Of a stretch of DNA of 64,000 nucleotides, positions 1 through 64,000 are shown one piece after another. The notes under the pieces are model-generated. The model was not told where the DNA came from, searched no databases, and saw only the letters and a list, made by a program, of their open reading frames with translations. This DNA is from an uncultured Pelagibacteraceae bacterium (GTDB taxonomy: Bacteria; Pseudomonadota; Alphaproteobacteria; Pelagibacterales; AG-422-B15): NCBI GenBank assembly GCA_902524285.1, contig CABZCR010000005.1, positions 6,441 to 70,440 of the forward strand, read 5' to 3'. How positions within the stretch are numbered: position 1 is the stretch's first letter; each line of letters starts with the position of its first letter. The position numbers and the translations under genes are program-made.

Positions 1-323
1 TCGCAATTATTCTTGTATATTGGATTTTGCCGGAGAGGGCACTTACTTATGAAAAATTTCAATTAATGTCCTTATTTATTTTCTTTACTTGGTTCATGAG
101 TCAAAATTTTTTAGTTGAGGCAGTTATTTACCACAATCAAGTAGGGGGCGATGCCGTGATCTCTTGGGCACCATTAATGCCATTTGGCCCATATTTTAAT
201 CCAACACTATTAAATTTTGGAGAGAGAGATATAACACTTCAATCTCAATCTGCGTGGATTATTGGAACTATAGTTTTCTATTTGATATCAATATATTTTT
301 ATAAAAAAACAAACGGAAAATAA
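1..323 (+). CDS. 3' part of an integral membrane protein (starts before the window)
   Basis: Frame is open from position 3; hydrophobic helices; followed by a terminator-like hairpin. Confidence 0.7.
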   Translation, partial: AIILVYWILPERALTYEKFQLMSLFIFFTWFMSQNFLVEAVIYHNQVGGDAVISWAPLMPFGPYFNPTLLNFGERDITLQSQSAWIIGTIVFYLISIYFYKKTNGK

Positions 324-360
324 TAAACTCCACCTGGGTGGGGTTTATTCTGTTTTGTTT
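322..360 (+). terminator. Intrinsic terminator
   Basis: aataaactccac/gtggggtttatt stem followed by T-rich tail. Confidence 0.7.
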
Positions 361-510
361 CACACATCTAAGTTTAGTAGATTTAAAAAATAATATTGAA
401 ATGGTTGTGGTCACCACCCCTTACAGTGTTGGTGGCGTCAACTTTTTAACCTCCACATTATCATCAACTAAATAATATCAAGCGCCCTCAAAATGTGAAT
501 TAAAAATGAA

Positions 511-543
511 AAAAGCTTAAATACATAAAGTATCTAAGCTTTT
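511..543 (-). terminator. Intrinsic terminator-like hairpin, probably minus strand
   Basis: aaaagcttaaatac/gtatctaagctttt 14-bp stem; its one mismatch is a G-U pair on the minus strand. Confidence 0.55.
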
Positions 544-633
544 CATAATGATAACGTGGATTGATGATCCTTATAGATAATTCTTTCTAAGAATCAATTA
601 ATATAATTAATAAATAAAATTTGTATTAAAAAA

Positions 634-807
634 ATGACTCAGCAAAACTGTCAATGGTGCAATACTTCAATAGTTCCAATTGATGTGCATGGACACTATC
701 AATGCCCAAATTGCAAGATTAACATCGATCCATGTTGCTCAGGTGAAAAGATTGATGAATATGACTCAACTTTGAAGTCTTGTAACACCAAACGCTTTGA
801 CGAATAA
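634..807 (+). CDS. 57-aa Cys/His-rich putative zinc-binding microprotein (below the ORF-track cutoff)
   Basis: Manual translation MTQQNCQWCNTSIVPIDVHGHYQCPNCKINIDPCCSGEKIDEYDSTLKSCNTKRFDE; CxxC...HGHxQCxxC...PCC pattern. Confidence 0.75.
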   Translation: MTQQNCQWCNTSIVPIDVHGHYQCPNCKINIDPCCSGEKIDEYDSTLKSCNTKRFDE

Positions 808-812
808 TCAAA

Positions 813-926
813 TCAAAAAAGATACAAAAACAATATCAAAACCAGAAAGACAACGAGTGCCATCAATGGAAAAGTGAGTATTCTATAAATAATTTGTAAG
901 AACTGTTTGAAACTAAACTGTTCCAT
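813..926 (-). CDS. 37-aa single-TM microprotein
   Basis: Manual translation MEQFSFKQFLQIIYRILTFPLMALVVFLVLILFLYLF; starts 8 bp after the SDR gene stop. Confidence 0.5.
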   Translation of the reverse strand: MEQFSFKQFLQIIYRILTFPLMALVVFLVLILFLYLF

Positions 927-934
927 AAAATTAC

Positions 935-1798
935 TTAACTAAGAATTATATCTTCGCCATCATCTTTGTTTACAAAGAAATCTGGAAATGGTTCAGCATC
1001 AGGCGTTGCTAGATATTCCGATAAATCTGTCTTACCAGCTTTCATCATCGTACTGTCATCAACACACATGTTTCCTGTAAATGTTTTGGAGTCTTGAGTA
1101 AGTATAACATATGCAGCATCGCCCATGATAGCAGGCGTTCGACATTTACTTTTACCCTGATCATCCATTGAAGCCGCCAAAATATTGTTAACAGCCGCTG
1201 TATCGATCATAGTTCTTGGCCATAATGAATTTACAGCAATACCAGATGATTTTAATTCTTCCGACATTCCAAGAGTACACATACTCATTCCATATTTTGC
1301 CATAGTATATGCTACATGCGGACTAAACCACTGGCTTTCCATATTCAATGGAGGTCCTAGGTTAAGTATATGAGGATTGTTCCCTTTTTTTAAATGAGGA
1401 ATGCATGACTTTGAAACAAGAAAAGTTCCTCTTGTATTAATGTTGTGCATTAGATCGTATCTTTTCATTTCTGTATTTACTGTTGGAGTTAAGCTAATAG
1501 CACTTGCATTATTTACACAAATATCAATACCACCGAATGTTTCTACAGTTTTCTCAACAGCAGCAAGCACCTGATCTTCAAATCTTATATCTGTTTTTAT
1601 TCCAATTGCATTACCGCCAGCCTTGATTAAGTCTTCAGCGGCTGTAAAAATTGTGCCAGGCAATGTTGGTTGCGGTTCAGTAGTTTTGGCAATGATTGCA
1701 ATATTCGCACCATCTTTTGCAGCACGCTCAGCAATAGCGTAACCAATGCCTCTTGTGGCACCAGTTATAAATAATGTTTTTCCTTTGAGATCAGTCAT
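935..1798 (-). CDS. SDR oxidoreductase, HSDL2/AtuG-like
   Basis: TGATRGIG, NNAS and YTMAK motifs; GKTLFITG...DGANI N-terminus typical of HSDL2/AtuG. Confidence 0.85.
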   Translation of the reverse strand: MTDLKGKTLFITGATRGIGYAIAERAAKDGANIAIIAKTTEPQPTLPGTIFTAAEDLIKAGGNAIGIKTDIRFEDQVLAAVEKTVETFGGIDICVNNASAISLTPTVNTEMKRYDLMHNINTRGTFLVSKSCIPHLKKGNNPHILNLGPPLNMESQWFSPHVAYTMAKYGMSMCTLGMSEELKSSGIAVNSLWPRTMIDTAAVNNILAASMDDQGKSKCRTPAIMGDAAYVILTQDSKTFTGNMCVDDSTMMKAGKTDLSEYLATPDAEPFPDFFVNKDDGEDIILS

Positions 1799-1825
1799 AT
1801 TAACTCCTTAAAAAGGTATAAAAAT

Positions 1826-1859
1826 TTGTCATAAAAGTTTCACTAAGATAGTTCATAAT
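1826..1859 (+). promoter_or_regulatory. Pho-box-like (OmpR-family) direct repeat plus -10
   Basis: TTGTCAT-aaaa-GTTTCAC, 10 nt, then CATAAT. Confidence 0.55.
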
Positions 1860-1881
1860 AATTTTATTTAAAGGAGTAAAT

Positions 1882-2208
1882 ATGGCTAAATTTTATATGA
1901 TGGCGAAATACACACCAGAAGCTCTAAAAGGATTTATGAGTAAACCTACAGATGACAGAAAGGCGGCTTCGGCTAAATTAGTTGAATCCGTTGGAGGCAG
2001 TCTTTTATCTTTTGATATAGTAAGAGGGGACTATGATCTTGTGATGGTAGTGGACGCTATTGATTTTAATGCAGCGGCGGGTGCAAAAATAGCTGTTCAA
2101 TCAACTGGCATGGTAAGTGATGCAGTTATACTGGAAGCAGTAGATATGACAGAAATCGTTTCAAACGCAGGAACAGCACTTGGCAGCTATACTAAACCAG
2201 GAGCATAA
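1882..2208 (+). CDS. GYD-domain protein
   Basis: GDYDLV motif, ~100 aa, strong RBS (aaggag). Confidence 0.8.
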   Translation: MAKFYMMAKYTPEALKGFMSKPTDDRKAASAKLVESVGGSLLSFDIVRGDYDLVMVVDAIDFNAAAGAKIAVQSTGMVSDAVILEAVDMTEIVSNAGTALGSYTKPGA

Positions 2209-2209
2209 A

Positions 2210-2497
2210 ATGAGTATAGTTGTTACTGCTAAATTTTTTCCTAAACCGGAAATGGTTCAAGACATGAATAATTGGTTTAGAGAAAATTTATCCAATACGC
2301 AATCATATGAAGGTTGTCAGTTAATTAAAGGTGGGTATAACAAGGACACTCAAGAGGTTATCCTTTATGAAGTATGGGACAGTGTTGAGGCTCATCAAAA
2401 ATATGTTAATTGGAGAATTGAGATTGGTGATATTCCAAAACTTGTTGAAATGTCAACTAAGGAACCTGATATCGTCTATCATGAAGAAGTTTATTAA
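2210..2497 (+). CDS. ABM (antibiotic biosynthesis monooxygenase) family protein
   Basis: EGC...YEVWDSVEAHQKY motif; start moved to ATG 2210 after aggag RBS. Confidence 0.8.
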   Translation: MSIVVTAKFFPKPEMVQDMNNWFRENLSNTQSYEGCQLIKGGYNKDTQEVILYEVWDSVEAHQKYVNWRIEIGDIPKLVEMSTKEPDIVYHEEVY

Positions 2498-2523
2498 ACA
2501 TAAAATTTAAAAAGGAGAAAAAA

Positions 2524-2904
2524 ATGGAAGCAAAAGAAGTTGTACAAAAAGGTTATGATTTATTTGGATCTGGAGATATGGAGACATTCTTTGGTGAAAT
2601 AATTCATGACGACATAACATGGACTTTTCCAGGAGAAGAAGGAAAACATCCATTAGCAGGTGTGCATAAAGGTAAGGAAAATTTCATAGCAAACATGTCA
2701 AAAATTCCTGAGTACTGGAATAATTTTATGGTTACACCTCAAGCAATGATTAGTGAGGGCAACAAAGTATTCGCTTTAGTAAAAGGAACTGCTGACGGTA
2801 TGGATACTATGTTTGGCCATTACTTCGAAGTTGAGAACAATCAAATGAAAGTCATGATGACTTTTGACGATACACTTACAGCATTCAATGCAATGAAAAA
2901 ATAG
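2524..2904 (+). CDS. SnoaL/NTF2-like protein
   Basis: VQKGYDLFGSGD...DDITW...HPLAGVHKGKE pattern. Confidence 0.8.
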   Translation: MEAKEVVQKGYDLFGSGDMETFFGEIIHDDITWTFPGEEGKHPLAGVHKGKENFIANMSKIPEYWNNFMVTPQAMISEGNKVFALVKGTADGMDTMFGHYFEVENNQMKVMMTFDDTLTAFNAMKK

Positions 2905-2913
2905 GGAGTAATT

Positions 2914-3198
2914 ATGAATAATTATATAGTAACACATACGTTTAAGTCTAAAGAAGCAAAAGAAGCTTTTGCCAAGGCTGGCGAAGGAATTTCTGAAGAA
3001 GAACAAATACAAAGCATGACAGGAGAGAATGCTGCGTGCCAAATGAGTTGGGAAACCCCTGGAGATTCTCTGACAATGTTTTGTTATTGGAAAGCAAAAA
3101 GTCCAGATGATGTTAACACAATGCTTGCTGACTATAATGAGTTTTTTGAGCCACATCAATTTGAATTAACAAATGAACCTATAAAGTTCACAGCATAA
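2914..3198 (+). CDS. Small dimeric alpha/beta-barrel protein (DUF4242-like)
   Basis: YIVTHTF...FCYWKAKSPDDV pattern; RBS ggag. Confidence 0.6.
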   Translation: MNNYIVTHTFKSKEAKEAFAKAGEGISEEEQIQSMTGENAACQMSWETPGDSLTMFCYWKAKSPDDVNTMLADYNEFFEPHQFELTNEPIKFTA

Positions 3199-3214
3199 AA
3201 TTTGGAGAAGTATT

Positions 3215-3508
3215 ATGTATGTAATGTTGACGCAAAAACTTTCTAAAGGCTTTAAGTCTTGGAAAGATATGGTTAATGAAAATGAACACAAACTAAAGGG
3301 CTTTAAAGGCAGAATTATATTTGCTGGATCTCATGCTGAAGATGATAACTCTATGGTAGTTATTATGCATTATGACGATAAAGAAGGACTTATGGCTTTT
3401 AAAAATGATGAAGAATTAACTAAAGCCAGGCAAGAGGCAGGAGCTTTAACTGAGACAACGGTGATGACAGTTATGACTGAAGATGCTCTCTTAAATTTTC
3501 CAAGCTAA
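3215..3508 (+). CDS. Small barrel protein, DUF3764-like
   Basis: FKSWK...DDNSMVVIMH...ARQEAGA pattern; RBS ggag. Confidence 0.6.
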   Translation: MYVMLTQKLSKGFKSWKDMVNENEHKLKGFKGRIIFAGSHAEDDNSMVVIMHYDDKEGLMAFKNDEELTKARQEAGALTETTVMTVMTEDALLNFPS

Positions 3509-3511
3509 ATT

Positions 3512-3739
3512 TTAATTGGCTGCAAGTTGAAAGGAATTATCTTCTCTGCAGCCAGTGCCAATAGATAAACCAAGTTCTTTTATTTCGCTTTCTGAATATT
3601 TAGCCTCATCTAAATTATTTAAAACAGCCAAATTACGATCAATACAACTTTTGTGCGGTGAAGGGACAAGAGATGTAAAAAAAATTACAAAAACGAAAAG
3701 CGCGAATGCTAATGGAACTAAGCCGTATCTATTTATCAT
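3512..3739 (-). CDS. Hypothetical small membrane-anchored protein
   Basis: N-terminal TM, two Cys; overlaps the upstream gene stop. Confidence 0.6.
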   Translation of the reverse strand: MINRYGLVPLAFALFVFVIFFTSLVPSPHKSCIDRNLAVLNNLDEAKYSESEIKELGLSIGTGCREDNSFQLAAN

Positions 3740-3915
3740 TTTTTAAATAAACTCTCGGCATTTAGACGATCTTTTTCTTTAGATGAAATATAGTTTTCAG
3801 CTCTCTTAATTTCTGCATTAAGTTCTATAATGTATTCTTTGAGTTCTTCTATACTCAATGTATCAAAATCAATTTCTTTTGGCTTAATAATTGGCTCTAA
3901 ATCATCTGTATCCAT
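3736..3915 (-). CDS. DUF1192 family protein
   Basis: MDTDDLEP...LSIEELKEYIIELNAEIKRAE...AESLFK; start moved to 3915. Confidence 0.8.
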   Translation of the reverse strand: MDTDDLEPIIKPKEIDFDTLSIEELKEYIIELNAEIKRAENYISSKEKDRLNAESLFKK

Positions 3916-3960
3916 TAAAGATGAGTGTTTCATTTTTTTGGCAACTTGTTAAGATTAAAT

Positions 3961-5064
3961 ATGGCAGAAGAGGTCCGTTTTTTTGACAATCGACAGAGAT
4001 ATTTATTATTTGTAACAACTACAAATGAAAAGGCAGTAATAGCTGAAAAGCTATCTCATATCATTAATGAATTGAAACCAATAAAACCAGCTCTAAAAAT
4101 ATTTGATGCTGGTGTAGGTGATGGAGCAGTGTTAATGAATGTACTTCGAATTGCCCATCAAAAATTTCCAACTGTTCCTTTTTATGTTTCTTGCAAAGAT
4201 GTAAGCATGGAAGATGTAAGAATTACAATTGAAAAACTTGCTGATAGATTTGTTGAACATCCAAATATGGTTTTTACAATATCTAATTTACACTACTCTG
4301 AGGCTGGGTATCTCAAATCAAATAACCAGTCTAAGCAACAAAATATGAACTGGAGTAGCATTGCATTAGATGGTGACTCTTCATTTGGTTTCTATGAGCA
4401 ATTAAGACAGTTGGGCCCACTTTTAAAAGAAAATTGGAGAGTTGAAGAAAATAAGCAGGGAAATACAACTTATGAAAATCCATCTGTAATTTGCATATAT
4501 AGAAAAGATCACGAATTCACGTTAGATCAAATAATTCCATCTAAAAACGAGTCTATTAATGAATTTGATTTAGTTATTGTCTCACAAGCATATCGCTCAC
4601 GAGCAAGTGTAGAAAAAAAAGTTAATAATGTAATTAAACCTATGGTTAGTTTGCTAGCGCCAAATGGAAAAATGGTTGCTTTTCACTCTTACGGAAATGA
4701 CCCTGGTCTAAATGCAATTAATCAACTTTGGCCTGATGAAAATCCATTTCCAAATAAAGGTCATGACATCATTCAGTATATGAAAAATAACTTAGGAAAT
4801 GAACTTAATGGCAAAATTCATTTCAGAGAACCAGAGATATTTGAATATAAACTGAGGTCGCAGCCAAATGAGATAAACAGTGGTATTGCCACATCATTAG
4901 TATTTTCTGCATGGAATGCTTGCACATATGTTGCTCAAATAAGTGATCAAATGGTTAAGGAAAAGGAAGCAGATCAAAGTTATATTAAGTGTATTGAGGA
5001 CATAATTCGTGATCATGACGGATTATGGTTTTATGACGAAATGCTTGTGGCTGACCGAAAATAA
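3961..5064 (+). CDS. Conserved protein with SAM-methyltransferase-like fold
   Basis: IFDAGVGDG motif I-like sequence; likely start ATG 3961. Confidence 0.6.
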   Translation: MAEEVRFFDNRQRYLLFVTTTNEKAVIAEKLSHIINELKPIKPALKIFDAGVGDGAVLMNVLRIAHQKFPTVPFYVSCKDVSMEDVRITIEKLADRFVEHPNMVFTISNLHYSEAGYLKSNNQSKQQNMNWSSIALDGDSSFGFYEQLRQLGPLLKENWRVEENKQGNTTYENPSVICIYRKDHEFTLDQIIPSKNESINEFDLVIVSQAYRSRASVEKKVNNVIKPMVSLLAPNGKMVAFHSYGNDPGLNAINQLWPDENPFPNKGHDIIQYMKNNLGNELNGKIHFREPEIFEYKLRSQPNEINSGIATSLVFSAWNACTYVAQISDQMVKEKEADQSYIKCIEDIIRDHDGLWFYDEMLVADRK

Positions 5065-5101
5065 ATATTGAATTTCTCAAGAGCAATTTATATCAACTAG
5101 T

Positions 5102-5620
5102 ATGTTATCATCTTTAATAGTGGGAGCTGGATGCTTTTGGGGTGTTGAAGTCTTATATGAACAAATGCCTGGTGTTATCAATGCAACCTCAGGCTATTCT
5201 GGTGGTCATTTAGATAATCCTAGATATGAGGATGTTTTAACTGGCGAGACAGGTCACGTTGAAGTGGTCAAGATTGATTATGATAGCAGTGAAGTTACTT
5301 TTAATGAATTGATTGATACATTTTTTATCATTCATGATCCAACAACCTTAAATCGTCAAGGGCCTGATATTGGGGAGCAATATAAATCGATACTCTTTTT
5401 CAACAGCGAAGATGAAAAAGAAATTATTGAGAGTAAAATTGAAAAAATAGATTTATCAGGCAAGTTTGAAAACCCAATAGTTACAGAAATTAGAGAAACA
5501 GAAGAGTTTTATCCTGCAGAAGAGTACCATCAAGATTATGCAGCGAAAACAGGCAAGCTATGCTACCAGCAACTTTATGTTATGTATAATTATTCGCCAA
5601 TACCAGCTGCAACACCATAA
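5102..5620 (+). CDS. msrA: Peptide methionine sulfoxide reductase A
   Basis: GCFWG, HDPTTLNRQGPD and FYPAEEYHQDY motifs. Confidence 0.95.
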   Translation: MLSSLIVGAGCFWGVEVLYEQMPGVINATSGYSGGHLDNPRYEDVLTGETGHVEVVKIDYDSSEVTFNELIDTFFIIHDPTTLNRQGPDIGEQYKSILFFNSEDEKEIIESKIEKIDLSGKFENPIVTEIRETEEFYPAEEYHQDYAAKTGKLCYQQLYVMYNYSPIPAATP

Positions 5621-5621
5621 C

Positions 5622-6506
5622 TTATTTTGTTGAAAAAGTAGGCAGTTGAGGATTACTCACTGTTGGATGCACATATCTACTTTTTGCAATATCTAAACAA
5701 TTTTCATTATTGTGATTATAATAATTTGAACTTTTGAAATCTAAATGTTTCACTTTATCGTAAGTTTTATTAGATTTTACGCTGTACATTATATCACCAG
5801 GTATTGATAAGTGCCCTCCGATGCCATCATTAATTGTACCTTCATCTTTAAAAACGAGATGATCTTCTGCACACTGTGGTACGGCCCCTAAAACATGCAG
5901 GATCTCATGAAGAGCAGCTTTAGCAGTTTCATTAAATTCAGGTTTAAAACCACCATTGTTTTCAATACATGATCCACTTCTTTTTCCTGGGTAATAAAGG
6001 GCTGCCGTGTTAGCTGTTACACCCTCTGTTGCATAACTTGGAAGTTGAGAAGACGCACAAACATCTCTGTTAGAGCCGCCATAGATGATGAAATAAACTT
6101 TTTTTGAATCGTTAAAACCAAATCGACTTATTGCAGGCTGTAAAACATTGACCGCCTGAATCCCATGTTTGGATATATCATCATCATTAATATCCAATCT
6201 TAAAAAGGTTATATCAATTTTATGATCATCTTTACGATCAAATTTAAGATTTTGACCATCTGCAAATAATCTATCTCTAGTTTTTGAGTTAAACCATTTA
6301 TCGATTTGATACATTAACATGCTTATTTTGCTATCAAGATCATATTCTTTATCAACACCATCTTTTGGTAAAACGTACATAACATGAATATTATAACCAT
6401 CATCAATATCAGGAAGATCAGTGAAGTTTCTTCCTGGTTTTTCATCAGAAAACACCGCTGAAGCTAAAAAAAAACTAATTATAGTATAGCTAATAAATAT
6501 ACGCAT
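5622..6506 (-). CDS. Secreted zinc metallopeptidase-like protein
   Basis: Signal peptide; HEILHVLG zincin motif; DIMY Met-turn-like. Confidence 0.7.
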   Translation of the reverse strand: MRIFISYTIISFFLASAVFSDEKPGRNFTDLPDIDDGYNIHVMYVLPKDGVDKEYDLDSKISMLMYQIDKWFNSKTRDRLFADGQNLKFDRKDDHKIDITFLRLDINDDDISKHGIQAVNVLQPAISRFGFNDSKKVYFIIYGGSNRDVCASSQLPSYATEGVTANTAALYYPGKRSGSCIENNGGFKPEFNETAKAALHEILHVLGAVPQCAEDHLVFKDEGTINDGIGGHLSIPGDIMYSVKSNKTYDKVKHLDFKSSNYYNHNNENCLDIAKSRYVHPTVSNPQLPTFSTK

Positions 6507-6535
6507 ATTTTTAAATCTGATAAGGTTTTTATTTA

Positions 6536-7606
6536 ATGAAAAAGTTTATTACAAATCCATATTTTAAAAAAGGACTTCCAGGGGATAATGGTACTGATCC
6601 TGTTAGTACAGATGTTGAAGCTGTAAAAAAACTTTTGAGTTTATGTCCTAAAGCAGCTGAAACACCTTTAACTGAATCAGTCAAATTAAGTGATGAATTA
6701 GGTATTAAAAAATTATGGTTTAAGGATGAAAGAGACCGAATGGGCCTTGGAAGTTTTAAAGCCCTTGGCGCAGCGTTTGTAATCGCAAGTGATGCTGCGG
6801 AAAATTTAAAATCTTTAAGCAAGGATGCAAATTGGAGCTCAGCTCTTAATGGAAAAACTTATATATCTGCGAGCGCTGGTAATCATGGAATTTCTTTAGC
6901 AGCTGGTGCAAGAATATTTGGAGCAAAGGCTGTAATTTATTTATCTAAAAATGTCCCACCTAGCTTTGCAGATAAAATTAGAAGTTTTGGTGCAGAGGTT
7001 GTTGTATGCGGCAATAATTATGAAGAGAGTTTAGAGGGTGCCAAGCAAGAAGCTGAGAAAAACGGTTGGATGCTTTTGTCAGATGTGACCTGGGATGGAT
7101 ACGATCAAGGCTTGAGGGTTATGCAGGGATACTTAGTACTTGCAGATGAAGCATGTACAAAATGTGATGAGCCCCCAACACATATCTTTTTGCAAGCTGG
7201 AGTAGGAGGTTTTCCCGCATCCATTGCATCCTATATGAGAAAATATTTTGGTAATGATCCAAAAATAATAATTGTCGAACCCACAAAGGCTCCAGTATTG
7301 CTCGAGTCTATAAACAGAGGAGAAGCCATAACTGTTAAAGGTGGTGTTTCAAATATGGGACGATTAGATTGTAAAAGTCCTTCGATAAGAGCGTTATCAT
7401 CACTTGCAATTACTTGTACAAATTTTATGACAATCGAAGATGAAGATGCCGACATTGCAGTGAAAGAGCTGAGACAAAATAAATTTGATACTTCTCCATC
7501 AGGTGGAGCCGGTTATGCCGCTATCAAACAAGCAAAAAAATATCCAGAGTGTGGAATTGACAAAAATAGTAAGATTTTAATAATTTTGACTGAAAAGCCG
7601 GCTTAA
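6536..7606 (+). CDS. PLP-dependent diaminopropionate ammonia-lyase family protein
   Basis: KDE.RMGLGSFKALG, ASAGNHG and THIFLQAGVGG motifs. Confidence 0.85.
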   Translation: MKKFITNPYFKKGLPGDNGTDPVSTDVEAVKKLLSLCPKAAETPLTESVKLSDELGIKKLWFKDERDRMGLGSFKALGAAFVIASDAAENLKSLSKDANWSSALNGKTYISASAGNHGISLAAGARIFGAKAVIYLSKNVPPSFADKIRSFGAEVVVCGNNYEESLEGAKQEAEKNGWMLLSDVTWDGYDQGLRVMQGYLVLADEACTKCDEPPTHIFLQAGVGGFPASIASYMRKYFGNDPKIIIVEPTKAPVLLESINRGEAITVKGGVSNMGRLDCKSPSIRALSSLAITCTNFMTIEDEDADIAVKELRQNKFDTSPSGGAGYAAIKQAKKYPECGIDKNSKILIILTEKPA

Positions 7607-7651
7607 TTTTTATTATTGAAAATTATTCAAACATTATATTAAATTTAGCAA

Positions 7652-8836
7652 ATGATAACAAAAAGTCTTCTCTCTAAAATTATTAAAACAGGGAACCTTA
7701 CATGGGTAATGCCGAATGGTGAAATTAACACTTACGGTGATGGTACAGGAGAACCTATAAAAATAAGAACTACAAATAACTTTTCAGAGATAAAGTTATT
7801 AATGAACCCTTCAATTCATTTTGGTGAGAGTTATATGAATGGATCACTTGTGGTAGAGGAAGGGCGTATTCATGATTTTTTAAAGCTTATCTTTTCAAAT
7901 ACTGAAGTTGACATTGATCATTGGGTGATGAAGTTATCAAAAATAGTTCGAGCCATTTCAAATAAATTAACTACAAGCAATTATATATCTAAATCAAAGA
8001 GAAATGTTGCTCATCATTATGATCTTTCTGATAAGCTTTATGATCTGTTTTTAGACCCAGATAGACAATATTCTTGTGCTTATTTTAATTCCCCAAATGA
8101 TTCTTTGGAGCAGGCGCAAATAAATAAAAAAGAATTAATCTCAAAGAAGTTATTGCTCGAAGAAAATCAATCTGTTTTAGATATTGGTTGCGGTTGGGGT
8201 GGAATGGCCTCGCATATTTATAAAAAATCAAACGCAAGTGTTGTAGGCGTAACTTTATCTGAAGAACAAATTGCATATGCTCAACAAAGAAAAGTGAGAG
8301 AGAAGTTGGATAAGGTTGAATACAGACTTCAGGATTACAGGAACGTAAATGAGAAATATGATCGAATTGTATCTGTGGGCATGTTTGAGCACGTCGGTAC
8401 AGCACACTACCAGGAATTTTTTAACAAAGTTTACGATCTATTAAACGATAGTGGAGTTGCGCTTATTCATACAATTGGTAGGTTGAATGAGCCTGGCAAC
8501 ACTGACCCGTGGATAGATAAATATATTTTTCCTGGAGGATATATTCCAGCCCTGAGTGAAACAGTTTCTAGAGTTGAGAAATCAGGTTTATCAATGACTG
8601 ATGTACAGATATTAAAATTTCATTATGCGGAAACATTAAAAAGATGGAGATATAATTTTTACGACAATATAGACAAGGTTAAAGAAATTTATGATGAAAA
8701 ATTCTGCAGAATGTGGGATTTCTATTTATCTTCATCCCAGGCTTCATTCGAAGAGTCGACATTAGTTGTATTTCAGCTCCAACTTTCTAAAAATAAAAAG
8801 ACCGTTCCTGATAAGCGGGATTATTTATTAGCATAG
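7652..8836 (+). CDS. cfa: Cyclopropane-fatty-acyl-phospholipid synthase family methyltransferase
   Basis: AHHYDLS, QYSCAYF, LDIGCGWGG, VSVGMFEHVG and KYIFPGG motifs. Confidence 0.9.
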   Translation: MITKSLLSKIIKTGNLTWVMPNGEINTYGDGTGEPIKIRTTNNFSEIKLLMNPSIHFGESYMNGSLVVEEGRIHDFLKLIFSNTEVDIDHWVMKLSKIVRAISNKLTTSNYISKSKRNVAHHYDLSDKLYDLFLDPDRQYSCAYFNSPNDSLEQAQINKKELISKKLLLEENQSVLDIGCGWGGMASHIYKKSNASVVGVTLSEEQIAYAQQRKVREKLDKVEYRLQDYRNVNEKYDRIVSVGMFEHVGTAHYQEFFNKVYDLLNDSGVALIHTIGRLNEPGNTDPWIDKYIFPGGYIPALSETVSRVEKSGLSMTDVQILKFHYAETLKRWRYNFYDNIDKVKEIYDEKFCRMWDFYLSSSQASFEESTLVVFQLQLSKNKKTVPDKRDYLLA

Positions 8837-8861
8837 CTACTTTTTAGAAGTAACTATGCTA
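8829..8861. terminator. Hairpin between convergent genes
   Basis: tagcatagctactt/aagtaactatgcta stem. Confidence 0.65.
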
Positions 8862-8871
8862 ACTTGTTTAT

Positions 8872-9573
8872 TTAGTTGTTAAATACAACTACCCCTTGAT
8901 CTACAATATTTGCGTGAGGCGCCATATTCGCGAACATCCATCTTTGCATCTCTTCACTTGCAAAAATATCCAATGCTTTCCCCATATCAACTGGATTAGC
9001 TGATGAGAAATATATCATTGCATTTGCAGGAAGGACACTTGATGGACACATAGCGCATTGCAATGTATCAACGATAACTGGAGCTCCTGCTTCACGCATC
9101 ATTTCTTGCATGATTGGTACGTTGAGTACAAAATTTATTCCACTCTCAACTTCCAGAGTCGCATAACCAATAGTTTGACCCGCCGCAGCTTCACCAAGTG
9201 TTGAATTATTTGCCCAAGTTACGCTATTAACGCTACTATCGAACTCAATTTCACCATATGTGCTATTAAACCAATTAGGATTTTCTGCAACGATAGCTGC
9301 AGTTTCCATTTGATCTTCATAACTATCATAATAACCATAAACAAATGTAGTATCATTTGAATTATCGCCTCTCAGTTTAGTAGATGATCTAAAAGCAGTA
9401 TATTTTGCTCCACCAGCCATAGCCTTTTCTTTGAACGCTATAGTTGCTTCTGATATTTCTTGTGGATTAGCTCCTCTTACTTCCCAAACATCTACAATAA
9501 ATGCCTTACTAGGTAAAATAGAGATAGCTAACAAACCTAAAGATATTAAAAAAGTTTTGTAAATTTTAATCAT
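8872..9573 (-). CDS. Secreted hypothetical protein (paralog of 9592..10311), CxxCP motif
   Basis: Signal peptide ending SKA; CAMCP; strong RBS. Confidence 0.75.
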   Translation of the reverse strand: MIKIYKTFLISLGLLAISILPSKAFIVDVWEVRGANPQEISEATIAFKEKAMAGGAKYTAFRSSTKLRGDNSNDTTFVYGYYDSYEDQMETAAIVAENPNWFNSTYGEIEFDSSVNSVTWANNSTLGEAAAGQTIGYATLEVESGINFVLNVPIMQEMMREAGAPVIVDTLQCAMCPSSVLPANAMIYFSSANPVDMGKALDIFASEEMQRWMFANMAPHANIVDQGVVVFNN

Positions 9574-9591
9574 AGTTTTTCCTTTCCTAAA

Positions 9592-10311
9592 TTAATTTGC
9601 AATTACCATGTTCATACCAGTATCAACTTGCTCTACAAATGGCCTTATATTGCTATAAAACCATCTTTGCATATTAAAATCAAAACTATCCATGTCATCG
9701 CCCATTTCTTCAAGCGAGTCAGCAGCTAAAAACATCATATGTGTTGTTTCATCCATTGAAGCGGGGCATATTGTGCAGCTCACCAATCCGAGTTGACCGT
9801 CTATTCCACTTTCAGACATCTTTTCAGGCATTTGAGGGAAACGATTCACAAAGTTTAAAAAGTCAGTGACATTAATCAGCCCATACCAAAGCGTATTACC
9901 AACCTCAGCTGGCTCATAATTGACATCAGCACCTGGCGGAGTTTCGAATACAGCATTTACAACCTGATCCGTGTCTATGTCAAAGTTTTCATCAAACCAT
10001 GGTTGATTTGTTGCAAATAGACCGTTTGTTTTCATCATTTTACTATTGTTTTCATAAATAGCTGCAAACAACATTGTTTCGTTATAACCGTCACCTTTTA
10101 TTTTCATGCTAAGAGTAAAATCAATCCATTCTGCGCCACCTGCTTCTGCTAAGGTTTTGAATTTCTCATAGCCTGCAACCATTTCAGCTCTTTTTTCAGG
10201 TGTGTTTACGCCAGAAACTGAATATAGGTCTAACACCAATGCTTTACTCGAAGTCATACTTAGTCCTATAAAAGCTAGTATTATGACAATTTTTGCAATT
10301 GAATTTTTCAT
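9592..10311 (-). CDS. Secreted hypothetical protein (paralog of 8872..9573), CxxCP motif
   Basis: Signal peptide ending SKA; CTICP; aggag RBS. Confidence 0.75.
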   Translation of the reverse strand: MKNSIAKIVIILAFIGLSMTSSKALVLDLYSVSGVNTPEKRAEMVAGYEKFKTLAEAGGAEWIDFTLSMKIKGDGYNETMLFAAIYENNSKMMKTNGLFATNQPWFDENFDIDTDQVVNAVFETPPGADVNYEPAEVGNTLWYGLINVTDFLNFVNRFPQMPEKMSESGIDGQLGLVSCTICPASMDETTHMMFLAADSLEEMGDDMDSFDFNMQRWFYSNIRPFVEQVDTGMNMVIAN

Positions 10312-10482
10312 ATATATCTCCTTTTTGTTTAATAAATTCTATGTCATCTAAGTTACAAAAATATGATATTTATTATCATTAATAGATAGTCTTACAATTT
10401 AATATGAACGCTAACTATATGTAATAACTGGTTAATTCTAATTAGTGTAAAATAAATAAAAAAATATTATATATATATAAAA

Positions 10483-11427
10483 ATGATAAAAAAATTTACT
10501 CCTTTTTTAAAGCCAAATGAAGTTCTTTCAAATGAACAAATCGATTACTTAAGAAAAAAAGATAATCTTAAGGGAATTGGATTGTTGTTGCACGCTTGGG
10601 TTATAATAATTTTAACGGTTACAATATATACTTTATTTCCAAATATACTAACTTTCGCGTTAGCTGTTTTAGTAATTGCCGGCAGACAACTTGGTTTAGC
10701 AATTTTAATGCATGAAGGAGCACATGGTCTAATTACAAATAATTCAAAATTAAATAATTCTTTATCACAATGGGTATGTGCTTTTCCTGTATGGTCTGAT
10801 ACATATGGCTATCGTCACTATCACCTCGCACATCATAGAAATACTCAATTGGAAGATGATCCTGACCTAAGTTTATCAAAACCATTCCCAGTTGAAAAAA
10901 AGAGTATGTTAAGAAAAGTGCTTAGAGATATTTTTGGTGTTTCAGGTTTTGTTCAAAGATATGAGTTGATTTTTAAAACATTATTTAAAAGTGACACAAA
11001 AAAGAATGATGGAAAAAAAATTAGTGGCTTTGAATCAAGAAATACTCTTTATGGCATACTAATTTCAAATCTCATTATATTTTTTATTTTTTGGCTCATG
11101 GGTCAATGGTGGTATTATTTAGCATTCTGGTTATTGCCACTATTTACTTTTTTTCAGCTATTTTTAAGAATAAGAAATATTGCCGAACATGCCGGTGTAA
11201 AATCTGAAAATGATTTTAATAATGCTAGGACGACCTACGCAAATATCATAGAAAGAACCTTTGTTGCTCCATATTATGTAAATTATCATCTTGAGCATCA
11301 TTTATTTATGTTTGTTCCGTGCTATAAGCTCAAAAAAGCACATAAAATGATACTAGAGAAACATTCAAATGAAGGTCTAGAAATTAAAAGTGGTTATGTT
11401 TCCATGCTTCGTTCTGTATTAATTTAA
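10483..11427 (+). CDS. Membrane fatty acid desaturase family protein
   Basis: Three His boxes: HEGAH, HLAHH, HLEHH. Confidence 0.9.
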   Translation: MIKKFTPFLKPNEVLSNEQIDYLRKKDNLKGIGLLLHAWVIIILTVTIYTLFPNILTFALAVLVIAGRQLGLAILMHEGAHGLITNNSKLNNSLSQWVCAFPVWSDTYGYRHYHLAHHRNTQLEDDPDLSLSKPFPVEKKSMLRKVLRDIFGVSGFVQRYELIFKTLFKSDTKKNDGKKISGFESRNTLYGILISNLIIFFIFWLMGQWWYYLAFWLLPLFTFFQLFLRIRNIAEHAGVKSENDFNNARTTYANIIERTFVAPYYVNYHLEHHLFMFVPCYKLKKAHKMILEKHSNEGLEIKSGYVSMLRSVLI

Positions 11428-11440
11428 ATTAATTAGTTAA

Positions 11441-11917
11441 ATGACTGCTGATTTTGAGGAAAACATTCTAAAGAAAGCATTTGGTTCGTTTGCAACAGGA
11501 GTTGCAGTAGCCACCTCACATAAAAGTGGATTTACAATTAATTCATTCGCCTCTCTAAGTTTAAAGCCGCCATTGATTATCTTTAATATTTATAAGTCTG
11601 AAACTGACCATGTAGACTTTTTAAAAAATAATTCATTTGTTATTAACTTTCTTTCAAATGAACAAGAAGAAATATCGCGTTTATTTGCTACAAAAGATCC
11701 TGAAAAAGTGAGTAAAACAAGTCATACTATATCATCAAGCAATAATATCATTCTGAATAATACCTTAGGCCACATTGAGTTATCGGTTTATCAACAAATT
11801 GATATTGCTGATCATGTTTTAGTAATAGGCAAGGTTGAAGATTTAAAAATTGACGACAATAGAAACCCACTTATTTATTATAGAAGCAATTATCAAACAT
11901 TAAAAAATGACAATTAA
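11441..11917 (+). CDS. Flavin reductase family protein
   Basis: FATGVAVAT, GFTINSFASLSLKPPL, ADHVLVIG and PLIYY motifs. Confidence 0.9.
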   Translation: MTADFEENILKKAFGSFATGVAVATSHKSGFTINSFASLSLKPPLIIFNIYKSETDHVDFLKNNSFVINFLSNEQEEISRLFATKDPEKVSKTSHTISSSNNIILNNTLGHIELSVYQQIDIADHVLVIGKVEDLKIDDNRNPLIYYRSNYQTLKNDN

Positions 11918-12078
11918 AAAAAAATATTAATTCTCATTCCAATGTTCTTATCATTAGGACTTTCAATACTGAGTTTGTTAGAAAAAGACATTGAGAGTGA
12001 AATTTTAAATTAAGGCTCAGGGTGTAGTAACTGAAGCGGCCCGAAAGCGTTTAAAGCAAAAAATAAGTCAAACGAAAA

Positions 12079-12474
12079 TTAAGAGGAGACCTCTCCGAAA
12101 TCATTGCTGCCTTCTGTTCCTTTTAAGCACATAAAAAAAATAATAGTAATTATTCCAATAAAAGGAACCAGTACAATTAAGAGCCACCAACCTGAACGAT
12201 TTACATCATGCAGTCTTCTTACGTAAAGTGCGAAACTTGGAACAATAAAAAGAAAATATAAAAAAATATACATAGGCCCAAGCATTATTGAGTCTGTTGA
12301 ATTAGCTAATTCAATACCAACTAGTTGTAATTGAAAAAACATATCAAGCTGCAATCCAACAAAACCAACAGCTGTTGTAAACAAGTAAAAGTACCAAAAC
12401 TCAGCCCTGTTGGCTCTGGTCTTAAAATCAAAACATTTCACGAAAGCATTGTTTATTGATTTGAAAAAACTCAT
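12079..12474 (-). CDS. DUF805 membrane protein
   Basis: RANRAEFW...VRRLHDVNRSGWW motif. Confidence 0.9.
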   Translation of the reverse strand: MSFFKSINNAFVKCFDFKTRANRAEFWYFYLFTTAVGFVGLQLDMFFQLQLVGIELANSTDSIMLGPMYIFLYFLFIVPSFALYVRRLHDVNRSGWWLLIVLVPFIGIITIIFFMCLKGTEGSNDFGEVSS

Positions 12475-12534
12475 AATGTATTAGACAATTTAATTATTTA
12501 ACCAATTATAACAAAAATAGATATAATCATTCAA

Positions 12535-14322
12535 ATGTCAAAAAAACTTAGAATAGGTGGGGCAAGTGGATTTTGGGGCGATTCCGTTATTGCAACACCT
12601 CAATTATTGAATGGAAACGATCTAGACTTTATTGTTTATGATTATTTGGCAGAAATCACAATGTCAATTATGGCAAGGGCTCGAGCAAAAGATGCCACAA
12701 AAGGCTATGCAGTAGATTTTGTATCAAGTGTATTAAAGTTAAATTTGCGACAAATAGCAGATCAAAAAGTAAAAATTCTCAGCAATGCTGGAGGCGTAAA
12801 CCCAGAGGCATGCGCTGAGGCCATCAGAGAATTAATCAATGAACTTAAATTGGATTTAAAAGTGTCAGTTGTATTAGGCGATGATTTAATGACGGAAAAG
12901 AGTAAATTTTCAGAGCTGAATATAAAGGAAATGTATTCAAATGAAGATTTTCCTGCTGAGGACAAAATAGCAAGCATTAATGCATATCTTGGTGCATTTC
13001 CTATAGCTGAAGCTCTTAAAAGTGGCGCTGATATAGTTATTACCGGAAGAAGTGTTGATAGCGCAGTTACATTAGGCGCATGTATTTATTCGTTCGGATG
13101 GAATGAAAAAGAATATGACAAACTTGCTGCAGGTAGTTTAGCTGGTCACATTATTGAATGTGGAACACAAAGTACCGGAGGTAATTTCACTGATTGGGAA
13201 TTAGTATCAAAAGATCTGCATCAAATAGGCTATCCCATTGTGGAAGTTTCTGAAGATGGCAGTTTCGATTGTACTAAGTCAAAAAATTCAACCGGCATGG
13301 TAAGTTTTGGAACTGTCGCTGAACAGATGCTGTATGAGATAGGTGATCCTCAAGCATATATATTACCTGATGTTATTTGTGATTTTTCAAATGTAAAAAT
13401 TGAAGAAACCGAAAAAGATAAAGTTAAAATCTCTGGAGCAAAAGGTTATCCAGCTCCTAATCAATATAAAGTTTGCGCAACATACGCTGATGGTTTCAGG
13501 GCAGGACATGTTTGTTCATTTGTTGGTATAGATGCTGCTAAAAAAGCTCGTACATACGGAGAAGCAATATTTGAGCGATCAAAGATGATAATGCGCATGA
13601 TGAATATTGCTGACTTTGATGAAACAAGTATTGAAATTATTGGGGATAACAGTCAATACAGCAAGCAATCATCAAATGAAAACAATCGCGAAGTGGTTCT
13701 AAAATTTGCAGCTAAACATCAAGATATCAGAGCGGTAGGTATTATGCTTAAAGAGTCTGTTGGCTTAGGCCTTGCAACTCCTCCAGGATTGTCTGGTTTT
13801 GTTGGAGGACGGCCAAAACCATCACCAATTGTAAGGCTGTTCTCATTTTTAATTGATAAGGATCAAGTGAACGTAAGAATTGATAATGGTTCTTCAAAGA
13901 ATGAAATAAAGATACCACCATCTGATGAATTTGACTTGAACAGTATTGAACAAACAACAGCTCCTGATTTTGAAGATGCAAATGAAAAGTTTGTTGATGT
14001 GCCACTTATTAAAGTTGCGTACGGGCGAAGTGGCGATAAAGGCAATAAAGCGAACATTGGTATAATTTCACGTGATCCTAAGTTTTATCCAGCAATATGC
14101 AATTTTCTTGACGAAAAAGTTGTCAAAGATTGCTTTGCCGACTTTCTTGAAGGTTCTGTTGAGAGATACTTTTTACCAGGATCAAATTCTATAAACTTTA
14201 TTTTAAATGATGTTCTAGGCGGTGGCGGGCCAGCAAGTCTTAGAAACGACCCTCAAGGCAAAGCTTATGCGCAAATACTTCTTGATCAGATGATACCAAT
14301 ACCTGAAAAGTTATTGAGTTAA
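12535..14322 (+). CDS. atuA: Acyclic terpene utilization AtuA family protein (DUF1446)
   Basis: RIGGASGFWGDS, DYLAEITMSI, GHIIECG and RSGDKGN motifs; 595 aa. Confidence 0.85.
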   Translation: MSKKLRIGGASGFWGDSVIATPQLLNGNDLDFIVYDYLAEITMSIMARARAKDATKGYAVDFVSSVLKLNLRQIADQKVKILSNAGGVNPEACAEAIRELINELKLDLKVSVVLGDDLMTEKSKFSELNIKEMYSNEDFPAEDKIASINAYLGAFPIAEALKSGADIVITGRSVDSAVTLGACIYSFGWNEKEYDKLAAGSLAGHIIECGTQSTGGNFTDWELVSKDLHQIGYPIVEVSEDGSFDCTKSKNSTGMVSFGTVAEQMLYEIGDPQAYILPDVICDFSNVKIEETEKDKVKISGAKGYPAPNQYKVCATYADGFRAGHVCSFVGIDAAKKARTYGEAIFERSKMIMRMMNIADFDETSIEIIGDNSQYSKQSSNENNREVVLKFAAKHQDIRAVGIMLKESVGLGLATPPGLSGFVGGRPKPSPIVRLFSFLIDKDQVNVRIDNGSSKNEIKIPPSDEFDLNSIEQTTAPDFEDANEKFVDVPLIKVAYGRSGDKGNKANIGIISRDPKFYPAICNFLDEKVVKDCFADFLEGSVERYFLPGSNSINFILNDVLGGGGPASLRNDPQGKAYAQILLDQMIPIPEKLLS

Positions 14323-14374
14323 AAAATTGAATAATTTAATTAACATAATTGTCGGTAAGATATAAAAGTAAATT

Positions 14375-15148
14375 ATGTCAAATCCTTTATTAAGTGTTGA
14401 AAATATTGAAACTTATTATGGGCCAATCATGGCTATTAGAGGTATCAGCTTTAAAGTTAACCAAGGTTCAATTGTAACAATCCTTGGATCTAATGGAGCA
14501 GGGAAAACAACAATTCTCAAAACTATATCAGGAGCAATTGATCCTAGAAAAGGAAAAGTTTATTTAAATGGAAGTGAAATTCAAAAAAAAGATCCCGATA
14601 AAATATTAAGACTAGGAATGAGTCATGCTCCTGAAGGTAGAGAAGTATTTCCTTATTGTTCCGTGATTGAGAATCTTCAAATGGGTGCTTACACACGATC
14701 AGATAAGAAAGAAATAAATAGAGATATTGAACAAGTTTTTGAATATTTTCCAATACTAAAAGAAAGGATGAACCAACCAGCTGGTTTATTGTCTGGTGGA
14801 GAGCAGCAAATGTTATGCATCAGTCGAGCTCTTATGAGCAAGCCAGAAATTATGCTTTTAGATGAGCCGTCATTAGGGTTATCGCCTAAGCTAGTTAAGG
14901 AAATATTTGAAATTATAATTCGAATAAATAAAGAATTAAAAACTACAATACTTTTAGTTGAGCAAAACGCTAATATTGCACTTAGTAACTCCGACTTTGG
15001 TTATGTGTTGGAACTTGGTCGAATTGTAATGGAAGGAAACAGTAAAGAGCTTTTAGAAAAAGAAGATATAAAAGAATTTTATCTTGGACAGCAAGATGAA
15101 GGTATAAGAGGAGAGAGGCGTTGGAAAAAGAAAAAAATGTGGAGATAA
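14375..15148 (+). CDS. livF: LIV-type ABC ATPase (LivF-like)
   Basis: GSNGAGKTT, LSGGEQQM and LDEPSLGLSP motifs. Confidence 0.85.
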   Translation: MSNPLLSVENIETYYGPIMAIRGISFKVNQGSIVTILGSNGAGKTTILKTISGAIDPRKGKVYLNGSEIQKKDPDKILRLGMSHAPEGREVFPYCSVIENLQMGAYTRSDKKEINRDIEQVFEYFPILKERMNQPAGLLSGGEQQMLCISRALMSKPEIMLLDEPSLGLSPKLVKEIFEIIIRINKELKTTILLVEQNANIALSNSDFGYVLELGRIVMEGNSKELLEKEDIKEFYLGQQDEGIRGERRWKKKKMWR

Positions 15149-16944
15149 ATACAATTCCAAGACTTTTTTGGGACTCGGTTAAATCTCGTGGAGAAAAAGT
15201 TGCCATGAGAGAAAAAGATCTTGGTATTTGGCAAGAAATCTCATGGTCTCACTATGGAGAAAAGGCAAAACTAACTGGTCTTGCTCTTCACGCTCTAGGA
15301 CTAGAAAAAGGTAATGTGGTTTCAATTGCAAGTGAAGGAAATCCTGAGTGGCTTTATACTGATATGGGGACAATCGGTGCGGGAGGAATTTCTAGTGGAG
15401 TGTATACAACAGACTCGGCTGCACAGGTTAAGTATCTAGTAAATGATAGTGCTACAAAATTTTATTTTGCTGAAAATGAAGAACAGCTTGATAAAATTTT
15501 AGAAGTAAGAGGTGAGTGTCCTTCATTAAAACAAATTATTGTCTTCGATATGGAAGGGTTAAATGACTTTCATGATGATCAAGTTCTTAGCTATGAAGAG
15601 TTTTTAAAAATTGGTGAAAAAACTGATCAAGAAAACCCCAATCTTTGGGAAAGTTTAGTAAATAATGTAAGTCCAGATGACATTGCAATTTTAGTTTACA
15701 CATCAGGTACAACAGGGCCTTCAAAGGGTGCGATGATTAATCACACAAACTTACTTTATTCTATAAATACTGGATATGACATCTTTGATGTTATGGAACA
15801 CGAGGAGCAATTATCGTTTCTTCCGTTATGTCATATATTGGAGCGGTCAGTTTCAGTTATGATCCCTTTAAAAACAGGCGCAGTAGTTAATTTTGCAGAA
15901 AGTATTGATACAGTTCCTGAAAATATTCGAGAAGTTTCTCCCACAGTGTTTATTGCAGTCCCAAGGATTTGGGAAAAGTTTTATTCATCGATTACAATAT
16001 TAATGAAAGATGCAACTTTCGTTGGCAAGTTCTTCTATCAATTTTCAATAAATGTTGGCTCTAAATATAAAGAGTACTTTATTGATGGAAAAGAACCTCC
16101 TTTATCATTGAAATTATCTTATTGGATATGTAATCAACTGGTTTTAAAAAATATAAAAAAACTTCTCGGTTTGAATAACTGTCGTTACGCACTAAGTGGC
16201 GCTGCGCCTATATCACCTGATCTCATAAATTGGTATCTCTCACTTGGTATAGATATGAGAGAAGGATGGGGAATGACAGAAACTGCTGGAGTTGGAACTG
16301 CATTTTATTCCAGAGAAATAAAACTAGGACATGTTGGACGAGCCGTTAATGATTCTGAAGTAAGGATTGCGCAGGATGGAGAGATTTTATTTAGAGGTCC
16401 AGGCGTGTTTTGTGGTTATTTAAATAAACCTGAACAAACAAAAGAAACTCTGATTGATGGATGGCTGCATACAGGAGATGTCGGTGAGATTGATAATTAC
16501 GGAAATTTAAAAATTACAGATAGAAAAAAAGACATAATCATTACAGCTGGCGGAAAAAATATATCTCCATCTGAAATAGAAAATGAATTAAAATTTAGTC
16601 CATTTATATCAGATGCTGTTGTAATTGGTGATAAAAGAAAGTTTTTGTCATGTCTAATAATGATAGATGAGGAGAATGTGATGAAACACGCTCAGGATAA
16701 TGACATACCGTTTTCTAATTTTGAAAGTCTTTGTAAATCAGAGGAAATAGTTTCCTTGATCGATGATGAAGTCAATAAAGTAAATAAAAAATTTGCCTCT
16801 GTAGAACAAGTAAAAAAATTCTCATTAATTGATATACAATTAACAGCTGAAGACGATGAGCTCACTCCGACCATGAAGCTGAAACGCAAATTCATAAATC
16901 AAAAATACGGTGATATCATTGAAAGCATGTATCAATCTGCTTGA
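15121..16944 (+). CDS. Long-chain acyl-CoA synthetase (AMP-binding)
   Basis: YTSGTTGPSKG, WGMTE and GWLHTGDVG motifs; exact start uncertain (TTG 15121 or GTG 15139). Confidence 0.9.
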   Translation: MEKEKNVEINTIPRLFWDSVKSRGEKVAMREKDLGIWQEISWSHYGEKAKLTGLALHALGLEKGNVVSIASEGNPEWLYTDMGTIGAGGISSGVYTTDSAAQVKYLVNDSATKFYFAENEEQLDKILEVRGECPSLKQIIVFDMEGLNDFHDDQVLSYEEFLKIGEKTDQENPNLWESLVNNVSPDDIAILVYTSGTTGPSKGAMINHTNLLYSINTGYDIFDVMEHEEQLSFLPLCHILERSVSVMIPLKTGAVVNFAESIDTVPENIREVSPTVFIAVPRIWEKFYSSITILMKDATFVGKFFYQFSINVGSKYKEYFIDGKEPPLSLKLSYWICNQLVLKNIKKLLGLNNCRYALSGAAPISPDLINWYLSLGIDMREGWGMTETAGVGTAFYSREIKLGHVGRAVNDSEVRIAQDGEILFRGPGVFCGYLNKPEQTKETLIDGWLHTGDVGEIDNYGNLKITDRKKDIIITAGGKNISPSEIENELKFSPFISDAVVIGDKRKFLSCLIMIDEENVMKHAQDNDIPFSNFESLCKSEEIVSLIDDEVNKVNKKFASVEQVKKFSLIDIQLTAEDDELTPTMKLKRKFINQKYGDIIESMYQSA

Positions 16945-16995
16945 TTTTCCTCTGTGAAATAATAAGATTTCCTTTTAAATTCATGAGGACAAACG

Positions 16996-18168
16996 ATGAT
17001 AAGTAAGCGATTTTCAATTTTTTCGATTTTTTTGACACTATTTTTAACTATTGGCTACAATTCTTATTCTCAAGGTGTATCAGACGATGAAATCATTCTT
17101 GGCATGCATACAGATATAAGTGGGCCTGTTTCCTCATTTGGAAAATATTCCGTTGAAGGTGTTCAAATGAGAATTGATGAAATTAATAAAGCAGGAGGTA
17201 TTCATGGAAGAATGCTTAAAATAATTGCAGAAGATCATCAATACCAAGTTCCTCGCGCAGTCCAGGCAGCAAATAAGCTTCTAAATAAAGATAAGATATT
17301 TCTTATGGTTGCAAGTTTAGGAACGCCAATGAACAATGCTGTGTTTGAAGCTCAAGAGAAAAAAGATATACCAAATTTATTTCCTCTTTCATCAGCAAGA
17401 TCAATGACTGATCCTTTGCATCGTTTAAAATTTGGAGCTCTTTCAAGTTATTATGATCAAATTAGAGCTGGTGTTAAGTGGGCAATCAATGAGAGAGGAA
17501 AAAATAAAATATGCGTTCTTTATCAAGACAATGATTTTGGACAAGAAACATACGAAGCCACTGTAGACCAACTAAATGAAATGGGTTTAGAGTTGCATGA
17601 AAAAGCAACTAATAAGCCAACTGATACAGATTTAACCTCTCAAATTACAAAATTAAAAAATGCAGGCTGTGAAGCTGTTGCAATGGGTACAATTGTTAAA
17701 GATACAATTCTTGGATATACAAAAGCTAGGCAGATGAAATGGGATGCATTATTTTTTGGCCAAGTTGCAAGTTTTCATCCTGTTATAGCATCACAACCTG
17801 ATGGAGTTACAGATGGATTTTATACATTTGCTCAATTTGATACTCCAAGTAAAGCAAATTGTTCACCGAAGATTTGTGATTGGATTGATACTTATGAGTC
17901 AACTTTTGGAAACTTACCAAATATAGGTTCAGCTTATGGTTATATGTATATGGATATAACTGCTAGAGCACTAGAAATTGCTGGTCGTGACTTAACAACA
18001 GATAGTTTCCTAAATGCTTTAGAAAGCATAAATGATTATAAAATACCTTTTGGTGATACAGTACTTTCTTGGTCCCCAGAAAAACATTTAGGTGCAAATG
18101 TTGCTTATTTATTTGAAGTTCAAAATGGAACTTTTATTCAAACGGATAATAAAGAATATACATACTAA
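16996..18168 (+). CDS. LIV-family ABC substrate-binding protein
   Basis: Signal peptide; GVSDDEIILGMHTDISGP...GGIHGR. Confidence 0.85.
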   Translation: MISKRFSIFSIFLTLFLTIGYNSYSQGVSDDEIILGMHTDISGPVSSFGKYSVEGVQMRIDEINKAGGIHGRMLKIIAEDHQYQVPRAVQAANKLLNKDKIFLMVASLGTPMNNAVFEAQEKKDIPNLFPLSSARSMTDPLHRLKFGALSSYYDQIRAGVKWAINERGKNKICVLYQDNDFGQETYEATVDQLNEMGLELHEKATNKPTDTDLTSQITKLKNAGCEAVAMGTIVKDTILGYTKARQMKWDALFFGQVASFHPVIASQPDGVTDGFYTFAQFDTPSKANCSPKICDWIDTYESTFGNLPNIGSAYGYMYMDITARALEIAGRDLTTDSFLNALESINDYKIPFGDTVLSWSPEKHLGANVAYLFEVQNGTFIQTDNKEYTY

Positions 18169-19326
18169 ATGAAAATTTTTGTTTATTTATTTCTTTCGTT
18201 ATTTATTTCTAGCTTATCGTTTGCTGACCAAGGCATTACAGAAGATAAGATCTTAATTGGAATGCATACTGATCTAAGTGGACCTGCCTCTATGATTGGA
18301 AAACAAAGTGTTGACGGTGTAAATATGCGAATTGATGAATTTAATCAAGCGGGGGGAGTTCATGGCAGAACAATAAAATTTATCGTTGAAGACCATCAAT
18401 ACACCGTCCCAAGAGCGGTGCAAGCGGCCAATAAACTGTTAAGAAAAGATAAAATTGGATTTATGTTGGGCTCTCTTGGTACGCCAATGAATAATGCAGT
18501 GATGTCTGATCAACTATCAATGAATATTCCTAGTTTATTTCCTCTTACAGCTGCACGATCAATGTTTGACCCCTATGATCGTTTGAAGTTTACATCAGGC
18601 TCAACATATTATGATCAGATCAGAACAGGATTGAAATATCTTATTGAAAATAACAATCGAAAGTCAGTATGTGTTTTGTATGAAGATACTGATTTTGGAC
18701 AGGAAATTGTTGATGCTGTGGATGATCAACTTACAGCAATGAACATGACATTAGTTGAGAGTGCGTCAGCAAAGCCTACAGATACTGACTTTACTGCTCA
18801 AATAAAAAAACTTAATAATGCAGGATGTGATTTAGTAGCCATGGGGACAATTGTTCGAACAACTATATTACCATTTATGAAAGCAAAGGAAATAAATTGG
18901 ACAGATGTTGATTTTGTAACAACTTCAGCAAGTTATTATACAGTTGTGGCAGAGCAGCCGAATGGAGTAATGAATGGACTGTACTGTTTAAATTCTGTTG
19001 TATTCCCGTATTACGATACAGCTAATGAAATTGAAAAAAAATGGTGGGATAAGTTTAAATCTATTTATGCAACAGACCCTAATACTGGAGCCATATATGG
19101 ATATATTTTTGCAGATATAGTTGTTGAAGCTATCAAAAGAGCTGGAAAAGATTTAACAGTTGATAGCTTTGTTGAGGCAATGGAAACTCTTAAAGATTAT
19201 GAGGATCCACTAAAACTTGGCTCGGTTACATTTAATCCAGATCAAAGACAAGGAAGTAATATTTCTTATTTCTTTCAAGTTCAAAATGAAAGATTTGAAG
19301 TAATTTCTGGACCAATTAATTACTAA
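18169..19326 (+). CDS. LIV-family ABC substrate-binding protein (tandem paralog)
   Basis: Signal peptide; clearly similar to the preceding gene. Confidence 0.85.
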   Translation: MKIFVYLFLSLFISSLSFADQGITEDKILIGMHTDLSGPASMIGKQSVDGVNMRIDEFNQAGGVHGRTIKFIVEDHQYTVPRAVQAANKLLRKDKIGFMLGSLGTPMNNAVMSDQLSMNIPSLFPLTAARSMFDPYDRLKFTSGSTYYDQIRTGLKYLIENNNRKSVCVLYEDTDFGQEIVDAVDDQLTAMNMTLVESASAKPTDTDFTAQIKKLNNAGCDLVAMGTIVRTTILPFMKAKEINWTDVDFVTTSASYYTVVAEQPNGVMNGLYCLNSVVFPYYDTANEIEKKWWDKFKSIYATDPNTGAIYGYIFADIVVEAIKRAGKDLTVDSFVEAMETLKDYEDPLKLGSVTFNPDQRQGSNISYFFQVQNERFEVISGPINY

Positions 19327-19339
19327 TTACGGTATAAAC

Positions 19340-19951
19340 TTGATAAAGAGCGCTGTCTTAATTGCAAACGGAAATGTTTCAAAAACAAATTACGTTAAAA
19401 AGGTAATAGATAGTAACGATTACTTTATTAGTATTGATGCTAAATCAGAAAATTTAAAAGAATTAGGAGTTCAACCTAATCTAATTTTAGGTGATCTTGA
19501 CTCCGCGTCAATTGATGATCTTGATAGTAAAATAGAAGTTGTTGAATTATCCGATCAGAACAAAACTGATTTAGAAAAATCGTTAGATTATTGTAAGGAG
19601 AATAGTATTAAAAAAGTCGTGATATTAGGAAGTAGCGGTTTAAGGGAAGATCATTCAATGGCAAATGTTCTAATAGCCAGCACTTACTCAGATATTTTGC
19701 AAATTGAACTAATAACAAATTATTATCGAATAATCTTTGTGAGAGAAAATACAAAAATAAATGCTCATAATGTGCCGGTATCTATTATTTCATTGTCGTC
19801 AGATAACAAAATTACAACAAGAGGATTAAAATATGATTTGAATAACGAAAAATTGAAATCTTTTTCTCATGGCATAAGTAACGAAGTAAATGGAGATAGC
19901 TTTACAGTGAAAGCTGAAAGTGTAATTGTTGTTTTTATAGGAATTAAGTAG
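19340..19951 (+). CDS. thiN: Thiamine pyrophosphokinase
   Basis: GDLDS, DQNKTDLEK, G.REDH and GISNE motifs. Confidence 0.85.
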   Translation: MIKSAVLIANGNVSKTNYVKKVIDSNDYFISIDAKSENLKELGVQPNLILGDLDSASIDDLDSKIEVVELSDQNKTDLEKSLDYCKENSIKKVVILGSSGLREDHSMANVLIASTYSDILQIELITNYYRIIFVRENTKINAHNVPVSIISLSSDNKITTRGLKYDLNNEKLKSFSHGISNEVNGDSFTVKAESVIVVFIGIK

Positions 19952-21081
19952 TGAAAAAAATTGGTATAATTGGCGGAGGCATATCTGGTCTTACTTTAGG
20001 CTGTGTTCTAAAGGGATCTGGAAAAGAATGTGTAATTTTTGAAAGATCAAGCGCACTAAGTGAACATGGCGCAGGCATATCATTAACTCCCAATGCTTGT
20101 AAAATACTCAATGAAATAGATATTTTGGATGCTGTCAGAGCAGAGTCTTGTTCTCCATTAGATATTGCTTGGAGAGATGATCAGGGAAATGTAATTAAAA
20201 AAATTAATATTAATGAATTTGGAGAAGTAATTACATCAAACAGAAAAGTCCTAATTAATAAACTGTATGAAAAATTTAAAAATCTTGGTGGAGAAATAAA
20301 ATTTAATCATGAGTTGTTAGATATAATAAAAGAAAAAGAATTAGTTTTCAAAAATCAAGAAAATATAAGTGTCGACTACATAGCAGGCTGCGATGGGATA
20401 AAATCACTAATTAGAACAAATAAAATCAAAAAGGATAAAATTACTTTTTCAGGTTATACCGCGTGGAGAGGTATTGGTTCGTCCGATAGCAAAAGGATAA
20501 ATATATACCTAGGTAAAAATAGCCATATCGTCTGTTACCCTGTTAATGAAAAACTCGAAACAAGTTTTATTGCAATAAAAAAAAGCAAAATAAAAAATAA
20601 TGAAAGTTGGAGAGAGGAGGGAAGGCATGAGGATTTATTAGAGGATTTCTCATCCTATGGAAGTTTCATTAAATCATTATTTCAATCTTCAAAAAAAGTT
20701 TATAAATGGGGTTTATTTGATCGAAAGTCACTTAATTCTTTTTCCAATGGTAACATAACTTTATTAGGAGATTCGGCGCACCCGATGATGCCGTTTTTGG
20801 GTCAAGGCGGCGCTATGGCACTGGAAGATGCATACATATTTGGAAATTTAGCAAACAAATATGACGATTTTAATTTCATAAGAAATAATTATGAGAAATT
20901 GAGGGTGGGTAGGACTAATGCAATTAAAAGATCTTCAAGATATCAGGGATATATAAATCATTTAGGAAACCCAATTTTAAAATCACTAAGAAATTTTATG
21001 TTAAAAAATACAGATATTGCTATGCGAAGAACTAAGAATATTTATAATTACGAACCATTGAAAATTATTAACAATTTATAA
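19951..21081 (+). CDS. FAD-dependent monooxygenase (salicylate hydroxylase-like)
   Basis: GGGISG, GCDG and LLGDSAHPMMPFLGQGGAMALED motifs. Confidence 0.85.
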   Translation: MKKIGIIGGGISGLTLGCVLKGSGKECVIFERSSALSEHGAGISLTPNACKILNEIDILDAVRAESCSPLDIAWRDDQGNVIKKININEFGEVITSNRKVLINKLYEKFKNLGGEIKFNHELLDIIKEKELVFKNQENISVDYIAGCDGIKSLIRTNKIKKDKITFSGYTAWRGIGSSDSKRINIYLGKNSHIVCYPVNEKLETSFIAIKKSKIKNNESWREEGRHEDLLEDFSSYGSFIKSLFQSSKKVYKWGLFDRKSLNSFSNGNITLLGDSAHPMMPFLGQGGAMALEDAYIFGNLANKYDDFNFIRNNYEKLRVGRTNAIKRSSRYQGYINHLGNPILKSLRNFMLKNTDIAMRRTKNIYNYEPLKIINNL

Positions 21082-21083
21082 GT

Positions 21084-21890
21084 ATGACAACATTGCCAGA
21101 AACAAAAGCCTGTAAGGTAAATATAGAAAATGAATGGTTAACTATTTCATTCAATCAACCAGAAAAAAGAAATGCATTAACTAGTGAATTAACTGATGAT
21201 ATTAAAAATATTTTTGATGCAGCGCGTGATGACTTAGGCGTGAGAGGCGTTACCATGAGAGGAGAAGGGGGAATATTTTGTGCGGGTGGAGATTTAAAAA
21301 TGTTTAAAACTGGTTTTCAAGGTGGAGAACAGGGCATGAAAGACGTAGAAGAGGCCAGTGCTTTAACAGGTGCGTTTTTTGATATGATAAACTCTTATCC
21401 AAAGCCAGTTGTTATGTTAGCTGAAGGTGCGGCGATGGCTGGCGGTCTTGGAATGCTTTGTGCTGGAGATATTGTGGTAGTGACTGAAGATTGTAAATTT
21501 GCCTTAACTGAAACTACACTGGGAATACCCCCTGCTCAAATTGCTCCCTTTGTCGCACAAAGAATAGGTTTAGCTAAAGCAAGACGCATCATGCTTACAG
21601 CAGCAAGGTTCACAGGTAAAGAAGCATTTGAAATGGGATTAGCAGATTTTATAGCAAAGGATGCTAATGATTTAAAAAATATTGAGTCTGAAATAATAAA
21701 AGGAGTTATGAATTGTGCTCCTGGAGCAAATGCAATTACAAAAGAAATTGTCCTAGCGACAAGACACTTAGAGAGAAGCGAAATGATCAATTTTGCTGCA
21801 AAAGGTTTTGCTGAACGCATGTTAAGTGATGAAGGCAGAGAAGGCATTGCATCTTTTATTGAGAAACGTAAACCGAAATGGTCAAAATGA
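21084..21890 (+). CDS. Enoyl-CoA hydratase, AtuE-like
   Basis: RNAL, FCAGGDLK, AMAGGLG and ETTLGIPPAQIAPFV motifs. Confidence 0.85.
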   Translation: MTTLPETKACKVNIENEWLTISFNQPEKRNALTSELTDDIKNIFDAARDDLGVRGVTMRGEGGIFCAGGDLKMFKTGFQGGEQGMKDVEEASALTGAFFDMINSYPKPVVMLAEGAAMAGGLGMLCAGDIVVVTEDCKFALTETTLGIPPAQIAPFVAQRIGLAKARRIMLTAARFTGKEAFEMGLADFIAKDANDLKNIESEIIKGVMNCAPGANAITKEIVLATRHLERSEMINFAAKGFAERMLSDEGREGIASFIEKRKPKWSK

Positions 21891-22714
21891 CAGATCAAAA
21901 TTTAGAATTGCAACAAGCTTATGATTTTTGTAATGAAAGCAACGCAGTATACAAATTATTATCATCCTTAAGTGATAGTGATTATGAGGAAAAAACTCAA
22001 TTCAAAGGTTGGAACTTCAATAATGTTATTGGCCACCTTCATGTATGGAATTATGCCGCAGATTTATCTCTTCAAGACGGTGATGATTGGAAAAACTTTG
22101 CCAACAGCGCTCTTGAAATGCTTGGGAAAGGTTCAACGATGAATCAGTTTGAGGAAACTATAACTAAAGGAATTAAAGGGATAGAATTACTAGATACTTG
22201 GAAATCATATTATGAGAAAATGACCGAACGATTTGCTGCTGCTGATCCAAAAAAGAGAGTTAAATGGATGGGTCCAGACATGAGCGCAAGATCTTCAATA
22301 AGCGCAAGACACATGGAGACATGGGCGCATGCTCAGGAGTTATATGATACACTTGGTATTGATAGAATTAACGAGGATCGTATTAAAAACATAGTTATTA
22401 TTGGAAATAACACATTTAAATATTGTTTTACAATAAACAAGAGAGAGCTTCCTGAAGAAACTCCAAGATTAGAATTAACTGCACCATCTGGTGAGGTTTG
22501 GGAGTTTAATAATCCGACAAATGAAAACAAAATAACAGGAAAGGCAGAAGAGTTCTGTCAAGTTGTTACGCAGGTAAGAAATATTGAAGACGTTAATCTC
22601 AATGTATCTGGCGATATAGCAAATGATTGGATGTCAATTGCTCAATGTTTTGCTGGTGGTGCAGAAACTCCACCCAGGCCCGGTACAAGAAAAAAAGTTA
22701 ATCGAAAAAATTAA
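21887..22714 (+). CDS. TIGR03084 family metal-binding protein (MDMPI/DinB-like)
   Basis: IGHL, WMGPDMSARSSISARHMETWAH and IAQCFAG motifs. Confidence 0.75.
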   Translation: MTDQNLELQQAYDFCNESNAVYKLLSSLSDSDYEEKTQFKGWNFNNVIGHLHVWNYAADLSLQDGDDWKNFANSALEMLGKGSTMNQFEETITKGIKGIELLDTWKSYYEKMTERFAAADPKKRVKWMGPDMSARSSISARHMETWAHAQELYDTLGIDRINEDRIKNIVIIGNNTFKYCFTINKRELPEETPRLELTAPSGEVWEFNNPTNENKITGKAEEFCQVVTQVRNIEDVNLNVSGDIANDWMSIAQCFAGGAETPPRPGTRKKVNRKN

Positions 22715-23027
22715 TTAATCTCAGCAAAAAAATAATTGACCCAAAAAGCATTTCAATATTTATTCCATTAATTAAAGAACTCGTCCCGAAGGCAATATTT
22801 GCATAAATTATAATTCCAATAATAATTAAGCAAAAAATTATTCCTAAAGTTTTCTGATAAATACTTGGATTTAATATTGACTCTCTTAATCCGTATCCAG
22901 AAAAATATGCAAGTATGCAAGATGCGGTAAATACCAGCGCATTAAGAAAATTACTTAAATAAGAAATATAAATTGATAAAAATATGATTAAGCCGAATAA
23001 AAAAATTTTACTATAGTTAATAATCAT
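22698..23027 (-). CDS. Hypothetical membrane protein
   Basis: Four hydrophobic segments; abuts the upstream gene. Confidence 0.55.
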   Translation of the reverse strand: MIINYSKIFLFGLIIFLSIYISYLSNFLNALVFTASCILAYFSGYGLRESILNPSIYQKTLGIIFCLIIIGIIIYANIAFGTSSLINGINIEMLFGSIIFLLRLINFFD

Positions 23028-23438
23028 TTATTTTGGTGTTTTCATGGCAACTCCGTTTAAAGGTCCAAACGTCTCAGCATCTGCCTTGATCCAATTTTCA
23101 TAATCCTTAAAAGCAGTCGATGTTAATTTTAAACTTTTTATACGCTTATCTTTTGGAAGGGCAGTTTTTTTAATAAACCCTTTTTGTATTCCAGCCTCAA
23201 TAATGGATTGTATTGAAGATTTAGAGCCTGTTTTAGGTGAAATAGACTGGCATAAATGCTGAAAAGAAGTTGTATAATTGGGATCAAAAGTTGCCAATGC
23301 AATTATTGTCATCACATTCCAATGTAAAGGAGATTGGAAAATAAAGTTTGTAAGAGGTAAATTAAGTTCATATTCTTCGTAAAATCTTAGAGCAGACTCT
23401 ATTGTTTTAACAATTTCTTGATGATACTTGCTATTCAT
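23028..23438 (-). CDS. Winged-helix (MarR-like) DNA-binding protein
   Basis: SKSSIQSIIEAGIQKGFIKK...DKRIKSLKLT. Confidence 0.7.
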   Translation of the reverse strand: MNSKYHQEIVKTIESALRFYEEYELNLPLTNFIFQSPLHWNVMTIIALATFDPNYTTSFQHLCQSISPKTGSKSSIQSIIEAGIQKGFIKKTALPKDKRIKSLKLTSTAFKDYENWIKADAETFGPLNGVAMKTPK

Positions 23439-23514
23439 TGATAAGGAATACTATTAGACTCCCATAATAAATAATTACCTATGTTTGGTAATAGTTTTTA
23501 AATATTATTTTTAT

Positions 23515-24492
23515 TTAAACAGCAATTTTAGAGAGTCTTGATGCGATAATTTCTTCAGCTTCAGCAACAACTCTATCAATTAATTCTTTACAAGTTGGTA
23601 TATCATGAATAAGTCCAGCTACCATACCACAACTCCATGCGCCTGCATCCATTGCACCTTCTTGCATAATTTTTGGGTAAACACCTGCTACCTCTCCAAA
23701 GATATCTTGTATTTGGATCTCATCTCCTAAAGATTTTTCTTTTTCGAGTATTTTTGTAACTGCATCATTTTTTAATACTCTTTCTGTATTTCTTAATGGT
23801 CGCATAATTAGTTCGGTATCGAGTTCGCTTGCATTGACTAGGGCCTCTTTTACATTTTGATGCACAGGAGCCTCTTTTGTTGCAATAAAGCGTGTCCCCA
23901 TGTTTACACCCTCAGCACCCATGGCTAGAGCAGCTACAAGTTGTTGGCCGTTACCCATGCCACCAGAAGCAATAAAAGGAATTTTTAATTCTTCAAAAGC
24001 ACGAGGTAAAAGTATCATATTTGGAATATCGTCTTCACCAGGATGACCACCACATTCAAAACCGTCAACACTCGCCGCGTCGCATCCAATTTTTTCTGCT
24101 TTTAGAGCGTGTCTAACAGACGTACACTTATGTATTACTTTTATTCCAGCATCCTTAAGAAGTGGCATAAATTTTTCAGGGCTTCTTCCGGCAGTCTCTA
24201 CAATTTTAACACCACCTTTTACAATTGACTCTATATAGCCAGGATAATCTGGGTTTGCAAAACCTGGAAGGAAAGTCAAATTAACACCAATTGGCTTGTC
24301 AGTCATATCTTTGCAACGAGCTATTTCGTTTGAAAGATCTTTTGGACTGGCTTGAGTAAGTCCGGTTATGATTCCTAAGCCTCCTGCATTAGAAACTGCA
24401 GCAGCCATTTCAGCAAAGCCAACGTAATGCATACCGCCTTGTACAATTGGATGGTCAATTTCGAACATTTCTGTAATTTTTGTTTTAATCAT
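23515..24492 (-). CDS. Nitronate monooxygenase-family FMN oxidoreductase
   Basis: PIVQGGM, DGFECGGHPGE and GVNMGTRF motifs. Confidence 0.85.
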   Translation of the reverse strand: MIKTKITEMFEIDHPIVQGGMHYVGFAEMAAAVSNAGGLGIITGLTQASPKDLSNEIARCKDMTDKPIGVNLTFLPGFANPDYPGYIESIVKGGVKIVETAGRSPEKFMPLLKDAGIKVIHKCTSVRHALKAEKIGCDAASVDGFECGGHPGEDDIPNMILLPRAFEELKIPFIASGGMGNGQQLVAALAMGAEGVNMGTRFIATKEAPVHQNVKEALVNASELDTELIMRPLRNTERVLKNDAVTKILEKEKSLGDEIQIQDIFGEVAGVYPKIMQEGAMDAGAWSCGMVAGLIHDIPTCKELIDRVVAEAEEIIASRLSKIAV

Positions 24493-24587
24493 TGTTTTTC
24501 CCAGATTTATAAATAATTTGGATATTAGACTTTATCGAGCTTTTTAAATCAAGCAGATTTTTCAGCTATTTATTTGAAAGGATTATT

Positions 24588-24803
24588 ATGATTAATCGAC
24601 TTAAGTGGGCTAGTACTTTTTTTATCTTGGTTGGTATTTTGCTGACTAATTTAAATATTTATCCCTTAAATATATTTGTTCATGGAACGGGTGCAATTGG
24701 ATGGACAATGGTAGGATATATGATGGCAGATCGCGCCATATTAACAAATTTTGGACTTCAAATTCCCTTGTTTATAATTGGTAATATATATCTTTTGGTA
24801 TAA
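24588..24803 (+). CDS. Small conserved membrane protein
   Basis: LKWAST...NIYPLNI...W...DRAIL pattern; hydrophobic. Confidence 0.65.
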   Translation: MINRLKWASTFFILVGILLTNLNIYPLNIFVHGTGAIGWTMVGYMMADRAILTNFGLQIPLFIIGNIYLLV

Positions 24804-24812
24804 GTAATTTGA

Positions 24813-25196
24813 ATGTCTGAAAAAGAGATAGTAATTAATATATTCGGTGATGAGATTGAAGCTTGCTGCTATGACCCAATGACTGGTTATTTTAGAGATG
24901 GTTTCTGTAACACTGACGAACACGATTATGGAAGTCACGTGGTTTGCGCAGTAATGACAGATGATTTTCTTGAATTTAGTAAATCTAAAGGAAATGATCT
25001 CTCAACGCCAAGACCAGAATTTAATTTTCCTGGATTAAAAGAAGGTGATCGCTGGTGCCTTTGCGCTTTGAGATGGAAAGAGGCATATGACGCAGGTGTA
25101 GCACCAAAAGTACACCTTGAAAGTTGTCATTTAAATTCTTTAAACTTTGTTACAAAAGAGCAATTAGAAGAGCACGCGGTAAATAGATTAAACTAA
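24813..25196 (+). CDS. DUF2237 family protein
   Basis: PMTGYFRDGFC...H.VC...GNDLSTP...GLKEGDRWCLCA. Confidence 0.9.
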   Translation: MSEKEIVINIFGDEIEACCYDPMTGYFRDGFCNTDEHDYGSHVVCAVMTDDFLEFSKSKGNDLSTPRPEFNFPGLKEGDRWCLCALRWKEAYDAGVAPKVHLESCHLNSLNFVTKEQLEEHAVNRLN

Positions 25197-25201
25197 TAAC
25201 A

Positions 25202-26272
25202 ATGAAATTTTTTACCTCAATAATCTTTTTTTTACTCACCTTTAATTTAAATGCATCAGAATACAAATTAGAAAAAGTAATCTCTGGCCTTAATAAGCCA
25301 TGGGGCATGAGTTTTATCAACGATAATGAATTATTTCTTACACAAAAATCAGGTGAAATTTTAAAAATTAATTTAATAACAAAAGAAGTAAAAAATTATC
25401 CTCATAATTTAAAAGTTGTTCAACCGCACTGGCAAGCTGGAATGCTCGATGTAATTTATGAAGATGGTGAGATTTTTGTAAGTTATACAGAAGACAGAGG
25501 AGATGATAAAACCAGCACGTCAATAGCTCGAGGTTTTATTGAAAACGATAGTTTCAGCAAATTAGAAAATATTTTCCAATCAGGTTCTTCATGGAACAAC
25601 ATTCACTGGGGATCAAGGCTAATGTTTAAAGATGGTTTATTGTATGCAAGTATTGGTGAGCGCGGTTATGGAAGTGTTGCACAAAATCCAACAAGTTACT
25701 TTGGAAAAATGATACGAATTAATAAAGATGGGTCAGCACCTAAGGATAATCCATATTCAATGAACGAAGACTGGTTACCTGAGATCTATCAAATAGGACT
25801 TAGAAATCCTCAAGGCATAATGCTCTATCCAAATGATAGTGAAATATATATTACAAATCACGGGCCTAGAGGTGGTGATTTTTTTGGTAAAGTAGAGGCA
25901 GGAACTAACTACGGTTGGGCGGATGTTGCATGGGGTGGAATTGATTATGATGGCTCAATTATTGGTGACGGAAGTGCATGGAAAGAAGGACTTTTAAAAC
26001 CAATTTATACATGGGTCCCATCAATTGCGGTCAGTGACATGACGTTTTATGGAGGAGACTTGTTTCCTGAATTAAAAAATAAAATTTTGGTGACCAGTTT
26101 AAAAGCACAAAGATTAATTTCACTCGAATTTGACGGTAAAAAAGCAAGAAATGAAACTACGTTATTTGAGAAAGTTGGTCGAGTACGCGATGTAGAAACA
26201 AATAGTGCTGGTGAAATTTATGTTATTATTGATAACGAAGATAGTGGAATTTGGAAGTTAGTAAATAAATAA
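25202..26272 (+). CDS. PQQ-dependent glucose/sorbosone dehydrogenase family protein
   Basis: PWGM, HWGSR, GLRNPQG, HGPRGGD and NYGW motifs. Confidence 0.9.
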   Translation: MKFFTSIIFFLLTFNLNASEYKLEKVISGLNKPWGMSFINDNELFLTQKSGEILKINLITKEVKNYPHNLKVVQPHWQAGMLDVIYEDGEIFVSYTEDRGDDKTSTSIARGFIENDSFSKLENIFQSGSSWNNIHWGSRLMFKDGLLYASIGERGYGSVAQNPTSYFGKMIRINKDGSAPKDNPYSMNEDWLPEIYQIGLRNPQGIMLYPNDSEIYITNHGPRGGDFFGKVEAGTNYGWADVAWGGIDYDGSIIGDGSAWKEGLLKPIYTWVPSIAVSDMTFYGGDLFPELKNKILVTSLKAQRLISLEFDGKKARNETTLFEKVGRVRDVETNSAGEIYVIIDNEDSGIWKLVNK

Positions 26273-26808
26273 TGTTTTATATTTACTTAACAATAAAAAT
26301 AATAGCCTATTACTCACTTCCTTATTATTTATTTCATCAAAGAAAATCGCACAACAAACTATTAAGCTTTCAATCTTTTTTTCTTATATTTTGGCTTCTT
26401 TATTTAGCATATTTATCTTATTTGCCTTTTATAGACTACTACTACACAAACGAACTAAATGTTCAGTTTATTATACCTAATTATGCGTCATACATTTTGG
26501 TAGTCATGTTTGCTCCAGTGCCTACGTTATTTTATTTATTTTTTATACCATTAGTATCTAAATTTAGAATTTTAAGCATAGGTGTTGGGATTTTATATCT
26601 ATTAGTCAGCTCGATTATAATTTTTGGAATTGAGACATTTAACTATCAAAAAAGAGTCCCATTAGAGAAAATATGTTACAATTTTCATAGTGATACAGAT
26701 GAAAAACTTTCATGCTGTCTTAAAGCAGGTTATATTTGGCAGGAAGGGTTTAGTTATTTTGAAGATGTACCTACGGGCTGTAAAAAGTATATGAATTGGA
26801 ACGATTAA
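26272..26808 (+). CDS. Hypothetical membrane protein
   Basis: TM segments plus Cys-rich C-terminus; coupled to neighbours. Confidence 0.6.
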   Translation: MFYIYLTIKIIAYYSLPYYLFHQRKSHNKLLSFQSFFLIFWLLYLAYLSYLPFIDYYYTNELNVQFIIPNYASYILVVMFAPVPTLFYLFFIPLVSKFRILSIGVGILYLLVSSIIIFGIETFNYQKRVPLEKICYNFHSDTDEKLSCCLKAGYIWQEGFSYFEDVPTGCKKYMNWND

Positions 26809-26809
26809 T

Positions 26810-27202
26810 ATGAGTAATGTTAATTTACTTTTAGGAAGAATAATAATTGGAATTTATTTTTTAGTTTTTGGAGCAATATTCAAATTATTTAATTATGAAT
26901 TTACTCTTAATTATATGTTTGATCATCAAGTGCCGTATACAGAAATATCTTTAATAATAACAATAATTTTACAAAGTGTATGTTCAATTTCAATTTTAGT
27001 AGGCTATTATTCAAAATTATCTGCCTTTGTATTAGCGCTTCTGACAATACTAATAAATTATTATATGCATGATTTTTGGAATATGAGTGAAGGTTTGGAG
27101 CAGAGGCATGAACTTCAAAATTTTGTTAAAAATACAGGAATAATCGCGGGTTTATTAATTTTATCAGCTGTTCACCCAGGCAAATACAAATTAGCACATT
27201 AG
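26810..27202 (+). CDS. DoxX family membrane protein
   Basis: LLGRII...HDFWN...FVKN motifs. Confidence 0.85.
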   Translation: MSNVNLLLGRIIIGIYFLVFGAIFKLFNYEFTLNYMFDHQVPYTEISLIITIILQSVCSISILVGYYSKLSAFVLALLTILINYYMHDFWNMSEGLEQRHELQNFVKNTGIIAGLLILSAVHPGKYKLAH

Positions 27203-27979
27203 ATGTACAAATATTTCCTACAAGGACTCAGAATAGGTGTCATTTCTAATTTATTTCTACTTTGGGCCTCTTTAACAATAGCAAACATTAGCAATGACTT
27301 ATTCCTTGTTGTTCCTGCTATAATTTTAATATCAGTTTCTGCATTTAGATGTTTGTTTCCTGTAAATTATGCTTCTAAATCAGTGATTATTGACACAGTT
27401 CTTTCTTCAGTATTTGTGACACGATTTTTAGTAACCATCGTTGAGGTGACATATATCTATATGTTTAGTTATGTGCTCAGGGTTATTAATTCTGATCAAT
27501 ATATGCTTGTTGATTTAATTTCTTGGTTAATGGTTATCCAAGTAATTATTTCACAGTTTTTTTGTTGGGGTGCAATACTTTTAAAATACGAACGTTTTTA
27601 CTTTTATGAAGAGTTTGGATGGTTTGTAATTTTTTTAATTAATACGATTTTAAGCATAGCCATGCTTAGCTTAGATCTATCAAATGCTCATCATTCACTT
27701 ATTATTATTAACATAGTTTTTGGAGCTTTATATCTACCATGGCAAGTGCTGCATTTAAAATCTATAACAAAAAGAATAAATGATAATCCTGAAATTAAGG
27801 CTCAAGAATTCAAAGTGGATTTATCAAAAGTTAAAGTGGAATTAAAAAGCTCAATTAATGATCGAAAATTATCTTTTGAGAGTAACGATTGGGGCGGAGT
27901 AGTCGGGATGATGTGGATGTATGGGTATTGGATATTATTTATTCCAATATGGATTTTCTATATTATTTTAATTATTTAA
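27203..27979 (+). CDS. Hypothetical multi-pass membrane protein
   Basis: 258-aa hydrophobic ORF in an operon. Confidence 0.7.
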   Translation: MYKYFLQGLRIGVISNLFLLWASLTIANISNDLFLVVPAIILISVSAFRCLFPVNYASKSVIIDTVLSSVFVTRFLVTIVEVTYIYMFSYVLRVINSDQYMLVDLISWLMVIQVIISQFFCWGAILLKYERFYFYEEFGWFVIFLINTILSIAMLSLDLSNAHHSLIIINIVFGALYLPWQVLHLKSITKRINDNPEIKAQEFKVDLSKVKVELKSSINDRKLSFESNDWGGVVGMMWMYGYWILFIPIWIFYIILII

Positions 27980-28123
27980 CTATTCCCCCATATACGCCTA
28001 ACTCATACATTAGGATACGACATCAAACAGAGGTATAGCAATAAAATTATCTATACTTGCATACATACACGTACTGCCTTGTACAGGGTCGTGCAGTAGA
28101 GTACGTACACGAAGTAGGCCCGA
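27980..28123 (-). repeat. Right-arm att repeat copy 1, ending in a displaced livG 3' end (A-Y-M-G-E-TAG)
   Basis: 144 bp ungapped match to 29559-29702, 21 mismatches by hand count (~85%). Confidence 0.9.
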
Positions 28124-28171
28124 CCAATGTTCTTTCGCAACACAAAATAATTTAATTAATCTCACAAAGTA

Positions 28172-29434
28172 TTAATCATGTGAAAAAGTGCCATCAGGAT
28201 AAATTTTCTGAGCTTTGTAAAGTATTCTATGATCTTGGCTTAAAGACTCTTTTGCACCAATATCTAAAACAACTTCTCCATTTGAGTTTATTTCAAGTAA
28301 ATGACTTCCAGTAACAACCATAAAATTACCATTTTTCAATTTATCAACGTCCCTTATTGTTCCGTATGCCTTACTCTTAGGGGCTCGCCATTGCCAAACG
28401 ATTTTATCTGTCTCAGGATTAAACTCAATAGCTCTATCGGGATTCCTTAAACCAACTACTATATTGCCATTTTGAAGTTGTTGAGGCTCGTGAGGATTGC
28501 ATCCTCTTATCTCTCCAGAGGTCAAAAGAGCTCTTTTTTTCTTGTTACAATTAAAAATATATTTTTTTATTATCTCAGCCTCTCTATTAATCCAAATAAT
28601 TTCTTGAAAATCACGCATGGAGATTAAAAAAGTATCATCTGCAAGCGCAGTCACACCATTATTGTGTATCCAAGTTTTACCTGAACCAGTAGTTTTTGAA
28701 TCCGACGCATATGCATCTGCAAATGGAGCAATGTTATGAGTCTTCATGCCATCCCAACTCCACACAACGTTTTTATTGTTATCAACTTCGATGATTTTTT
28801 TACTTCCTTTAGGACCCCATGCGTAATTTATAAGGACATTTTCGTTCGATAACTTATCAACATCATGACTTACTTTAGTTTTGTAAGACCAAATTACTTT
28901 GCCTTCTCTATCTATCTCATAAACCCCTTTTTCAGCGGCGATTAAAATTGTGTTTTTATTTGTGAATTTAGCATCATCTAATCTTCCAAATGAGCTATCC
29001 CCATTGTATTGCCAAACGATTTCAGCATTATTAGTAATTTCCACTACTCGACCGTGTGAATTTTTTTGAGGGACAACTAGTAAAAATGTTCCTTCCTGAA
29101 TTTTATTAGCTTCATATACTAATAATTGCAGATCTTTACCAAAAGGGGAGGTTTTAAAAATCTGAGGATCTTGTTCACTGCTAGCAACATTATTTCCATT
29201 TTTCTTCCATATTTTTTTACATGATTGAATAACCTCTTTTGCTTTTTTTCTTAATGGTTTTTCGTCTGGTCGACCGTTTTCTAAGAATTTGATTTCACTT
29301 TCTTCTAAACCATTACTTTTAAAGCATTTCAGAACTTCTTCATTTGGATTAGAAAAAATATCCCATTTGCTAGCCTGACTAGGACCAGAATAGAGAATAA
29401 AAATAATTGTGATTATTAATTTACAAAATTTCAT
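28172..29434 (-). CDS. Secreted arylsulfotransferase-like beta-propeller protein
   Basis: Signal peptide; repeated E.D..G..VW.W/Y blades; SHDVD, WIHNN and PHEP His motifs. Confidence 0.65.
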   Translation of the reverse strand: MKFCKLIITIIFILYSGPSQASKWDIFSNPNEEVLKCFKSNGLEESEIKFLENGRPDEKPLRKKAKEVIQSCKKIWKKNGNNVASSEQDPQIFKTSPFGKDLQLLVYEANKIQEGTFLLVVPQKNSHGRVVEITNNAEIVWQYNGDSSFGRLDDAKFTNKNTILIAAEKGVYEIDREGKVIWSYKTKVSHDVDKLSNENVLINYAWGPKGSKKIIEVDNNKNVVWSWDGMKTHNIAPFADAYASDSKTTGSGKTWIHNNGVTALADDTFLISMRDFQEIIWINREAEIIKKYIFNCNKKKRALLTSGEIRGCNPHEPQQLQNGNIVVGLRNPDRAIEFNPETDKIVWQWRAPKSKAYGTIRDVDKLKNGNFMVVTGSHLLEINSNGEVVLDIGAKESLSQDHRILYKAQKIYPDGTFSHD

Positions 29435-29513
29435 ATAAATAACTTTATTTATAAATTGTTAAGAATTTATTGCATTTTAGTATCATAAAACTATTTGTAA
29501 AAAAAAATTTAAC

Positions 29514-29558
29514 AAAGTGGGAGTTAAAAGTTGCAGCTAATTCGTTGAATAGAAGAAT
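29514..29558 (-). repeat. Left-arm att repeat of cassette A
   Basis: 31/45 identity to 32194-32238 at the same distance from the core (aaagtrgrggttaaaagttg-type block). Confidence 0.75.
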
Positions 29559-29704
29559 TTACTCCCCCATATACGCCTGAGTCATACGTTGCTGTACAAC
29601 GTCGAACTTAGGTTTAGCAACAAAATTATCTATACTTGCATTCATACACGTACAGCCTTGTTAAGGGTCGTGCAGTAGAGTACGTACACGAACTAGGCCC
29701 GAAT
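29559..29704 (-). repeat. Right-arm att repeat copy 2, ending in Q-A-Y-M-G-E-TAA
   Basis: Homologous to 27980-28123; last codons mimic the livG 3' end. Confidence 0.9.
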
Positions 29705-29723
29705 ATTACCTTTCTACGTATGA

Positions 29724-30110
29724 TTATTTACAGATACCTCTATCAACTATTTGGCTTTCTGCACCAAGTTCCTTTAACATAATTGATACTTCGTACTCTT
29801 TTGATTTATTATCAATTTTCATAAAGAAATAAGATAATTTCTCCTCAATTGACAAAGCCCAAAAGTCTCCGACCTTGGGACCGTGATATTCTAAATAGTT
29901 AACTTTCTCACCATCAATACTTGAATTGTGGTCACTGACTCCAAGTAACGCCCTGTAAGAACCTTCCTCTATGGGAATATAAGCTGGATCTAAAATCACA
30001 AGGTATTTTGAATCACTATCATCAGAAATACAAAATAATTCCTTTTCAAAACTTGCATTAGCTACAGTCGTAAAACCTAATATGATTAATATGGAGAGTA
30101 GGTGTTTCAT
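29724..30110 (-). CDS. Secreted hypothetical protein (cassette cargo)
   Basis: Start moved to MKHLLSILIILGFTTVANA signal peptide at 30110. Confidence 0.7.
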   Translation of the reverse strand: MKHLLSILIILGFTTVANASFEKELFCISDDSDSKYLVILDPAYIPIEEGSYRALLGVSDHNSSIDGEKVNYLEYHGPKVGDFWALSIEEKLSYFFMKIDNKSKEYEVSIMLKELGAESQIVDRGICK

Positions 30111-30703
30111 TCTTCTATAAGCCAGTTTCGTCAACTAGACATCCATTGTCATACTTTTTTGATCTATAAGATATTCGAATAGACTGGATATCTTCTTTAT
30201 TATCGTAATCTAAACTACCACTTAAAAAAATATTATATTTTTCATAATCAATACTAAGAGATCTAATTAAATGTTCATCTACATATTCGTCACTTTTAAT
30301 ATTTCCTAGGTCACCATATTTTTCAATTAGCTTAGAAGCCAGATTATTATAAACTTCATTTAAATTTATTAATATTTCTGCAGACTCTTCCCCATTGGTG
30401 CTACTCGCTGAAACACTTTCAATTCTTCCATCATTACAGGCAGTTGTAATCGAATACTGGATAAAATGTTTGTTTGGTTCAGGCGGGCTTACTTCAAACA
30501 CCATTCGATTCATTTTATCGGGATATTCGTCTTCTAACTTACTAAATCCAAATTTATTTCCATCTTCATCTTGATAGTGGTAAATTAGATCATTTAATGT
30601 AATGCCAAATGGCGTTAAAATAATATTTGCTTTAGGCGCATCCGAGATTGCAGCTGTCATCAGACCTAACAAGATTAATATGGAGAGTAGGTGTTTCATT
30701 CTT
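30084..30703 (-). repeat. 31-bp exact direct repeat covering two gene starts (30084-30114 and 30673-30703)
   Basis: gattaatatggagagtaggtgtttcattctt occurs twice. Confidence 0.9.
30115..30699 (-). CDS. Secreted hypothetical protein (cassette cargo)
   Basis: MKHLLSILILLGL signal peptide; acidic mature part. Confidence 0.7.
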   Translation of the reverse strand: MKHLLSILILLGLMTAAISDAPKANIILTPFGITLNDLIYHYQDEDGNKFGFSKLEDEYPDKMNRMVFEVSPPEPNKHFIQYSITTACNDGRIESVSASSTNGEESAEILINLNEVYNNLASKLIEKYGDLGNIKSDEYVDEHLIRSLSIDYEKYNIFLSGSLDYDNKEDIQSIRISYRSKKYDNGCLVDETGL

Positions 30704-30962
30704 TTTCATACTTACGTTTAATGACTTCAATATCTGATTTAATGGCGTCTAAATCGTTTTTTATATCAACAACATCTTCGCCGCTAATACTTTTAGATAT
30801 CTCTTCCAATCGATCTGATTGATACATCATCATTGCCGTATGTCGATCATCAGCGGTAATGATTGCGGCTCTCGTAGTAAGCAAGAACCATATAACCACA
30901 ACCATAAAAATAATTATGATCAATTCAAAATAGTTGGAAATAAAGTCCATAATAAATTCCAT
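30696..30962 (-). CDS. Small TM plus coiled-coil protein (cassette cargo)
   Basis: N-terminal TM, heptad-like C-terminus; ATGA overlap with the next gene. Confidence 0.7.
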   Translation of the reverse strand: MEFIMDFISNYFELIIIIFMVVVIWFLLTTRAAIITADDRHTAMMMYQSDRLEEISKSISGEDVVDIKNDLDAIKSDIEVIKRKYEKE

Positions 30963-31091
30963 TTCAAAATCTTACAGCACATAGTTTAAAAGGCAATTTC
31001 GTTTACAACCCCCCTATATATACAGTTAACCCCCGTATTTTAGATTGATGGGTTAGGTTGTTCAAAACCCCCTATGTGCTAATATTTCAAT
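30963..31091. promoter_or_regulatory. Divergent sigma70-like promoters, probably leaderless
   Basis: Minus: TTGCCT-16-TAAGAT-6-ATG; plus: TTGTTC-16-TAATAT-6-ATG; both spacers contain ctatgtgc. Confidence 0.6.
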
Positions 31092-31370
31092 ATGAAGAAT
31101 GTAAAGTGGGAAAATACCAAGACAGTTATAGCATTAGTAATCTTTGTATTGATAATCATTGCAATTGGTCTTTCTCTTTACCCTGATACAAACGAAGGTA
31201 GAAATGACCTTCAACAAATAGGTACTGCCATTGCTGAATACTCGATAGGTGATGTTATAAAGTTGGTATGGAATTTTCCAATGAGTATCATCCTCCTAAC
31301 TTTTTTGGCTTGGTATTTACTTTGGCCTAGGGGTTTATTTAGATTTAAGAAGGAGAGTAAAAATGACTGA
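31092..31370 (+). CDS. Small 2-TM protein (cassette cargo)
   Basis: Two hydrophobic helices. Confidence 0.65.
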   Translation: MKNVKWENTKTVIALVIFVLIIIAIGLSLYPDTNEGRNDLQQIGTAIAEYSIGDVIKLVWNFPMSIILLTFLAWYLLWPRGLFRFKKESKND

Positions 31371-31602
31371 CTTAGTTTTGGTAGGTTTTATCGTTATCTC
31401 AATTATTTTGATTGCTGGTATATATCTTATACGTGATGCAATCGGACAAGTTGTTGAAAATCAAGTTCCAATAACACAAAACCAACTAATTTTAATAGGT
31501 AAACTTAAAAGGATTGAAGACTCTATTTACAGCGTACAAAGCAATATCAAGGAAATAAAAAGTCTTACAGATGATATTGAGCGTAATCAAAGAAGTTTGT
31601 AA
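31363..31602 (+). CDS. Small TM plus coiled-coil protein (cassette cargo)
   Basis: aaggag RBS; TM followed by heptad repeat. Confidence 0.7.
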   Translation: MTDLVLVGFIVISIILIAGIYLIRDAIGQVVENQVPITQNQLILIGKLKRIEDSIYSVQSNIKEIKSLTDDIERNQRSL

Positions 31603-31611
31603 AGTAACGTT

Positions 31612-31809
31612 ATGAAAACATTTTTGTTCAGACTATCTAGACTAATAAGCGTGATTATGTTTCTACTAATATTATTAATATTTATTGGATTTATTAACAA
31701 AGGGATTACTCTTTTTGGTGTTTTTACTATTAGTTTAATACTCTTGCTGCCAATATTAATCTTTAATTGGGTTTGTTTTGGCAAAATATCAATTTGGATT
31801 AACAAATGA
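31612..31809 (+). CDS. Small 2-TM protein (cassette cargo)
   Basis: Hydrophobic; ...FNWVCFGKISIW end. Confidence 0.6.
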   Translation: MKTFLFRLSRLISVIMFLLILLIFIGFINKGITLFGVFTISLILLLPILIFNWVCFGKISIWINK

Positions 31810-32054
31810 GCTTTAAAGAAATATTCGATGCTATTGGTAACGCGTTCAGAGAAGTGGGAGAGTTAATAAGTCTTTTGGGAAGTTTTTTATGGAACTCACC
31901 GTGGTACTTTACAGCTTTATTTATTTTGACAGTGATATTTGGGACAGCATTATTTACCTCTAGTGATGAACATTGGTCGACTAGACTATTAATAGCTGTT
32001 TTCTTTTTAGCTTCAGGTTATGGAACTATTAGTTATTGGCCTTCAGTATCATAG
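31806..32054 (+). CDS. Small membrane protein (cassette cargo)
   Basis: ATGA overlap with the previous gene; hydrophobic. Confidence 0.6.
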   Translation: MSFKEIFDAIGNAFREVGELISLLGSFLWNSPWYFTALFILTVIFGTALFTSSDEHWSTRLLIAVFFLASGYGTISYWPSVS

Positions 32055-32123
32055 TCAAGTGTCACAACTGCCATATAATCTTACTTAACTTATATAACTG
32101 AAAAATTGAATTTATTTGACGTT

Positions 32124-32250
32124 TAGGACCCGAACTAGGCCCGAATTAAATAATAAGTAATTGATATTATTTACAAAATTAAAAAAGACACAAAAAGTAG
32201 GGGTTAAAAGTTGAGTCTTATCAATGGGTTAGAGGATTTTACTCCCCCAT
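32124..32250 (-). repeat. Left end of cassette B: tandem arm-type repeats, two IHF-consensus sites, left-arm block and core
   Basis: taggacccgaac-taggcccgaa (32124-32145); WATCAANNNNTTR matches at 32154-32166 (minus) and 32219-32231 (plus). Confidence 0.75.
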
Positions 32251-32997
32251 GTAAGCTTGCTTAACATCAGCGTTATTTTTAATTTCCTCAGGTAGACCAG
32301 ATGCAAGTATCTTACCGTAATTAAGCGCAAGTATACGATCTGAAACTTTATTTACAAAACTCATGTCGTGTTCAATCATAATTATGGTAATTCCTAATAA
32401 AGATTGAATATCCTTTATCCAAAAGCCAAGATCAATTGTTTCCTCATTTGTTAATCCTGATGACGGTTCATCTAATAGAAGTAATTTTGGATCAGTGCAA
32501 AGAGCTCTTGCAAGCTCAACATTTTTGCGAACACCGTAGGGAAGGCCGTTTATAAGAGTATCTCGGTAATGCTGAAGGTCTAGGAAGTCAATTACTTCTT
32601 CAACTTTGAGCCTGTATTCATGTTCTTGCTTGCGGGCACTGGGTGTAAAAAATACCTCAGATAAAATATTCGTTTTTTTATAAATGTGTCGTCCAAGAAG
32701 TAAATTCTGTAGAACAGTTGCATTTTCAAATAATTCTAAATTTTGAAACGTTCTTGCTATTCCAAGCTTTGATATATTGTGAGGCTTAGTTTTTGAGATG
32801 TTTTGATTTTCAAAATATATCTCACCTTTGCTTGGCTCATAGATTCTGCTTATGACATTGAAGAGTGTTGATTTACCTGCTCCGTTAGGACCAATTATTG
32901 TAAATATTTCACCTTTATCGACACCAAACGATACATCATTAAGGGCTTTTACTCCTCCAAATGCTACAGTGATATTTTTTACTTCAAACAAACTCAT
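32239..32997 (-). CDS. livG: LIV-type ABC ATPase (LivG-like); its 3' end is the cassette target
   Basis: GPNGAGKST, GIARTFQN and LLLDEP motifs; ends VKQAYMGE. Confidence 0.9.
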   Translation of the reverse strand: MSLFEVKNITVAFGGVKALNDVSFGVDKGEIFTIIGPNGAGKSTLFNVISRIYEPSKGEIYFENQNISKTKPHNISKLGIARTFQNLELFENATVLQNLLLGRHIYKKTNILSEVFFTPSARKQEHEYRLKVEEVIDFLDLQHYRDTLINGLPYGVRKNVELARALCTDPKLLLLDEPSSGLTNEETIDLGFWIKDIQSLLGITIIMIEHDMSFVNKVSDRILALNYGKILASGLPEEIKNNADVKQAYMGE

Positions 32998-34070
32998 TAT
33001 ACTCGGTCCGATTTAGTAAATACTTTTTGTTTTTTAAATGTTTGTCTTTTGTAAGTAGGAAACAGTTCAAAGAATAATTTTATTTTCATCCATCTTCCAT
33101 AAATCCCAAGTGGTTCATATAAAATGAAGAATACAAGTATTAATCCAAACAACATTGGCTCAAGACCTGGCTGTGAGCCAATAGAACTTGGTAAATAGTC
33201 ACGACAGATGGCAATTAATTGCGGTAAGAAGCCAACGAATATCGCTCCAAACACTGTTCCATGTAAACTTCCCATACCACCAACAACGATAAGTAAAAGT
33301 AACGTTAAAGATAAAAAGATATTAAATATATCTGGAGCTAAGTAACCAATGTAATGAGCAAGTAATGCACCTGCTAATCCAGTAAAAGCACCAGAAATAG
33401 CAAATGATAAAGCTTTATAGAGACCTAAGTTAACGCCTAAACTTTGTGCTGCAATTTCACTGTCTCGAATAGCAACAAACGCTCTCCCAGTTGGAGATCT
33501 GAGTATATTGATTGCCGCAAACATCGCTGCAATAAGAAAGACAAGGCAGACATAATAAAAGAAAACACTGTCATAGAAGCTCATACCCAAGAATTCTGGT
33601 TGAGGCACAGGCAACCCTCTGTTGCCACCTGTAAAGTGTTCCCATTTTATAAAAACATGTTCCGCAATAAAGCCTAAGGCTAATGTTGCGATAGCTAAAT
33701 ACATCCCTGTTAAGCGTAGGATTGGTATTCCAATTGCTGCACCTACTAGAAATGAAACAACTATTACGATAGGAATTGAAGCATAAAAAGGTATTCCATT
33801 CGTAAGTAAGAAGGCATGAGTATAAGCGCCAACTCCTAAAAACGCGGCATGACCTAAGGATGCAAGACCTGTGTATCCAGATAATATCATTAAACCAATA
33901 CCAGCAATGGATAGAATGCAAATATATGAGATTTCACCTAAGTAAAAATCATTTAATACAAGCGGTAACGCGACCATGATTAATATAAGCAGTGAATACC
34001 AAAAACGATCACCGTTATGTTTTGCAATATTTATATCTTGCGAATATTTAGTTTTAAAAATAAATCTCAT
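32997..34070 (-). CDS. livM: LIV-type ABC permease (LivM-like)
   Basis: GYTGLASLGHAAF and GRAFVAIRDSEIAA motifs. Confidence 0.9.
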   Translation of the reverse strand: MRFIFKTKYSQDINIAKHNGDRFWYSLLILIMVALPLVLNDFYLGEISYICILSIAGIGLMILSGYTGLASLGHAAFLGVGAYTHAFLLTNGIPFYASIPIVIVVSFLVGAAIGIPILRLTGMYLAIATLALGFIAEHVFIKWEHFTGGNRGLPVPQPEFLGMSFYDSVFFYYVCLVFLIAAMFAAINILRSPTGRAFVAIRDSEIAAQSLGVNLGLYKALSFAISGAFTGLAGALLAHYIGYLAPDIFNIFLSLTLLLLIVVGGMGSLHGTVFGAIFVGFLPQLIAICRDYLPSSIGSQPGLEPMLFGLILVFFILYEPLGIYGRWMKIKLFFELFPTYKRQTFKKQKVFTKSDRV

Positions 34071-34951
34071 TAAACTTTTTTGACCTCAGCTTTATCTGAG
34101 AACAAACCTCTTGGATAAATAATTAATGTTAGGATAAGAACGAGGTAAGCAGATATTTCTCTCACTCCCTCAAACAAATAATTTTCGTAAGTTCCACATA
34201 ATTGTTCGACAATACCTATTATAATGCCTCCAACAATTGCTCCAGGTATTGATCCAAATCCTCCTAGAACAGCTGCAGCAAAAGCTTTTAAACCAATCAA
34301 TGATATTGATGTGTCAACCAAAGTAATTGGTGCGAGAAGCACACCCGCGACTGCGGCAACTCCTGCAGAAATTGACCATATTAATGAAAATATAAATTTA
34401 ACCGGTATTCCCATATAGTAAGCCGCTAATTGGTTTTCAGAAGATGCCCTCATTGCCACACCAATTTTTGAAAATGTAAAAAAGAAATAAAGTGCAGACA
34501 TTAAAACTGCAGTTCCGACAATTATAGAGAGGTTTACATATGAAATTATAAGACCGTTAAACTCAGTTATCTTTCCAGAGAAGGGAGTACTGAATGAAAA
34601 TATATCAGTTCCCCAATAAATTGATGCAAAGCCTCTAAAAATAAAACCTAAGCCGATAGTTAGCATCACAGTTGCGAACGCAGGCTGTCCAATAATCTGC
34701 CTTACTACAACGGCATCAAGGAAAAATCCAAAAACAGCAATTATTAAAACTGTAAGAGCAAAACCTGTGAGGTAATCCATGCCTAAAATACCAATGAGTG
34801 AGTATGCAACAAAGGCACCAAGCATAAGAATATCGCCTTGAGCAAAATTAATGGTTTCTGTTGCTTTGTAAATTAATACAAATCCTAAAGCTACTAAGCC
34901 ATAGATGCAGCCGGACGCGATTCCATCAATTAATAATTGAATCAATTGCAT
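34070..34951 (-). CDS. livH: LIV-type ABC permease (LivH-like)
   Basis: YGLVALGFVLIYK...INFAQG and LGGFGSIPGA motifs. Confidence 0.9.
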   Translation of the reverse strand: MQLIQLLIDGIASGCIYGLVALGFVLIYKATETINFAQGDILMLGAFVAYSLIGILGMDYLTGFALTVLIIAVFGFFLDAVVVRQIIGQPAFATVMLTIGLGFIFRGFASIYWGTDIFSFSTPFSGKITEFNGLIISYVNLSIIVGTAVLMSALYFFFTFSKIGVAMRASSENQLAAYYMGIPVKFIFSLIWSISAGVAAVAGVLLAPITLVDTSISLIGLKAFAAAVLGGFGSIPGAIVGGIIIGIVEQLCGTYENYLFEGVREISAYLVLILTLIIYPRGLFSDKAEVKKV

Positions 34952-35121
34952 ATATTATTTTCCTCAACCAATACTTTAATTATAAAGTTTGCGATTATGA
35001 AATATACATTAAATTAGAAGAAGAAGTTATAAAAATTATCCTGTTTTTTCTTAAAATTTAACTTTCTTTTCATGCATCACGTTTTAGAGTTTCTGAAGTT
35101 TAAAATTTAAAGGGGATTTTT

Positions 35122-35937
35122 ATGTTTAAAACTGATGACAGGTTAGTCCAAATTTGTCTTGGGATTTGTTATTTTATTGCGGCCATGTATGCCATGATAA
35201 ATTTCTTTAATCCTGATTACTTAATAGACAGATATGGAACTCTTGATGCCACTGATACTAATAGGTTTTTCTTAGGTTGGTATGGCATGATGAACTTCGG
35301 ATTTGTGGCCGGATTAATTTATATGGGTTATAAAGGATTGGATCGAGCATTCTTCACTTACGCAGTACCTTTAGCAATACTTTTCCTTATTTGGGGTGTC
35401 AGTGGCCAAATGGCTGCCGATGAAAGTGATCAAAATTACACTGCAGTAGGATTTTTTGTAATTCAATTGATCGCGATTATTGTTGCGAGAGCTAGAGCAT
35501 TTGGAATGAATTTTGATTTCACCAAAGCTGATAACATGTGGGGAACTAGCGATAAATTGTGTCAAACGATCTTATGGCTTGGTCTGGCAACACAAGCATT
35601 TTTTGTAGTGGGATATTTTATCAATCCATCACAATTAATTACTGATACACCAGGATTAGAACTAAATGAAGTTTCTCAGAGGTTTGCTACTGGTGTTATG
35701 TATTTCTCTATAGCATGGACAATTGCCTTATTGTACCAGTTAAGGACGGGTTACAGCATGAGTTTAATTGTAACTGGATTAATTACTTCAATAATGTTCT
35801 TTGCCGTCTTTTTAAATTTTGCTGCTGCTGGATTAACATCAGCGGGTGGAGAAATGAATACACTACTTGTGTCAGCAATAATCGGTAACTTTGTCGGATC
35901 GTTAATTTTATTTTTCCGACTACAAGGAAATCATTAG
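35122..35937 (+). CDS. Hypothetical ~8-TM protein with internal duplication
   Basis: Two similar ~135-aa halves; purine-rich RBS. Confidence 0.75.
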   Translation: MFKTDDRLVQICLGICYFIAAMYAMINFFNPDYLIDRYGTLDATDTNRFFLGWYGMMNFGFVAGLIYMGYKGLDRAFFTYAVPLAILFLIWGVSGQMAADESDQNYTAVGFFVIQLIAIIVARARAFGMNFDFTKADNMWGTSDKLCQTILWLGLATQAFFVVGYFINPSQLITDTPGLELNEVSQRFATGVMYFSIAWTIALLYQLRTGYSMSLIVTGLITSIMFFAVFLNFAAAGLTSAGGEMNTLLVSAIIGNFVGSLILFFRLQGNH

Positions 35938-35945
35938 GAGGTTTT

Positions 35946-36368
35946 ATGATAAAATTAGAAGATAGACCATCAGTAATTATACTTAGCATAATAACTTTTA
36001 TTGCAATCTTTTATGCTTTTATGTTTTTAGGTGATAACACCGCAAGTGCATTTATGGAAAGAACAGGTGGATCAACGCCTAACGAGGGAACCATGTTCTT
36101 TATGGGAACTGTTGGCTTTATTTATATTGGTATTGCTATTGGCAATGTAATGGCCATGATGGCTCCCGCTAGTCAATCGATGGTATTTTTCAGAGCAATG
36201 GCACTTGTTTCATTTATTGCTGCCCTTAGAGCAATAGGAAATACAATTATTGCCGACGAGATACTTACCTATGCCCCTCTAATAGCGACAATACTTGTCT
36301 ATGTTGGATATGCAGTTGTAATGTCGAGGTGCAAAGCCCGCATTGGAACTCATTTTGGTTGGCTATAA
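35946..36368 (+). CDS. Hypothetical ~4-TM protein
   Basis: aggagg RBS; resembles one half of the preceding protein. Confidence 0.75.
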   Translation: MIKLEDRPSVIILSIITFIAIFYAFMFLGDNTASAFMERTGGSTPNEGTMFFMGTVGFIYIGIAIGNVMAMMAPASQSMVFFRAMALVSFIAALRAIGNTIIADEILTYAPLIATILVYVGYAVVMSRCKARIGTHFGWL

Positions 36369-36379
36369 TTCTCTTTGAA

Positions 36380-36407
36380 GAGAGGGCTTCTTAACGGAAG
36401 CTCTCTC
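36380..36407. terminator. Terminator-like hairpin
   Basis: gagagggcttc/gaagctctctc stem just after the gene stop. Confidence 0.6.
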
Positions 36408-36513
36408 CGAAAAACATCTTTATTTTCCATAAGCTTCTTAGTTTAAACAATTCATATCTATGAATTTTTTTTATTTCATTTAACTTAATATACAAATTAC
36501 CCTAATTGAAATA

Positions 36514-36592
36514 AGAGAAGAACTTCCCCATTTATATTTGGAAGGGTGGAGGATTAAATGAGGAAGCTCAGTCTTCTGTCTAGTTACTCAAT
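36514..36592 (-). ncRNA. Candidate small RNA: 15-bp stem with C-rich anti-SD loop
   Basis: GAGCUUCCUCAUUUA/UAAAUGGGGAAGUUC fully paired only on the minus strand (2 G-U); loop AUCCUCCACCCUUCCAAAUA; ends uncertain. Confidence 0.45.
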
Positions 36593-36598
36593 GGTTAA

Positions 36599-36654
36599 AT
36601 TATAATTTTTAATTTTGTCATAAAAATTACAAGAATATTAAAATTTTATGACAG
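36599..36654 (-). promoter_or_regulatory. Pho-box array plus TATAAT facing the candidate sRNA
   Basis: Minus strand CTGTCAT-aaaa-TTTTAAT-attc-TTGTAAT-tttt-ATGACAA, 10 nt, TATAAT. Confidence 0.6.
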
Positions 36655-36670
36655 ATTTCTAGAAAGTATG

Positions 36671-36704
36671 GCTTAACAAATCTTTCATAAATTATTGGTA
36701 ATGT
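36671..36704 (+). promoter_or_regulatory. Pho-box-like promoter of plcP
   Basis: GCTTAAC-aaat-CTTTCAT, 10 nt, TAATGT. Confidence 0.5.
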
Positions 36705-36734
36705 AATGAAGATTGATTCTTTTTTACCAAATTT

Positions 36735-37553
36735 ATGGTCAACGAAAAAAATAATGTTATTCCTCTCTTAAAATATCGTTCCATATTTATTTCAGATATT
36801 CATTTAGGGTCAAAAGGCTGTCAAGCTGAACAGTTACTTGAGTTTTTAAAAAATACCAGATCAGATTACTTGTATTTAGTTGGAGATATTATAGATGGAT
36901 GGCGACTTAAAAATAGATGGCACTGGCCACAAAGCCACAGTGATGTAATACAAAAAATTCTAAGAAAAGCACGACATGGAACTAAAGTGTTTTATGTATC
37001 GGGAAATCACGATGAGCTTGTTAGAAAATTTGTGCCCATAACACTAGGCGATATTAGGGTAGTTAATGAAATCAAACATAGGACAGTAGATGGATCTGAA
37101 TATCTTGTACTGCATGGAGATAAATTTGACTCGATTATTAATATTGCACCATGGTTAGCCCATCTTGGCGCTAGCGCATACGATTTAGCGTTATGGCTAA
37201 ATAGAAGATTTAATCAGTTAAGATTATTGTTTGGTTTGAAATATTGGTCGCTTTCAAAGTATCTGAAATTAAAAGTAAAAAATGCTGTTTCTTATATTAA
37301 TAAGTACGAAGAAATAGTTGCAGGTTATGCAAAAAAGAAAGATCTAAAAGGAGTTATTTGTGGACATATTCATCACGCTTCACATCGAATAATAAATGGA
37401 GTTCATTACTATAATGATGGTGACTGGGTAGAAAACTGTTCTTTTATGGTAGAAAATTTTGATGGAACGATGGATATTCTTTTTTGGAAAGATATCGTTG
37501 AAAAGTATGAAATTTTGAACAAACATAAGGACTCCGTAAAGGTATTAAGTTAA
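36735..37553 (+). CDS. plcP: PlcP-type Mn-dependent phospholipase C (LpxH-like metallophosphoesterase)
   Basis: ISDIHLG, GDIIDGW, GNHD, HGD and CGHIH motifs; next to a glycosyltransferase under Pho boxes. Confidence 0.8.
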   Translation: MVNEKNNVIPLLKYRSIFISDIHLGSKGCQAEQLLEFLKNTRSDYLYLVGDIIDGWRLKNRWHWPQSHSDVIQKILRKARHGTKVFYVSGNHDELVRKFVPITLGDIRVVNEIKHRTVDGSEYLVLHGDKFDSIINIAPWLAHLGASAYDLALWLNRRFNQLRLLFGLKYWSLSKYLKLKVKNAVSYINKYEEIVAGYAKKKDLKGVICGHIHHASHRIINGVHYYNDGDWVENCSFMVENFDGTMDILFWKDIVEKYEILNKHKDSVKVLS

Positions 37554-38561
37554 TTGAAAATACTCATCGCATCAGACGCATGGCTCCCTCAAATAAATGG
37601 TGTTGTTAGAACTTATCAAACACTTGGTGATAAACTTACAAGTCAAGGACATGAGGTTAGGTACATAACTCCAGATAAATTTATTACAATTCCACTGATT
37701 ATTTATCCTGAAATAAAACTTGCGATTAATCATTGGTTCAAAATTGGCGTGATCATTGAGAAGTTTAAGCCTGACTTTATACACGTTGCTACAGAGGGGC
37801 CTATTGGTTTAGCTGTTAGGAATTATTGTTCAAAGAATAATTATGCGTTTACAACCTCGTATTGTACAAAATTTCCTGAATATATAAATACGATGGCTAA
37901 GATACCTGTATCTTTTACATATAAAATTTTGAAATGGTTTCACAAAAATTCTAGCGCAGTAATGGTATCTTCTAATTCAATTATAGATGAACTTAATTCA
38001 CATGGAATTAAAAGGACAGTTAAATGGTCCAGGGGCGTTGATATAAAAGCTTTTAATCCGAAGAACAAGATTGATCTCAATTTAGAAAAACCAATTTATT
38101 TATATGTAGGAAGAATATCTAAGGAAAAATCATTAGAAGATTTTCTTAAATTAAATTTAAAAGGCACAAAATTACTTGTAGGTGATGGACCCTCTAAGAA
38201 AAAACTAGAAAAAAAATATACTGATGCAGTTTTTGTAGGGGCGAAGAAAGGAAATGAACTGGCCCAGTACTATGCATCTTCAGATATTTTTGTATTTCCA
38301 AGTAAAACAGATACGTTTGGAATGGTCATGATCGAGGCTCTCGCCAGTGGACTTCCTGTGGCCGCATATCCTGTTCCAGGTCCAATTGATGTTTTTGATA
38401 ATTTTAAACATAATTGTCTTGATCATAATTTAATTAATTCAATTGATAAGGCGAGAAAAGTGAGTCGTACAGATTGTATAAATTATAGTAAAAAGTTTGA
38501 TTGGCAGGAGGTTTCTAAGCTGTTTTTGTCACATCAAACTGTATCACGCGTTGCAAAATAA
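37554..38561 (+). CDS. agt: GT4 glycosyltransferase, Agt-like (non-phosphorus glycolipid synthesis)
   Basis: DAWLPQINGVVRT, ATEGPIG and FPSKTDTFG motifs; plcP context. Confidence 0.75.
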   Translation: MKILIASDAWLPQINGVVRTYQTLGDKLTSQGHEVRYITPDKFITIPLIIYPEIKLAINHWFKIGVIIEKFKPDFIHVATEGPIGLAVRNYCSKNNYAFTTSYCTKFPEYINTMAKIPVSFTYKILKWFHKNSSAVMVSSNSIIDELNSHGIKRTVKWSRGVDIKAFNPKNKIDLNLEKPIYLYVGRISKEKSLEDFLKLNLKGTKLLVGDGPSKKKLEKKYTDAVFVGAKKGNELAQYYASSDIFVFPSKTDTFGMVMIEALASGLPVAAYPVPGPIDVFDNFKHNCLDHNLINSIDKARKVSRTDCINYSKKFDWQEVSKLFLSHQTVSRVAK

Positions 38562-38692
38562 CAACACTTCGAAAAAAATTTTTTTATACAGTATTCATCT
38601 TAATGAATTTTAAATAAAAAATTAATAATAAGAAATTATATTTAAATAATTTTGAAATAAAAAAAACACGTTTAAACATATAAAAAAATAAA

Positions 38693-38752
38693 CTGTTATA
38701 TAATCTTAACAAAATTGAAATAATATTAATTTAGCTGTAACAAAATTTTAAT
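38693..38752 (+). promoter_or_regulatory. Pho-box-like repeats upstream of the porin
   Basis: CTGTTAT-ataa-TCTTAAC-aaaa-TTGAAAT and CTGTAAC-aaaa-TTTTAAT. Confidence 0.55.
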
Positions 38753-38842
38753 AGACCTTAATAATTGTTAATATTTACTTAACTAAAATTTTATGAAATC
38801 TCATGTATGACTTCATTTATTAATTAATTAATGGAGTAATTT

Positions 38843-39793
38843 ATGAATAATAAAATTTTAAGTGCAACGACTGCGCTTGCTGGCATAATGGCTCTTTCAA
38901 GTGCGCAAGCAGATGTATCTGTTGGCGGTACTTTTAATGGCTTGTGGGGAGATGGAGATTCTTACGCGTCTCAGCAAAGAATATCAGTTACAGAATCAGC
39001 ATACGTGACTTACACAGATACATTAGACAATGGTATCGGCATAGAAGGTACGATGGCTTACGAGTCTGGTGCAGGTGCTGGAACAGATAATGCTGGTGAT
39101 TTCGATATTTCATTCATTTCTGACATGGGCACAGTTTCTTTTGGTAATGGTCTCTCAGGCGGCCCCGTTGATAGTATGGATAGCCACCCTGTAAAATCAT
39201 CATTTGCAAGCTCGAGAAAATTACCTCAAGGCTTAAGCGCTGATTATGAAGATGGTGACGGCGTTACTGGTGCAGCAGGTTTTGATGATAACAACCAAAT
39301 TGTCTACACATCACCTAAGATAAATGGATTTACTGTTAAAGCGGGTATCGGATTTGGAACAACGGCTGGTTATGACGACATAATGGCTTATTCAATATCT
39401 GGAAAGATTGCCGGTTTTTCAGTCAAAGGAGGCATTGTCGATGAAGGCAACACGGACTCTAGAACTGGGGATGAAAACTATATGATTGGTATTAAAGCAC
39501 CCAAACTTGCAGGTTACACAATCGGTTATGGTCTATACGACTCGGATAGTGGTGACAGCTATACAGTAGTAGGTGTTAAAACACCAAAGATTCCTGGATT
39601 GGGTGCAACATTTCAATATGAATATTTTGATGTTGATAATCCTGGCTCAACGGCTGATGACGATGGCTCTATTGCTTCCTTGCAAAAGTCATTCGGTGGA
39701 GGCGTAAAAGCTTCATTTGAATATCATTTTGCTTCCGTGGGTTCAAATGAGGATGTTGAAAACTTCTTCATTGGCTACAAAATTGGCTTTTAA
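38843..39793 (+). CDS. Outer-membrane porin
   Basis: Signal peptide ending AQA; TLDNG and IVYTSP motifs; amphipathic strands; C-terminal Phe. Confidence 0.85.
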   Translation: MNNKILSATTALAGIMALSSAQADVSVGGTFNGLWGDGDSYASQQRISVTESAYVTYTDTLDNGIGIEGTMAYESGAGAGTDNAGDFDISFISDMGTVSFGNGLSGGPVDSMDSHPVKSSFASSRKLPQGLSADYEDGDGVTGAAGFDDNNQIVYTSPKINGFTVKAGIGFGTTAGYDDIMAYSISGKIAGFSVKGGIVDEGNTDSRTGDENYMIGIKAPKLAGYTIGYGLYDSDSGDSYTVVGVKTPKIPGLGATFQYEYFDVDNPGSTADDDGSIASLQKSFGGGVKASFEYHFASVGSNEDVENFFIGYKIGF

Positions 39794-39830
39794 TTAACTT
39801 TTTTTAATCCTTTCAAGTTAATTGATCATG

Positions 39831-39868
39831 ATAACCAGAGTGCAAATAATGCACTCTGGTTATTTTAA
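39831..39868 (+). terminator. Intrinsic terminator after the porin
   Basis: ataaccagagtgca/tgcactctggttat perfect 14-bp stem plus T-run. Confidence 0.8.
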
Positions 39869-39902
39869 TAAACATGTAACAATCTTGTAATATTAATAAG
39901 TA

Positions 39903-40400
39903 ATGAAAGCATATTTTTTCTTCATTTTTATTTTAGTCGCTCTCACCAACTGCGCTCAACTTCCATTAAGTATAGAAAGGGCAGACTCTGGCCATATTAG
40001 AGGAGAAGACGCAGCAGATCCTAACTCAAGGGGTATAAGCCTTAATAAATGGATAAACGATGAAATAAGTAAATCACTCTCAATCAATAATGATAATTTA
40101 ATCAATAATAAAGAAAAGCTATGGAAGGCTTCACTTGCAAAGTTGTCATTCATGCCGGTGTTGGAAGCCAGCAAAGAAGACTACTTTATATTGACTGATT
40201 GGTTTTCAATTGAAAAAGATATAAACAGCCGTATTAAAATTGATGTTTATATTGTTGGTGATGATTTAACGAAAGATTCCTTAGACATTAGAATATTCAT
40301 TCAAGAATTAAAAAATAATAATTGGATAAAATCATCCTCCGATAACGATGTATTAATAAAAATTCAAAATAGCATAATTGATTACGCCGCTTCAATATAA
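39903..40400 (+). CDS. DUF3576-like lipoprotein
   Basis: Lipobox-like LTNC; LWKASL..LSFMP...ILTDW motif. Confidence 0.7.
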   Translation: MKAYFFFIFILVALTNCAQLPLSIERADSGHIRGEDAADPNSRGISLNKWINDEISKSLSINNDNLINNKEKLWKASLAKLSFMPVLEASKEDYFILTDWFSIEKDINSRIKIDVYIVGDDLTKDSLDIRIFIQELKNNNWIKSSSDNDVLIKIQNSIIDYAASI

Positions 40401-40401
40401 T

Positions 40402-40917
40402 CTATAAGAATCTAGGTCGAACAAAATCTGTAACTTTAAATGAATTATATTTTAATTCACTCCAATCTTTTAAATCAGATTTTAGTATTGCAAGACTTCC
40501 TGTAGGAAATTTATTTTTAATATTTAAATATTTTTCATCTTGAGAGGGCGCACTTAAATCAATTGTTAAATTTCGAATTGTCGGTTCATGATTAACAATT
40601 AAAATATTTGAATAATTATTTTCAGTGTTTTTGATTAAGTCAAAAAGGTAGATTTCGTCACATAAATATAATTTCTTGCTAAAAACAACCTTCGAGCTTG
40701 TCCTTAGTGTTTTTCCAAGAACTAAATTAAATGTGTCGACAGTTCTTCTTGCAGATGAAACATAGGAAATATCAGGTATTATTTTTTTTTGTGAAAGAAA
40801 TGTTTCAATTTTGTTACAATTGTTTTTTCCTCTTTTTGAAAGAGGTCTCTCAAAATCAGTTAAACTAGGATCATCCCAACTTGATTTAGCGTGTCTCAAT
40901 AGATATAAATGCTTCAT
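40402..40917 (-). CDS. sixA: SixA-like histidine phosphatase
   Basis: LYLLRHAKSSW...DFERPL..RG, HEP and FPTG motifs; start moved to 40917. Confidence 0.85.
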   Translation of the reverse strand: MKHLYLLRHAKSSWDDPSLTDFERPLSKRGKNNCNKIETFLSQKKIIPDISYVSSARRTVDTFNLVLGKTLRTSSKVVFSKKLYLCDEIYLFDLIKNTENNYSNILIVNHEPTIRNLTIDLSAPSQDEKYLNIKNKFPTGSLAILKSDLKDWSELKYNSFKVTDFVRPRFL

Positions 40918-40927
40918 CACTTTAATA

Positions 40928-43057
40928 ATGATAAGAAAAAATACAAATTCAGACAATAAGTTCTTAAACAGAGAATTATCATGGCTTCTTTTTAACCAAA
41001 GAGTTTTAGATGAGGCTAATAATATTAAAGTGCCGATAATCGAAAGAGTTAATTTTCTCTCAATTTCTGCAAGTAATCTGGACGAATTTTATATGGTTAG
41101 AATACCAAGCCTTTTTGATGAAATAGAAAATAATCCAAACAAAATAAGCCATGACGGCATGACTGGACATCAACAATTAAAAGCAGCACAAAATGCATCT
41201 GCAAAAATATTTAAGGATCAGGACGCTACTTTTAGAAAACTTGTTAGAGAATTAAATACAGAAAAAATAATTCATATTACGCCTAATAAATTAAATATAA
41301 GATTGAAAAAAAATCTAAAAAAACTTTTTAATGAAGAAATACTGCCTATATTAACGCCAATTTCAATTGACCCAGTGCATCCATTTCCATTTATTCCAAA
41401 TGAAGGATTGTGTATTTCATTGAGTTTAGTTGCAGGAGGTTCAAATAAACCGTTTAATTCGGTAATCATTGTTCCGCGAGCATTAAACAGACTTGTGTTT
41501 ATTCAAGAGGGTAAAAAAGAATACTATTTATTTGTTGAAGATATTATTAGATATTTTTTTAAAGATCTATTCCCAAATTCTAAATTGTTGGATAGTGCTA
41601 TATTCAGGGTTATAAGAGACAGTGATATCGATTACGAATATGAAGACGATGAAGATGTTATTAAATACTTTGAAAAAGCATTAACAAAAAGAAAAAGAGG
41701 GGAAATAGTAAGGCTAGAAATTTTAAAAAATATATCATCTAAAAAGAAAAACTTTTTAAAAAAAAATTTGAATCTTAAAGATGCGCAAGTCATTGCTCTA
41801 TCAAAGCATGTTGGTTTACAAGATTTATCGCAGATTCATAATTTAAATAGACCAAAATTAAAATTTAAAAAATTTATTTCAAGACCTGTTGAAAGGTTAA
41901 AGCAATTTGATAATAATTGTTTTGCTGCCATCAGATCAAAAGATTTTGTTGTCCATCATCCATATGAAACTTTTGATGTTGTAGTTGATTATTTAAATCA
42001 GGCTGCTATAGATCCAAAAGTAGTAGCTATTAAACAAACGATTTACAGAACCACTGCTGATAGTCCTATTATAAAAGCCCTTACAAAAGCAGCAGATAAC
42101 GGCAAGAGTGTTACAGCTGTTGTTGAAATCAAAGCAAGATTTGATGAGGAATCTAATTTAGCTCTTGCCAATCAAATGGAGAAATCAGGAGTTCAAATTG
42201 TATATGGTTTCGCTCAATTGAAGACGCATGCAAAGGCAAGTCTAATTATCAGAAGAGAAGCAGGCAAATTAAAAAGCTATGTACATGTAGGCACAGGAAA
42301 CTATCATCCAAAAAATGCTAAAACTTATGAAGACCTGTCATTATTTACGGCAGATGAAAAAATCTGCAAAGACATTGAGAGAATCTTTAATTACATGACT
42401 GGGTATGCTTCTCCAATGAAATTAAATGATATAGTGCTCTCTCCACCCGCAATGCGAAATCAAATTAATGCAATGATTGATAATGAAATTAAAAATGCAA
42501 AGAAAAGTAAACCATCTGGTATCTGGCTTAAAATGAACTCTTTGGTTGACCCTCAAATGATCTCCAAGCTTTATGAGGCTTCTGCAGCGGGAGTAAAAAT
42601 TGAATTATTCATTAGAGGAATTTGCTGCTTAAGACCAGGAGTTAAAAAACTTTCTGAAAATATTGTTGTTAAAAGTATCATTGGCCGGTATTTAGAGCAT
42701 GCTAGAATCTTCTGTTTTGCAAACGAATCTAATATACCATCAAAAAATAACACCGTTTTAATTGGATCAGCTGATCTTATGCCTAGAAATCTGGATAGAA
42801 GAGTTGAAATATTAACCCCCATAAAGAACTCTACTGTCCATGAACAAATACTGAATCAAATAATGGTTGCCAATTTTCTAGACAATGAGCAAACGTGGAT
42901 GATGAACGATGATGGCACATACAAAAGAGTTAAACAAAAAGGTAAGACGTTTAATGCACATAAATACTTCATGTCAAATCCAAGTTTATCAGGTAGAGGA
43001 AAATTAAAAGGAAATAGAAAGCCGAAGAAACTACTCTCTCTGATGCGTTATGAATAA
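40928..43057 (+). CDS. ppk1: Polyphosphate kinase 1
   Basis: NRELSWL.FN.RVL, NLDEF, HPFP, HHPY, GTGNY and GSADLM.RNL motifs; start moved to 40928. Confidence 0.95.
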   Translation: MIRKNTNSDNKFLNRELSWLLFNQRVLDEANNIKVPIIERVNFLSISASNLDEFYMVRIPSLFDEIENNPNKISHDGMTGHQQLKAAQNASAKIFKDQDATFRKLVRELNTEKIIHITPNKLNIRLKKNLKKLFNEEILPILTPISIDPVHPFPFIPNEGLCISLSLVAGGSNKPFNSVIIVPRALNRLVFIQEGKKEYYLFVEDIIRYFFKDLFPNSKLLDSAIFRVIRDSDIDYEYEDDEDVIKYFEKALTKRKRGEIVRLEILKNISSKKKNFLKKNLNLKDAQVIALSKHVGLQDLSQIHNLNRPKLKFKKFISRPVERLKQFDNNCFAAIRSKDFVVHHPYETFDVVVDYLNQAAIDPKVVAIKQTIYRTTADSPIIKALTKAADNGKSVTAVVEIKARFDEESNLALANQMEKSGVQIVYGFAQLKTHAKASLIIRREAGKLKSYVHVGTGNYHPKNAKTYEDLSLFTADEKICKDIERIFNYMTGYASPMKLNDIVLSPPAMRNQINAMIDNEIKNAKKSKPSGIWLKMNSLVDPQMISKLYEASAAGVKIELFIRGICCLRPGVKKLSENIVVKSIIGRYLEHARIFCFANESNIPSKNNTVLIGSADLMPRNLDRRVEILTPIKNSTVHEQILNQIMVANFLDNEQTWMMNDDGTYKRVKQKGKTFNAHKYFMSNPSLSGRGKLKGNRKPKKLLSLMRYE

Positions 43058-44543
43058 TTTAATTCCCAAAAAAAAATTATTTTTTAAAGACGAACGTATT
43101 GCAATAATCGATATTGGCTCTGATACAGTTCGTTTTCAAATTTTTGAAAACTTTAGGTATAATCAGATAGCTATTTTTAATAAAAAAATTTCATGTGGGT
43201 TAGGTAAAGATCTAATTAAAAACAATAAGCTTAATAAAGACTCTATAAAAAGAGCAATGAATGCGTTCTATTATATAAAGGAATTGATAGACTCATCAAA
43301 TATTAAAAATTTTGAAATTTTTGCAACAGAAGCTGTCCGTGTTGCTAAAAATAGAGAATCATTTGTTGCTGATGTAGAAAATATTTTTAAAAAGAAAATA
43401 CATGTATTAACTGGCGATGAAGAAGCAAAATTTTCTGCCATGGGATGTATTGTTGGTCTAAAAAAATCAAGTGGTCTCGTTGCCGATCTCGGCGGTGGCA
43501 GCTTAGAACTCGCAGAAGTTAAAAAGAAAGAAATAATGAATACATTGTCTTTGCCTCTAGGTGTTCACAGAGCAAAAACTAAAAATAAAAAAATAATAGA
43601 AAAATTCAAAAACTCTCTACGGCATACTGAATGGCTTAATGAAAATAAGTTTAAAAGGGTAATCCTTACAGGCGGCACGTGGAGAGCTTTAGTTAAATTA
43701 TATTTTGATAAGTACAGCTATCCTCTCAAAGTCATTCATCATTTCAAACCTGATTTTGATAACTTTGTATCGATGCTTGAAGAAGTTTCAAATTTTAAAA
43801 AAAAGGATTTGCAACAATATTCATTAATTACAAAAGATAAAACACCATTTATACGATACGCAGCCAAGGTCGCGATGGAAATAATAAATAAGGCCTCTGC
43901 TAAGCAAGTAGTTATTTCATACACAGCTATCAGAGAAGGTTATATTTCTCATAAAATAAACTTAAGCTCAAATAGCGATCCGCTTGAATATCAATCATTA
44001 AAGGTAGCTGCAATTTCTAACGAATTAAATCCTAGTGCCGTAAACTATGAGAATGTAAAATTATTCACTAATAATTTTTTTAAAAGAAAATCCTATTTAA
44101 ATAAAAGAATAAGAGTGTCCTCTATAAGCTATTTGTCAACGGGAGACAGTATAGCTCGTGACGAGAGGGGATTGTTTGTATTTAAACAAATATTAAAATC
44201 AGAAATATTAAAGTTTAGCCATTCTGACAGAGTTACACTCGCTACTGTTATTTATGTTTTTCACAATGGAATAGATCTAAATGAGATAAAAGATTATAGA
44301 AAAATTATAAATAAAAATAAATTATTAAGCAGTATTGAGCTTGGATTATTCTTAAGAATTGTATATGAAATTGGAAAATTATCTAATTTTAATTACAGCA
44401 ATATCAGTATTTATGTAAAAGATTCAAATTTGATATTTTCTATCCCAAAAAACTATTCAGAACTTTTAAACAGTAGATTTAATAAATTTATTTTAATGCT
44501 TTCAAAGCACAAAAAATTATCACAAAAGATTATATTTGTTTAA
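43050..44543 (+). CDS. ppx: Ppx/GppA exopolyphosphatase
   Basis: IDIGSD, ATEAVR.A.N and DLGGGSLE motifs; follows ppk. Confidence 0.85.
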   Translation: MNNLIPKKKLFFKDERIAIIDIGSDTVRFQIFENFRYNQIAIFNKKISCGLGKDLIKNNKLNKDSIKRAMNAFYYIKELIDSSNIKNFEIFATEAVRVAKNRESFVADVENIFKKKIHVLTGDEEAKFSAMGCIVGLKKSSGLVADLGGGSLELAEVKKKEIMNTLSLPLGVHRAKTKNKKIIEKFKNSLRHTEWLNENKFKRVILTGGTWRALVKLYFDKYSYPLKVIHHFKPDFDNFVSMLEEVSNFKKKDLQQYSLITKDKTPFIRYAAKVAMEIINKASAKQVVISYTAIREGYISHKINLSSNSDPLEYQSLKVAAISNELNPSAVNYENVKLFTNNFFKRKSYLNKRIRVSSISYLSTGDSIARDERGLFVFKQILKSEILKFSHSDRVTLATVIYVFHNGIDLNEIKDYRKIINKNKLLSSIELGLFLRIVYEIGKLSNFNYSNISIYVKDSNLIFSIPKNYSELLNSRFNKFILMLSKHKKLSQKIIFV

Positions 44544-44546
44544 TCA

Positions 44547-45641
44547 ATGGAAAATATCAGTTTTATTCTTAATAAGCTAGAAGATGCAATAATCGTTCTT
44601 GATTCCGATCAAAAAATTGTTTTTCAAAATTCCCATTCAATAGATTTATTTGAAAATAATTATACTGGTCAAAATATAACAAACTTAATTAGAAGCCCAA
44701 TAGTTTTAGAGGCATTAGAAAATGTATATAAAAATAAAGAAACAGAAATAATTGAATTTAATAGCGAGTACGGAAGTTTATCACCTAGATCAACAAATTT
44801 TTACAATGTGGAGATTAGTTATGAGAAAAATCATCTCCAATTAACTAACACAAGAGACAATTATGTTATTCTCATGAAAAATATAACTCCTTTAAAAAAT
44901 ATTGAAAGAGTACGCTCTTCTTTCATTGCAAACGTAAGTCATGAGCTAAAAACACCTCTTGCTACAATCATGGGTTTTTTGGAGACTATAAGAGGTCCAG
45001 CAAAAGATGATCAAAAATCTATGTCTAAGTTTCTTGGTATTATGGATAAAGAAACAATTCGCATGAAAAGACTGATAGATGATTTAATTGTCGTATCTAA
45101 AATAGAGTCTGATGAGCATATTCATCCAACCAAAAAAGTTAATTTATTGAAAACAATAGATAATGTGGCTGAAAGTCTTAAAGAATACGCATTGACAAAG
45201 AATATTAAAATAAGAGTCAACCATCAACTTAGTGAGGGTTTATTTGTATTGGGAAATGAAGATGAGTTGGTGCAGGTCTTTACAAATATTATAGATAATT
45301 CGATTAAATATGGAAAACTAAACAGCTCAATAGATATATTGGCAGAAAAAATCAAAAAGCAAACTGATTATAGTGATAATAAAAAACTGTTTCCACAACT
45401 TGTATCAAAAATCAGCGTTAAAGATGAAAGCGAAGGCATTCATCCTAAACATCTAGCAAGATTAACTGAACGTTTTTACCGTGTAGATGCAGCAAGATCA
45501 AAAGAAATCGGTGGAACGGGTTTAGGGTTAACCATAGTTAAACATATTTTAAATAAGCACAGAGGACATTTAGATATAAAAAGTGAAATAAATCAAGGCA
45601 GTACATTTTCAGTAGAATTGCCTATTGCACCCATTTCATAA
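44547..45641 (+). CDS. phoR: Phosphate regulon sensor kinase (PAS-HisKA-HATPase)
   Basis: FIANVSHELKTPL and RLTERFYRVD...GGTGLGL.IVKH motifs; pst context. Confidence 0.85.
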   Translation: MENISFILNKLEDAIIVLDSDQKIVFQNSHSIDLFENNYTGQNITNLIRSPIVLEALENVYKNKETEIIEFNSEYGSLSPRSTNFYNVEISYEKNHLQLTNTRDNYVILMKNITPLKNIERVRSSFIANVSHELKTPLATIMGFLETIRGPAKDDQKSMSKFLGIMDKETIRMKRLIDDLIVVSKIESDEHIHPTKKVNLLKTIDNVAESLKEYALTKNIKIRVNHQLSEGLFVLGNEDELVQVFTNIIDNSIKYGKLNSSIDILAEKIKKQTDYSDNKKLFPQLVSKISVKDESEGIHPKHLARLTERFYRVDAARSKEIGGTGLGLTIVKHILNKHRGHLDIKSEINQGSTFSVELPIAPIS

Positions 45642-45681
45642 GGTGCAATAATAGTTTAACAAATCTTGGTTAAAATAAGAT

Positions 45682-46404
45682 ATGGCGACTCAATTTGTTT
45701 TGTTTGGTTATCATCATTTGGCAACAATTTTCACAATTGTGACTATTTCAATTTTATTTCCTTTCTTTGTTCGATTTATAAATAATAAAAATGTAACTAG
45801 ATCAATTTTTTTGTTAATTGGTTTTATATTAATTTCTCATGAGATAATAAAGCCATTTTATCGAGTGATATTTTATGATCATTCTATTTACGAAGTATTG
45901 CCATTGCACATTTGCCATATAGCTGCAATATCAATAGGATTATATGTGTATACAAAGATTAAATTTTTTTTCGAAGTGGGTTATTTTTTTGGATTAAGTG
46001 GAAATTTCCTTGCAATCATTACACCAGATTTGGATTTCTCATTTCCTGATGCAGAGTATATTACTTATTATTTCGGTCATGGTTTATTACTGCTTGGTGT
46101 AATATATGCCTGTGTATGTACGAAGGTTCAATTAACCTGGTGGTCAGTTTTACGAGTTCTTTTGTTTGCCGTTTGTTTATTACCTATAATTTATGGACTA
46201 AATATTTATATTTCTCAATTCTTTAAAGGTGTAAATTATTGGTATTTAATGATAACGCCTGCCGCGAACACACTTTTAGATATATTTCCATCTCCTCCAA
46301 TGCACATTCCTTATTTGGCTGTGTTAACAGTTATTATATTCACATTAATTTATCTTCCCTTTAAATATCTTAATAAAAACAGTTATTTAAACTATCAACA
46401 ATAA
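45682..46404 (+). CDS. YwaF/TIGR02206 family membrane protein
   Basis: LPLHIC, AIITPD, YYFGHG and NYWYL motifs. Confidence 0.8.
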   Translation: MATQFVLFGYHHLATIFTIVTISILFPFFVRFINNKNVTRSIFLLIGFILISHEIIKPFYRVIFYDHSIYEVLPLHICHIAAISIGLYVYTKIKFFFEVGYFFGLSGNFLAIITPDLDFSFPDAEYITYYFGHGLLLLGVIYACVCTKVQLTWWSVLRVLLFAVCLLPIIYGLNIYISQFFKGVNYWYLMITPAANTLLDIFPSPPMHIPYLAVLTVIIFTLIYLPFKYLNKNSYLNYQQ

Positions 46405-46409
46405 ACTGA

Positions 46410-46465
46410 CATTCATAAAACTGTAATAAAACTGTTATAAACATGTAACCAAGTCAAAATAATTT
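46410..46465 (+). promoter_or_regulatory. Tandem Pho boxes of the pstS promoter
   Basis: CATTCAT-aaaa-CTGTAAT-aaaa-CTGTTAT-aaac-ATGTAAC (11-bp period), 10 nt, TAATTT. Confidence 0.85.
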
Positions 46466-46497
46466 ATTGACGATTCTAAACCTTAATGGAGAAAATA

Positions 46498-47559
46498 ATG
46501 AGATTAATCAAAATAATGATTATTGCAGTTTTCGCTTCATCAATTTTTACATTCAGTTCTCAAGCTAGAGATACTATAAAAATCGTTGGTTCGTCGACTG
46601 TATACCCTTATGCAACCGTAGTTGCTGAGAGATTTGGTAAGACTGGATTTAATACACCAGTGATTGAGAGTACTGGTACGGGCGGTGGAATGAAATTATT
46701 CTGTGCTGGAGTTGGTACCGATCACCCCGATATTACCAATGCGTCTCGTAAAATTAAAAGTAAAGAAAAGGCATTATGCGCTAAAAATGGCGTTACTGAT
46801 ATAATTGAAATTACAATTGGTAATGACGGCTTGACGCTTGCTCATAGCTTAGATGCTGCCGATGCAGACTTTACGCAAGAGCATTTATTTTTAGCAATTG
46901 CAGAAAAAGTACCCGCTAATGTTGCAAAAGATGGCGAGGGTAATGTCATTGCTGGAAATTTAATTGATAACCCATATGAAAAATGGTCTGACATTGATGC
47001 TTCATTACCTGATCATAAAATTGAAATCCTAGTTGCACCACCTACATCTGGTACAAGAGATGCTTGGAATTCACTTATTATGAAAAAAGGCTGTAAAGCA
47101 GCAGGTGCATATAAATTATGGGAAAATGCTGGTGAAAAAGCAAAGAAAAAATGTGCAGTAGTGCGAGAAGATGGAAGAGTTATTGAAGCTGGTGAAAATG
47201 ATACTTTAATAGTTCAAAAATTATCTGAGGATCCAGAAAGATTTGGTTACTTTGGTTACAGCTATCTTTTAGCTAACGAAGATAAAATTAAATCTGCTTC
47301 GATCACTGGAATTCAGCCAACGCTTGCTGGTATCCAGGATTATTCTTACCCAATTGCACGACCATTACAGTTCTATGTGAAAAAAGCTCACGTAGGTGTT
47401 GTGCCAGGAATTGAAGAGTTTCTTGAAGCTTTCACAAGTCCTGATGCAATGGGTGAAGATGGATATCTAACTGATATCGGTTTAGTTGCATTATCTGATG
47501 GTGATGCATCTGATATAAGATCAAGAGTTGCTAACTTAGAAACACTCGATCTGGACTAA
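46498..47559 (+). CDS. pstS: Phosphate ABC substrate-binding protein
   Basis: IVGSSTVYP, ESTGTGGG and PPTSGTRD motifs. Confidence 0.95.
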   Translation: MRLIKIMIIAVFASSIFTFSSQARDTIKIVGSSTVYPYATVVAERFGKTGFNTPVIESTGTGGGMKLFCAGVGTDHPDITNASRKIKSKEKALCAKNGVTDIIEITIGNDGLTLAHSLDAADADFTQEHLFLAIAEKVPANVAKDGEGNVIAGNLIDNPYEKWSDIDASLPDHKIEILVAPPTSGTRDAWNSLIMKKGCKAAGAYKLWENAGEKAKKKCAVVREDGRVIEAGENDTLIVQKLSEDPERFGYFGYSYLLANEDKIKSASITGIQPTLAGIQDYSYPIARPLQFYVKKAHVGVVPGIEEFLEAFTSPDAMGEDGYLTDIGLVALSDGDASDIRSRVANLETLDLD

Positions 47560-47575
47560 AAGACTTGATTAATCC

Positions 47576-47608
47576 ACAACTGAGGCAAGTTATGCTTGTC
47601 TCAGTTGT
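47576..47608 (+). terminator. Stem-loop between pstS and pstC (mRNA stabiliser or partial terminator)
   Basis: acaactgaggcaag/cttgtctcagttgt stem. Confidence 0.7.
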
Positions 47609-47630
47609 TGAATAAGCATTATGGTGAAGC

Positions 47631-49022
47631 ATGGGATTTATATTAATTTCTCTAATTATTCTAATTGGTATCGCCAGCTATTTTCTAGGAAATTTAAGAG
47701 CAAAAAATCTTAGGACTTCAAATCAAAAAAATCTTAAATCACTTAGTCATTATTATGGGTACTACGTAGCTCTATGGGCTGTTGTGCCGGCGTTATTGAT
47801 ACTGTTGATGATTACTTCGTTTAAACCATTTTTTATTGAGCAATATGTATTAAGTGATTTCATAGCACTTGGCAGTTATACAGAAACAGAACTAAGTTTA
47901 TTATTTACCCAAATCGAAAACACTGCATTGGGCATAAAACTTTTTGATGAAAATACTATTCTTATAAATGGTGCCGTAAATAAATTAAATTATATTAATA
48001 AGACGAGTGAAAACTTAACTTATGTTACAGTTCTTGGGTTGTCAGGTTTACTGGTTCTTTACTCATTATTTAATATTAATAACAAACTTAATTCTAGAAA
48101 GATTGTCGAGAAATTTTTACTAGTCTTGTATTTTACATGCTCACTTGTCGCTATAATGACTACTGTTGGAATAATTTTTTCTTTATTATATGAAACGTTG
48201 CGTTTTTTTTCTCAAGTTCCAATAACCGATTTTTTATTTGGATTAAATTGGAGTCCTCAAAGAGTTTTTGTAAGAGAAGCTGGAGATCTTGATACAAGAG
48301 ACTTGGCCAATGCATTTGGCGCTGTTCCATTATTTGCTGGAACATTTCTTATTGCATTAATTGCAATGTGTGTCTCAGTCCCAGTTGGTTTACTCACAGC
48401 CATTTATATGTCTGAATACGCTTCTCCAAAAGTCAGAGATTGGGCTAAGCCAATTATTGAAATTCTTGCTGGTATCCCAACGGTTGTATACGGATTTTTT
48501 GCAGCGTTAACAGTTGCACCTTTAGTGAGAGATATCGGTCAGGGTGCTGGACTAACTGTTTCTTCTGAAAGCGCTCTAGCTGCGGGATTTGTTATGGGAA
48601 TAATGATAATACCATTTATTTCATCACTTTCTGATGATGTAATAAAATCTGTACCTCAAAGTTTAAGAGAAGGCTCTTATGCCATGGGAGCAACCAAAAG
48701 GGAAACAATTGTTAAAGTATTATTGCCAGCTGCGTTGCCAGGTATTGTAGGTTCTTTTTTATTAGCTGTCTCAAGAGCGATTGGGGAGACAATGATTGTT
48801 GTTATGGCTGCAGGATTAAATGCAAAATTAACAGCTAATCCGCTTGATGCCGCAACTACAATTACTACTCAGATTGTTGTTATTTTAATTGGTGATCAAG
48901 AATTTGATAGCCCAAAAACACAGTCAGCTTTTGCTTTGGGTTTAACCTTGTTCGTTGTTACTTTGGCTCTAAATTTTATAGCTTTACAGGTCGTAAAAAA
49001 ATATACGGAGAGATATGACTGA
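47631..49022 (+). CDS. pstC: Phosphate ABC permease
   Basis: EILAGIPTVVYG and SRAIGETM motifs. Confidence 0.95.
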   Translation: MGFILISLIILIGIASYFLGNLRAKNLRTSNQKNLKSLSHYYGYYVALWAVVPALLILLMITSFKPFFIEQYVLSDFIALGSYTETELSLLFTQIENTALGIKLFDENTILINGAVNKLNYINKTSENLTYVTVLGLSGLLVLYSLFNINNKLNSRKIVEKFLLVLYFTCSLVAIMTTVGIIFSLLYETLRFFSQVPITDFLFGLNWSPQRVFVREAGDLDTRDLANAFGAVPLFAGTFLIALIAMCVSVPVGLLTAIYMSEYASPKVRDWAKPIIEILAGIPTVVYGFFAALTVAPLVRDIGQGAGLTVSSESALAAGFVMGIMIIPFISSLSDDVIKSVPQSLREGSYAMGATKRETIVKVLLPAALPGIVGSFLLAVSRAIGETMIVVMAAGLNAKLTANPLDAATTITTQIVVILIGDQEFDSPKTQSAFALGLTLFVVTLALNFIALQVVKKYTERYD

Positions 49023-50298
49023 TAGAATAGAACAAAGAATAAATAGTTTAAATAAAAGGCTCAATTCAGAGAAAAGATTTAGGATTTATTGTATTGGTGC
49101 AATGAGCTTTGCGCTTGCATGGGTGCTTATTTTATTTCTAAATATATTTTCATCTGGTTATTCAGCATTTTATAGAACTGTTATCCAGGTAGATGTACCT
49201 TTTTTAAATCTTATTGAAGACACGACACAATTTTCTGAAATGAGTTCAGAGGATATTAACAACCTGTCAATGTATTCTTTTTCCAAAAAGGCTATTTATG
49301 GACTTTTCCCAGATATTGAAGAGAAAAAAGATAAGAAAATGTTGATACGATTATTCAGTATTGAATTTGAGCAAGAAATAAGAGAATTTTTAAAATCGAA
49401 TAAGTCAAATATAAATGAAACAGAAACAATATATTTAACTGCCTCCGACGATGTAGATCAGGTTAATAAAGGAAACTACCCAAGGGACTTAGATGAAGAC
49501 AAAAGAAGAATTAAAGATATTCAACTTTTATTTTTTGATGACCTTGTAGATAGGGGACTTGTCAGCTATGAATTCAATCTACCATTTTTAATGAGAGGTG
49601 ATAGCCGAGAACCTGAACTGGCAGGAGTAGGAGGTTCAATAGTAGGTTCTTTATTCACAATTTTGGTAGTTTTGATTTTGTCTTTTCCTATTGGAATTTT
49701 TGCAGCTATTTATCTTGAGGAATTTGCACCAAAAAATAGAGTTACCGATTTTATTGAAATTAATATTAATAATTTAGCAGCGGTACCTTCTATTGTATTT
49801 GGCTTATTGGGGCTTGGTATTATTTTAAATACATTTGGATTGCCAAGGTCAACACCTCTGGTTGGAGGCATAGTCTTATCTTTAATGACCTTACCAACAA
49901 TAATTATTGCAACTAGAGCCTCATTAAGGGCGGTGCCGCCATCAATAAGAGAAGGAGCATTAGCAGTCGGAGCAACCAAAATGCAAGCAGTAATGCATCA
50001 TGTAGTTCCTGTAGCAATGCCTGGTGCATTAACAGGTACAATTATAGGCCTTGCTCAAGCACTTGGAGAAACTGCGCCATTATTATTAATTGGTATGGTG
50101 GCATTTGTTGTAGATGTTCCACAAACACCGCTGGACGCTTCTGCCTCTTTGCCAGTCCAGGTTTATTTATGGTCAGAAAGCGCAGAAAGAGGTTATGTTG
50201 AAAAAACTTCAGCTACAATTATGATGTTGCTTGGATTTTTAATTTTAATGAATTTAGCTGCAGTATTAATTAGAAGAAAATTTGAAACAAAATGGTAA
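49015..50298 (+). CDS. pstA: Phosphate ABC permease
   Basis: NLAAVPSIVFGLLG and ALGETAPL motifs. Confidence 0.95.
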   Translation: MTDRIEQRINSLNKRLNSEKRFRIYCIGAMSFALAWVLILFLNIFSSGYSAFYRTVIQVDVPFLNLIEDTTQFSEMSSEDINNLSMYSFSKKAIYGLFPDIEEKKDKKMLIRLFSIEFEQEIREFLKSNKSNINETETIYLTASDDVDQVNKGNYPRDLDEDKRRIKDIQLLFFDDLVDRGLVSYEFNLPFLMRGDSREPELAGVGGSIVGSLFTILVVLILSFPIGIFAAIYLEEFAPKNRVTDFIEININNLAAVPSIVFGLLGLGIILNTFGLPRSTPLVGGIVLSLMTLPTIIIATRASLRAVPPSIREGALAVGATKMQAVMHHVVPVAMPGALTGTIIGLAQALGETAPLLLIGMVAFVVDVPQTPLDASASLPVQVYLWSESAERGYVEKTSATIMMLLGFLILMNLAAVLIRRKFETKW

Positions 50299-50306
50299 AA
50301 TAGAAT

Positions 50307-51068
50307 ATGAAAAGTATAAAAATAAAAGCAGACAACTTGAATGTTTATTATGGAGAGAAACAGGCACTCTTCGATGTTTCCATGTACATGGAAGAAAAAC
50401 AAGTCACTGCTTTAATAGGTCCATCAGGTTGTGGTAAATCAACCTTTATTAGATGCTTAAATAGAATGAATGATGTTATCGATATATGTAAAGTACAAGG
50501 AAAAATAGAAATCGATGGCAACAATATTTATGCACCAAGCATGCAAGTTGAACAACTAAGAGAACGCGTGGGCATGGTTTTTCAAAAGCCGAACCCCTTT
50601 CCAAAATCTATTTTTGAAAATGTAGCTTATGGTCCAAGAATACATGGAATAGCTGAAAATAAATCTGATTTAGAAGAAATTGTTGTTAACAGTCTAAAAA
50701 AAGCAGCTCTCTTTGATGAGGTTAAAGATAGATTAAACGATGCGGGAACAGGCCTCTCGGGGGGACAGCAACAAAGATTGTGTATTGCAAGAGCTATATC
50801 CGTAAATCCAGATATTATTCTAATGGATGAACCTTGCTCAGCCTTAGACCCAATAGCTACGGCTAGAATTGAAGAATTAATGGGAGAACTTAAAACAGAA
50901 TATACAATAATTATTGTCACGCACTCGATGCAGCAAGCCGCTAGAGTTTCATCAAGGACAGGTTTTTTTCATTTAGGTAAATTAGTTGAAGTTGATAAGA
51001 CTGAAACAATCTTTTCAAATCCATCAGATCAGAGAACGCAAGATTATATAACAGGGAGGTTTGGTTAA
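50307..51068 (+). CDS. pstB: Phosphate ABC ATPase
   Basis: [18 protein letters not shown] and DYITGRFG motifs. Confidence 0.97.
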
Positions 51069-51760
51069 TGAGTGAACACATAGTTTCATCTTATGATGAG
51101 CAATTAGATTTAATAAATAGTACATTAATTAAAATGGGAGGATTGGTTGAAACACAGCTTCACAATTCTCTTGTTGCTTTGGGTGATAAAGATACTGCTT
51201 TTGCAGAAGAAATTTTAAGAGATGATAATAAAATAGATGCCTTAGAAAAGGAAATTGATGCTTTAACATACAAAGTAATTGCAATGAGGCAACCGCTTGC
51301 TAATGATTTAAGAACCGTACTTTCGGCACTAAGCATTGCAAACGATCTCGAGAGAATGGGTGATCACGCTACCAATATTGCTAAAAGAGTTGCAAATGTA
51401 AAAATAAATATGCCCGACACGCCGGTTTCAGAAATTGTCAATATGGGTGAGAACGTTCAAAGAATGATAAAAAATGTTTTAGATGCCTTCGTTCAAAAAT
51501 CAGATACGCTAGCAATTAATGCTTGGGATTTAGACGGCGATATTGATGAATTGTATTTATCAATTTACAGGGATCTTCTTAAGACGATGGCAGAAGACCC
51601 AGATACAATTACAGGCTGTTCACACTTATTGTCGATTGCTAAAAACATAGAGAGAATAGGAGATTATGTTCAAAATATTGCTGAAGACATTCACTTCATT
51701 ACAACTGGTCAAGCCTTAGAACGTAAGTCGGAAAAAAGAATTAAGTGGGAAAAGGTGTAA
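51068..51760 (+). CDS. phoU: Phosphate signalling protein
   Basis: RQPLANDLR, LERMGDH and IERIGD motifs. Confidence 0.95.
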   Translation: MSEHIVSSYDEQLDLINSTLIKMGGLVETQLHNSLVALGDKDTAFAEEILRDDNKIDALEKEIDALTYKVIAMRQPLANDLRTVLSALSIANDLERMGDHATNIAKRVANVKINMPDTPVSEIVNMGENVQRMIKNVLDAFVQKSDTLAINAWDLDGDIDELYLSIYRDLLKTMAEDPDTITGCSHLLSIAKNIERIGDYVQNIAEDIHFITTGQALERKSEKRIKWEKV

Positions 51761-52446
51761 TGAAACCTAAAATCCTAGTAATTGAGGATGAAGTCTCAAT
51801 AGTTGAATTATTAAAATACAATCTCACAGCTAGTGGATTTGATGTAGACGTATGCTTTGATGGCGATAGCGCATTGGATAGTATATTTGGTGATATTAAA
51901 TACGATCTCATAATCGTTGACTGGATGCTCCCAAATATTTCTGGGTTAGAATTGTGTAGACGAGTACGTAAAGATAAAACTACAAAGAACATTCCTTTAA
52001 TTATGCTCACAGCTAAAGGAGAAGAAGAAGATAAATTAAGAGCATTTGAAACTGAAATTGATGACTACATAACAAAACCATTTTCAGTCAATGAGTTAGT
52101 AGCAAGAATTAAAGCAGTACTTAAACGCTTAAGACCTATTTTTTATAATGAAGTTCTTACTTATAAGGGAATTCAATTAGATGTTTCAACGCATCGTGTC
52201 ACCAGGGATAAAACAGAAATAAGTCTTGGACCTACGGAATTTAATTTATTGCGTTTTTTAATGGAAAATCAAGGTAAAGTATTTTCAAGACAACAATTAT
52301 TAGATTATGTATGGACTACAAGTCCATATGTCGAGCCTAGAACAGTTGATGTTCATATCAGAAGATTAAGAAAAGCATTAAACGAAGGATTTGAATACGA
52401 CCCAATTAGAACAATTAGATCTGCTGGATATTCTCTTGGTATATGA
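51760..52446 (+). CDS. phoB: Phosphate regulon response regulator
   Basis: DWMLP, LGPTEF and RTVDVHIRRLRK motifs; start ATG 51760. Confidence 0.95.
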   Translation: MKPKILVIEDEVSIVELLKYNLTASGFDVDVCFDGDSALDSIFGDIKYDLIIVDWMLPNISGLELCRRVRKDKTTKNIPLIMLTAKGEEEDKLRAFETEIDDYITKPFSVNELVARIKAVLKRLRPIFYNEVLTYKGIQLDVSTHRVTRDKTEISLGPTEFNLLRFLMENQGKVFSRQQLLDYVWTTSPYVEPRTVDVHIRRLRKALNEGFEYDPIRTIRSAGYSLGI

Positions 52447-52871
52447 GCATTAAAAATGTTTTATATTTATGTACGCAAAATTCAGCCAGAAGCATTATAG
52501 CTGAGGCAATTACCAATTATAAATATAGTGAAAGTCTGAAAGGCTATAGCGCTGGTAGCACACCTTCAGGAATAATAAATCCTAAAACACTCGATTTATT
52601 AGATGATATGAAAATACCGACTGAGAAACTCTATAGTAAAAGTTGGGACGTATTTGGTGAGCCCAACTCTCCCTCTATGGATTATGTCGTTACTGTGTGT
52701 GGAAATGCCGCTAAAGAAACATGTCCGATCTGGCCGGGTGCTCCAAAAACATTTCATTTCAATATTGAAGACCCCGTTAAACAGAACTTAAACGAAGTCG
52801 ATCACAAAAAGTTTTTTAGATCTACATTTGATTATATTGATCAATTAATAAAAGAAAATTTGCTTAAATAA
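52443..52871 (+). CDS. arsC: Arsenate reductase (LMW-PTP family)
   Basis: CTQNSARS, SAGS and VTVC..A.ETCP.WPG motifs. Confidence 0.9.
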   Translation: MSIKNVLYLCTQNSARSIIAEAITNYKYSESLKGYSAGSTPSGIINPKTLDLLDDMKIPTEKLYSKSWDVFGEPNSPSMDYVVTVCGNAAKETCPIWPGAPKTFHFNIEDPVKQNLNEVDHKKFFRSTFDYIDQLIKENLLK

Positions 52872-53510
52872 ATGCCTAAAAAAATACTTTCTGAATATCT
52901 GGGTACACTCTTACTTGTTTTCTCGGTAGTAGGATCAGGGATAATGGCCGAAAATCTATCTCCTACAAATGAAGGTGTTGTATTGCTTGCTAATGCAATA
53001 GCAACAGGAGCAATGCTTTACGTGATAATATCAATATTTGGTCCTATATCTGGAGCTCATTTTAATCCAGTTGTTACACTTTATTTTAGATTTAAATCAG
53101 ATATTAATAACGTAACGATGATATTATTTATCATTTTTCAACTAGTGGGTGGCACTTCTGGAGTCATTTTAGCAAATTATATTTTTGATGATTTATTTAT
53201 TGAATTTTCAACTAAAGAAAGAACAGGAATTAATATTCATGTCTCTGAAGTGGTTGCAACAATAGGCTTATTAATTACAATTGTGCTCACACTAAAGGCA
53301 AAAAGAGATCCAGCAATAGCGGTGGCTTTATATATAACTGGGGCTTATTGGTTCACATCTTCAACGTCATTTGCCAATCCAGCTGTCACGATCAGTAGAT
53401 CATTCACCAACACATTTACCGGTATAGATCCACAGCACGTGTTGATGTTTATTTTTATGCAATTAATTGGACTCTTAATTGCATATTTTATTCTTCGATT
53501 TTACGATTAA
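52872..53510 (+). CDS. MIP/aquaglyceroporin, arsenite-channel (AqpS-like)
   Basis: SGAHFNPV and AYWFTSSTSFANPA motifs; next to arsC. Confidence 0.85.
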   Translation: MPKKILSEYLGTLLLVFSVVGSGIMAENLSPTNEGVVLLANAIATGAMLYVIISIFGPISGAHFNPVVTLYFRFKSDINNVTMILFIIFQLVGGTSGVILANYIFDDLFIEFSTKERTGINIHVSEVVATIGLLITIVLTLKAKRDPAIAVALYITGAYWFTSSTSFANPAVTISRSFTNTFTGIDPQHVLMFIFMQLIGLLIAYFILRFYD

Positions 53511-54654
53511 TTATATCGCTTGTCCAGATACCCATACTTTTTTTACTATTGGTAAATTGTTATAAATACTGAAACTAACTAGGTCCGCCTTCATGCCGCA
53601 CTGTATGCTACCTCGGTCTAGAAGCTGTGTAGCTATTGCTGGGTTTCTTGAAATAGAGGCAATTGCTTTTGGCATATTACCGGACTCTAAACCCCATTTG
53701 ACAGCTGAAGAAAGTAGGGATGACGGGATATAGTCAGAGCTAAAAATATCAAGGCAATTTTCGTCTATGAGTTCTTGAGCTGAAATATTTCCAGAATGTG
53801 ACCCACCTCTCATTAAATTTGGCGAACCCATGATAATTTTCATGTCTTCTTTTTGCGACTCTTTTGCTGCTTCGATTGTGGTTGGAAATTCTGCTATTGA
53901 AACTCCTAGATTTTTTGAACTTAATACATCTTCTATAGTAGTGTCATCATGACTCGCAAGAACACATTGAAATCTCATTTGTGCTTCAGATATTTTCTTT
54001 ATATGTATTTCACTATTTTTTTGACTGCAGTGCTTTTAATTTAGAGAAGTGATTTTCCATTTCTTCATCAGATAGTTGATATTTACCCGCTAAATATTCC
54101 TTATATTTATCTGTATTTCTAAATTGTCTTTGTCCCGGTGTATGGTCCATAATGCTTATCATTTTAACGTTGCTTGATTCATCAAACTCATCAAGTTCAC
54201 TTGCTAACGTTTCAGATGCGGTTTCTGCACGCAAGTGAATATAATGGTCAATTTTAAAAAGTTTATTTTTTTTTAAAGTTGAAATTTGGTCAGCTGTTGC
54301 TTTAGCATATTTTTTATATTCACCTTGAAGGTTCCCTTTTGGTATCGATCCAACTCTAAGTGCATCAAATACCGTGGTTATACCGACGGAAGACAATTCT
54401 CTATCATGAGCTAGCAATGCGTTTATAATTGGCCATTCTACTTTTGGCCTGGGTGTTAAATGTCTTTCGATATTATCTGTATGAAGTTCGATTAAACCAG
54501 GAATTAAGAAATCCTTGTTTAAATCGAAAGCAGAATTTCCTGTATAATTTCCTTTACTTAAATCCTTTATTATACCGTTTGCAATGTAAACATGGCCCAT
54601 AAAAGATTCGTCCGGACAAACAATATGGGCATTTTTTATTACAAATTCATTCAT
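53511..54654 (-). pseudogene. phnM: PhnM (ribose-1-methylphosphonate-5-triphosphate diphosphatase), split by one extra base in an A7 run
   Basis: ELHTDN and MDHTPGQRQF in 54013-54654; ASHDD, AEFP and SSDY in 53511-53978; deleting one base at 54016-54022 gives a 380-aa ORF. Confidence 0.85.
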
Positions 54655-54703
54655 ATTTATTTAACAAGATATTACTAATTTATTAGATTATTGTTAAAGT
54701 ATT

Positions 54704-55420
54704 ATGACTAATTACAAAAGAGTGGCAATTTACTTTTTGCCTAAAAAAAACTCGAGTTTAGAAAACTTCGGAAAAAACCTTTTAGGTAGAGATATCAATA
54801 AAAAGAAAAAAATATCACTAACAAGACGTCAAAAATATTTTATTAGTAGAGGTTTTACATTCTTTGATGAACTTAAAGACTATTGTGAACAGCCTGCAAA
54901 GTATGGGTTTCACGCAACATTAAAGGCACCATTTAGACTTAAAAGAAATGTTAAAACAAAAAATTTTTATGATGTTATTAGCCATATAGCAGCACAACAT
55001 AGTAGATTTAAGATACAAGGTTTAAAAATTGTTTATAGTAAAAAATTTACTTTCATAACTAGCAGAAAACCAAACAAATTATTAATAAACCTTGAGAATG
55101 ATCTTGTTAAACATCTAGATACTTTTAGGGCAGAGCTAAATAAAACAGAAATAAAAAAAAGGATCCCTGATTCTTTAACTATTAAGCAAAACAAATATTT
55201 AAAAGAGTGGGGATATCCATTCGTCTTTGATCAGTTTAAATTTCATATGACGCTAATGAACCAAAATAACAATAAATTATCTAACAAACAAAAATTAGAA
55301 CTAGAAAAATTAATTTACAAAATATCAAATAATGTAATTGAATTTAATGAAATTAGTTTACTTGGTGAAAATAAAAATGGCCATTTTGAGGAAATAAAAA
55401 GGTTTAAATTAAACTTTTAA
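54704..55420 (+). CDS. DUF1045 phosphonate-associated 2H phosphoesterase
   Basis: RVAIYF, YGFHATLKAPF and WGYPFVFDQFKFHMTL motifs. Confidence 0.85.
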   Translation: MTNYKRVAIYFLPKKNSSLENFGKNLLGRDINKKKKISLTRRQKYFISRGFTFFDELKDYCEQPAKYGFHATLKAPFRLKRNVKTKNFYDVISHIAAQHSRFKIQGLKIVYSKKFTFITSRKPNKLLINLENDLVKHLDTFRAELNKTEIKKRIPDSLTIKQNKYLKEWGYPFVFDQFKFHMTLMNQNNNKLSNKQKLELEKLIYKISNNVIEFNEISLLGENKNGHFEEIKRFKLNF

Positions 55421-55955
55421 TTAATGCAGTTAAATTCATAATACCTTGATTAATACTGCTATTATTTTCTACAAATTTTGTACTTGTTGGTAAATTATAA
55501 TTTTCTCTTTTTATTCGAGAGTTGATTTCGAATTCGTTCTCTCTTTTTCTATCAAAAATTCGTTGACTCAATAAATTGCTAGTAGCATTTATGTGTATAA
55601 CGATAGAAGAGGATATATCATATAATATATTATTTATATATTCTCTAGATCCAGCAAATATTATGTTTTTCCCATCTTTAAGATCGTCAATTGCATCTTT
55701 GTGAATACCATAATTGCAATTATTTGCATTCCATGTTGTACAAAATAAATTTTCACTCTTCATTTGTGTAAATATTTTTTCATCAATAGGGTTATAGTCT
55801 TCATTAATATCTATTTTAGTTCTTGTAATGTATCTTTTGATCGCCTTTAGATTATCGATATTTTTACAGGCTCCATTTATAAGGGTATTTTTACCAGATC
55901 CTGATGGACCTAAGACGATAAAAGCCTTGCCGTTTCTTTTAATGCTTTGTTTCAA
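55404..55955 (-). CDS. phnN: Ribose 1,5-bisphosphokinase
   Basis: GPSGSGK, RYITR and W.AN...YG motifs. Confidence 0.85.
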   Translation of the reverse strand: MKQSIKRNGKAFIVLGPSGSGKNTLINGACKNIDNLKAIKRYITRTKIDINEDYNPIDEKIFTQMKSENLFCTTWNANNCNYGIHKDAIDDLKDGKNIIFAGSREYINNILYDISSSIVIHINATSNLLSQRIFDRKRENEFEINSRIKRENYNLPTSTKFVENNSSINQGIMNLTALIKSLI

Positions 55956-56613
55956 TGTTTAGATCAATCTCTCTTACATTCAACTTTTTTCGAGAATATT
56001 CGTCATGAAAGATCCCAATAATTGATACGCCTCTATTAGATTTCGCTTTAATTAAATTGATAATTATATCACGATTTCTACTGTCAAGACTTGCAGTTGG
56101 CTCATCGAGTAACAAGTAAGGAAGGTCTTTTATAAAACCTCGTGCGATATTAATTCTCTGTTGCTCGCCCCCAGAAAAAGTTAGCGGAGATAAGTGCCAC
56201 AAATTCTTCTCAATATTTAAGTCCTTTAAAAGTTTTATCGATTTTTTATAAGCATTATTTTTATTATCACCTGAATTTAATAATGGTTCCATTATTACAT
56301 CTAAAGCAGAAATACGGGGTATCACTTTTAAAAATTGGCTCACATACCCAATTGAAGTTTTTCTAAGTTTAAGTATTTCCTGAGCCGATAGAGTGGCAAT
56401 ATTTTTATTATTTATAATTATAGCACCCTTATCAATTATATAACTTCCATAAATCATCTTTAAAATACTTGATTTACCTATGCCTGATGGTCCTTTAAGG
56501 GCTACAATTTCACCTGGATTAACCTCAAAATTTAAATTTTTAAAAACTGTTATCTTCGCGTTATTTTGGTTAAATAAAGTAAACGATTTATTAACTTTTT
56601 TTACCTCAATCAT
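55939..56613 (-). CDS. phnL: C-P lyase ATPase subunit
   Basis: GYVSQFL, P.TFSGGEQQR and GIFHD motifs. Confidence 0.93.
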   Translation of the reverse strand: MIEVKKVNKSFTLFNQNNAKITVFKNLNFEVNPGEIVALKGPSGIGKSSILKMIYGSYIIDKGAIIINNKNIATLSAQEILKLRKTSIGYVSQFLKVIPRISALDVIMEPLLNSGDNKNNAYKKSIKLLKDLNIEKNLWHLSPLTFSGGEQQRINIARGFIKDLPYLLLDEPTASLDSRNRDIIINLIKAKSNRGVSIIGIFHDEYSRKKLNVREIDLNIETKH

Positions 56614-56614
56614 A

Positions 56615-57385
56615 TTAAACGTGTAACACCGAACTTACTAATAGCTGTGTATATTCTTGCTGAGGATCTTCAAGTACCTGATCGCTTAAACCAGACTCAA
56701 TTACAGTACCGTTTTTCATGACAATCATTTTATCTGCAAGTAATCTGATAACGGCTAAATCATGTGATACAATAATTACTGTAAGGTTCAACTCATTAAC
56801 AAGTGATCTTATCAAATCAAGAACACGAGCTTGAACTGAAACATCTAGCCCACCAGTTGGTTCATCCATAAAAATAACATTTGGGCTTGTTATTAGATTT
56901 TTTGCTATTTGAAGTCTTTGAAGCATTCCACCTGAGAAAGTAATGGGTAGATCATCAATTCTACTTTTGTCTATTTCAACTTTATTAATCCATTTTGTTG
57001 CTAAGCTTCTTATATTTCCATAATGTCTATAGCCAACAGACATTAATTTTTCGCCTATATTACCACCTGCTGATACATTTAATCTTAATCCGTCACGTGG
57101 GTTTTGATGAACAAAAGCTAAATCTGTTCTAATAAATTTTCTTTTCTCTGACTCTGATATATTTAAAAAGTCGGTTTCTTTGTTGTTAATATTGAAAATT
57201 ATTTTTCCTCTATCAGGCTCAAGATTGCCGGATAAGCAGTTAATTAAGGTTGTTTTACCGGAACCAGACTCACCGACAATGCCCAATACTTCACCTGGAT
57301 ATAGTGACATTGAAATATTTTTACATCCAACAATATTATCATAAGATTTGCTTAAATTTGTAACGTTTAAAAGAGGGATTATCAT
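56615..57385 (-). CDS. phnK: C-P lyase ATPase subunit
   Basis: VSAGGNIGE, RHYG.IR and DEPTGGLDVSVQAR motifs. Confidence 0.93.
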   Translation of the reverse strand: MIIPLLNVTNLSKSYDNIVGCKNISMSLYPGEVLGIVGESGSGKTTLINCLSGNLEPDRGKIIFNINNKETDFLNISESEKRKFIRTDLAFVHQNPRDGLRLNVSAGGNIGEKLMSVGYRHYGNIRSLATKWINKVEIDKSRIDDLPITFSGGMLQRLQIAKNLITSPNVIFMDEPTGGLDVSVQARVLDLIRSLVNELNLTVIIVSHDLAVIRLLADKMIVMKNGTVIESGLSDQVLEDPQQEYTQLLVSSVLHV

Positions 57386-58272
57386 TTATTTTTTCTTTTA
57401 TTACAAAAATCTGTATCTGAGCAAATAAAAGATTTATTTCCCGCATCATCAACAATAATTTCATCTAAATATGTATTCTTTGATCCACAAATATCACACG
57501 CGTGTTCAGCTTTAAATGGGTCAAATGGGTAGTCTTCAAAATCGAGACTTTTAACTTTTGTATATGGTGGAATAGCATAAATTCTTTGTTCTCTTCCAGC
57601 ACCAAATAGCTGTATCGCTGGTGAGTTATTCATTTTAGGATTATCAAATTTTGGTATTGGGGATGGATCCATTATATAACGATCATTAGTTTTTACTGGA
57701 TAAGCGTAAGCGGTTTCTATATGCCCATTTTTTGATATATCTTCATAGAGCTTTACGTGCATTGCGCCATATTCGGAAAGAGAGTGCATTTTTATTGTTT
57801 CAGATACTTTAGGTTCTAGAAAGGCCAAGGGTTCAGGGATGGGTACCTGATAAACAAATATTTGTTTCTTTTTTAATGGTGTTTCAGGAATTCTATGTCT
57901 AGTTTGTATCAGTGTTGCTTTTTCAGTAATTTCAGTAGTTTTAATATTTGAAGTTTTTTTGAAAAAATTTCTTATTGATACAGCGTTGGTAGTATCGTCA
58001 GCTCCCTGATCTATTATTTTTAAAGTGTCTCTTTTTGTTAAGCAGCTCGCAGTAACTTGGACTCCACCTGTTCCCCATCCATATGGCATAGGCATTTCTC
58101 TAGAGGCAAAAGGAACCTGATAACCTGGAATACATAAAGCTTTTATTATTGCACGTCTTATCATTTTTTTTGTATTCTCATCTAAATACGCAAAATTATA
58201 TTCTTGATCAAAAGGTAGACCTTTGTCTACTTTGAAATCTTTAATCTTAATTACGTTATTTGTTTTTCTCAT
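57382..58272 (-). CDS. phnJ: C-P lyase radical SAM subunit
   Basis: YNFAYLDE, PYGWGTGG and CDIC...CSDTDFC motifs; start moved to 58272. Confidence 0.95.
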   Translation of the reverse strand: MRKTNNVIKIKDFKVDKGLPFDQEYNFAYLDENTKKMIRRAIIKALCIPGYQVPFASREMPMPYGWGTGGVQVTASCLTKRDTLKIIDQGADDTTNAVSIRNFFKKTSNIKTTEITEKATLIQTRHRIPETPLKKKQIFVYQVPIPEPLAFLEPKVSETIKMHSLSEYGAMHVKLYEDISKNGHIETAYAYPVKTNDRYIMDPSPIPKFDNPKMNNSPAIQLFGAGREQRIYAIPPYTKVKSLDFEDYPFDPFKAEHACDICGSKNTYLDEIIVDDAGNKSFICSDTDFCNKRKNK

Positions 58273-59326
58273 ACTCTTTACGAATTCTTCTAACCAATTC
58301 CAGCTCTGATTGAAAATCAACATAATGGGGTAACTTTAAATGTTCCAAAAACCCAGTTGCCTGTATATTATCACAATGTGACAATACAAACTCTTCATCC
58401 TGAGCAGGTGCTCCGACAAACTCTTCACCAATTTCTTTCCACCTTAATGCCCTATCGACTAGGGCCATTGATACTGCCTTTCTTTCTAATTGACCAAATG
58501 TCAAACCATATCCTCGTGTAAATTGTGCGGGTGTTTTTTTGCTTCCTTGAAATTGATTTACACTCTCGCACTCAGTAACAATTATTTCTGCAATATCGAT
58601 CTCAATGTCTAATTCTGGAATGTTGTACTTAACTTTTACATAACCAATTCTTAATTCACCTACAAAAGCATGATTTCTAGCGTAGCCTCTTTGAGTTGAA
58701 TAAGCTAAAGCAAGAAGAAATCCTTCATCGGCTCTAGAAAGTGATTGTAACCTCTCACTTCTATTAGCTGGAAACTCAAGTGGATTTCTTGTGATGTCTT
58801 TTGGCTGATAATTATTATTTTTTTCTTTTTGAATAAGGCCTTCTTTATTTAAAAATCTCAGTACGTGAGGTATTTTTTCCTTTAATACTTTTCGTTTTTC
58901 TGCCTTAGGTATATTGCCTTCAGCCAGTAAACTAAAGTCTAAAAGTCTGTGTGTATAATCAAATGTAGGCCCCAATTTTTGTTTTCCAGGAATATCTTTA
59001 TAAGTTGCTGAGATTCTTCTCATGCATACCATATCTTCTGTTTTAATAGGGGGGGATGTTCCAAATCTTGGTAGAGTTGTACGATAGGCCCTGATTAAGA
59101 AGATGGCTTCAATAAGGTCACCTCTTGATTGTTTTATGGCGAGAGCTGCTAGATCAGTATCATATAATGATCCTTCTGACATGACCCTTTCAACAGACAA
59201 TGTCAACTGTTCTTTAATTTGATCAATTTCGAGGTTGGGAACATTAACATCACCTCTCCTTATTTCTGAAAGCCAATTATGAGCATTTTCAATTGCTTTT
59301 TCACCACCTTTAACAGCTACATACAT
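58256..59326 (-). CDS. phnI: C-P lyase subunit
   Basis: MYVAVKGGEKAI and HLKLPHYVDFQSEL motifs. Confidence 0.97.
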   Translation of the reverse strand: MYVAVKGGEKAIENAHNWLSEIRRGDVNVPNLEIDQIKEQLTLSVERVMSEGSLYDTDLAALAIKQSRGDLIEAIFLIRAYRTTLPRFGTSPPIKTEDMVCMRRISATYKDIPGKQKLGPTFDYTHRLLDFSLLAEGNIPKAEKRKVLKEKIPHVLRFLNKEGLIQKEKNNNYQPKDITRNPLEFPANRSERLQSLSRADEGFLLALAYSTQRGYARNHAFVGELRIGYVKVKYNIPELDIEIDIAEIIVTECESVNQFQGSKKTPAQFTRGYGLTFGQLERKAVSMALVDRALRWKEIGEEFVGAPAQDEEFVLSHCDNIQATGFLEHLKLPHYVDFQSELELVRRIRKEYEKNK

Positions 59327-59331
59327 AGAAA

Positions 59332-59898
59332 CTATCCTTTCTTTTTAATTTTTATTGATCTTGGAATGCAAAAAAAATTGCTTTTATTGGTAAAATAGAA
59401 ATCTATACCAAGGGGGAAGGAGTTATTTACATCACTTATTTTATTCGCATGTGGTAAGTAGATATCTTTGCTACCTTTGATACCGGGCCCCGAAATACTT
59501 ACATTGTCTGATTTAAAGGGTGTCTCAATTATTAATGTACATGATCTATCCGGAAACTCGTCTGATCCTCTAGAGAACTCTGTAAGGGGCAACATGTCAT
59601 GGAAAGTACCAATTGCAAAATTTGCAAATTTTTTATCTACTATTTTAGAGTTTGTATGAAAGGCTACCCAATCTCTTAAGGATTTAGTGTCTAATGATTT
59701 TCCAATATAAATGGTGCTGGTGTGATCGCACATAGTGGACAAAATAGAAGCTGAAGATGTAGAAATTTGTTTAGGTTTATTTATCTCTAAAAACTTTTCA
59801 ATTGATCCAGGATAAGAAGTTGCAAACAATATAGCTCTGAATGCATCGGCTTTTATAATAGACTCGTTTTCATTTGTATTAATCATTTCAAGTTTCAC
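59332..59898 (-). CDS. phnH: C-P lyase subunit
   Basis: FRAIL...PG, FHT, PDRSCTLI, GPGI and FPLGID motifs. Confidence 0.9.
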   Translation of the reverse strand: MKLEMINTNENESIIKADAFRAILFATSYPGSIEKFLEINKPKQISTSSASILSTMCDHTSTIYIGKSLDTKSLRDWVAFHTNSKIVDKKFANFAIGTFHDMLPLTEFSRGSDEFPDRSCTLIIETPFKSDNVSISGPGIKGSKDIYLPHANKISDVNNSFPLGIDFYFTNKSNFFCIPRSIKIKKKG

Positions 59899-60319
59899 CT
59901 CGCACCAATGTAAAGAAATCGACAGCTGTTGACTCTGATTTTGACATTACATCTTTTTTTAAATTTTTATCGCTTACAACTAGAGGGCGTATTATATTTT
60001 TGATTAAAAAATCTCTTTTATTTGTTTGCAGTAAAGCATCGCATATAGCAACAATTTCAGCCTTATGTTTATTTCTTCCTTGCACATATCCGTGACCAAT
60101 TTTTCCTTGTGAGGTTTTCAATTGACAACGGGTAATAGTAACTTCACCAAAATTGAAATTATTTCCTGTTACTCCAATTTTTCCTTGACACATTATACTG
60201 CCTATTTCCGGTTTTCTAAGCCATGTGAAATTTACCTCAATACCAAATTTTTCCCAAAGAGAAGTTAGGTGGGCATCATTACATGTAGCCAATGTACTAA
60301 GCCAAAATTTTCTTTCCAT
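59888..60319 (-). CDS. phnG: C-P lyase subunit
   Basis: RKPEIG, FNFGEVTITRC and VDFFTLVRGE motifs. Confidence 0.93.
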   Translation of the reverse strand: MERKFWLSTLATCNDAHLTSLWEKFGIEVNFTWLRKPEIGSIMCQGKIGVTGNNFNFGEVTITRCQLKTSQGKIGHGYVQGRNKHKAEIVAICDALLQTNKRDFLIKNIIRPLVVSDKNLKKDVMSKSESTAVDFFTLVRGET

Positions 60320-60325
60320 ATTAAT

Positions 60326-60399
60326 CTATACAACTATACAAGTATACTATATTAATTATGCCGATTCTTTTCAATTTATTTATTAAAATTATGTTACAA
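60326..60399 (-). promoter_or_regulatory. phnG promoter: Pho-box-like repeat, TTGAAA-17-TATAGT, and candidate PhnF operator repeats
   Basis: Minus TTGTAAC-ataa-TTTTAAT (60382-60399); tandem TTGTATAG just downstream of the -10. Confidence 0.55.
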
Positions 60400-60406
60400 T
60401 AACTAA

Positions 60407-61108
60407 ATGTTTGCCTGGGAAGAAATAAGGGACTCAATAAAAAAAGATATTATTGATCGTAAGCTTCGATTAGGGGAAAAAATCTATTCTGAAAACTATT
60501 ATGCTAAGCTTTTTAAGGTGAATAGGCATACAGTTAGACGTGGAATCGAGGCCCTTAAAAAAGAAAATATCATTTATTCGAGAAGAGGTTTAGGATATTT
60601 TCTTAACTCTAAGAAAATAAATTATAAAATCGGAAAAACAGTAAGGGCATCACAGAATTTAAATCAAGAGACTACTGATATTGCTGTAGATATTATTTCT
60701 ATAGATAAGAGAAAAGGGTACAGCAATGAAATAAGAGAATTTAATTTAAAAAAAAATGATTCAGTTTTCTATATTTATACAATCTCTAAAGCTAATGGTA
60801 TTCCACTTATTTTAACAGAAAGATTAGTCCCAGAAAAAAGATTTAAAAATTTTGATTTATTTTTTCGTAAAACTGGCTCTATGACATTGTCCTTTAATAA
60901 ATATGGATTAAAAAAAATATATAGAAAAAAAACAACAGTATCAGCAGAGAGTGCGAATAATGTACAATCCAAATATTTAAAAATAAATATCGGAGACCCG
61001 TTAATACATACAAAAGCAATAAATACAGATATTAATAACAAACCAATTGAGATAAGTGATAGTTATTTCGTTGGAAGTAAAATTCAATTAGAAGTAAGCA
61101 AATTATAA
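60407..61108 (+). CDS. phnF: GntR/HutC-family phosphonate regulator
   Basis: SE..YAKLFKVNRHTVRR HTH plus UTRA-like domain; divergent from phnG. Confidence 0.9.
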   Translation: MFAWEEIRDSIKKDIIDRKLRLGEKIYSENYYAKLFKVNRHTVRRGIEALKKENIIYSRRGLGYFLNSKKINYKIGKTVRASQNLNQETTDIAVDIISIDKRKGYSNEIREFNLKKNDSVFYIYTISKANGIPLILTERLVPEKRFKNFDLFFRKTGSMTLSFNKYGLKKIYRKKTTVSAESANNVQSKYLKINIGDPLIHTKAINTDINNKPIEISDSYFVGSKIQLEVSKL

Positions 61109-62320
61109 TTATTTGTGCATTTGATTTGTAGGTTTCTCGAAAATTATTAGTGAGAAAGAAAACGCTGATAGGATTGCAGTTATTACAATCGTAATCGTAA
61201 ATAAGTTTAAATTATACGCAAAAAGAAGTGCACCTAATGCTGGACCTACGGCAAAGCTAATGCTCCTTGAAAGGGCCATCCACCCTTTAGCTTGGCCATA
61301 AATTTGTGACTCAAAATACATATTGGTGACATAACCATATGTTATTGTTAAAACACCGTGACCCATTCCGAAAAAAGCCATACTAATTGCGGCAACAAAA
61401 ATATTATTTGTAAATTGAGCTGTAAAAATTGAAAAAATAACAAACAAAAAGGCTATTAAGCCTGTATATCTTGCGTCGTAATGCTTTCCAATTTTCATTT
61501 CCAAGTATCTTCCTACAAGTTGAAACGGGCCATATATACTCGCAAGTACAACCGCGATACTAATGTCATTAAATGTTTCTGTAAAAAAATTTACTAATGC
61601 AAGGGTAAATGCTACAAAAAAAAAATTTTGTAAAGAAGAGGATATTGTAATATAAAAAAATGATCTCTTTTGTGTCTTCTTTAGCTCATTCCAATTAAAT
61701 AATAACTTACTTTCATTTAAGTATTCTATATTTGATTTGTATTTCATTTCCTTTGAGGACACAAGTACATAGCCAATTAATAAAATAATTGAAGTAAATA
61801 AACACGTATAGAATAAACCTACATTGTATATAAGTGGATAAATTGAAAGCCAGGTAATAGTGCTTGCTACCGCTCCATAAAAAGTAATTATTGAAATATT
61901 TTTTCTAGAATTAATTTCATCCATTTGGACTGCCGCATTAAACGCTACCTCATAGGTTGACATACCAAGCCCCAAGGTAATTAGAAACATAGAAATAAAC
62001 ACCCACAATACATTTTTGAAAATAAATAAATCAATCTCTGTTATTCCAATAAAAATTGAGCCTATCATACCTAATAACAGGCCGTATTTAATTACGATTA
62101 GGCTTCCATGATGGTCTGACCATTTTCCAATCCGAGGCGCTAATAGGGCTTGAAATAACAGTGCTAAACTAAACATTGTGAGAATTAATTCCTCACTTAA
62201 ATTGGTGTGCAGTGAGATATACTCTTTTAATGGGGCAATAGTATAGAATAAAAATCCGTAACCAATGATTGTTACAATTCCAATAGTATGAACAGGAAAT
62301 AAACTATTATTTTCTTTCAA
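61109..62320 (-). CDS. MFS transporter, ArsK-like
   Basis: IIGYG.LFY, YEVAFNA.VQ and ASTITW motifs; ~12 TMs. Confidence 0.65.
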   Translation of the reverse strand: MKENNSLFPVHTIGIVTIIGYGFLFYTIAPLKEYISLHTNLSEELILTMFSLALLFQALLAPRIGKWSDHHGSLIVIKYGLLLGMIGSIFIGITEIDLFIFKNVLWVFISMFLITLGLGMSTYEVAFNAAVQMDEINSRKNISIITFYGAVASTITWLSIYPLIYNVGLFYTCLFTSIILLIGYVLVSSKEMKYKSNIEYLNESKLLFNWNELKKTQKRSFFYITISSSLQNFFFVAFTLALVNFFTETFNDISIAVVLASIYGPFQLVGRYLEMKIGKHYDARYTGLIAFLFVIFSIFTAQFTNNIFVAAISMAFFGMGHGVLTITYGYVTNMYFESQIYGQAKGWMALSRSISFAVGPALGALLFAYNLNLFTITIVITAILSAFSFSLIIFEKPTNQMHK

Positions 62321-62452
62321 CTTGATGCCTGTTTAGTATTTATTTTTATAAGTCATTGAATAAATTTGTTATTTTTACAATAGTTAAAAAATAGATTGTT
62401 TACCAATTTTTAAATATTACAAAAATGTTAAGAAATATTACAATAATATTAC

Positions 62453-62797
62453 ATGAAACGATTCGTGCTTTTAATGTTCATTTTTAAAATTCTGCTGAGC
62501 ACAAACATCTATGCTGACGACTTTAAGAGTTGTATAGCTTATTTTCAAAACACTTCATCTCTAGAAATAGGGTACGATGAGACAATAATTAATTGTGAAA
62601 TATATTTTAATACTCATCCTAGCAGTAACTTCAATGAGTATAGTCTTTGTATGTTGCAGAATATTAAATCAGCTAAAAATATTGATGATTATTTTTATGA
62701 GTCAGACCAATGTGTGATTAATCACTGTTCTTCTAATTTAGAAACTTTTTTTAATGGTAGTGATCCTGGCTTTTGTACGTTATTAGAAGAGGTGTAG
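62453..62797 (+). CDS. Secreted Cys-rich hypothetical protein
   Basis: Signal peptide; six Cys. Confidence 0.6.
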   Translation: MKRFVLLMFIFKILLSTNIYADDFKSCIAYFQNTSSLEIGYDETIINCEIYFNTHPSSNFNEYSLCMLQNIKSAKNIDDYFYESDQCVINHCSSNLETFFNGSDPGFCTLLEEV

Positions 62798-63235
62798 TTA
62801 AAAAATCTGCCACCATGACTTTTCTTTTTCATTTTCTGTCTCTTCTTGCAGTTCGTCTGACTCATTAACAATTCCAATTCTCATATCTTGTCCGGCAACA
62901 TTGCCTTCTCTCGCTATAGTTTGAGCCTCTTTCAATTTCATTTTTGCAAGGACGTTTTGATTTTTATTACACAATTCCATTCCTTCAAGCATTAAATTAT
63001 GTGCTTTCGTTGCTGAATCTGGGTCAGCTCGCTGTATATCGTTTTTAACTGATCCACGGAGCGTTAATACACTTAAATCTTCACAGTTTCCTATATTGCT
63101 CTCGTATGTACTTTCAGTATTGGTAGAATAGTCACTTCCAGCTTGCCCAATTGTATTGTCTTCATGACTGTCTGCAAGAGCAAGAGATGATAACATGTAC
63201 GACGTTATTAAAAAGAATTGAATAAATTTGGTCAT
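62798..63235 (-). CDS. Secreted acidic hypothetical protein
   Basis: Signal peptide ending ALA; two Cys; C-terminal KSWWQIF. Confidence 0.65.
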   Translation of the reverse strand: MTKFIQFFLITSYMLSSLALADSHEDNTIGQAGSDYSTNTESTYESNIGNCEDLSVLTLRGSVKNDIQRADPDSATKAHNLMLEGMELCNKNQNVLAKMKLKEAQTIAREGNVAGQDMRIGIVNESDELQEETENEKEKSWWQIF

Positions 63236-63288
63236 AATTAATGATACAAATAGATTGTTAAAAAAATATTAAGATCTCAAAAAAAAAA

Positions 63289-64000
63289 TTATTTTTTTGC
63301 CATTTTTGCCAATTGTAATTCTGCTCCTAGCGTTTCATCACCAATCAAAGCTCTTCTTACTTTTGCGGACATTGTATCCATGAAAATAACAACTCCTAAA
63401 ATCAATAATGACATATACATAACATTTTCCCAACTGGTACCCGTATTTATTGCTCCAAGTAATTGTAAACCTATGCCGCCTGCGCCCATGGCACCTATAA
63501 TAACAGCTCCTCTCGTGTTTGATTCTAAGTAGTAAAGAGTTTGGGAAATAAAAATAGGAAGTATTTGAGGTATAATTCCAAATCTGTGTTGAAGAGTTTT
63601 ATTCGCTCCCGTAGACTCTACACCTTCTTGTTGCTTTTCTTCAGTGTTTTCTATTGCTTCAGACATTAATTTTCCAAGAGTTCCTGTATCTGTAATTGCA
63701 ATAGCAAATATTCCAGTAAATGGTCCTGGTCCGAAGGCTCTTAAAAAAATTAAGCTCCAAATCAAAAAATCGATGCCTCTTAATGTATCAAATAACCGTC
63801 TTAATATCGTTCGAACAAATTTAAAAGGCGTTACATTGTAAGCTGCAAAAAATGCCAGAGGAAAACCCAGAAGAGCTGCTAGTAGGGTGCCCAATAGAGC
63901 CATAAAAATTGTCTCTAATAAAGCCCACAATATTTGTCCATGATGCCACATATCATTATTTAGAAATTCTTGAATTAGAAGCGAAAAATTTGAAATATTG
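63289..64000 (-). CDS. phnE: Phosphonate ABC permease (5' part outside the window)
   Basis: ETIFMALLGT, LGKLMSEAIE, ESNTR and GAGGIG motifs; frame open to the window end. Confidence 0.9.
   Translation of the reverse strand, partial: NISNFSLLIQEFLNNDMWHHGQILWALLETIFMALLGTLLAALLGFPLAFFAAYNVTPFKFVRTILRRLFDTLRGIDFLIWSLIFLRAFGPGPFTGIFAIAITDTGTLGKLMSEAIENTEEKQQEGVESTGANKTLQHRFGIIPQILPIFISQTLYYLESNTRGAVIIGAMGAGGIGLQLLGAINTGTSWENVMYMSLLILGVVIFMDTMSAKVRRALIGDETLGAELQLAKMAKK

What the first reader, a model, noticed from the sequence alone, without database searches (positions are those of the whole stretch)
27980..32259. Tandem array of integrase-less cassettes inserted into the last codons of an ABC ATPase gene
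Seen: on the minus strand livG ends caagcttac-ATGGGGGA-gtaa. The same 8-mer recurs 2680 bp away (caggcgtat-ATGGGGGA-gtaa) and again 1579 bp further (taggcgtat-ATGGGGGA-atag), and all three read A-Y-M-G-E-stop. Upstream of the core, the two distal copies share a 144-bp arm (~85% identity, ungapped) that the gene lacks. Downstream of the core, the gene and the middle copy share a left-arm block at identical spacing that the outermost copy lacks. The outermost stop directly abuts the stop of the convergent gene ending at 27979. The order is gene-core-L-cargoB-R-core-L-cargoA-R-core. Known: 6-8 bp overlaps, and element ends that restore the target gene, are hallmarks of tyrosine-recombinase integration. 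Inference: two successive insertions of a very small non-autonomous element family with interchangeable cargo, mobilised in trans and targeting a protein-coding gene rather than a tRNA. This would be an integron- or tycheposon-like cassette accumulator; they could instead be eroded remnants of larger elements.
Basis: partly seen in the sequence, partly recalled or inferred. Interest (0 to 1): 0.92.

Follow-up and report, generated by a model that had tools for sequence, protein, structure and literature searches.

The report
Integrase-less gene cassettes docked at livG
The stop codon of a branched-chain amino-acid transporter gene in a SAR11-related marine bacterium is a site-specific docking point where small gene cassettes without any recombinase gene pile up and are swapped between species, which bears on how these streamlined genomes trade genes.

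Summary
Three copies of a 14-nt core (27980-27993, 29559-29572, 32239-32252) repeat the last codons of livG. Two copies share a 143-nt arm (86%) and two share a ~58-nt arm (71%).

- Of 30 related loci with both flanking genes, 6 are empty: the livG stop abuts the stop of the convergent gene.
- The other 24 hold 0.4-10.9 kb of varied cargo, and 20 of them carry further core copies.
- Comparing junctions confines the crossover to CCCAT.
- The 1.58-kb cassette A (an arylsulfotransferase-like protein) is 99.2-99.9% identical between species whose adjacent livG is only 74-77% identical. Identity breaks exactly at the cores.

These are therefore mobile, att-flanked cassettes. The window holds at least three, not two: a decayed junction lies at 31003-31075.

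No recombinase was found in any cassette. The genus carries only two Xer-like tyrosine recombinases per genome. The core is not dif-like. No helper element turned up in genomes, metagenome contigs or viral contigs.

A second, covarying repeat pair inside the long arms looks like arm-type binding sites. The enzyme is unidentified and circles were not testable. I rate this a new variant of a known kind (CIME-like, or tycheposon-array-like).

The parts
27203..27979 (+). Convergent 258-aa membrane-protein gene (no Pfam family). It is the distal flank of the docking site.
   Evidence: In empty sites its stop abuts the livG stop.
27980..27993 (.). Distal core copy CTATTCCCCCATAT. The left half is native-type (ctattc).
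27981..28142 (.). Right arm X1 of cassette A, including the Z repeat at 28107-28125.
   Evidence: (families D1, D5) and the 21-copy X alignment.
28172..29434 (-). Cargo A: a 420-aa secreted arylsulfotransferase-like protein.
   Evidence: PF05935, E 6e-17. At least 97% aa identity in 15 of 41 loci. Deep, invariant cover in 4 of 4 marine metagenome runs.
29501..29558 (.). Left arm Y1 (short Y-b type) of cassette A.
29559..29572 (.). Middle core copy TTACTCCCCCATAT, the junction of cassettes A and B1.
29560..29704 (.). Right arm X2 of cassette B1, including the Z repeat at 29686-29704.
29724..30962 (-). Cargo B1: three small ORFs (136, 194 and 88 aa) with signal-peptide or membrane character and no Pfam family.
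31003..31075 (.). Decayed junction: three core-like CCCCC(N)TAT motifs and a decayed Y-a arm. A former cassette boundary.
   Evidence: A metagenome contig continues from 31051 into another arm type (table 7).
31092..32054 (+). Cargo B2: four small membrane ORFs (92, 79, 65 and 82 aa). None has a Pfam family above its curated cut-off.
32110..32238 (.). Left arm Y2 (long Y-a type), including the Z repeat at 32128-32146.
32239..32252 (.). Proximal core copy TTACTCCCCCATGT, which is the last codons and stop of livG.
32239..32997 (-). livG, the branched-chain amino-acid ABC transporter ATPase and target gene. It is intact.

Best explanation
The 3' end of livG is an attachment site (attB) for conservative site-specific recombination. 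Small circular cassettes carry a copy of the last ~14-21 nt of livG as their core, flanked in one large family by a ~145-165-nt right arm (X) and a ~60-145-nt left arm (Y). They recombine with the livG stop region within the invariant CCCAT. The cassette's own core supplies synonymous last codons and a stop, so livG stays whole. Each new arrival adds one more core copy and builds an array towards the convergent gene. The cassettes encode no recombinase. The enzyme, most likely a tyrosine integrase that also reads repeated sites in the arms, is supplied from elsewhere by a helper element or virus not yet sampled. Homologous exchange between arms then reshuffles arms and cargo. Shown: the anatomy, empty sites, the crossover interval, precise cassette boundaries, transfer across species, and the absence of a recombinase in the cassettes. 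Inferred: the circular intermediate, the class and source of the enzyme, and the order of insertion.
For: Empty sites: 6 of 30 loci with both flanks read ...ttaattatttaa|ctattcaCCCAT(A/G)Taagcttg. Three of 4 metagenome runs hold a contig that joins 27992 to 32252 and skips 4259 nt; each has only 28 nt on its shorter side, below the tool's caution threshold of 30. Occupied sites: the distal junction keeps the native ctattca followed by X, and the proximal junction has Y plus ttactcc followed by livG. Core positions 1-7 follow the left neighbour and position 13 follows the right neighbour, so exchange lies in CCCAT. Twenty of 24 occupied islands carry at least one further core copy. In 5 near-complete genomes the core occurs only at this locus, apart from 2 in-gene chance hits. 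Mobility: the X-A-Y unit is 99.2-99.9% identical between genomes whose livG is 74-77% and whose convergent gene is 68-69% identical, and identity ends at the cores. Cassette A has at least six different neighbour contexts. Variable cargo between the same arms is seen. No recombinase family appeared among the 38 cargo proteins scanned (8, 10 each). Arm repeats: the Z pair covaries within cassettes, 17.0 of 22 identical against 11.6 of 22 between cassettes, with 0 of 20000 permutations reaching this. An integrase with an arm-binding domain exists in the genus (G018).
Against: No helper was found. In the genus, 44 of 46 genomes show only Xer-like tyrosine recombinases. Extra hits occur only in G018 and G041, at other loci. 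Small serine recombinases occur in 2 of 46 genomes. The G018-type integrase is in 1 of 400 sampled genomes of the order. None of the 6 metagenome contigs with an X arm holds a match to the window's flank or cargo proteins, or to any island ORF, that looks like an integrase; only one contig (L111) had its own ORFs listed. IMG/VR and the phage collection hold no X or Y arm, and core-only hits there look like chance. How common the cassettes are sits badly with such a rare helper. The most widely spread cassette (A) has decayed Z repeats, and some cassettes of 412-506 nt have no long arms. That argues against a strict need for arm sites. No circle or excision product was seen; only assembled contigs were available.
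Confidence: 0.6

Rival explanations
1. Host XerC/XerD move the cassettes, in the manner of IMEX elements or pdif modules. The cell's own dimer-resolution recombinases act on the livG core as a secondary site, which would explain why no integrase is ever linked.
For: Two Xer-like tyrosine recombinases are the only ones present in nearly every genome (44 of 46). A 2026 preprint on an Arctic Pelagibacterales population says the same of its own 15 genomes (passages read). An enzyme present in every cell fits the abundance of cassettes. The locus lies about 68-70 kb from the candidate dif in G051 and G054.
Against: A canonical dif candidate exists elsewhere, on contig C6 of the window's own genome, and is conserved in 4 of 5 genomes searched. 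The cassette junction matches dif arms at 11 of 22 positions, a score reached by 5% of background positions. The empty site reaches 14 of 22, which is not beyond what scanning ~130 positions gives by chance. The long conserved arms with covarying repeats are not a feature of Xer sites.
Confidence: 0.13
2. The cassettes are relics of once-autonomous integrative elements whose integrase genes were deleted. Present-day spread is by homologous recombination through shared flanks and arms, not by ongoing site-specific recombination.
For: X arms are mosaic. The inner half travels with cargo A, while the outer half differs between genomes. Junctions decay (31003-31075). Four of 24 occupied islands lack a distal core. 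Z repeats have decayed in cassette A.
Against: Identity tracts of cassette A stop exactly at both cores in genomes whose flanks are only 68-77% identical, too diverged for homologous exchange. The same unit also sits next to different neighbours. No integrase fragment was seen in any island.
Confidence: 0.17
3. Transposition with a target-site duplication, or microhomology-mediated illegitimate insertion, makes the repeats.
For: Short direct repeats (CCCATAT) flank each unit.
Against: Every cassette end mimics the native sequence beyond the shared 5-7 nt (ttactcc against ctattca; ACGCCTG against AAGCTTG). That is expected of attP/attB homology, not of a duplication. No terminal inverted repeats were found. 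No recombinase or transposase family appeared among the 38 cargo proteins scanned; transposase families were not searched for across the genomes.
Confidence: 0.04
4. Assembly or amplification artefact of a single-cell genome.
For: The genome is a fragmented, 69%-complete assembly.
Against: The repeat copies are 71-86% identical, not identical. The same architecture recurs in 24 of 45 genus genomes and in independent metagenome contigs.
Confidence: 0.01

Closest known systems
CIMEs (cis-mobilizable elements of the ICE world)
   Same: Flanked by intact attL and attR, with no integration or transfer genes. They accrete in tandem at the 3' end of a gene. The definition was read in passages of PMC6323972.
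   Different: No cognate autonomous element is known here. The units are 0.4-7.5 kb. Dozens of cargo types share one site. The host is a streamlined marine bacterium in which no conjugation or integrase genes were seen in the islands; conjugation genes were not searched for.
Tycheposon arrays and degenerate tycheposons in Prochlorococcus islands
   Same: Successive integrations at one site push older elements inward, separated by partial copies of the target. Cargo is niche and defence genes in a streamlined ocean bacterium. Passages of bioRxiv 10.1101/2020.12.28.424599 were read.
   Different: Tycheposons carry a recombinase and often replication genes, and they target tRNA or tmRNA genes. 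Here there is neither, and the target is a protein-coding stop region.
Cassette insertions marked by partial tRNA repeats in SAR11 islands (gMED population)
   Same: Same order of bacteria. Islands lack canonical mobile elements, and a repeat of the target marks a cassette insertion. Passages of PMC11796062 were read.
   Different: Those sit at tRNA or tmRNA genes. The passages read report no conserved arms, empty-site series or cross-species identical cassettes. livG is not mentioned there (0 occurrences).
Integrons and CALINs
   Same: An array of small cassettes at one site, and exchangeable cargo.
   Different: No intI. No attC-type hairpin. Gene orientation is mixed. Recombination happens at a copy of a gene's 3' end.
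IMEX elements and pdif modules
   Same: No integrase of their own, in genomes where Xer recombinases are the only common ones.
   Different: The site is neither dif nor dif-like.

Membership tests
CIME | Retains attL and attR direct repeats | tested here: met
   Core copies bound each unit.
CIME | Lacks integration and transfer genes | tested here: met
   No recombinase family among the 38 cargo proteins scanned. PF00589 and PF00239 hits in the genus lie at other loci.
CIME | A cognate autonomous element uses the same att site | tested here: not met
   None found in 59 family genomes, 6 metagenome contigs, IMG/VR or the phage collection.
Tycheposon | Carries its own tyrosine or large serine recombinase | tested here: not met
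Tycheposon | Integrates at a tRNA or tmRNA gene | tested here: not met
   No tRNA in the window. The target is the livG stop region.
Tycheposon | Tandem arrays separated by partial target copies | tested here: met
Integron / CALIN | intI next to the array | tested here: not met
   no tyrosine recombinase on the livG contigs near the site.
Integron / CALIN | attC sites that fold as imperfect hairpins | tested here: not met
   Single-sequence folds give z -0.2 to -1.5. The alignment fold shows no hairpin spanning the arm: only scattered short pairs, with z -3.2 on the + strand and -0.6 on the - strand.
Integron / CALIN | Co-oriented, promoterless cassettes | tested here: not met
   Cargo lies on both strands. 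A promoter-like site lies upstream of cargo A.
IMEX / Xer-dependent module | Integration at dif | tested here: not met
   The candidate dif is on another contig of the window's own genome, and 68-70 kb away in G051 and G054.
IMEX / Xer-dependent module | A dif-like attP | tested here: not met
   11 of 22 arm positions match, reached by 5% of background positions.
Lambda/P4-type complex att site | Core identity between attP and attB, with crossover in a short overlap | tested here: met
Lambda/P4-type complex att site | Arm-type repeats on both arms, read by the integrase | tested here: inconclusive
   Covarying Z repeats lie about 116 nt into the right arm and about 108 nt before the next core. 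They are decayed in cassette A and absent from short cassettes.
Lambda/P4-type complex att site | A cognate integrase with an arm-binding domain | tested here: not met
   Only G018 has one (PF13356 + PF00589), at another locus and with no X or Y arm.

The most novel reading that the evidence does not exclude
A two-tier gene-capture system with no linked recombinase. A conserved ~240-325-bp att module docks into the livG stop codon by core-by-core exchange. It also offers a fixed internal slot, marked by a covarying 16-22-nt repeat pair, where arbitrary cargo is swapped. Both steps would be run by enzymes every cell already has, or by passing viruses. This would be the missing mechanism by which SAR11-type genomes, which lack canonical mobile elements, distribute small cassettes across species.
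Probability: 0.12. Interest if true: 0.88.

Novelty: new variant of a known kind. Interest (0 to 1): 0.65.

Why it matters
SAR11-type bacteria are among the most abundant cells in the ocean. Their large pangenomes sit in many small, positionally fixed variable loci. Recent papers state that canonical mobility genes are nearly absent, that XerC and XerD are the only common site-specific recombinases, and that how cassettes become established is unresolved (passages read).

This locus gives a concrete, testable case:
- a defined attB inside a gene's last codons
- a series of empty and occupied sites in sister species
- precise cassette boundaries
- one cassette nearly identical across species whose flanks differ by about 25%
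- conserved arms with covarying repeats that point to a specific DNA-binding enzyme

It turns 'how do streamlined genomes exchange cassettes' into an assayable question: which protein recombines this core? It also offers a sequence handle, core plus arms, for fishing cassettes and helpers out of long-read metagenomes, vesicle DNA and viromes.

Tried and rejected
- **Structured RNA or attC-like site in X.** There was no Rfam match at gathering level; the one chance hit had E 0.87. Fold z-scores were -0.2 to -1.5. The alignment fold was weak.
- **X as a decayed livG 3' end.** Only the last ~21 nt resemble livG.
- **dif mimicry.** Rejected.
- **Helper in viral contigs.** The X pattern gave 0 hits. 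Core patterns gave 2, 3 and 17 hits, none with livG, arms or cargo, and five were one unrelated conserved sequence.
- **Helper in the phage collection.** No match for either junction.
- **Relatives of the G018 integrase.** None in viral contigs. In the order, only Xer-like weak hits appeared.
- **Arms outside the family.** Matches in the sister family were chance hits inside a coding gene.
- **Extra core hits.** The extra core hits in G051 and at window 57561 lie inside unrelated genes.
- **Z pair as a target duplication made by cargo insertion.** This is less likely, because homology between cassettes runs 20-25 nt beyond Z on both sides.
- **Public runs.** Only Logan contigs were served. Cargo B had little or no cover, and no 'go back' joint was listed. 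Neither says anything about circles.
- **Promoter and terminator scan.** Counts were at shuffle level.
- **Not consulted or unavailable.** Supplements of the papers were not consulted and may list islands at this gene. A full-text search for livG + 'integration site' + 'genomic island' found 0 papers.

Full report
**Observation**

The region 27980-32259 holds three copies of a 14-nt core on the + strand: CTATTCCCCCATAT at 27980, TTACTCCCCCATAT at 29559 and TTACTCCCCCATGT at 32239. On the minus strand they read (A)YMGE-stop. The last copy is the real end of a 252-aa LivG ATPase.

The pattern search expects 0.03 matches by chance and finds 4. The fourth is a one-mismatch hit inside phnJ.

The two distal copies are each followed by a 143-nt arm (X), 86% identical and ungapped. 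The middle and livG copies are each preceded by a ~58-nt arm (Y), which is 71% identical over the 79-nt repeat that includes the core. The outermost stop abuts the stop of a convergent 258-aa membrane-protein gene.

**Organism and spread**

The window is part of a 958-kb, 69%-complete assembly. Relatives carrying the same arms are single-cell genomes whose record titles read 'uncultured Pelagibacteraceae bacterium'. The order sampled holds this family (59 species genomes) and a much larger sister family.

X or Y arms occur in 24 of 45 other genus genomes and 2 of 6 genomes of a second genus. A strict X pattern over one genome for each of 185,579 species hit 19 contigs, all matching contigs of this family by length and isolate series. 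Hits in the sister family were chance matches inside a coding gene.

**Empty and occupied sites**

I fetched 40 related loci and oriented them on livG. Thirty loci, counting the window, carry both livG and the convergent gene.

- Six of these are empty (G054, G039, G043, G033, G014, G042). They read ...ttaattatttaa|ctattcaCCCAT(A/G)Taagcttg..., so livG ends GGT GAA TAG directly against the neighbour's stop.
- The other 24 hold 412 to 10,926 nt. Twenty of them contain at least one more core copy.
- In occupied sites the distal junction keeps the native left half (ctattca) joined to X (ACGCCTGAGTC...). The livG junction has the cassette's left half (Y...ttactcc) joined to native livG sequence.
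- Across junctions, core positions 1-7 go with the left neighbour and position 13 with the right neighbour. Exchange therefore lies in the invariant CCCAT.

The cassette ends resemble the native site beyond that segment, and they restore the last codons synonymously. That is the signature of attP-by-attB recombination rather than of a target duplication.

In 5 near-complete genomes the core occurs only at this locus, apart from two chance hits inside genes.

Contigs of 3 of 4 marine metagenome runs join 27992 to 32252 and skip 4259 nt, which is the empty form. These contigs have only 28 nt on the shorter side, so they most likely come from other strains or species.

**Mobility**

Cargo A is a 420-aa secreted arylsulfotransferase-like protein (PF05935). 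It is present at 97% aa identity or more in 15 of 41 loci.

The whole X-A-Y unit, core to core at 1.57-1.58 kb, is 99.2-99.9% identical between genomes of two deep groups. In those same genomes the adjacent livG is 74-77% identical and the convergent gene 68-69%. Mismatch maps show that identity stops at the cores.

The unit has at least six neighbour contexts:
- directly between the two flanking genes
- behind a CIA30-like gene
- behind a DUF7424 gene
- in front of an autotransporter cassette
- in front of a glyoxalase-like cassette
- in the window, in front of cassette B

In 4 of 4 metagenome runs, cargo A is covered deeply by contigs with 0-1 differences. Loose ends show its Y arm and core joined to several livG variants. 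Cargo B is rare.

**Cargo diversity**

The same X and long-Y arms enclose at least eight different gene sets. About 28 left-end types and 10 right-arm types share only the core plus 'ANG'.

Cargo families seen:
- Surface and envelope proteins: autotransporters, a porin, an EamA transporter.
- Enzymes: an alpha/beta hydrolase, a PLD-like enzyme, an M48 peptidase, an HD protein.
- Restriction and defence genes: DNA methylases, a type III restriction helicase, a PD-(D/E)XK nuclease, AIPR.

Cargo lies on both strands.

The window's 'cargo B' is two cassettes. A decayed long-Y arm and three core-like CCCCC(N)TAT motifs lie at 31003-31075, between the minus-strand and plus-strand gene sets. A metagenome contig continues from there into another arm type.

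**Which enzyme?**

No recombinase family appears among the 38 cargo proteins scanned.

- PF00589 finds two Xer-like genes (about 302-325 aa) per genome in 44 of 46 genus genomes. Extras occur only in G018 and G041, at other loci.
- PF00239 hits 2 of 46 genomes above cut-off.
- A canonical dif candidate (ATTCGTATAA TATATA TTATGTAAAAT) is conserved in 4 of 5 genomes searched. In G051 and G054 it lies 68-70 kb from livG.
- The cassette junction matches the dif arms no better than 5% of background positions.
- No X or Y arm, or convincing core site, was found in IMG/VR or the phage collection.
- The single metagenome scan gave 6 contigs. They matched only livG/livM, the arms and known island cargo, and nothing resembling an integrase; only L111 had its own ORFs listed. 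In L111 an X arm follows 6 kb of sugar-biosynthesis-like genes (sequence resemblance recalled by eye, not tested with Pfam) and an ABC exporter with 27% identity to LivG.

**A second repeat pair**

In cassettes with X-like and long-Y arms, a 16-22-nt repeat (Z) lies about 116 nt inside the right arm and about 108 nt inside the left arm. In the window, 29686-29704 and 32128-32146 form such a pair, and a further copy sits at 28107-28125.

With the cargo removed, the two arms add up to 224 nt in six cassettes and 220 nt in a seventh. This holds across arm families and two genera, and the arms align end to end.

Z differs between families but covaries within a cassette. Identity is 17.0 of 22 within cassettes against 11.6 of 22 between them, and 0 of 20,000 permutations reach this. 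The 12 cassettes are not independent. Z is itself a tandem of ~11-nt units.

Homology between cassettes with different cargo runs 20-25 nt beyond Z on both sides. I therefore read Z as arm-type binding sites of a lambda/P4-like attP of roughly 325 bp, rather than as a duplication made by cargo insertion.

An integrase with an arm-binding domain does exist in the genus (G018: PF13356 + PF00589). However, it sits in a 9-kb element at another site, and it is the only one among 400 genomes of the order sampled.

Against a strict need for arms, cassette A has decayed Z repeats, and cassettes of 412-506 nt have no long arms.

**Verdict**

The structural reading is well supported: a site-specific docking site in the last codons of livG, with at least three non-autonomous cassettes in the window. 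The enzyme and the vehicle are unknown.

The closest known kinds are CIMEs (definition read in passages of PMC6323972) and tandem or degenerate tycheposons (passages). Integron and IMEX membership fail on the features tested.

Passages read from recent SAR11 papers say that canonical mobile elements are nearly absent and that the mechanism of cassette establishment is unresolved. A full-text search for livG with 'integration site' and 'genomic island' found no paper.

Noticed in passing
L098:7181-16250 (G018:C1, about 109.2-118.2 kb): A 9-kb integrative element lies between an oligopeptidase-like gene and a gamma-glutamyltranspeptidase-like gene. It carries a 415-aa integrase (PF13356 arm-binding + PF00589) and an 809-aa primase/helicase-like protein. 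No tRNA or Rfam RNA lies at its ends. A GTGGTGTAAAT-type repeat occurs at 7265 and 16217-16244. It is the only integrase of this type among 400 genomes of the order sampled.
   Followed up: partly
G000:C6:68165-68185 (own genome, outside the window); L102-L105: A candidate chromosome dif site (ATTCGTATAA TATATA TTATGTAAAAT) is conserved as an island within unconserved AT-rich spacer in 4 of 5 genomes searched. It lies 68-70 kb from the livG locus in G051 and G054.
   Followed up: partly
window 55404-61108: A C-P lyase (phosphonate) cluster: phnG, phnH, phnI, phnJ, two ABC ATPases (PhnK/L-like by position), a guanylate-kinase-fold protein (PhnN-like by position) and a divergent GntR/UTRA regulator.
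   Followed up: partly
window 31003-31075: Three CCCCC(N)TAT motifs 21-38 nt apart, next to a decayed long-Y arm. On the + strand, 7 of the 11 CCCCC runs in the window lie within 27985-32244.
   Followed up: yes
L111:1-6391 (metagenome contig): An X arm with an intact core directly follows 6 kb of sugar and surface-polysaccharide biosynthesis-like genes and an MsbA-like ABC exporter. Cargo next to these arms can therefore be large cell-surface gene sets.
   Followed up: partly
L075 (G056:C2, 36-50 kb): In one species the livG/convergent-gene gap is 10.9 kb. About 9.6 kb of it holds defence-type genes: a 1118-aa helicase/RNase H-fold protein, a C5 DNA methylase and an AIPR protein. This stretch is bounded by a core copy on one side and by a native-type livG end on the other.
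   Followed up: partly
window 28454-29435: Cargo A is covered by a 982-nt (or longer) contig with 0-1 differences in each of four marine metagenome runs from four studies, at far greater depth than cargo B. This is unusually invariant for a flexible gene.
   Followed up: no
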